Shown: positions 1 to 27,734 of the stretch, piece by piece
Position numbering within the stretch: the stretch's first letter is position 1
Layout of the letters: every line of letters starts with the position of its first letter
Assembly: GCA_046759445.1 (NCBI GenBank)
Contig: JBHICG010000045.1
Location: 1 to 27,734 of the forward strand
Length of the DNA stretch: 27,734 nt
DNA from: Candidatus Scalinduaceae bacterium
Lineage (GTDB): Bacteria; Planctomycetota; Brocadiia; Brocadiales; Scalinduaceae
Direction: 5' to 3'
Position numbers and translations under genes: made by a program
Notes under the pieces: generated by a model
What the model was told of the DNA's origin: nothing
The model's input: only the letters and a program-made list of their open reading frames with translations
The model's database searches: none

Positions 1-528
1 TCCAATCTGGGCAAACATGGCTGAGAGGCTTGCCCCCAGTCCAAATCCGACAAGCATATGTACAGCCTCCGGGTTGGACGGTCCTACTCCAAATAGAATA
101 TATAGTGAGCATATCCCTAACAGGATGAGACTTACAACCGAAAACCCCATGATTGCGCCTCCTCGAAAGGCCAAAACCAGGGCTCTTCCAGGGGAGGTAC
201 GCGCAGCATTTGCCGTTCGAACATTTGCTATCACTGCACCACTCATACCTGTTATTATTGCTATTATTGAAAAGAGAGCTCCCAGAAAAAAACCGAATGC
301 TATTTCCCAACCTAGAATAAAGAAGAAAACTATTGCAAAAGGAATTATGACATAAAAAATTGTACTAACTTCCCTCTTCAAAAAGGCATATGCTCCCTCT
401 TGAATATAACCTGCTATTTCCTTCATTCGGGGAGTTCCGGCACTTTCCCTGGTGATCCACCAAAAGAGCCAGACAATAATGGGCACTCCAACAAATCCGC
501 CAATAAGAGGAATCAGTATTGAATTCAT
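1..528 (-). CDS. hppA: Membrane-bound Na+/H+-translocating pyrophosphatase, N-terminal part (runs off window)
   Basis: Manual translation from ATG at 528: MNSILIPLIGGFVGVPIIVWLFWWITRESAGTPRMKEIAGYIQEGAYAFLKRE...ANVRTANAAR...GASLSAMFAQIG. These are hallmark H+-PPase motifs. Not in the ORF track because the frame is open-ended. Confidence 0.93.
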   Translation of the reverse strand, partial: MNSILIPLIGGFVGVPIIVWLFWWITRESAGTPRMKEIAGYIQEGAYAFLKREVSTIFYVIIPFAIVFFFILGWEIAFGFFLGALFSIIAIITGMSGAVIANVRTANAARTSPGRALVLAFRGGAIMGFSVVSLILLGICSLYILFGVGPSNPEAVHMLVGFGLGASLSAMFAQIG

Positions 529-670
529 TTTTAAATAGAAATTAATGTTTTAAATTGTACATCTCACACTTATAGATTTAGAATTTAAATGAGTTTCGAT
601 CTTTATAGATTATTGCATCTCAATTTTACCGTCATTATATAGGAAAGGTGAGGTGATAGGAAATTTTTTT

Positions 671-828
671 TTTACCCCGTAGGAATACTCAGTGCGCCCG
701 TCCCCGCCAGAACAGCCTTGTCGGGCTGGCAACCGGCACGGGAGGGGAAGCACGGGTCTGATAAATTAGATAACTTCCGCTTTTTCGCACGTGTTTTAAT
801 GCGTCATGTGAAATTCCAACGGAGTTTA
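671..828. repeat. REP/MITE-like element (ends TTTACCCCGTAGG...GAAATTCCAACGGAGTTTA) with a ~114 bp internal insertion
   Basis: The ends are imperfect inverted repeats and match the reverse complement of the compact copy at 13803-13847. Confidence 0.7.
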
Positions 829-845
829 CTTTAAAGGTTGGTATA

Positions 846-1309
846 TTAAACATCTCCTGCTTTTGCGAGGGAGTAACGCGTTGCTATGGGGCCTAGGATT
901 TCATAAACAACTGTTGTTGCGACAATCGTGTTAAATATGGCGCCTCCAATATCGGGCAGATTCACCTTTGCTAACATGGCAAGCCCAAGTGCTACTCCGG
1001 CTTGAGGCATAAGTGCTAGCCCCATGTATTTTTTTATGTTCTTCTCAGTTCCAGCAATTATCCCTCCCACATAAGCGCCTCCCATTTTACTACAACCCTT
1101 AGGGTAATATAAACTGAACCGATGAGACCCAGAGGAAGGCATACCTTCATGATGTCCTCAGAATTTACAACTCCCAGAACATTTTTCTTTTCATCTATGA
1201 CTGGCAGGGTGTGAAAATTATGTTTACGTAATTTGGCTATAAGCTTGACCAGGGTCTCATCCCTGGTTACGGTTATTACATCTCTGCTCATTACGTCTTT
1301 TACTATCAT
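846..1309 (-). pseudogene. Chimeric remnant: N-terminal CBS domain fused to the C-terminal fragment of a cation/H+ antiporter, with a frameshift
   Basis: 1309-~1134 encodes a CBS repeat (MIVKDVMSRDVITV...LPVIDEKKNVLGVV). It continues into LGLIGSVYITLRVV, and in another frame into KMGGAYVGG...GLALMPQAGVALGLA...YEILGPIATRYSL (antiporter C-terminus). A single missing G near 1090 explains the shift. Confidence 0.8.
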
Positions 1310-1424
1310 TATTATCTTTCCTCAGAAACATTATTGCTAAGATAGGATTAAAATTTTTCGTTAAATATATAGAATTATGAGATTATGGCAAGTCTTAACT
1401 TTTTATAAACTTACACTATTTTGC

Positions 1425-1453
1425 TTGCTCAAACCATTTGACATTAATAGAAT
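1425..1453 (+). promoter_or_regulatory. Putative sigma70 promoter of purD
   Basis: TTGCTC-N17-TAGAAT, 35 nt upstream of the purD ATG. Confidence 0.5.
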
Positions 1454-1487
1454 AGGTTTTTTTATAACGTAAATATACTAATTTAAA

Positions 1488-2756
1488 ATGAAGGCATTGG
1501 TAATTGGCAGTGGTGGAAGAGAGCACAGCCTTGTTTGGAAGATAGCTCAATCTCCACAGGTAAATAAGATATTTTGTGCACCCGGGAATCCGGGTATTTC
1601 AGAAATGGCGGAATGTATAGATATAGCTCCAGAGCAAACAGATTTACTTTGTGAATTTGCCGTTAAAGAAGGCATAGACCTTACCGTTGTAGGCCCGGAA
1701 GCGCCATTAGCAAACGGGATTGTTGATGATTTTAGCAAACATAATCTAAATGTCTTTGGGCCCAGCAAAAGAGCGGCATTTTTGGAAACCAGCAAGGTCT
1801 TTGCAAAATATCTTATGAGGAAACACAGCATACCCACGTCAGATTTTAGATATTTTGATAACCATGACGAGGCTAGAAGTTTCATTCTCTCAAAAGGAGC
1901 GCCAATAGTCGTAAAGGCAGATGGGTTAAGCAAAGGCAAGGGGGTATTTGTTTGTAATACTGAAAATGATGCTATACGGGCAATAGATTCCATAATGAAG
2001 GACAAGGCATTTGGAAATGCCGGCGATAAGGTAATAATTGAAGAATATCTTAAAGGAGAAGAGGTTACGCTTCTGGCATTTACGGATGGGAAGACTATCG
2101 TTTCCCTGGAAAGTTCCCAGGACCACAAAACGATTTATGACGGTGATAAAGGACCGAATACGGGAGGTATGGGCGCTTACTCACCTGTACCCCTAATGAC
2201 GACCGATTTATATCATCGTGTAGAAAAAGAAATACTGGTGCCAGTAGTTCATGCCATGAATAAAGAAGGAAGACCTTATAAAGGTGTTCTTTATGTTGGT
2301 TTGATGATTACGTCCTCAGGGCCCAAGGTGTTGGAATTCAATGCCCGCTTCGGAGATCCAGAGGCACAGGTATTACTCGTTCGTATGAAAAGTGATATAG
2401 TGTCAATTATGATGTCTACAGTTTCCGGGGAATTGAATACTATCGATTTAGAATGGCTCCCGCAGGCATCAGTATGCGTTGTGATTGCTTCGGGCGGTTA
2501 CCCCGGTCATTACTCCAAAGGAATGGAAATTAAAGGATTGGATTTATTAAAAAATCGAGATGACATACACGTTTTTCATGCTGGCACTAAACTTGAGAAT
2601 GGAAAGATATTAACTGATGGCGGTCGTGTGCTAAATGTCGTCGCCATTGGAGACAGTATTAAGGAAGCACAAAGGAAGGCGTATGAGGCCGTTAGCAAGA
2701 TATCGTTTGAAGGTGCTTATTGCCGTAAGGATATTGCCTATAAGGCAATAGAATAA
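1488..2756 (+). CDS. purD: Phosphoribosylamine--glycine ligase
   Basis: GSGGREH, APGNPG, VVKADGL.KGKGV, GPNTGGMGAYSP, EFNARFGDPE and FHAGT motifs; 422 aa. Confidence 0.98.
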   Translation: MKALVIGSGGREHSLVWKIAQSPQVNKIFCAPGNPGISEMAECIDIAPEQTDLLCEFAVKEGIDLTVVGPEAPLANGIVDDFSKHNLNVFGPSKRAAFLETSKVFAKYLMRKHSIPTSDFRYFDNHDEARSFILSKGAPIVVKADGLSKGKGVFVCNTENDAIRAIDSIMKDKAFGNAGDKVIIEEYLKGEEVTLLAFTDGKTIVSLESSQDHKTIYDGDKGPNTGGMGAYSPVPLMTTDLYHRVEKEILVPVVHAMNKEGRPYKGVLYVGLMITSSGPKVLEFNARFGDPEAQVLLVRMKSDIVSIMMSTVSGELNTIDLEWLPQASVCVVIASGGYPGHYSKGMEIKGLDLLKNRDDIHVFHAGTKLENGKILTDGGRVLNVVAIGDSIKEAQRKAYEAVSKISFEGAYCRKDIAYKAIE

Positions 2757-2880
2757 TTTTTCATTTTTTGTTCGTTTTATAAATGGGAACTCGCATAATA
2801 AGCTTTCGCAAAATAGAATGCATATCTTTTTCTATCATTATGCAACTCCTGTACATGGGATAATTGTACAAGACTTTTAA

Positions 2881-3672
2881 GTGTGTATAAACGCGAGGAA
2901 TAAAGAGATTAGAATAAAACACACCAAAATCCCTATCAAAGACATAGCAAAGAAACTAAGTAAAGGTGTAAAGTCTGTTTCAGAAGACATAAAGGGAAGA
3001 ATTCCTCTTTATGTCGAATTTTTAAAATCCCTTGCCAGCATAGGTAAGAATGTATCACTCGACCCAGATAGGGGGCTTATAAAAATCAAGGAAGATTTTA
3101 TCAACGATTACCTAAAGGATGAATCTGTCGAAGATAAAGGTTTGAAGTCAATCAAAATTTCCTGCAAAGATAGAAATGCATCTTTCTTTATAGAGTTGGA
3201 AAAGCTCCTTTTTGGAGGCATAATCGAGATCCCATTTACGGTTGAATGTTTTGAATTCAGCAAGGAAGAGAGGACAATTACCTTTAAATTCGGTGATAAA
3301 AAAATAAACAAAGCAAGGAATTATTATTCACAGATTATGTTCTGGTTTATGTTGTCAATACTCAGTATATTTTATGGAAAGGAGACGTTGTTAAAGAGCA
3401 GCCTTCTTTATCCAAATTCACTCATCGTTAATACTGATGGCACATATACGATAGACCTTAACTTAATCCCTGCACTTGAAGAAATTTTTAATAAAGATAT
3501 GGTTAATATAAAATACTGGGACTTGATCTCAATGGACAAATTGTCGTTTGAAGAAGGCATGGTAATACTCAGACTTTCGCATAAACTCGCAACAATAACA
3601 AAGATATCAATCGGGGTCTTAGAAATTTTACCTGCTGGTCGATTAATCAGACCTTTGATCAATAGGTTTTAA
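2881..3672 (+). CDS. Hypothetical protein (263 aa) with one hydrophobic segment
   Basis: Long ORF with the same A-rich codon style as its neighbours. No recognised motif; the GTG start is uncertain. Confidence 0.7.
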   Translation: MCINARNKEIRIKHTKIPIKDIAKKLSKGVKSVSEDIKGRIPLYVEFLKSLASIGKNVSLDPDRGLIKIKEDFINDYLKDESVEDKGLKSIKISCKDRNASFFIELEKLLFGGIIEIPFTVECFEFSKEERTITFKFGDKKINKARNYYSQIMFWFMLSILSIFYGKETLLKSSLLYPNSLIVNTDGTYTIDLNLIPALEEIFNKDMVNIKYWDLISMDKLSFEEGMVILRLSHKLATITKISIGVLEILPAGRLIRPLINRF

Positions 3673-3861
3673 GGCTACGGCCGGGTTTGACATCCTAATC
3701 GATATCTCAGCTTTCCTGATACAATGAATATTGTACATTCCATTTGCCAGAAACAAAATAACCATAAACAAGATATTTTTGTTTCAATTAGTTTCTGTTG
3801 TGGAAAACAAATTAGTATTTCAAAATAACGAAACCTAAATAACAGAAAGACGCATAATCGG

Positions 3862-4890
3862 GTGAAGGCGGTTGTCAAAACTAAATGTACCAGGGGTATG
3901 GAATTTCTGAATGTCCCTACTCCGAAAACAGGATCAAGAGACGTACTCATAAAAGTCAAGCTGGCTTCGATCTGTGGCACCGATGTGCACATATACGACT
4001 GGACACGCTGGGCTCAACACCGTATTACCCCACCCTGCATTGTAGGTCATGAGTTTGTTGGAAATGTGGTAAAGATCGGGGATGAAGTGACAAAAGTAAA
4101 AGTGGGAGACTGTGTTTCTGCCGAAAGTCATATTTTCTGCGGGCACTGCTATCAATGTCAAAACGGATATACCGAGGTGTGCAGAAACTGTAAATTGTTA
4201 GGAGTGGACTTTGATGGCACCCTGGCTGAATTCATCGTCTTACCCGAACATGTTCTGTGGAAAAACGATCCAAACATCGCGGACGAATGGGCCACTGTCC
4301 AGGAACCCTTTGGAAATGCCATTGATACAGTCATGTCGGAAGATGTCTCTGCAAAGACGGTCTTGATCCTCGGTGCAGGCCCTATCGGGCTTTTCGCTAC
4401 AGGTATTACCAGGGCTTGCGGCGCTTCATTGGTCATCGTCTCAGATCCAAATAATTATCGATTGGCTATTAGCAAAAAGATGGGCGCCCACATAGCCCTT
4501 AATCCCAGGAGACAAGATGTAACTCAACTAGTCCTTGAAGCCACAAAAAATAATGGCGTTGACGTTGTCCTGGAATTTTCTGGTAGTAACCAGGCGCTGA
4601 ACCACGGCCTAAAGGTCGTCACTCCGGGTGGTAGAATCTCCATTCTGGGAATTTATGAGAGACGTGTCACTATCGACCTGAACAAGGAGGTCATCTTCAA
4701 GAAAATCCGTATTTATGGTGTAACAGGACGCAAGATATTTTCCACATGGTACAAGACTTCGCATTTCTTATCCTCTGATCTCGTTGATCCAGGCCCAATC
4801 ATCACACATCAGTTTTCATTAAAGGACTATGAAAAAGGCATGAAACTCATGAAGGACGGAAAGTGTGGAAAGGTTATTTTAAAAGTTTAG
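3862..4890 (+). CDS. tdh: L-threonine 3-dehydrogenase
   Basis: SICGTDVHIY, GHEFVG, CGHCYQC...C zinc site, GAGPIG, GVTGR; adjacent to kbl. Confidence 0.95.
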   Translation: MKAVVKTKCTRGMEFLNVPTPKTGSRDVLIKVKLASICGTDVHIYDWTRWAQHRITPPCIVGHEFVGNVVKIGDEVTKVKVGDCVSAESHIFCGHCYQCQNGYTEVCRNCKLLGVDFDGTLAEFIVLPEHVLWKNDPNIADEWATVQEPFGNAIDTVMSEDVSAKTVLILGAGPIGLFATGITRACGASLVIVSDPNNYRLAISKKMGAHIALNPRRQDVTQLVLEATKNNGVDVVLEFSGSNQALNHGLKVVTPGGRISILGIYERRVTIDLNKEVIFKKIRIYGVTGRKIFSTWYKTSHFLSSDLVDPGPIITHQFSLKDYEKGMKLMKDGKCGKVILKV

Positions 4891-4896
4891 ATTTGT

Positions 4897-4962
4897 TGTC
4901 ATTCTGAAGGAGCCCCCACTTCTTGCTTTCGCAAGAAAGCAGTGGGGGCGACTGAAGAATCT
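4897..4962. repeat. REP-like element TGTCATTCTGAAGG...CGACTGAAGAATCT with internal GC-rich hairpin
   Basis: The internal stem GCCCCCACT...AGTGGGGGC encloses TTCTTGC-TTTC-GCAAGAA. A related inverted motif is at 7697-7726. Confidence 0.65.
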
Positions 4963-5044
4963 TGCTCGGGACAGGTGTATCGCGAAAATCTTGCTTTTGA
5001 TGCCTTAGGATAAATTCCGTAAATCTAATTAAGGGAAAAATACA

Positions 5045-6220
5045 ATGAACAAACTAAATTTTATCACCGAAGAACTAGAAAGACTTGAGGAAACAGGGCT
5101 ATTAATACATACTCGTACAATTCAAGGACCACAGGGTGCATGGATTGTTGTGGATGGAAAAAAGGTACTTAATCTCTGTTCCAACAATTATCTGGGATTT
5201 GCCGATAATCCTCAACTTAAATCAGCCTCTCAAAAGGCCATTGAAACGTATGGCGTAGGTCCTGCAGCGGTAAGGACTATTGCCGGAACAACGACCCTGC
5301 ACAAAGAGCTGGAACGAAAACTAGCACTCTTTAAGGAAGTTGATAGTACTATATCATTTCAATCTGGATTTTGTGCAAACCTGGCGGTTATACCCGCAAT
5401 CGTTGGAGAAGGAGACGTTATCTTTTCAGATGAACTCAACCATGCAAGTATCATTGATGGATGTCGTCTTTCTAAAGCCAGGGTAGTTAGATATGGACAC
5501 TGTAATCCTGAAGACCTTCAGGCAAAAATTATTTCTGAAAAAGATGCAAGACGCAGGCTTATCATTACCGACGGTGTTTTCAGCATGGAGGGAGACATTG
5601 CGCCATTACCAGAAATCGTAAACATTGCCGAAAAATACGAAGCCATTACAATGGTGGACGATGCACATGGAGAGGGCGTATTGGGACGAGGGGGCAGGGG
5701 TATTGTAGATCACTACAACCTGGACTATAAAGTTGATATCGAGATGGGTACCATGTCAAAGGCATTCGGTGTTGTGGGTGGATATATTGCAGGAAGCAAA
5801 ATATTAACGGATTATCTGGAACAAAAAGGACGTCCTTTCCTCTTTTCAAGCGCCGTAACGGCGGCTGACGTGGCAGCCTGTATCGCTGCGGTGGACACTC
5901 TTAACGCATCAGACACTCTTTTCAGACAGCTCTGGGCAAATACTACATTCTTCCAGGAAAAGATTAAGCAGGTAGGGTTCGATCTTGGTAATACAAAAAC
6001 GCCTATTACGCCTATTATGATAGGTGGCGCTGAGATAGCCAAAGATTTCAGTCAGAGGTTATTTGAGGAGGACATCTTTGCTCAGGCCATTGGTTACCCC
6101 ACGGTGCCAATTGGCAAGGCACGCATACGTGTAATGATTTCGGCCACACACAATGAGGATGACCTTGAATGGGCTATAGAGCGTTTTGAAAAGATCGGAA
6201 AAGACTTGAGAATCCTGTAA
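5045..6220 (+). CDS. kbl: Glycine C-acetyltransferase (2-amino-3-ketobutyrate CoA ligase)
   Basis: [40 protein letters not shown] (PLP Lys); follows tdh. Confidence 0.93.
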
Positions 6221-6283
6221 CGAAAAATATATTCACAACATACTATAATGTGTTAAAATAAGGAATTCATTTATGAATCTAAA

Positions 6284-6319
6284 TAGTATTTGTTGCGGAA
6301 AGCTTAAGTACCCAAAAAT
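6284..6319 (+). repeat. Truncated left end of the MITE-like element found at 10516-10649
   Basis: TAGTATTTGTTGCGGAAAGCTTAAGTACCCAAAAAT vs TAGCATCTGTTGCGGAAAGCTTAAATACCCAAAAAT (33/36 identical). Confidence 0.75.
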
Positions 6320-6347
6320 TTAAAAAATGGGAAAGGAGTATTGCATT

Positions 6348-7169
6348 ATGAAAAAAACCGTTATCATAATTTCAGTTATTTTGGCAATATTGATAGGGCT
6401 TTATTTTGGCAAGAATATTATAGCCAAGACTTCCGTTTCAGCCGGGGTTAGGGCGATGACGGGTCTTAAGTTAAGTATAAGGAGTATGAATGTTGGGATA
6501 CTTAAAACCTTAATCGGCATCAAGGAGTTGCAGTTGTATAATCCACCAGGGTTCGTAGATGAATTAATGGTGGATATACCAGAAATTTATGTAGATTATA
6601 ACTTGGGAGCTTTTATAAAAGGAAAGGCACACCTTGAGGAGGTTAGAATGAATCTAAAAGAATTCGTAATCGTTAAGAATGAAAAAGGCGAGCTTAATCT
6701 TGATTCATTAAAAGTCGTTGAAGCAAAAGAGGAGGTAGAAGAAGAAAAGGATGTTAGTGAAAAGAGAGAAACGGAAATGCCTGAGCTTCAAATAGACGTA
6801 TTGGAGTTAAAAATAGGCAAGGTTATATATAAAGATTATTCGAAAGGAATTCCACCAAAAGTAAAAGAATTTAACGTAAACATTGATGAGCGGCATGAGA
6901 ATATAAAAAACCCTTACACCTTTGGTAGTTTGATTATATTTAAGGCTCTTAAGAATACTACCATTGCCCGTCTTGCAAATTTTGATATAGGGAAATTACA
7001 AAAGGGGATTACAGGAACAGTTAAGAAGGCAACTGAGAAGGCTCGAGAAACTACAGGCAAGGCTGTAGAAGTCGGAAAGAGTATAGGAGAAAAGGTCAAA
7101 GGTCCAGCTAAAGAGACAACAGAAAAGGCCACGGAGACTATTAAGAAGCTTTTACCATTCGGGAAATAA
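6348..7169 (+). CDS. AsmA-family / membrane-anchored hypothetical protein
   Basis: RBS AAGGAG before ATG 6348 (MKKTVIIIS). N-terminal TM, L.L.NPPGF motif, G.LNL motif and a charged C-terminal helix. Confidence 0.75.
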   Translation: MKKTVIIISVILAILIGLYFGKNIIAKTSVSAGVRAMTGLKLSIRSMNVGILKTLIGIKELQLYNPPGFVDELMVDIPEIYVDYNLGAFIKGKAHLEEVRMNLKEFVIVKNEKGELNLDSLKVVEAKEEVEEEKDVSEKRETEMPELQIDVLELKIGKVIYKDYSKGIPPKVKEFNVNIDERHENIKNPYTFGSLIIFKALKNTTIARLANFDIGKLQKGITGTVKKATEKARETTGKAVEVGKSIGEKVKGPAKETTEKATETIKKLLPFGK

Positions 7170-7225
7170 AACGCTGTAGCTCATTCCTGTACTATGTTTA
7201 AGACAGATATTAATTGAGGAATTAA

Positions 7226-7495
7226 ATGGATTAAAAGAATGTAAAAGGATACACACAGCACCAGAGAAAAATTATAAAGGGTTATTATGAGAATAAGGAC
7301 ATTCGTCTTATACAAAAGTTAGGGGAATTAGTCTCAAATCTGTATCTGGAAACCAGTGAGAAAAAGAGAGAATCCGGATGGAAGAGGATAAAGAAAATGC
7401 TTATTGATTTACAGGTGCTTCCTAATGAGGTTGAATACCTGACTAAGGACAAAAACCTTTCCGTAATTTCAAAAAAATTAGCAGAGATGTTTTAG
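7226..7495 (+). pseudogene. Small conserved hypothetical protein with a premature TAA at codon 3
   Basis: GAGGA RBS, then MD*KNVKGYTQHQRKIIKGYYENKDIRLIQKLGELVSNLYLETSEKKRESGWKRIKKML...KLAEMF*. It resembles a small planctomycete hypothetical family (from recall). Confidence 0.7.
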
Positions 7496-7696
7496 TATAG
7501 AGAAAATCTATCTTGCGGAATTGCCAATGACTAATGTGTTGTATTATCTGTCCCATGGCATTGCCCACGTGGCAAACAAACAGGGAATCTGGTTACTGAC
7601 TTTCGTCAGGACATGTTTTCATAATTCGTGCCTGCCGTTAGCAGAAAGGGTGACTCAGATGGTCATGAGGTTTTCATGTAATAGCTTACAAAATCT

Positions 7697-7726
7697 AGAT
7701 TCTTCGACTCACGCCTCAGAATGATA
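7697..7726. repeat. REP-like half element AGATTCTTCG...CTCAGAATGATA
   Basis: The reverse complement matches both ends of the 4897-4962 element. Confidence 0.55.
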
Positions 7727-7787
7727 TGCAAATAGAGCATTCCAGTTGTTCTGAAAAATAAAAAAGTCAAATATTTTATTTTGAAAT

Positions 7788-8975
7788 TTAAGCCGTCTTA
7801 TCCTTATCAACTATCTCGCCGGGTCCCGTGCTTACTTTTGGCCAAATCTTTCTTCCTGGATAGATGGTTGTATTAATGCCTATATGAACGTCATCCGCAA
7901 TTATAGTTCCGAACTTTATTCTTCCTGTATCAACGAGTTCACCTTTTATAACAGATTTCACATTTTCTTTATCATGTCTTAAATTAGCGACTTTCGTCCC
8001 AGCGCCTAAATTACTATTCTCTCCAATAACACTATCACCAACATAAGAAAGATGAGGAACCTTGGCATTATCCATAATTATGCTATTTTTTATCTCAACC
8101 GCCTGCCCGATAGTACAGCTACTACCGATAGAAGTATTTCCTCTTAAATAACAGTTTGGGCCTATATTGCAATTGTCGCCAATAACTACATTCCCTTTTA
8201 TATATGTTCCAGAAAATATCTCTGTGCCTCTTCCTACTTTTATCTTCCCTTTTATGCTAACATTCTTCTCTACTTTTCCTTTTATGTCAGTTTTTATTTC
8301 AGAAACCAAAACACTGTTAGCCTCAATCAAATCCCATGGATAACCTATGGACAACCAATTTCCTTTTACTTTCTCACATACAACTTTCTCTTTTTTAACA
8401 AGCTCATTTACATAATCAATTATTTCATACTCTCCCCTTTGACTTTTCCTGAGCTTAAACTTAAACACTGCTTTATCAAAAACGTATAGTCCCGTATTGG
8501 CTATATCTGAAACAAACTTTTTAGGTTTTTCAACAACCTTTTTAAGCCCTTTATTCTTCACAACAAAAACACCAAACCTGCCTGGATCATCAACCTCACA
8601 ACCTAATACAGCATATTTATGCCTTAAACATGCCTTTATGTCTTGCTTAGAAAAAATATCATCACCGCCTATAACCATAAATTTATTTTTTATCAATTTT
8701 TCTACTTGCTTAAGTGCATGTCCCGTACCCAACTGTGTTTTTTGTTCTATGTATCTTATTTTTAATTTTCCATGCTTATGGCCTATCTCATTTATTATCA
8801 TTTCTTTCTTGAATCCGACTATTATGATAACTTCATCAACTAAACCACGGAAAGCATCTAAATTATGTTTAAGTATCTCTTTGTTCATTACTTTAAGCAA
8901 TGGTTTAGGTCTGGTTAATGTTAATGGCCATGTCCTTGTGCTCTTTCCAGCGGCCATAATTACGGCTTGTATCAT
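7788..8975 (-). CDS. glmU: Bifunctional sugar-1-phosphate nucleotidylyltransferase/acetyltransferase (archaeal-type GlmU)
   Basis: AVIMAAGKSTRTWPLTLTRPKPLL, GTGHAL, EKP, GYPWDL, hexapeptide LbH domain with HLSYVGDS and GAGT.VANLRHD; coupled to glmM. ATG 8975 is preferred over GTG 8984. Confidence 0.85.
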   Translation of the reverse strand: MIQAVIMAAGKSTRTWPLTLTRPKPLLKVMNKEILKHNLDAFRGLVDEVIIIVGFKKEMIINEIGHKHGKLKIRYIEQKTQLGTGHALKQVEKLIKNKFMVIGGDDIFSKQDIKACLRHKYAVLGCEVDDPGRFGVFVVKNKGLKKVVEKPKKFVSDIANTGLYVFDKAVFKFKLRKSQRGEYEIIDYVNELVKKEKVVCEKVKGNWLSIGYPWDLIEANSVLVSEIKTDIKGKVEKNVSIKGKIKVGRGTEIFSGTYIKGNVVIGDNCNIGPNCYLRGNTSIGSSCTIGQAVEIKNSIIMDNAKVPHLSYVGDSVIGENSNLGAGTKVANLRHDKENVKSVIKGELVDTGRIKFGTIIADDVHIGINTTIYPGRKIWPKVSTGPGEIVDKDKTA

Positions 8976-8976
8976 A

Positions 8977-10329
8977 TTAAGCACCTATCTCTTTCTTTAA
9001 AGTTTCTGCAATATCATTTGCCATTTTTCCAATCTCTTCTTTATTTACACCCTCTATCATGACTCTGCATAAACTCTGTGTTCCCGAGTACCTGACAAGC
9101 ACTCTTCCCTTTTCCCCTAATCTTTTTTCAGCGTCTTTGATATCCTTGTTTGCCTCTAACCCGTCTATGTCTTTTTTCTCTTTTACTTCAATATTTATGA
9201 GTACCTGAGGCAACGAACTCATACATTCTGCCAACGTACTTAACTTTTGCCCTTTTTCTTTCATAACTCTTAACAATTGTAAAGCGGATATTATTCCATC
9301 TCCCGTTGTTGAATATTCTGAAAATATTATATGCCCAGACTGCTCTCCCCCTAATACATATCCTTCTTTCTTCATCTCCTCAATAACGTATCTGTCTCCT
9401 ATCTTTGCCTTAATAACATTTATGCCTTTTCCACCCATGGCAATATCAAATCCTTTGTTAGTCATGATAGTTGCAACAACACCGTTTTGTTTTAAAATCC
9501 CTTTCTCTTTCATGTAAATGGCGCATATTGCAATTATATGGTCTCCATCGAGTCCTTTTCCTTTTTCATCACATACCATAACCCTGTCAGCATCACCGTC
9601 CAATGCTATCCCAATATCTGCCTTCTTTTTCTTCACAGCCTCCATCATTTTTTCAGGATGCAATGTTCCACAATCCAGGTTTATGTTAAGCCCATCTGGT
9701 CTGTCATTTAAGACAATAACTTCTGCTCCAAGCTCCCGAAATATATGTGGCGCAGTATTGTACGCAGCGCCATTAGCACAATCCAGCACAATACATAATC
9801 CTTTCAGGTTCACGGCCTTAAGGGATTCTTTCGCAAATCCTATATATCTTTCTTTTGCATCATCAACCCTATATATTTTTCCTACTAAATCTCCTCTTAT
9901 AAATTCTGTTTTTACCTTTTCTGATAGAATATATTTTTCAATCTCATCTTCAACATCATCAGGCAGCTTATATCCGTCTTCACTAAAAATCTTTATACCG
10001 TTATCTTCGGCAGGATTATGTGAAGCGCTAAGGACAATACCAGCGTCAGCATTTAATGATCTGGTTAAATGAGCAATAGCGGGTGTTGGTACAGTACCAA
10101 CAAGCAAGACATCAGCGCCAACTGATAAAATTCCAGACGTTAATGCACTTTCTATCATATAGCCGCTCAACCGGGTATCTTTTCCTATAACGAATTTTGG
10201 TTTCTTCTTTCCGCATCTTTCTTTGAAAACATGGGCAGTCGCTTTTCCTATGTTCGATACCATTTCTTGCGTCATCGGATACGTATAAGCGACTCCCCTT
10301 ATTCCGTCTGTTCCAAATAATCTTCCCAT
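8977..10329 (-). CDS. glmM: Phosphoglucosamine mutase
   Basis: LFGTDGIRG, GKDTRLSG, SASHNP, DGDADR, GGEQSGH, RYSGT. Confidence 0.96.
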   Translation of the reverse strand: MGRLFGTDGIRGVAYTYPMTQEMVSNIGKATAHVFKERCGKKKPKFVIGKDTRLSGYMIESALTSGILSVGADVLLVGTVPTPAIAHLTRSLNADAGIVLSASHNPAEDNGIKIFSEDGYKLPDDVEDEIEKYILSEKVKTEFIRGDLVGKIYRVDDAKERYIGFAKESLKAVNLKGLCIVLDCANGAAYNTAPHIFRELGAEVIVLNDRPDGLNINLDCGTLHPEKMMEAVKKKKADIGIALDGDADRVMVCDEKGKGLDGDHIIAICAIYMKEKGILKQNGVVATIMTNKGFDIAMGGKGINVIKAKIGDRYVIEEMKKEGYVLGGEQSGHIIFSEYSTTGDGIISALQLLRVMKEKGQKLSTLAECMSSLPQVLINIEVKEKKDIDGLEANKDIKDAEKRLGEKGRVLVRYSGTQSLCRVMIEGVNKEEIGKMANDIAETLKKEIGA

Positions 10330-10515
10330 ATTTATTTACATTTTTAGCGGTAACTGACTTAGCTAAGTTTTAGGTCTGATAAATAGCCCAATCATACATT
10401 AATGTGATTAGAAAATTCCCACAAAGGCAGTTATTTTTCGTTAGTTTAACTATAGAACGACATAAAAACAATGGGAAAGTTAGAACGTAAACATATCAGG
10501 GCTAAGGTAAATAAG

Positions 10516-10649
10516 TAGCATCTGTTGCGGAAAGCTTAAATACCCAAAAATGTCACCCTGAACTCGTTTCAGGGTCTCTTAGCTTGATATATATATAGAT
10601 TCTGAAACGAGTTTAGAATGACAATATAGTATTTCCGCAACAGATACTA
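10516..10649. mobile_element. 134-bp MITE-like element with 18-bp terminal inverted repeats and an internal REP-like inverted pair
   Basis: TAGCATCTGTTGCGGAAA ... TTTCCGCAACAGATACTA (17/18 complementary). Inside: TGTCACCCTGAACTCGTTTCAGGGTCT ... AGATTCTGAAACGAGTTTAGAATGACA. Confidence 0.8.
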
Positions 10650-10830
10650 ATTAGCTTACTTTTGGAAAACTCCAGGAAAATATTGCAAAAAAGGTGTATA
10701 TTAGCTAATCTTTATTCTCTCGATTTTCTAATAAAACTAAGATTAGGAAATCATCGAAGATAAACAATAAAATTAATTGAGGCTGTTATTCATGATGCAG
10801 CCGTAAACGTCAAAAAACCTTGCCATATTC

Positions 10831-11730
10831 ATGAAAATTGCCATAACCGGATTGTCAGGCTTTTTGGGACACTATGTTGCAAAGAAACTCTTTGAGAGGG
10901 ACGTTAACATACAGGCGCTTGTACGGAGTACCAGTAACACTGCACACCTTAAAGATTATGAGGAAAAGATTGCGTTTGTACAGGGTGACCTTGGTAATAA
11001 AAAAGGCTTAAGGGAATTTGTGAAAGGGGCCGATGTGGTCATTCACATGGCTTATGAGAGAAATGGAGCAGGTTTTCATGAAGCCGCCAATAAGAACCTT
11101 GAAAAATTCTTAGACGTAAATCTTCTGGGTAGTCTGGAACTGTTAGATGCCTCTAAACAACATGGAATCAGGCAATTTATTTTTATTAGTTCTTGTGCGG
11201 TGTATGGATACATCTTTTCCAATATTAGATTGAATGAACTCCATCCCCTGATACCAGACTCAAATTATGGCGCCTATAAGGCTGCGGTAGAGGCATTCTG
11301 TCATTCGCACTTTATGTCAAAGGGCATTAATACAACCATGTTCCGACCTGTAGGTATCTATGGTGTTGATCCGCATATAACTCAATCTGAATGGTATGAT
11401 TTAATTAAGGACATCAAGAACGGAGTTGATGTAGAAGTCTCGGGAGGTGGAAAGGTAGTATATGTTGAAGACGTAGCTCAGGCCATAGATTTAGCAATTG
11501 ATAAGAAAGAGGCATCAGGAAAGATTTATAATCTGGTAGACTTTTATATAGATAATATGAGTGTGGCACGAATGACCAAGGCAATATGCAGTTCTAAATC
11601 CAACATCAGAGGAACACCCAGAAAGCCAATCAATACTATTGATAATACTCGGTCGAAGATGCTGGGTGTGCGTTATGCAGGAACTGAGGGTTTAAGACAA
11701 TATATTCAAGAGTTGGTTAAGCTTATTTAA
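10831..11730 (+). CDS. NAD-dependent epimerase/dehydratase (extended SDR)
   Basis: ITGLSGFLG Rossmann motif, SSCAVYG, YGAYK, RPVGIYG. Confidence 0.9.
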   Translation: MKIAITGLSGFLGHYVAKKLFERDVNIQALVRSTSNTAHLKDYEEKIAFVQGDLGNKKGLREFVKGADVVIHMAYERNGAGFHEAANKNLEKFLDVNLLGSLELLDASKQHGIRQFIFISSCAVYGYIFSNIRLNELHPLIPDSNYGAYKAAVEAFCHSHFMSKGINTTMFRPVGIYGVDPHITQSEWYDLIKDIKNGVDVEVSGGGKVVYVEDVAQAIDLAIDKKEASGKIYNLVDFYIDNMSVARMTKAICSSKSNIRGTPRKPINTIDNTRSKMLGVRYAGTEGLRQYIQELVKLI

Positions 11731-11787
11731 ATGTCTGGTTGGATTACTTATTGCTAAAATTTGTGGCTAAATTATCACAATATCTCT

Positions 11788-12843
11788 ATGAACTATTCAC
11801 GCAGATTTATTTTATATCTCAGCGGCTTGTCTATTTTATCCTTTTTTTCTTTTGGATGTAGACGGAGTGTAAAATATCTTTTCTTCAATCCGGAAGGAGA
11901 GACTATCAATCCGCAAAAGTTTGAAAATCCCTATATGAATGGAGAAAAGGCAGTTGTAGGAATTGTTGGTGGAGAGGATATAAATGAGATGGTAAGGGAA
12001 GCAGTGTCCCTGATAGGCGGGCTGGAAAAGATGGATGTCAAAGGGAAATCAGTACTGGTCAAACCTAATGTTGTTACGGGTGATCCTCACCCTACTACCA
12101 CAAACCCTGAGGTCTTGAAGGCGGTGGTTGAAATTCTTTATAAAGAGGGGGCAAGAAGGGTCATAGTTGGGGATATGTCTGCCCTCATGACCATCTCTAC
12201 TGCTAGAAATATGAGAAGAACAGGTCTGACCAGGGCAGCTAAGGAAGCGGGGGCAGAGGTGGTTTATTTTGAAAACCATAATTGGGTTGAGGTAGAACTC
12301 TCAAACACAAGATACATCCAGAAGGTTAATGTCTCAGAGTGGATATACAAGGCAGATAGGGTCGTAAACCTTCCCGTAATCAAGACACATAAGTATGCTA
12401 CTTACAGTATATGCCTCAAGAACTTTATTGGAGCCACACACCTGAAACAAAGACCTTACTTTATTGATAGGTCCCATTGGGAGGAGATAGTTTCAGAGAT
12501 TAACCAGGCCTATACTCCACACTTGAATATCATTGACGGAATAACCTCGATGGTAGAAGGAGGCCCAAGGAAAGGAAAAGAAGCCAAAACCAATATAATC
12601 CTTGCCAGTGGTGATAGGATTGCAGCGGATGTCGTTGGCCTGGGTATTATAAAGAGTTTTGGCAAATGGCCCATAGTGGTTGACAAAGGGGTATGGGAAC
12701 AGAGACAGATAAAGACAGCACTGGAGTTAGGGCTTGGGGTGGGGATAGGAAAGATAGAGCTTAAAGTTAAAGCCCTGGAGGGGCATAACAAGGACTTTGA
12801 AGATGTTGTTACCAAACTTAAAGGATATATAAAAATAATTTAG
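11788..12843 (+). CDS. DUF362-family protein with Tat/lipoprotein signal
   Basis: MNYSRRFIL...SFGC N-terminus; LVKPN, TTNPEV, NLPVIKTH, LKNFIG, IIDG, EGGP, D.VA.D motifs. ATG 11788 is preferred. Confidence 0.85.
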   Translation: MNYSRRFILYLSGLSILSFFSFGCRRSVKYLFFNPEGETINPQKFENPYMNGEKAVVGIVGGEDINEMVREAVSLIGGLEKMDVKGKSVLVKPNVVTGDPHPTTTNPEVLKAVVEILYKEGARRVIVGDMSALMTISTARNMRRTGLTRAAKEAGAEVVYFENHNWVEVELSNTRYIQKVNVSEWIYKADRVVNLPVIKTHKYATYSICLKNFIGATHLKQRPYFIDRSHWEEIVSEINQAYTPHLNIIDGITSMVEGGPRKGKEAKTNIILASGDRIAADVVGLGIIKSFGKWPIVVDKGVWEQRQIKTALELGLGVGIGKIELKVKALEGHNKDFEDVVTKLKGYIKII

Positions 12844-12887
12844 TTTTTCTAACAAAAAGTATTTTCAGATAAAATGGAGTTCGGATT

Positions 12888-13424
12888 ATGATTAGATTGT
12901 CAGTATTGTATTTGGTTTTATGTTTTTTGTTTCTTAACTTTTCAGGCTTTGGGGGTACCTATATAGAAAAGTTACAACTCGGGACAAAACTGGCGCAAGC
13001 AGAAGATTTGACAAAACAAATTCAGACAAGCCGTAATGGTCCATGTAAGCCTACCCCTCGTGATATACTGGGTCCATTTTATGTCCCAAATGCACCGGAA
13101 CGAACAAGTGTTGGTAAAGGCCACGTCCTGAGTGGTGTTGTGAGATCTAGCGTAGATTGTTCACCTATTGCAGGAACACGGATAGAGTTCTGGCTGGTTG
13201 GTCCACATGGTAGATATGATGATGATCATCGCGCTACGTTGTTTTCCGATAAAATGGGTGAGTATAAATTTGAAAGCAATTTTCCTCCGTCTTATGCTCG
13301 CAGACCTTCACATATCCATATTAAAGTTACGGCTAAAGGATATAGGACACTGACCACACAGTACTATCCTGTTAAGGGACAAACAGAAGGTAAATTTGAT
13401 CTAGTACTGATACCTGAAGACTGA
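12888..13424 (+). CDS. Intradiol ring-cleavage dioxygenase-like protein, exported
   Basis: GPFY, G.YDD, PPSY..RPSHIHIKV (Tyr/Tyr/His/His ligand pattern); hydrophobic N-terminal signal. Confidence 0.85.
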   Translation: MIRLSVLYLVLCFLFLNFSGFGGTYIEKLQLGTKLAQAEDLTKQIQTSRNGPCKPTPRDILGPFYVPNAPERTSVGKGHVLSGVVRSSVDCSPIAGTRIEFWLVGPHGRYDDDHRATLFSDKMGEYKFESNFPPSYARRPSHIHIKVTAKGYRTLTTQYYPVKGQTEGKFDLVLIPED

Positions 13425-13593
13425 AAAAATATCTTGATTGATATGGAAAACTTCTTTGTCTGGCCTTTGAGATAGATGCTGTTATTCTAAATATACCTTT
13501 GCCAATTAGACAGTAATGAATACATACTGCGATACGTGCTTTATTATCTGTCTGTACTCAACTCTCCGATATTACTGAGAATATAGTACCTTT

Positions 13594-13686
13594 TTATTTC
13601 TTCTTCTTTTTTGCTGTACTTTTCTTTTTAGTAGCTGCCGTTTTCTTTTTCTTACCAGGATTATGTCTTGCGCATGTTGTACACAT
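13594..13686 (-). CDS. 30-aa basic microprotein MCTTCARHNPGKKKKTAATKKKSTAKKKKK
   Basis: Strong SD AAAGGAGG just before the ATG and an upstream TTTACA-N16-TATAAT. Below the ORF-track size cutoff. Confidence 0.75.
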   Translation of the reverse strand: MCTTCARHNPGKKKKTAATKKKSTAKKKKK

Positions 13687-13735
13687 ATGGTGCCTCCTTT
13701 TTATAAAAGTAAGTATTTTAATAAAATACAAATCT

Positions 13736-13763
13736 ATTATAATACATCAAATTGTTTTGTAAA
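13736..13763 (-). promoter_or_regulatory. Putative sigma70 promoter of the microprotein gene
   Basis: Minus strand TTTACA (13763-13758), N16, TATAAT (13741-13736). Confidence 0.55.
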
Positions 13764-13802
13764 GGTTTTCTGTTCCCATGATTAATTAATATTTATTAAA
13801 CT

Positions 13803-13847
13803 TAAACTCCCGTTGGAATTTCGCCCGGAGCGTCCCTACGGGGTAAA
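13803..13847. repeat. Compact REP-like palindrome TAAACTCCCGTTGGAATTTC...CCTACGGGGTAAA
   Basis: Imperfect inverted repeat; same family as 671-828. Confidence 0.7.
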
Positions 13848-13974
13848 GGTGTCATCTCAATTGGTGAATCCTTTTGTAATATTTAAAATTTATGTTTTGG
13901 TATTGCCTTATTTTATATTTTGCTTATGATATTCGTGAAGATTCTTGGCTAAATAGTTAAGGTTTGTTATATCA

Positions 13975-15747
13975 ATGAAAATATATTCGTTACAGGATTT
14001 TATTAAATATTTAGACGTAAATGGTGAACTGATACGAATTAAAACCGAAGTAGATGCAAGATTAGAAGTCACCGAAATCTCTATTAGGGCGCTACAACAA
14101 GGTATGCCCGCCTTACTTTTTGAAAATGTCAAGGGTTATCGATTCCCACTGGCAATGAACGTCCTTGCCAGTGATAAACGAATTGAAGTAGCCCTGGGAA
14201 AACATCCAGACCAGCTTGGTGAAGAATTGATTACGTTTATGGAAGAGGCTATGCCGCCAAAACCAAAGGTATTTCTCAAACACCCCGGAATAACCAAAAG
14301 ACTTTTCAGCACACTCCCAAAGATGGCATTCAGGCCTACATCACAGGAAGTATTGATTAATCCAAATTTAGATGAGCTTCCAATTACAACCTGCTGGCCA
14401 GAGGATGGAGGACCTTTTCTTACGCTGTCTCAGGTTTTTACCTATGACCCTCATGATGGGAAGCGAAACGTAGGAATTTATCGTATGCATGTCTTTGATG
14501 GTCAAACAACCGGGATGCACTGGCAGATACAAAAGGGTGGTGGGTTTCATTACTATCAGGCAAAGAAGTTGGGCAAAGAATTTGAAATTGCTGTGGCATT
14601 GGGGACTGATCCTGCTCTCTTGTTAGCCACGGTTGCCGCATTACCAGAGGGAATAGACGAGGTCATGTTCAGCGGTTTCCTCCGTGGCAGAAGGACAAGG
14701 ATGGTGTGTGGCAAGACTGTCTCAATCAAGGTACCCGCCGATGCAGAATTTATCCTAGAAGGAACCGTTCATTTGACAGAGTCACGCATGGAGGGACCTT
14801 TTGGTGACCATTTTGGTCATTATTCCAATGCCTCGGAATTTCCTGTCTTTCACTTAAACAAAATTACACATAGAAGGAATCCCATTTATCCTGCAACAGT
14901 AGTGGGTCGCCCACCGATGGAAGATAAGTATCTGGGTAATGCAACCCAGCAGGTACTGGGTCCGCTTATTCGTCTGATTCATCCTGAAATCTGTGATCTC
15001 TGGGCTTACTACGAGGCTGGATTTCATAACCTGCTGGTGGTTTCCGTGGAAGAACGTTATCAAAAAGAAGCGATGAAAACGGCTCTTTCAATTATGGGTG
15101 AAGGCCAGCTATCGTTGACCAAATGTGTAGTAACCGTTTCAGAAGACGTTAATCCCAGAGACTTTAATGCCGTCTTGAATGCAATCCACGAAAACTTCAA
15201 TCCTGCATATGATTTTATAATGATCCCTAAAGTACCATTGGATACCCTTGATTTCACAAGTTATAAAATGAATCTCGGGAGCAAAATGATTATAGATGCT
15301 ACAAAATCAAAAAATGCAAATCACAAATCTCAAATCCCAAATGATAAATCAATATTTGATAGCTTAATACAAAAGATAGACAATCGGATAACAGATTGGA
15401 ATCTCCTGAGTGAAACACTGTTAGTAGTAACTGTACAAGATGATGGGAGAGATGTGGTTAATAAATTAACAAAATCCGCGGAACTTATCGGACCCAAAAT
15501 TATTGCGGCGGTAAGTCCTGATGTTGACGTTCATAATCAGGAGCAAACCATCTGGGGTATATTTACGAGGTTTGATGCCGAGCGGGATATCACGTTCACG
15601 GAAGAAAAGCTGGTCGGTATAAATCCTATTTTTAAAGGTAAAATGGGTATTGATGCCACCTGGAAAAACGGATATCCTTCACCTCTCGTAATGTCAGAAG
15701 AAATAATTAAAAAAGTTGATGAACGGTGGGATAGTTACTGGAAATAA
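13975..15747 (+). CDS. UbiD-family decarboxylase (menaquinone biosynthesis MqnL-like, long form)
   Basis: DGGPF, RNVGIYR, EGPFGDHFG.Y, GRPPMED, and two GSKM.IDAT/KMGIDAT-type C-terminal units; 590 aa. Confidence 0.9.
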   Translation: MKIYSLQDFIKYLDVNGELIRIKTEVDARLEVTEISIRALQQGMPALLFENVKGYRFPLAMNVLASDKRIEVALGKHPDQLGEELITFMEEAMPPKPKVFLKHPGITKRLFSTLPKMAFRPTSQEVLINPNLDELPITTCWPEDGGPFLTLSQVFTYDPHDGKRNVGIYRMHVFDGQTTGMHWQIQKGGGFHYYQAKKLGKEFEIAVALGTDPALLLATVAALPEGIDEVMFSGFLRGRRTRMVCGKTVSIKVPADAEFILEGTVHLTESRMEGPFGDHFGHYSNASEFPVFHLNKITHRRNPIYPATVVGRPPMEDKYLGNATQQVLGPLIRLIHPEICDLWAYYEAGFHNLLVVSVEERYQKEAMKTALSIMGEGQLSLTKCVVTVSEDVNPRDFNAVLNAIHENFNPAYDFIMIPKVPLDTLDFTSYKMNLGSKMIIDATKSKNANHKSQIPNDKSIFDSLIQKIDNRITDWNLLSETLLVVTVQDDGRDVVNKLTKSAELIGPKIIAAVSPDVDVHNQEQTIWGIFTRFDAERDITFTEEKLVGINPIFKGKMGIDATWKNGYPSPLVMSEEIIKKVDERWDSYWK

Positions 15748-15859
15748 ATTAGCTTACTTCCTGCCTACGCAAAACAATATTTTCAAACTAATTAATATCA
15801 AGGAAATTAACTATGGTTAAGATTGACAATATTACTGAACGTAAAAGGGGGAACACTAT

Positions 15860-16372
15860 ATGAAACTCAAGCGTAAAACTGTTGCTGTATTGGTGGAAGA
15901 TTTGTATCAGGAACTTGAGGTATGGTATCCCATCCTGAGGTTGCGAGAGACCGGTGCAAAGGTAATAGTGGTTGGTACTGGAACTAAAAAAGTTTATCTA
16001 AGCAAGCTGGGTTATGAGGTCAAGGCAGACACAGAAGCAAAGAAGGTAAAGGATATTGACGGTATCATTATACCGGGTGGCTATGCCCCTGATAGGCTGA
16101 GACGATACGAGCCAATTAATAAATTGGTCCGTAATACCTTTCATAAGAACAAGGTGGTAGCTGCCATCTGTCATGGGGCATGGGTGCTGGTATCCGCCAA
16201 TGTTCTCAAAGGACGCAAGACCACATGCTTTTCTGCAATCAAGGATGATGTCGTCAATGCTGGTGGTAAATACGTGGACAGAGAAGTAGTTGTGGATGGC
16301 AATTTGATTACGTCAAGAAAGCCTGAGGATTTACCAGCCTTCATGAAGGCCATTATTAAGGCCTTAGCGTGA
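15860..16372 (+). CDS. PfpI/DJ-1 family type 1 glutamine amidotransferase-like protease/deglycase
   Basis: ELEVWYP, IIPGG.APD, AICHG, VVVDGNLITSR.PEDL. Confidence 0.93.
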   Translation: MKLKRKTVAVLVEDLYQELEVWYPILRLRETGAKVIVVGTGTKKVYLSKLGYEVKADTEAKKVKDIDGIIIPGGYAPDRLRRYEPINKLVRNTFHKNKVVAAICHGAWVLVSANVLKGRKTTCFSAIKDDVVNAGGKYVDREVVVDGNLITSRKPEDLPAFMKAIIKALA

Positions 16373-16392
16373 TTAGTTATACACTTATAATT

Positions 16393-16428
16393 TCCTCCTC
16401 CTAGATGGGGGAGGATAAGGTGGGGGTG
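16393..16428. repeat. GC-rich palindromic repeat upstream of DUF559
   Basis: TCCTCCTCCTAGATGGGGGAGGATAAGGTGGGGGTG; inverted counterpart at 16796-16830. Confidence 0.75.
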
Positions 16429-16435
16429 CTAATAA

Positions 16436-16777
16436 ATCAGTAAAAAGATTATTAATATTGCAAAACATCTGAGAAAGAGGTCAACAGAAGCAGAAAAATT
16501 CTTATGGCATCATTTAAGGTTAAAACAATTAGAAGGACTTAAATTCAGAAGACAACAACCGATGGGGAATTATATAGTTGATTTTGTATGTTTTGAAAAA
16601 CGTATAATAGTAGAAGTTGACGGTGGACAGCATGCTGTGGAGAAAGAGAAGGAAAAAGATAACGAGAGGGATAAATGGCTAGGAGAAGAGGGTTTTAAAG
16701 TATTAAGATTTTGGAATAATGATATATTTACAAATATAAATGGAATATTAGAAGTGATAAGGGATAAGTGCTTCTGA
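16436..16777 (+). CDS. DUF559 (Vsr-like) endonuclease-domain protein; start codon appears to be ATC (possible pseudogene)
   Basis: The frame is open from 16436: (I)SKKIINIAKHLRKRSTEAEKFLWHHLR...KFRRQQPMGNYIVDFVC...IVEVDGGQH...RD.WL...GFKVLRFWN. The ORF track shows only the last 71 aa. Confidence 0.85.
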   Translation: MSKKIINIAKHLRKRSTEAEKFLWHHLRLKQLEGLKFRRQQPMGNYIVDFVCFEKRIIVEVDGGQHAVEKEKEKDNERDKWLGEEGFKVLRFWNNDIFTNINGILEVIRDKCF

Positions 16778-16795
16778 TCTTCGATCAGACTTAAT

Positions 16796-16830
16796 CACCC
16801 TCCCCTAACCCCTCCCATCGAGGGAGGGGA
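16796..16830. repeat. GC-rich palindromic repeat downstream of DUF559
   Basis: CACCCTCCCCTAACCCCTCCCATCGAGGGAGGGGA, inverted relative to 16393-16428. Confidence 0.75.
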
Positions 16831-16869
16831 ATAATGTTTCTATGGTGAGAGTCATTTTGGGAAAAAACA

Positions 16870-19107
16870 ATGAAAAATTATAAGAAATTTACAATAGAGA
16901 TAACGGGGATGACATGTGACTCCTGCGCAAAGAGAATAGAGAAGGCCATTGGCACTACTAAAGGTGTAAGGGAAGCAATCGTCAACTTTGCAACTAAGAG
17001 GGCAACTGTCACAGGCAGTACTCCTGTTGAAGCTATTTATAAAACTATTGAGGGGTTGGGCTATGGTGTTGTCAGGGAGGAAAGTCCCGTTATATCTAAA
17101 GAAGCAATCGCTGGGACAGAATGGAAAAGGTTTTTAATTGCAGCGATATTGAGCGTTCCTGTCTTTATAATAAGTATGTTTATGATACATTTTAGATTTT
17201 CTGACCTTCTTCAACTCATTTTAACAACTATTGTGATTGCCTGGCCGGGTATTGGATTTTTTAAAAACGCACTCAGGCAACTTAAACACTTGTCGTTAGG
17301 AATGGACGCACTAATTACATTGGGTGTGGGCGCTGCTTATGGTTATAGTGTAGTAACCTTGTTAAAAGGGGGAGGAGATCTATATTTTGAATCTGCCTCA
17401 ATAATAATCACATTAATTCTCCTCGGCAGATTTTTTGAGACAAAGGCTAAAGGCAAGGCAGGTTATGCAATCAGAAAACTAATGGACCTACAGCCCAAGA
17501 TGGCCAGAGTTGTAAGAGATAGTGAAGAAAAAGAAGTCTCAGTATTTGATATACAGGTGGGAGAAAAGTTAGTAATAAGACCCGGAGAAAAGATACCCGT
17601 TGATGGAATAGTAACTGAAGGGGAAACGTCCGTTGACGAATCAATGCTGACGGGAGAGAGTATGCCTGTTACCAAGGTGGAAGATGATAAGGTCTTTGGG
17701 GGAACCATAAACACAACAGGCCTCATCTATATGACAGCCGTCAAAATTGGGGTAAATACGGTCTTAGCTCAAATAGCAAAGCTCGTTGAGGATGCTCAAG
17801 GTTCAAAGGCCCCAGTTCAACGGTTAGCGGATAAGGTTTCAGGAATATTTGTCCAGATAGTTATTTATATAGCCTTATTAACCTTTGGAGTATGGATAAT
17901 GATAGGCTATCCATTTAATATGGCGCTTCTTTCTGCAGTTGCCGTTCTGGTGATAGCATGTCCGTGTGCGTTGGGACTTGCCACACCGACAGCAGTTATG
18001 GTGGGTACCGGGCGGGCGGCTGAAGCAGGAATACTAATCAAAGATGCCTCAAGTCTGGAACTTGCACACAAGATTGATACTCTTATTTTGGATAAAACAG
18101 GTACGATAACCGAGGGAAGACCTTCGGTTACAGATTTTTTTAGTAAGATAAATGGAAGGGGTGTATCTGAGGAAACAGATGATGAAAAAGCAAGAGATTT
18201 GGAGCGAAATATCCTGCAAATAGTAGGGAGTTGTGAGAGACATTCTGAGCATCCAATAGGTAAAGCAATAGTGCACTACGTTGAGACTAAGGGTATTGAT
18301 TTAAAGGATGTAAAAAGTTTTAAGACAATTATGGGTATGGGTGTACAAGCCAGCTATAATGGATATGTCATACATATTGGTAGTGAGAGGTTAATGAATG
18401 AAAATAATTATGATATTTCGGATTTAAGAAAAAAGGCTGCAGAGATTGAACGAAAGGGCAAGACGGTTGCCTTTCTGGCTGTTAATAATGAAGTAAAGGC
18501 TGTTTTTGGTATAGGGGATGTGATAAGAAAGACGTCAAAGGATGCAATAAAGAAAATAAAAGATATGGGAATTGAGATTGTTATGCTCACGGGTGATAAT
18601 GAGATTATAGCTGAGGCGGTCGGTGAAGAAATGGGCATAAAGTTTATAAAGGCAAACCTTAAACCTGCAGATAAATCTGATCAAATAAGGAAGATTCGTA
18701 AAAGTGGCAAGACTGTTGGGATGGTTGGAGATGGTATAAATGACGCACCTGCCCTTGCTACTTCAGACGTTAGCTTTGCTGTTGGTACGGCTACCGAGAT
18801 AGCAATGGAGGCAGCAAACATTACATTGGTGAAAGGGGATATTTCAAGGGCATGTGAGGCGATAAAGCTTAGCAAACAAACGATGAACATAATCAAACAA
18901 AACCTTTTCTGGGCCTTCGGTTACAACATACTTGCAATACCTGTTGCAGCAGTTGGCTTGCTCAACCCAATGATTGCGGCAGGTGCTATGGCATTTAGTT
19001 CAGTATCTGTGGTTACTAACTCCCTGAGATTGAGAAGATATCAGAATTGGGACAAAAAACTAAAAAAAGCAAAAAAGAACTTAACAAACAAGAATAATAT
19101 TGTATAA
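16870..19107 (+). CDS. copA: Cu(I)-translocating P1B-type ATPase
   Basis: GMTCDSC HMA domain, [29 protein letters not shown] and MAFSS ligands. Confidence 0.95.
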
Positions 19108-19175
19108 ATATCGTATATAAATTAGAAGTAATTGTAGCGTACATATAAAAAACATTTCTCTATAATGAAATAATT

Positions 19176-20885
19176 ATGTATGGATTAAATGAAAAAGCTG
19201 CGACTATTGTTTTTTCTATAATACTTGTAGTTATTATTACAAGAGTAGTTTTATTTATTATTGGAAGAATGAAGACTAAGCAGACAAGATTAGAAAAGAG
19301 AAAACTTAAACAACAAGCGAGATTAGAAAGGAAAAAACTTAAAGAGCAAGCAAGACAAGAGAAACAAGCAAAGCAAGAACGGGTTAAACGGGCAAGGTTA
19401 GAAAAGAAGAAACTTGAACAGCAAGCGAGGCAGGAACAAATTAAACAGGTAAGGTTAGAAAGGACGAAACTAGAACAGCAGGCAAAGCGGGAGAAACAAG
19501 CAAAGCGAGAGCGGGTTGAACAGGAAAGATTGGAAAGGAAGCAACATAAACAGCAAGTGAGACAGGAACAGGCCAAGCAGGCAAAGGCTGAAAAGCTTGA
19601 ACTTGAAAAATTCCTATTCGACAGCTTACGAGTGGAAGAACAGGCAAAACGGGAGAGGTTGGAAGGGAAAAAACTTGAAAAACAAGCAAAGCGAGAGCGG
19701 GTTAAACAGGAAAGATTAGAAAAGAAGAGACTTGAAAAGCAAGAGAAGTCGAGACGAGCGGAGTTAGAAAAGTTAAGGCTTGCACATGAACGGGCTAAAA
19801 AAGCAGAATTGGAAAAGATAAGACATGAGGAAGAAAAGGCTAAACAGGAAGAGTTAGAAAAACTAAGACTTGAGTTAGAACGGGCCAAACAGACAGAGTC
19901 GGAGAATGTAAGACATGAACTAGAGCAGGCTAGAGAAACAGAGTTAGAAAAGTTAAGGCTTGAACATGAACGGGCTAAAAAAGCAGAATTGGAAAAGATA
20001 AGACATGAAGAAGAAAAGGGTAAGCAGGAAGAGCTAGAAAAGCTAAGAGTTGAGCAAGAGCAGGCTAAACAAGAAGAGTTAGAGAAGGTAAGACTTGAAT
20101 TAGAACGGGCCAAACAGACAGAGTCGGAGAATGTAAGACATGAACTAGAGCAGGTTAGAGAAGCAGAGTTAGAAAAGTTAAAGCTTGAGCATGAACGGGC
20201 TAAAGAAGCAGAATTGGAAAAGATAAGACATGAAGAAGAAAAGACTAAACAGGAAGAGCTAGAAAAGCTAAGAGTTGAGCAAGAGCAGGCTAAACAGGAA
20301 GAGTTAGAAAAGGTAAGACTTGAATTAGAACGGGCCAAACAGACAGAGTCGGAGAATGTAAGGCTTGAACTAGAGCAGGCTAGAGAAGCAGAGTTAGAAA
20401 AGTTAAAGCTTGAGCATGAACGGGCTAAAGAAGCAGAATTGGAAAAGATAAGACATGAAGAAGAAAAGACTAAACAGGAAGAGCTAGAAAAGCTAAGAGT
20501 TGAGCAAGAACAGGCTAAACAGGAAGAGTTAGAAAAAACAAGACTTGAACTAGAGCAGGCTAAACAGTCAGAGTTGGAAGAGGTAAGACTTGAACAAGCA
20601 AAGTTAGAAAAAGAGAAAAAAAAGGAACAAACGATAGATAGAAAATTGATAGAAGAGAAATGGGCAAAAATTAAAAAGGGTGACTCTGCTGAAAAAGTTT
20701 CTAATATACTTGGTACTCCTACATCAACTAGAAGAGAAGGTGGGAAAAAAGAATTGTGGACTTATGTTTATGGTTTGAATGAGAAACGAATCTTGACGTT
20801 TAATAAAGGGTGCTTAGAAAAGATAGATACTGGTGAAAATATATTAGCCAAGGCATTACTTTCCCTACATGGGAAGAAAGACTGA
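19176..20885 (+). CDS. Membrane-anchored E/K/R/Q-rich repeat protein with a C-terminal SmpA/BamE-like fold
   Basis: N-terminal TM, ~450 aa of charged helical repeats, and C-terminal WAKIKKGDSAEKVSNILGTP...ELWTY...LTFNKG.L. Confidence 0.8.
   Translation: MYGLNEKAATIVFSIILVVIITRVVLFIIGRMKTKQTRLEKRKLKQQARLERKKLKEQARQEKQAKQERVKRARLEKKKLEQQARQEQIKQVRLERTKLEQQAKREKQAKRERVEQERLERKQHKQQVRQEQAKQAKAEKLELEKFLFDSLRVEEQAKRERLEGKKLEKQAKRERVKQERLEKKRLEKQEKSRRAELEKLRLAHERAKKAELEKIRHEEEKAKQEELEKLRLELERAKQTESENVRHELEQARETELEKLRLEHERAKKAELEKIRHEEEKGKQEELEKLRVEQEQAKQEELEKVRLELERAKQTESENVRHELEQVREAELEKLKLEHERAKEAELEKIRHEEEKTKQEELEKLRVEQEQAKQEELEKVRLELERAKQTESENVRLELEQAREAELEKLKLEHERAKEAELEKIRHEEEKTKQEELEKLRVEQEQAKQEELEKTRLELEQAKQSELEEVRLEQAKLEKEKKKEQTIDRKLIEEKWAKIKKGDSAEKVSNILGTPTSTRREGGKKELWTYVYGLNEKRILTFNKGCLEKIDTGENILAKALLSLHGKKD
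19789..20610 (+). repeat. Intragenic tandem repeat: 45-bp units organised in 225-bp higher-order repeats
   Basis: GAACGGGCCAAACAGACAGAGTCGGAGAATGTAAG recurs at ~19878, ~20103 and ~20328. Confidence 0.9.
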
Positions 20886-21067
20886 ATATGCCAAAAGTTG
20901 GAAAAGTTAGAAAAATATTGTAAAGCATACCTGATCAGTGGTAACACTATGTCTATGGTTAGGGATTGAAATAGAATAATCAATTATTAACTAAAATATA
21001 ATGCTGAAAAGGCCTTCCCCTATTTCTTATACTCTATTTCAGAAGTTTATGTTTGTTCTCACCTTCA

Positions 21068-21136
21068 CTACAATACCGAAAAAATTAGTGTGACTGTAAT
21101 ACCTGTGGTAGCCCCGGCCCATAGCGCACGATACAT
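21068..21136 (-). pseudogene. Probable C-terminal fragment of the UbiA-like prenyltransferase (MYRALWAGATTGITVTLIFSVL*)
   Basis: Hydrophobic terminal helix. Its stop region TATTGTAGTGAAGGTGAGAA matches the end of the remnant at 22008-22027. Confidence 0.45.
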
Positions 21137-21258
21137 TTCCTTGATTTTCAATACCATTCATGCTATTTTTAGTACTAGTATGTACTAATTAATTTAAAGT
21201 ATGGCATATTATCATTAAAATTAATAGTAAGTTTAATTATTATAAAGGAGATATATTA

Positions 21259-21891
21259 ATGAACAAATTTAGATTTTTTGTGATTTTAGTTTTTATTTCA
21301 CTGTGTATTAACATCAACACAGTAACAAAGAATGTCTCTGCTGATTCAATCAGCGTTGACGTATGTGCAACTCACGTTCCCGGATTCATGCGATACTGTT
21401 TTCAGGTAGTCAATGACGATCAAAACGAACCCAACCCGAAGCATCATATTGAGCACATTGCATTACTGACTATAAAATATATTACCAAGGGGGCAACACC
21501 AGCAGACCATCTATTCAGAGACAATATTACAGGCCCAAATCTATGGAATTCTAAAGTCACAATAATTGGTAAGAATCAAAATATTACCTGGACGTTTGAT
21601 GGATATTTTGGCTCAAAAACTACAAAATATACAGTTGAGAAACCGGATGAAACAATAAAACCAGGCGATCGTTCCAGTGTCTTCAGTTTTGTCGTAAACG
21701 GAGAAATCACTGTAACGGAATTTGAAACTGGTTTTCAACAATCACCAGGTTCGTACAAAAGCCATTCCAAGGGCACTAGTCCTTTTGGAGTAGTATTTTT
21801 AACCGATGATAATGATACAGATTTTTTAAGAGACACGGATGGTGATGGTATTGCAGATAAATATGACGACGATCCAGATAGTACAAAATGA
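21259..21891 (+). CDS. Secreted hypothetical protein with a C-terminal Asp-rich (thrombospondin type-3-like) Ca-binding motif
   Basis: AAAGGAG RBS, signal peptide ending VSA-D, beta-rich body, DTDGDGIADKYDDDP tail. Confidence 0.8.
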   Translation: MNKFRFFVILVFISLCININTVTKNVSADSISVDVCATHVPGFMRYCFQVVNDDQNEPNPKHHIEHIALLTIKYITKGATPADHLFRDNITGPNLWNSKVTIIGKNQNITWTFDGYFGSKTTKYTVEKPDETIKPGDRSSVFSFVVNGEITVTEFETGFQQSPGSYKSHSKGTSPFGVVFLTDDNDTDFLRDTDGDGIADKYDDDPDSTK

Positions 21892-22019
21892 CACAGGAAT
21901 CCTTCAGAAAGGAAGATTCTAATGTATCTGGCAATACGAACTTAGTTTCACTTTACTCACTGCCTATGTATGGTTCGTATCACAGTTAGATACAATTAAA
22001 ATTTTTATTCTCACTTTCA

Positions 22020-22386
22020 CTACAATAAAAAGCATATCCAATATGCAATTGCAAAGTGGTAGGAAACAAGAAAAGCAAAGATACCGCCAGCTATCATCAA
22101 AAGTAAGCTAAACAACCAGAGACCATTTTGGAACTGGTGGTGGTGAATCAAGATAGTCAATATCTCCGGTATCTCGATCGAAAGCACTATTAAAGGCTAA
22201 TGTACCACCGTTTAGCATGATTGGCCAAATAATCACTCCAAAAAATAACCATGTTATGTTTGATATCCATTCCGCATGTGGCAAGGCTACAAAATAACCG
22301 ACTGTTGTGTGGCCTGCTACTATTGGCCAGGAACATGGCCTTAAATGTAAAAAATAATGTTTTACTCTTATATTATTTATTTTCAA
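22020..22386 (-). pseudogene. UbiA-family prenyltransferase, frameshifted and truncated
   Basis: HLRP.SW, NGGTLAFNSAFDRDTGDI, PPPVP. After a frameshift near 22125 it reads LWLFSLLLMIAGG...AYWICFLL*. Only ~120 aa remain. Confidence 0.8.
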
Positions 22387-22434
22387 TTTTATCCTTTTTT
22401 TTAATTAGAGGCTTAGGAATTTCAATGTATTTTG

Positions 22435-22512
22435 GTAAGAGCCGTCTCCCGACGGCGAGTAGCATCCCACAATGTTGTGCAAGCCCTGTCGCCAACGGGA
22501 GTTGGCTCCTAC
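22435..22512. repeat. GTAG-type REP doublet (REPIN-like)
   Basis: GTAAGAGCCGTCTCCCGACGGCGA ... TCGCCAACGGGAGTTGGCTCCTAC in inverted orientation, each with an internal palindrome. Confidence 0.75.
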
Positions 22513-22554
22513 CGTGTAAAATTATATTAAAGCTGTCGAAGGCAGCCTAATTTG

Positions 22555-23052
22555 ATGAATGACATAAAAATCAGAAAGGTTGAGGACCATGACTTAGATG
22601 AATGTTATAGCGTAGAGTCTGCTTGCTATACTTCTGACGGTGCAACAAGAGAGAAGATTCAAAAACGCATAAGGTTTTATCCTGAAGGATTCTTGATTAC
22701 CGAATCTAAAGGGCAAATAATTGGACTCATTAATAGCGGAGCTACAAACAGAGAAGACATAACTGACGAAGAATTCAAGGATATGGTTGGTCATGTTAAT
22801 GATGGTAAAAATATAGTCATTTTTTCCTTAGCCGTCTTACCTGAATTCCAGGGAACTGGAGTTTCTAAACAGTTGATGTCAAGGTTTATTGAAGTGTCAG
22901 AAGACCTTAAAAAGGATAAGATTCTATTGCTTTGTAAATCTGAATTGATTCCCTACTATCAAAATTATGGTTTTTTATATGGTGGAAAATCAAAATCAAC
23001 ACATGGTGGTTTCGAGTGGTATGAAATGTATCTGCTGCTTAAGGCCAAGTAA
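22555..23052 (+). CDS. GNAT-family N-acetyltransferase
   Basis: IFSLAVLPEFQGTGVSKQLM acetyl-CoA motif, LLCK.ELIPYY...GF, STHGGFEWYEM. Confidence 0.92.
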   Translation: MNDIKIRKVEDHDLDECYSVESACYTSDGATREKIQKRIRFYPEGFLITESKGQIIGLINSGATNREDITDEEFKDMVGHVNDGKNIVIFSLAVLPEFQGTGVSKQLMSRFIEVSEDLKKDKILLLCKSELIPYYQNYGFLYGGKSKSTHGGFEWYEMYLLLKAK

Positions 23053-23240
23053 CATTCCTATTCACCGCACCCGCCAAACTAACCGTCGGGCAGGGAGGAC
23101 ATCACGGTCACAGAGAAAAACATTGAGGCAAGTCGTCCGAGACGCCCCTTGGAGCAACTCCTAGATCCGACTCAGTCGGGAAGCAAGAAGTTATTATTTG
23201 TTATTAGTTATATGGTTTTATGCAGTAAATAAAATAGTGC

Positions 23241-23285
23241 TTGACAAAATTGCAAACAAGTAATACCATTAAAAGTAATACTTTT
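23241..23285 (+). promoter_or_regulatory. Promoter and operator of the TA operon
   Basis: TTGACA-N17-TACCAT; AAGTAATAC twice (23258, 23273); palindrome AAAAGTA-A-TACTTTT (23271-23285). Confidence 0.75.
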
Positions 23286-23303
23286 TAAAAGGAGGTGAAC
23301 ATA

Positions 23304-23531
23304 ATGCGAGTTACAATTAAGGGGCAGGTGACAATCCCCCGCCACATTCGTGAAAAACTGGGAATTACGCCTAATACTGATGTTAGTTTTCAAGAAGAAG
23401 GTGGAAAGGTTTATTTAACAAAGAAGAAAGTAACAGTTCCAAAGAAAAACAGATTTCGCCGTTACCGGGGTATTGCAACTGTCAAGATGACTACGGATGA
23501 AATTATGACCTTGACCAGAGGCAGGAAATGA
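23304..23531 (+). CDS. AbrB/MazE/SpoVT-family antitoxin (VapB-like)
   Basis: MRVTIKGQVTIPRHIREKLGI.P; SD AAGGAGGTG; ATGA overlap with the toxin gene. Confidence 0.93.
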   Translation: MRVTIKGQVTIPRHIREKLGITPNTDVSFQEEGGKVYLTKKKVTVPKKNRFRRYRGIATVKMTTDEIMTLTRGRK

Positions 23532-23932
23532 CCGGGATATTGATTGATTCCAACGTGATACTGGACCTGTTTGAAGAAGATTCCGGTTGGGTTGAATGGT
23601 CGGAAGAGATGCTAAATCTATACAGCTACACTCATACCTTGTACATAAACCCTATAATATATTCCGAGGTTTCTATAGGTTTTAAACGTATTGAAGAATT
23701 GGAAGACGCTTTATCAGGATGCGGCTTCGAACTTTTACAAATCCCGAAAGAAGCTCTTTTTCTTGCTGGAAAGACATATCTTAAATACAGAAAGCGTAAG
23801 GGAACCAAGATGTCTCCATTACCGGATTTCTTCATAGGTGCCCATGCTGCCGTAGACAAACTGGAATTAATGACGAGAGATACGCCGCGATACAAGTCAT
23901 ATTTCCCAACTGTCAAACTCATATCACCATAA
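23528..23932 (+). CDS. vapC: PIN-domain VapC-family toxin
   Basis: LIDSNVILD, IIYSE, LPDFFIGAHA, LMTRD acidic catalytic residues. Confidence 0.93.
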   Translation: MTGILIDSNVILDLFEEDSGWVEWSEEMLNLYSYTHTLYINPIIYSEVSIGFKRIEELEDALSGCGFELLQIPKEALFLAGKTYLKYRKRKGTKMSPLPDFFIGAHAAVDKLELMTRDTPRYKSYFPTVKLISP

Positions 23933-24119
23933 ATGTTTTAGGCAGGAAGTACACAAGCACAAAAGTATCTTAGAAAAGATTATCAGGAACCCAGGAATAC
24001 AGGAAAATATTAAATTTTAACCAAGGAAAAGCACGGAGGTGAGAAGCTGGAAGCCCGCCAAACAATCTGTCGGGTAAACAAGAAGGCAAGAGGTAAGATA
24101 ACAGTCGATGACCCTAATT

Positions 24120-24251
24120 TTCTTATTACTTTGCAAATCTGAATTGATTCCCTACTATCAAAATTATGGTTTTTTATATGGTGGAAAATCAAAATCAACA
24201 CATGGTGGTTTTGAGTGGTATGAAATGTATTTATCACTAAATGCAGAGTAA
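24120..24251 (+). pseudogene. Duplicate 3' end of the GNAT gene
   Basis: 24135-24230 matches 22936-23031 at 95/96 nt; it ends YLSLNAE* instead of YLLLKAK*. Confidence 0.9.
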
Positions 24252-24278
24252 CATGCTCCATATGTATCGCACCCTTTC

Positions 24279-24452
24279 TTAACGGGCGCTGTCCCTAGTT
24301 TCGTCAGAATTATTTGTATAATACTCATCTAGAGGCACATTTCCATTTTCAATAGCGCCGTTACCAATGAGAAATATTACCTCAGGTATAAACAGCTTAT
24401 TATCTATCCTAAATATTCTGTAATCATTTTTTTGTTGTTTTTTAGTATTCAT
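24279..24452 (-). pseudogene. Short ORF, possible N-terminal remnant of a SIR2-like/AbiH-like protein
   Basis: MNTKKQQKND...PEVIFLIGNGAIENG; directly downstream of and co-oriented with the helicase; ends next to the GNAT duplicate. Confidence 0.35.
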
Positions 24453-24515
24453 AGCTTTATCTTCACATCCCCCTCTTACTTCCTCTAAGGCTACTCCCAA
24501 TGTCAAGACAAAATA

Positions 24516-25349
24516 TCATCTGTCAGTACCTAACCAGTCACCCATTCCACTCCATCCACTATCTTTATAAGTCCTGTCTGGTCTGGTAGGTATATCATCT
24601 GGTAATGTTCCCTTTTCTAGCAGTTCACCTTTGCAGTATTTTCTCCATTCAGTCCTATTCTTTAATCCGAGAGTATGAACAAATACACGTGCTTCCTTGA
24701 AGGAACAAAACTTTCTGTCCTTTGGAGCAACTATACCCGTACCCAGCCAGTCACCCCAGCCGTTCCATCCCTGGCCTTTAAAGGATCTGTCTGGTTTAGC
24801 AGGTATATCTTGAGGTAACATACCATTTTCTGGTAGTTCACCTTTGCAATATTTTCTCCATTCAATATTACTCTTTAACCCGAGACTACGGACAAATGAA
24901 CGTGCCTTATTAAATGAACGGTACTTTCGTTTCTTTGTAGCGACAGTGCCCGTACCCAGCCAGTTACCCCAGCCTTTCCAACCTTGCCCTTTATAGGTTC
25001 CACACGGATTGGCAGGTATATCCTCTGGTAATTTCCCCTTTTCTGACAATTTACCTTTGCAGTATTCCCTCCATTCTATATGACTCTTTAACCCGAGACT
25101 ATGGATAAATGCACGTGCTTTCTTGAAGGAACGGTACTTTCTGTCCCGTGGAGCAACAGTTCCAGTACCTAGCCAGTCACCCCATCCGTTCCATCCCTTA
25201 TCTTCATAAGTCCTTTCTGGTTTGGCGGGTATATCATCTGGTAATGTTCCCGTTTTTGATAACTTACCCTTACAATATTCTCTCCATTCACTATTACTCT
25301 TTAAGCCGAGACTACGGCTAAATTCACGTGCTTCTTCAAATGGACGCCA
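24516..25349 (-). repeat. Four 213-bp intragenic repeats
   Basis: A CCAGT(C/T)ACCC motif recurs at ~24534, 24747, 24960 and 25173. Confidence 0.92.
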
Positions 25350-27338
25350 AGATAATTTAGCTAACCGTAACCAGAACTGCAACTCAACAGAATTGATGAA
25401 GCCTTCTGCATCAACAACTACTCCCTCAGGAATATTAATTTCTATTGGTCTTGTTCCTCTTGTCCACTGTCTGCCCTGTGATACGCTTCGGAAATACTCA
25501 ATAATACGCTCATCGTTCGCACCTAATGCCCGAAGCGTTATCAACACAGCGTCAAATGCTTTCGTCTGGAGGGATGTTCTGTCTGTTACTTCATCATCCA
25601 ACAACACTGGCACTACTACATATCCATATTTCTTTCCTACTGCGGGCCGTAATGCCCTCCCCACAGCTTGTACAATGTCTATGGCACTTTTCTTAGGGTC
25701 AGCGAATAAAATACAGTCGATGTTCGGTACATCCACACCTTCCGTCAAGCACCGGGCATTGGTGATCAGGCCTCGTTTGGCAGCCTCAAATGTATCTATC
25801 TGTCGACTACGGACAGCAGTTGGTGTCTTACCAGATACATGAAAAGTATCCAATTCACCGTATTCAGGAAAAGTAGAATTGAAATTTTCTTGATTGATCT
25901 TAAACACCTTTGCACGGGCAATACTATTGTGAAAGGAGATAATGTGACGAATGGGATGTTTCTGCATTGCCTTACGTAGAGCTATTATGGCTGCGAAAAT
26001 CTCAGCTTCAACATTACCATCCCATTTGCCTCTATCAGGTTTCACAAACATGTTACATTTGATCAGCCTGGCAATTTCACTACGTGTTACCTGGATTGTA
26101 ACGATCTTGTAGTCACTGAGAATGGCAGGTCTGGACTCCAATGCCTTTTTAAAACTTAGTAGTTCAAATGTTTCCCCATATAGTTCAGGATTGTCCATAC
26201 TGGCAATCTGATCGCTTTTCCCCATGTATCTACGTTCGGTAGCGGTCATGAAGATACGTTTTTTTATTCTGATATTTTCATCGTACAGTATATGGCTAAA
26301 CAGACTGTCCTTTTTGCCCACTGTTTTGTGAGCTTCATCCATGATTCCAATGTCAAACACTATACCTGCTCGCCTGGCCGCTTCTGAGGTCGATCGGCTG
26401 CTTTGATATGTAGTAAAGACTACTGTGGTGTTGCTTTTTTGTTCATTAAGCCACTGCGCAATCTCTCCCGAGTCTGTATGGATTCGTACACCCAAGTCCT
26501 GAGTTAGCACAGCAACATCTTCTCGTTCAAAGTATCCAACTGTTTCATCACTACAAACGACAATCCAATTGATGTCCTGCTGGTTTGCGACAGCCTCTCT
26601 AGTCCAAACTTCCAATGTCTGCCGGATCAAACACAAACTAGGCACAGCTAATAGAATAGTACGAGCTTTCAGTTTCTGGGCAAGCCAGTATCCAGTCAAG
26701 GTCTTACCAGTTCCACAAGGTTGTATAAGTTTGCCTCGTGAGTTTTTTTGTTTAATGAAATATTGGTAGGCTTGCTGGATCGCTTTCTTTTGGTGTTCTC
26801 GTGGTTTGAGGGGATTGAGTGATATTACTTTGTGGTCTAAATAATTGTGTAGTCGACTGAAAAATTCCTTTTCAAGTCCACGCCAGATGTCTCCGGCACA
26901 GAAACTTAGCCTTTCTCCATACATTGTGAGCTTATGGCTAAAACGGTCAGCACTTGTACACACAAGCCCAAGTTCTATTTTTTTGCTAATGCTGAAAGCC
27001 AGAGATGTGAAGGTACTCAATTCTCTATTGGTAAGCGATTTGTCTTCGTTCTCGCGGTATTTGCATTGGATAGCCCAGTATGCGTCATCTTTCGTTTCTG
27101 CAATAAGGTCTATTCCCTCATCTGTCCCTGGGATGTTGAGACGCTTTCGTACACGAGATGGTACTTCACTTAGAAACCAGACATTTTTGAGCTGTGTAGA
27201 GTATTTGGGATGTAGTTGCAGGAAGTTTTTTGTTAATGTCTCAAAGCAATCGCCTTTTTGCTTCTTGGATAGCGGCTGAACATAAGCCTTAAAATCTTGC
27301 CAGCTATTACATTTGCGGAGAATGTTTATGACGTTCAT
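24516..27338 (-). CDS. Mrr-like restriction nuclease - SF2 (DEAH) helicase with four C-terminal 71-aa tandem repeats
   Basis: E..T...GIDLIAET.D..YWAIQCK nuclease motif; PCGTGKT, DEAH, TAT, LTEGVDVP, QAVGRALR; repeats F..AR.F..SLGLK...EWR.YCKG...LP.DIP..P...Y...GW.GWGDWLGTG. Confidence 0.9.
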   Translation of the reverse strand: MNVINILRKCNSWQDFKAYVQPLSKKQKGDCFETLTKNFLQLHPKYSTQLKNVWFLSEVPSRVRKRLNIPGTDEGIDLIAETKDDAYWAIQCKYRENEDKSLTNRELSTFTSLAFSISKKIELGLVCTSADRFSHKLTMYGERLSFCAGDIWRGLEKEFFSRLHNYLDHKVISLNPLKPREHQKKAIQQAYQYFIKQKNSRGKLIQPCGTGKTLTGYWLAQKLKARTILLAVPSLCLIRQTLEVWTREAVANQQDINWIVVCSDETVGYFEREDVAVLTQDLGVRIHTDSGEIAQWLNEQKSNTTVVFTTYQSSRSTSEAARRAGIVFDIGIMDEAHKTVGKKDSLFSHILYDENIRIKKRIFMTATERRYMGKSDQIASMDNPELYGETFELLSFKKALESRPAILSDYKIVTIQVTRSEIARLIKCNMFVKPDRGKWDGNVEAEIFAAIIALRKAMQKHPIRHIISFHNSIARAKVFKINQENFNSTFPEYGELDTFHVSGKTPTAVRSRQIDTFEAAKRGLITNARCLTEGVDVPNIDCILFADPKKSAIDIVQAVGRALRPAVGKKYGYVVVPVLLDDEVTDRTSLQTKAFDAVLITLRALGANDERIIEYFRSVSQGRQWTRGTRPIEINIPEGVVVDAEGFINSVELQFWLRLAKLSWRPFEEAREFSRSLGLKSNSEWREYCKGKLSKTGTLPDDIPAKPERTYEDKGWNGWGDWLGTGTVAPRDRKYRSFKKARAFIHSLGLKSHIEWREYCKGKLSEKGKLPEDIPANPCGTYKGQGWKGWGNWLGTGTVATKKRKYRSFNKARSFVRSLGLKSNIEWRKYCKGELPENGMLPQDIPAKPDRSFKGQGWNGWGDWLGTGIVAPKDRKFCSFKEARVFVHTLGLKNRTEWRKYCKGELLEKGTLPDDIPTRPDRTYKDSGWSGMGDWLGTDR

Positions 27339-27429
27339 GTATATCTTTTAGGAAAATAGGAATACCAACGGATTTATTCATTCTTGAGAGATTACAGTAT
27401 ACTGATGTAATTCATCAATCGTCAATCCC

Positions 27430-27734
27430 TCACCTGAGTTTCAACGTAACATCATTATCATGTTTGCTGCCATGACAATATGCCAGTATATCTTCAGCCC
27501 TGCCTCCTGCGTATTCTTCGGCATTTTTGCTCGCCAATAAGAATTTCTTTCCCAGCTCGATGATTCTTTGTTCTCTAACCTGATGGAATTGGAGACTTGC
27601 TTCATTTTTATTAATCGTTATCGTCCTGAAGGCGTGAGGATACTGAACGGTTGCTGGAGACGCAATGTAATAAAGTCCTTTAACTGTTTGAATCTTTGAG
27701 ATGTGATGATGTCCTGTTAAACACATCTTGACCT
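27430..27734 (-). CDS. Metallophosphoesterase (calcineurin-like), C-terminal part
   Basis: VKMCLTGHHH...YIASPATVQYP.AFR resembles the final GHxH motif; the frame is open to the window end. Confidence 0.7.
   Translation of the reverse strand, partial: VKMCLTGHHHISKIQTVKGLYYIASPATVQYPHAFRTITINKNEASLQFHQVREQRIIELGKKFLLASKNAEEYAGGRAEDILAYCHGSKHDNDVTLKLR

Follow-up and report, generated by a model that had tools for sequence, protein, structure and literature searches.

The window (the whole stretch of DNA that was analysed, 27,734 nucleotides from a Candidatus Scalinduaceae bacterium) is an entire contig. Close to one end it carries a gene for a protein of 940 amino acids, in which a nuclease, a motor and a repeat array follow one another. 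The features are listed below.

24516..27338, minus strand: the nuclease-motor-repeat gene (940 aa), one open reading frame with an ATG start; stop codon at 24516-24518
27396..27425, minus strand: promoter-like TTGACG-18-TATACT in the 91-bp gap upstream of the start codon (10/12 matches; a hint only)
26844..27338, minus strand: Mrr-family PD-(D/E)xK nuclease, residues 1-165 (Pfam Mrr_cat_2 at 42-137, E 1.1e-16)
25500..26828, minus strand: SF2 helicase-like ATPase/translocase, residues 171-613 (ResIII, Helicase_C, LlaBIII/LlaGI alignments, Foldseek)
25350..25499, minus strand: linker, possibly coupler-like, residues 614-663 (helix 644-660, conserved junction ...LAKLSW)
25137..25349, minus strand: INT_rpt-type repeat 1, residues 664-734 (this and the next three by Tandem Repeats Finder and protein-level comparison)
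24924..25136, minus strand: INT_rpt-type repeat 2, residues 735-805
24711..24923, minus strand: INT_rpt-type repeat 3, residues 806-876
24519..24710, minus strand: INT_rpt-type repeat 4, short, residues 877-940, the C-terminus of the protein

The whole gene is found on a single contig, with 0 differences and no joints, in each of two public runs (possibly of the source sample). In a promoter and terminator scan the sites are not above shuffled sequences (8 promoter-like sites in the region, mean 9.5 in shuffles). The neighbours in the window are housekeeping genes, a GNAT gene and a VapBC pair; the window contains no integrase, tRNA gene or phage gene, and the Rfam and tRNA scans of it gave no matches. 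Pfam had no match for the small downstream ORF (24279-24506) or for the partial upstream ORF. The preliminary description, made from the letters alone, stated that no methyltransferase gene lies nearby. This is true of the 24 window ORFs scanned, none of which is a DNA methyltransferase gene, but it concerns one side only, since only 396 bp of the contig precede the start codon.

The N-terminal Mrr-like nuclease and the complete SF2 helicase proposed in the same description are both borne out. In the nuclease, the motif IDL...AIQCK is I76-D77-L78 ... A89-I-Q91-C-K93, and the HMMER alignment to LlaBIII places E33, D73, D77, Q91 and K93 on E38, D74, D78, Q92 and K94 of LlaGI/LlaBIII, so that all the LlaGI catalytic residues are present, including the Motif I E, Motif II D-x3-D and Motif III Q-x-K of a Type ISP nuclease. 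According to excerpts of PMC2790908, these five LlaGI residues were probed by mutagenesis, and D74, D78 and K94 (here D73, D77 and K93) are proven to be essential for the nuclease. Across 61 homologues D73, D77, Q91 and K93 are invariant, as are the ATPase motifs. In the motor, Pfam recognises ResIII at 177-368 (1.3e-15) and Helicase_C at 453-564 (6.9e-12). The motor is homologous to that of LlaBIII and has the intact motifs of a Type ISP ATPase: Walker A 207-PCGTGKT-213, DEAH 334-337, motif III 365-TAT-367 and motif VI Q557..G560-R561..R564. The alignment with LlaGI runs on past the motor to residue 668, although the stretch at the coupler position (620-662) has low pLDDT. In the full-length AF2 model pLDDT falls below 50 at linker residues 626-630, 637-642 and 650-662, so the placement of the array relative to the core is not readable from this model.

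LlaBIII and LlaGI, both Type ISP enzymes, are by far the closest solved relatives of the nuclease-motor, in sequence as well as in fold. LlaBIII (4xqk) matches residues 25-613 with E 2.5e-58, and LlaGI (5ffj) matches with E 3.7e-46; in Foldseek the full-length model finds 4xqk with E 3.4e-36 and 5ffj with 2.3e-17, and the next tier (ISW1, RadD, XPB, HsdR, SauUSI, ZorD) lies near 1e-11. As in the Type ISP enzymes, a single polypeptide begins with an Mrr-family nuclease with matching motif residues, followed by the core of an SF2 double-stranded DNA translocase. The assignment of the N-terminal two thirds to a Type ISP-type nuclease-motor, which the preliminary description had recognised as the N-terminal half of LlaGI and LlaBIII, is thus supported.

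How a motor carries a nuclease along DNA is well understood from the Type ISP enzymes, and both their target choice and their self-protection are seated in the methylase-TRD half. The window protein differs from them in exactly this half, having neither the gamma-class N6-adenine methyltransferase nor the C-terminal TRD, and carries four INT_rpt repeats after a poorly modelled linker instead. Pfam and NCBIfam scans of the 940 residues returned no methyltransferase family and the [DNS]PP[YFWH] motif is absent from them, in agreement with what had been read from the letters; the LlaBIII match stops at chain residue 649, and residues 664-940 are INT_rpt-type repeats rather than a TRD. With the methyltransferase absent, the enzyme cannot itself protect the host by methylation. 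A full-length match to a characterised system, which would have spoken against the preliminary description, was not found in PADLOC-DB v2.0.0: there are only partial matches to RM fusion models and helicase cores, and the best of them, REase_MTase_IIG (E 3.3e-91), spans only profile positions 15-643 of 1646.

The protein shares the lack of a cognate methyltransferase with Type IV enzymes. In particular, the ATP-dependent Type IV enzyme SauUSI (PDB 7clg) shows that a motor nuclease can work without a methylase, according to excerpts of PMC7913695: it also combines a nuclease, an SF2 motor and a C-terminal target-recognition part in one polypeptide without a cognate methylase. However, its nuclease is of the PLD family, its recognition domain is a different one, and it is far more distant than LlaBIII (Foldseek 1.1e-10).

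The array is seen in DNA at 24526-25336 (Tandem Repeats Finder: period 213 nt, 3.8 copies, 76% matches, no indels, score 857). Of the four 71-aa repeats announced earlier, the four tandem units are confirmed and three of them have 71 residues, but the last has 64, as does the final repeat of close homologues. The repeats are mutually 61-70% identical in protein, and the fixed scaffold with variable patches ascribed to them agrees with conservation over 1455 repeat units of the family. The array has pI 9.78 and net charge +22, and its AF2 model (pLDDT 95.3) consists of small helical units. This model gave 0 matches at E <= 0.001 in Foldseek against the PDB (best E 0.64), and of the 48,161 chains compared by VIA-align only 3 reached Z >= 2, RepB 3dkx being the highest at 2.5; no fold of a known DNA-binding domain matched in either search, which used the multi-repeat model rather than a single repeat and does not imply a novel fold. 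A search of the ESM Atlas with the array gave no usable match, and in the viral structure library just 2 entries matched at E <= 0.001, one an unnamed protein and the other a Klosneuvirus SF2 helicase.

Against Pfam PF14882 (INT_rpt, 'Integrase repeat unit', formerly PHINT_rpt) the array of the window reaches 23.4 bits (E 7.3e-5), short of the curated cut-off of 26.5 bits. An HMM of the four units and phmmer with the array retrieve proteins that exceed this cut-off (100.8 bits for P0186, 67.2 bits for P0239). Judging from these scores, the repeats appear to belong to the uncharacterised INT_rpt family, and some homologues are named 'integrase repeat-containing protein' in databases. Unlike what the family name suggests, no repeat-bearing integrase is present in the window, and the two integrases beside viral homologues also have no repeat. 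A 28-residue stretch of the array resembles the ExoI C-terminal family Exonuc_X-T_C (32.7 bits), which we treat as a local similarity only; PF26016 appears in a precomputed listing for the 940-aa protein but is absent from the results of the local Pfam scan.

A sister form of the enzyme exists in relatives of the window genome. Proteins with the order Mrr_cat_2/ResIII/Helicase_C/HA (PF03457) have the same chassis at 35-40% identity and, likewise, a C-terminal array of helical repeats of 60-70 residues; the repeat itself, however, is unrelated in sequence (hhalign of INT_rpt with HA gives a probability of 0.5%). The HA domain had no match in the window protein, and its solved structure 2kta is not among the fold matches of the INT_rpt model. 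The HA domain binds DNA, judging by the title of the structure paper cited in PMC12191111. The repeats had earlier been said to recall either the integrase-repeat or the helicase-associated type. Both comparisons have a basis: the repeats here are of the PF14882 type, and HA repeats are carried by the sister family on the same chassis. A genome of the same genus has an orthologue of the flanking gene upstream (90% aa identity); after it come first a DUF4238-like gene, then one further gene, and then a paralogue of the HA type, which lies about 2 kb from this orthologue. DUF4238 is also fused to an INT_rpt homologue at one locus (L020), and a DUF4238 protein conferred strong T7 resistance according to excerpts of a preprint (10.1101/2021.01.21.427644).

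Far from being a rarity, the gene belongs to an unstudied family with thousands of members and a patchy distribution, and our literature search found no experiments on any of its members. The closest proteins are 76-79% identical. Only 7 of 40 genomes of the same order contain any homologue, all at 35-40% identity, whereas homologues with 45-65% identity are found in other phyla. The INT_rpt repeat itself is found in thousands of proteins, among them giant ones made up of repeats only and helicases encoded by viruses. It is fused to SAP, Integrase_2 and helicase-methyltransferase proteins, is combined with ankyrin and with PilZ+TPR, and stands alone in 77 of the 150 best representatives.

Clustering of all ORFs from 81 loci revealed no conserved partner gene, the top neighbour clusters occurring in 7/81 and 6/81 loci, and none of the 124 neighbouring ORFs of family loci is a DNA methyltransferase. 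The defence neighbourhoods expected in the preliminary description were found in part: a plausible PADLOC defence match lies within two genes at 8 of 31 loci (a raw count without background comparison), but in about 14 of the 31 neighbourhoods all genes are of housekeeping type or unknown. At 4 of 31 genomic loci a phage-type integrase is no more than two genes away. In IMG/VR, 51 loci encode chassis relatives, 8 of which carry INT_rpt arrays of 3-5 units; on two IMG/VR contigs (L086 and L093) the gene adjoins an integrase, and a primase follows in L093, although such short contigs may not be viral.

What is new here is the wholesale exchange of arrays among near-identical nuclease-motor chassis. 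Family members have from 1 to 14 repeats (mode 7-8). Over the N-terminal ~660 residues, 85 informative pairs share 90% identity or more; in 78 of them the mean best repeat-to-repeat identity is only 43-73%, a proportion that is biased because the protein database is clustered at 90% identity and pairs sharing an array are thereby concealed. The mosaic pairs reuse proteins, and nearly all sequences come from metagenome assemblies. The chassis are 90-99% identical, yet no shared repeat exceeds about 45-75% identity; in the pair P0082/P0098 the chassis is 99% identical and the best repeat only 65%. In five such pairs an identity of 85-100% persists as far as the array and then drops, within 20-40 residues of the start of repeat 1, to 35-70%. 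In 7 locus pairs dN is 0.25-0.62 in the array versus 0.03-0.11 in the chassis, and the array dS is above the chassis dS or saturated in 6 of the 7.

Because identity collapses exactly at the array start on a near-identical chassis, the array is an exchanged cassette. At the sequence level, these comparisons show it to be the exchangeable and fast-diversifying module of the family; the preliminary description had proposed a comparison of repeat number and variable positions among homologues, and the range of repeat numbers and the unrelated arrays are its outcome. The near-identical chassis with unrelated arrays and the sharp junction lend indirect support to the array as a variable module of the specificity type. 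A swap of a variable C-terminal module on a conserved chassis is also known between LlaGI and LlaBIII, whose recognition domain is exchanged; excerpts of PMC3553950 put the two enzymes at >95% alike over their first three domains. We infer that the array sets specificity, in the part played by the TRD in Type I and Type ISP enzymes.

The interpretation given in the preliminary description, a stand-alone anti-phage or Type IV-like restriction enzyme with repeats in place of the methyltransferase and TRD, stands with respect to the nuclease-motor of Type ISP type, the lack of a methyltransferase and TRD, and the integrase-type repeats; the remainder is a prediction. With about even confidence, we presume that the protein is a stand-alone, methylase-less derivative of the Type ISP chassis, most likely an accessory, horizontally moving DNA-targeting enzyme of the defence or restriction-like kind. 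The basic INT_rpt array would hold the enzyme on its target, most likely DNA. The SF2 motor, by its homology and intact motifs, would hydrolyse ATP and translocate on double-stranded DNA as in LlaBIII and LlaGI, and the Mrr-type nuclease, by analogy with Type ISP, would nick or cut when translocation is blocked or two enzymes collide. Since there is no methyltransferase and self DNA is not protected by methylation, discrimination between self and non-self would have to lie in recognition by the array, e.g., of modified or foreign DNA as in Type IV; this step is speculative. Several points count against this explanation: a methylase-less, sequence-blind motor nuclease would be toxic, INT_rpt has no detectable relation to HA, there is neither a conserved partner nor a full-length PADLOC match, and the window and about 14 of 31 neighbourhoods are rich in housekeeping or unknown genes. 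The family thus raises the question of how, in the absence of methylation, a motor nuclease is directed to its target and prevented from attacking self DNA. Should the arrays set specificity, the family would be an abundant, overlooked single-gene class of defence, and the INT_rpt domain would gain a function.

The array could also belong to a defence enzyme without reading DNA, as a protein-binding sensor or scaffold that gates the nuclease-motor, like the TPR, LRR and WD40 arrays of immune proteins, and that senses a phage protein or is targeted by phage inhibitors. Diversification and exchange on a constant core are expected just as well when the opponent in an arms race is a protein as when it is DNA, the repeat occurs alone or with ankyrin and PilZ+TPR, and its array has no fold match to a known DNA-binding domain. 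We nevertheless consider such a sensor unlikely: the array is strongly basic, most partners of the repeat are DNA enzymes and the SAP domain is another, the HA repeat, its analogue on the sister chassis, is reported to bind DNA (the title cited in PMC12191111), and the Type ISP module at the position of the array is a DNA-recognition unit (excerpts of PMC7049714). A role outside defence, in DNA repair, recombination or replication restart as for RadD or XPB-Bax1, with the repeats as a non-specific DNA tether, would explain why the helicase core also matches RadD and XPB, why many loci, the window included, lie amid housekeeping genes, and why neither a methylase nor a conserved defence partner accompanies the gene. 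Similarity to LlaBIII, however, far exceeds that to any repair helicase (E 3.4e-36 versus about 1e-11), 33 of 40 same-order genomes have no match and the nearest homologues are in other phyla, the gene family is linked with integrases and DUF4238, and wholesale exchange of arrays on a near-identical chassis is unexpected for a housekeeping repair factor; hence this role does not seem likely to us.

The viral relatives and the adjoining integrases and primase described above make it tempting to regard the gene as cargo that serves a mobile element or virus, by excluding competitors, degrading host DNA or maintaining the element, rather than host defence as such; the best matches of the array in the viral structure library, an unnamed protein and giant-virus SF2 helicases, point the same way. 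We find this quite improbable, considering that the window has no integrase, tRNA gene or phage gene and that the short IMG/VR contigs are perhaps not viral. Defence genes borne by elements look alike, so this possibility overlaps with the accessory defence enzyme that we prefer.

A bolder form of the DNA-targeting proposal is that INT_rpt arrays are modular readers of nucleic acid, each unit of ~70 residues reading a short stretch of DNA or its modification state via variable surface positions (19-20, 23-24, 42-46 and others). We regard it as rather improbable. If it were true, exchange or reshuffling of arrays would retarget a constant motor nuclease of Type ISP type, which would make it a naturally reprogrammable, methylase-free restriction enzyme, and the HA arrays would be a second, independent solution on the same chassis. 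We do not propose a TALE-like code per repeat: numerous positions vary, they are scattered across the whole repeat, and the repeats show no positional orthology even in the closest relatives. Unrelated arrays do occur in nature on chassis that are 95-99% identical to each other.

The nuclease-helicase-repeat ORF of the preliminary description is borne out by the ORF call, the Pfam domains, Tandem Repeats Finder and two public metagenome runs. The assembly behind it comprises 3.62 Mb in 145 contigs, and the window is one entire contig of 27,734 bp. The entire gene lies on a single contig in each of the two runs (from which the assembly may stem), with 0 differences and 0 joints; the four-unit array is therefore not an obvious assembly collapse. 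The G+C content is 42.8% in the gene versus 39.2% in the window, and the four repeats are 61-70% identical to each other as protein.

Features of the gene and of its product
24516..27338, minus strand: nuclease-motor-repeat gene, single ORF of 940 codons, ATG start
24526-25336: tandem array (Tandem Repeats Finder: period 213 nt, 3.8 copies, 76% matches, no indels, score 857)
Residues 42-137: Mrr_cat_2 (Pfam E 1.1e-16)
Residues 177-368: ResIII (Pfam E 1.3e-15)
Residues 207-213: Walker A, PCGTGKT (P207, C208, G211, K212 invariant among 61 homologues)
Residues 334-337: DEAH (all four invariant among 61 homologues)
Residues 365-367: motif III, TAT (T365, A366 invariant among 61 homologues)
Residues 453-564: Helicase_C (Pfam E 6.9e-12)
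Residues 557-564: motif VI (Q557, G560, R561, R564 invariant among 61 homologues)
Residues 664-734, 735-805, 806-876, 877-940: repeat units 1-4, the last unit shorter

The core is homologous to the Type ISP restriction-modification enzymes. A sequence search of the PDB places LlaBIII first (4xqk, E 2.5e-58, query residues 25-613 aligned to chain residues 30-649) and LlaGI second (5ffj, E 3.7e-46, query 171-668), with RadD third at only 1.2e-7. The same two lead in Foldseek with the full-length AlphaFold2 model (61-sequence alignment, mean pLDDT 81.5, pTM 0.66), at E 3.4e-36 and 2.3e-17, followed by ISW1, RadD, XPB, EcoR124I HsdR, SauUSI and ZorD at about 1e-11; the Type ISP-like N-terminal half suspected earlier is thus supported by sequence and by fold. 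The model leaves the array unplaced relative to the core (linker pLDDT <50). In the HMMER alignment, nuclease residues E33, D73, D77, Q91 and K93 correspond to E38, D74, D78, Q92 and K94 of LlaGI/LlaBIII; according to PMC2790908, the D74A, D78A and K94A mutants of LlaGI are nuclease-dead, while E38A and Q92A are partly active. Since D73, D77, Q91 and K93 are invariant among the 61 homologues, as are the listed ATPase motif residues, the enzyme looks catalytically competent by its motifs.

The best PADLOC model is a Type IIG REase-MTase fusion, matched only at profile positions 15-643 of 1646. Neither the Pfam and NCBIfam scans nor the pattern [DNS]PP[YFWH] finds a methyltransferase in the 940 residues, as the preliminary description had stated. 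The front half, nuclease plus motor, is common to this protein and LlaBIII/LlaGI; however, the methyltransferase and the target recognition domain (TRD) are missing. As both are defining features, we do not file the protein as Type ISP and consider it instead, on its sequence, a variant of that kind lacking the methylase, within a large unnamed family.

The size of this family is apparent from a word-indexed protein search, which returns 3155 proteins at E <= 0.001. The best 120 of them range from 1016 to 1640 aa in length at 47-79% identity, and our protein is shorter than all; nearly all have the same architecture, and the names, where given, are “DEAD/DEAH box helicase family protein”, “restriction endonuclease” and “integrase repeat-containing protein”. 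Across 185,579 species with one genome each, at least 564 loci among the 602 pattern matches listed encode a relative of the chassis (the N-terminal nuclease-motor of about 660 aa). The best 80 of these loci, at 45-65% identity, belong to Verrucomicrobiota, Lentisphaerae, Planctomycetes, Bacteroidota, Campylobacterota, Desulfobacterota, Nitrospiraceae, Leptospirales, Obscuribacterales and others. INT_rpt units are present in the matched ORF in 69 of the 80, the other 11 being mostly cut by a contig end or split. Two loci, L065 and L053, have the helicase part and the array in separate ORFs (in L065, 627 aa and then a nine-unit ORF); these are frameshifts, splits or decay. The suggested comparison of repeat number among homologues reveals no fixed value: it ranges from 1 to 14 with the mode at 7-8 (178/204 sequences with full N-terminus), and 10 of these sequences have four units.

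Of 40 other genomes from its order, only 7 contain a match, all 35-40% identical, and in the three inspected INT_rpt gives way to HA (PF03457) repeats, numbering between 4 and 6 or more. The gene is thus nearer to genes of other phyla than to any in its own relatives, as is typical of accessory genes gained by horizontal transfer. Five IMG/VR loci (L094, L096, L098, L121 and L122) encode chassis homologues of about 900-1040 aa; their C-terminal 300-400 residues match no INT_rpt, HA or other Pfam family and may be further unnamed modules on the nuclease-motor.

The array alone scores 23.4 bits against Pfam INT_rpt (PF14882), just below the 26.5-bit cut-off. Against Exonuc_X-T_C (the ExoI C-terminal family) it reaches 32.7 bits, above the cut-off, but as a local similarity over 28 residues (profile 201-228 of 269); the match falls on the first helix-turn-helix of each repeat (residues 882-909 and equivalents; array 24519-25349), which also matches NCBIfam exodeoxyribonuclease I at positions 410-437 of 477. 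The AlphaFold2 model of the four units is confident (32-sequence alignment, pLDDT 95.3, pTM 0.67) and gives each unit one helix of 10 residues, one of 8 and three short ones. Neither Foldseek (best E 0.64) nor VIA-align over 48,161 chains (best Z only 2.5) finds a resembling solved fold; with the four-unit model as the only query, novelty of the fold does not follow from this.

Across 1455 units from about 200 homologues, the conserved scaffold consists of F4, A7, R8, F10, L14, L16, W22, C26, G28, P37, D39, I40, P41, P44, Y48, G52, W53, D58, W59, L60 and G61. The variable positions (5, 9, 13, 15, 19-20, 23-24, 29, 32, 35, 38, 42-43, 45-46, 50-51, 54, 56, 64 and 67-69) match the “patches” read earlier from four repeats on a fixed scaffold. 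Such a pattern is expected of any small repeat with a conserved core and is no code by itself.

Searched against 1.84 billion representative proteins, the array matches 5877 clusters at E <= 0.001, of which 1439 reach E <= 1e-30. Among the best 150 matches, 77 are essentially repeat-only (up to 17 units), 24 have the nuclease-motor before the repeats, and 49 have other extensions, mainly fragments of the same helicase and more rarely SAP (2), Integrase_2, ankyrin, PilZ+TPR and one helicase+Methyltransf_8; many of the 49 pass the INT_rpt cut-off (e.g., 100.8, 67.2 and 61.1 bits). One protein, P0231 (1317 aa), has the inverted order: seven N-terminal INT_rpt units, then ResIII/Helicase_C and Methyltransf_8. 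Full-text searches, supplements aside, found no published work on INT_rpt function or on the nuclease-motor-INT_rpt architecture.

The main observation is that the chassis is constant and the arrays are exchanged. The two nearest relatives are 83% and 80% identical to the window protein over the first 663 aa and have 8 repeats versus 4; their best repeat-to-repeat identity with it is at most 74%, about the level among its own repeats. There are 87 pairs at least 90% identical over the N-terminal 660 aa or so, of which two are the same protein; in 78 of the remaining 85, the mean best repeat-to-repeat identity is only 43-73%, in a collection clustered at 90% identity (which hides same-array pairs), with members reused across pairs and nearly all sequences metagenome-assembled.

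Chassis and array in homologous proteins (P) and loci (L); dN and dS by Nei-Gojobori
P0082 / P0098: N-terminal identity 99%, best repeat 65%
L012 / P0120: N-terminal identity 99%, best repeat 66%
P0078 / P0110: N-terminal identity 97%, best repeat 55%
L074 / L078: N-terminal identity 94%, best repeat 47%
Chassis, seven locus pairs: dN 0.026-0.106, dS 0.23-2.8
Array, seven locus pairs: dN 0.25-0.62, dS 0.86 to saturated

In sliding windows over five pairs, identity is 85-100% up to the array; by residues 20-40 of repeat 1 it has dropped to 35-70%. The array dS exceeds that of the chassis or is saturated in six of the seven pairs, both being near saturation in the seventh (L052/L061); the array dN/dS is 0.25-0.36 where computable. 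The higher dS and the sharp junction indicate that the arrays are not orthologous; recombination has replaced or reshuffled them, beyond any faster mutation. LlaGI and LlaBIII similarly combine constant front domains with a changing C-terminal recognition module, being more than 95% common over the first three domains (PMC3553950). This mosaic makes the repeat function addressable by a direct array swap.

Clustering of all ORFs across 81 loci gives no conserved partner gene (the top recurrent clusters occur in 7 and 6 loci). Two ORFs on either side were scanned in 31 long-flank loci, and none of these 124 ORFs is a DNA methyltransferase. DUF559 is near 3 of the 31 loci, and ParE, Fic and DUF5677 near 2 each; single-locus neighbours include SIR2_2, DUF3800, DUF2971, UvrD, PDDEXK_1, YhcG, GIY-YIG, AAA_14/DUF4143, Bro-N and RmuC. 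The PADLOC check of neighbourhoods gave a mixed picture: plausible defence or candidate matches (E <= 1e-10) lie near 8 of the 31 loci, a descriptive count and not an enrichment, and about 14 have solely housekeeping or unknown neighbours. The flank of L018 contains GajB (788 bits), PDC-S23 and PDC-S31. Three further matches are taken as spurious (QueC, EngA as LeoA/BC, and an ABC transporter as mad3).

A same-genus genome has an orthologue (90% identity over 100 aa) of the phosphoesterase gene upstream of ours; next to it come genes of 306 and 304 aa and then, in opposite orientation, an HA-type nuclease-helicase.

The two genes of about 305 aa at this locus, L143 (G001:C49)
5081-6001, minus strand: one gene
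6083-6997, minus strand: the other gene

Over 239 aa, the 306-aa protein is 22% identical (pairwise E 1.9e-6) to the DUF4238 domain of L020, a Verrucomicrobia MAG locus where 669-4859 encodes a nuclease-motor homologue with six INT_rpt units and then a C-terminal DUF4238 (Pfam E 2.3e-37). The other gene encodes a “YRGQ” motif, which may be that of FRG-domain proteins. The locus resembles a variable hotspot of the defence type. A DUF4238 protein is described in a preprint (10.1101/2021.01.21.427644) as giving strong T7 resistance.

In Type ISP enzymes, as outlined in PMC7049714, the MTase-TRD reads the site and stimulates the ATPase via the coupler; translocation by the motor follows, and two translocating enzymes must collide for nicking to occur. 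Here the array, which is strongly basic (pI 9.78; K+R 56 vs D+E 34), would stand in for the recognition unit and bind a target, most likely DNA; motor and nuclease would then work as in LlaBIII, by translocation and collision-type cleavage, and we infer a defence role. Considering that there is no methylase, self-sparing would have to depend on the target of the array. The simplest guess is DNA that is modified or foreign in some other way, as for SauUSI and other Type IV enzymes; modification dependence is speculative.

Instead of reading DNA, the array could sense proteins or be the target of inhibitors. Alternatively, the gene could encode a helicase-nuclease for repair, with the array as a non-specific tether. 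It could also serve a mobile element or virus: a phage-type integrase lies within two genes in 4 of the 31 loci, INT_rpt arrays occur in 8 of 51 chassis-encoding IMG/VR loci, and in the two longer of these an integrase adjoins the gene, with a primase next in one. The protein-sensor and mobile-element explanations overlap with the defence reading, and the phosphoesterase/HA locus, DUF4238 and the IMG/VR integrases point to a mobile or defence context.

The window itself contains housekeeping genes, a GNAT gene and a VapBC pair (23295-23932). Upstream of the nuclease-helicase gene lies the 3' part of the metallophosphoesterase-like gene, and the contig stops after 396 bp; no methyltransferase, integrase or tRNA gene is found within the window. 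The earlier statement that no MTase gene is nearby therefore holds within the window, the upstream side being checkable for these 396 bp only. A direct repeat of about 150 bp (88% identity) occurs at 22925-23072, the 3' end of the GNAT gene (22552-23052), and at 24124-24274, between vapC and the nuclease-helicase gene; it brackets the VapBC pair as if the pair had been inserted with a duplicated GNAT 3' end. An element of about 50 bp (23132-23181) has more than 20 occurrences in two same-genus genomes, and in the region of about 22384-22575 the stretch near 22417-22525 has a contig depth several-fold higher, and many loose ends, in the runs; both resemble short repeats of a dispersed kind, perhaps of MITE or REP type.
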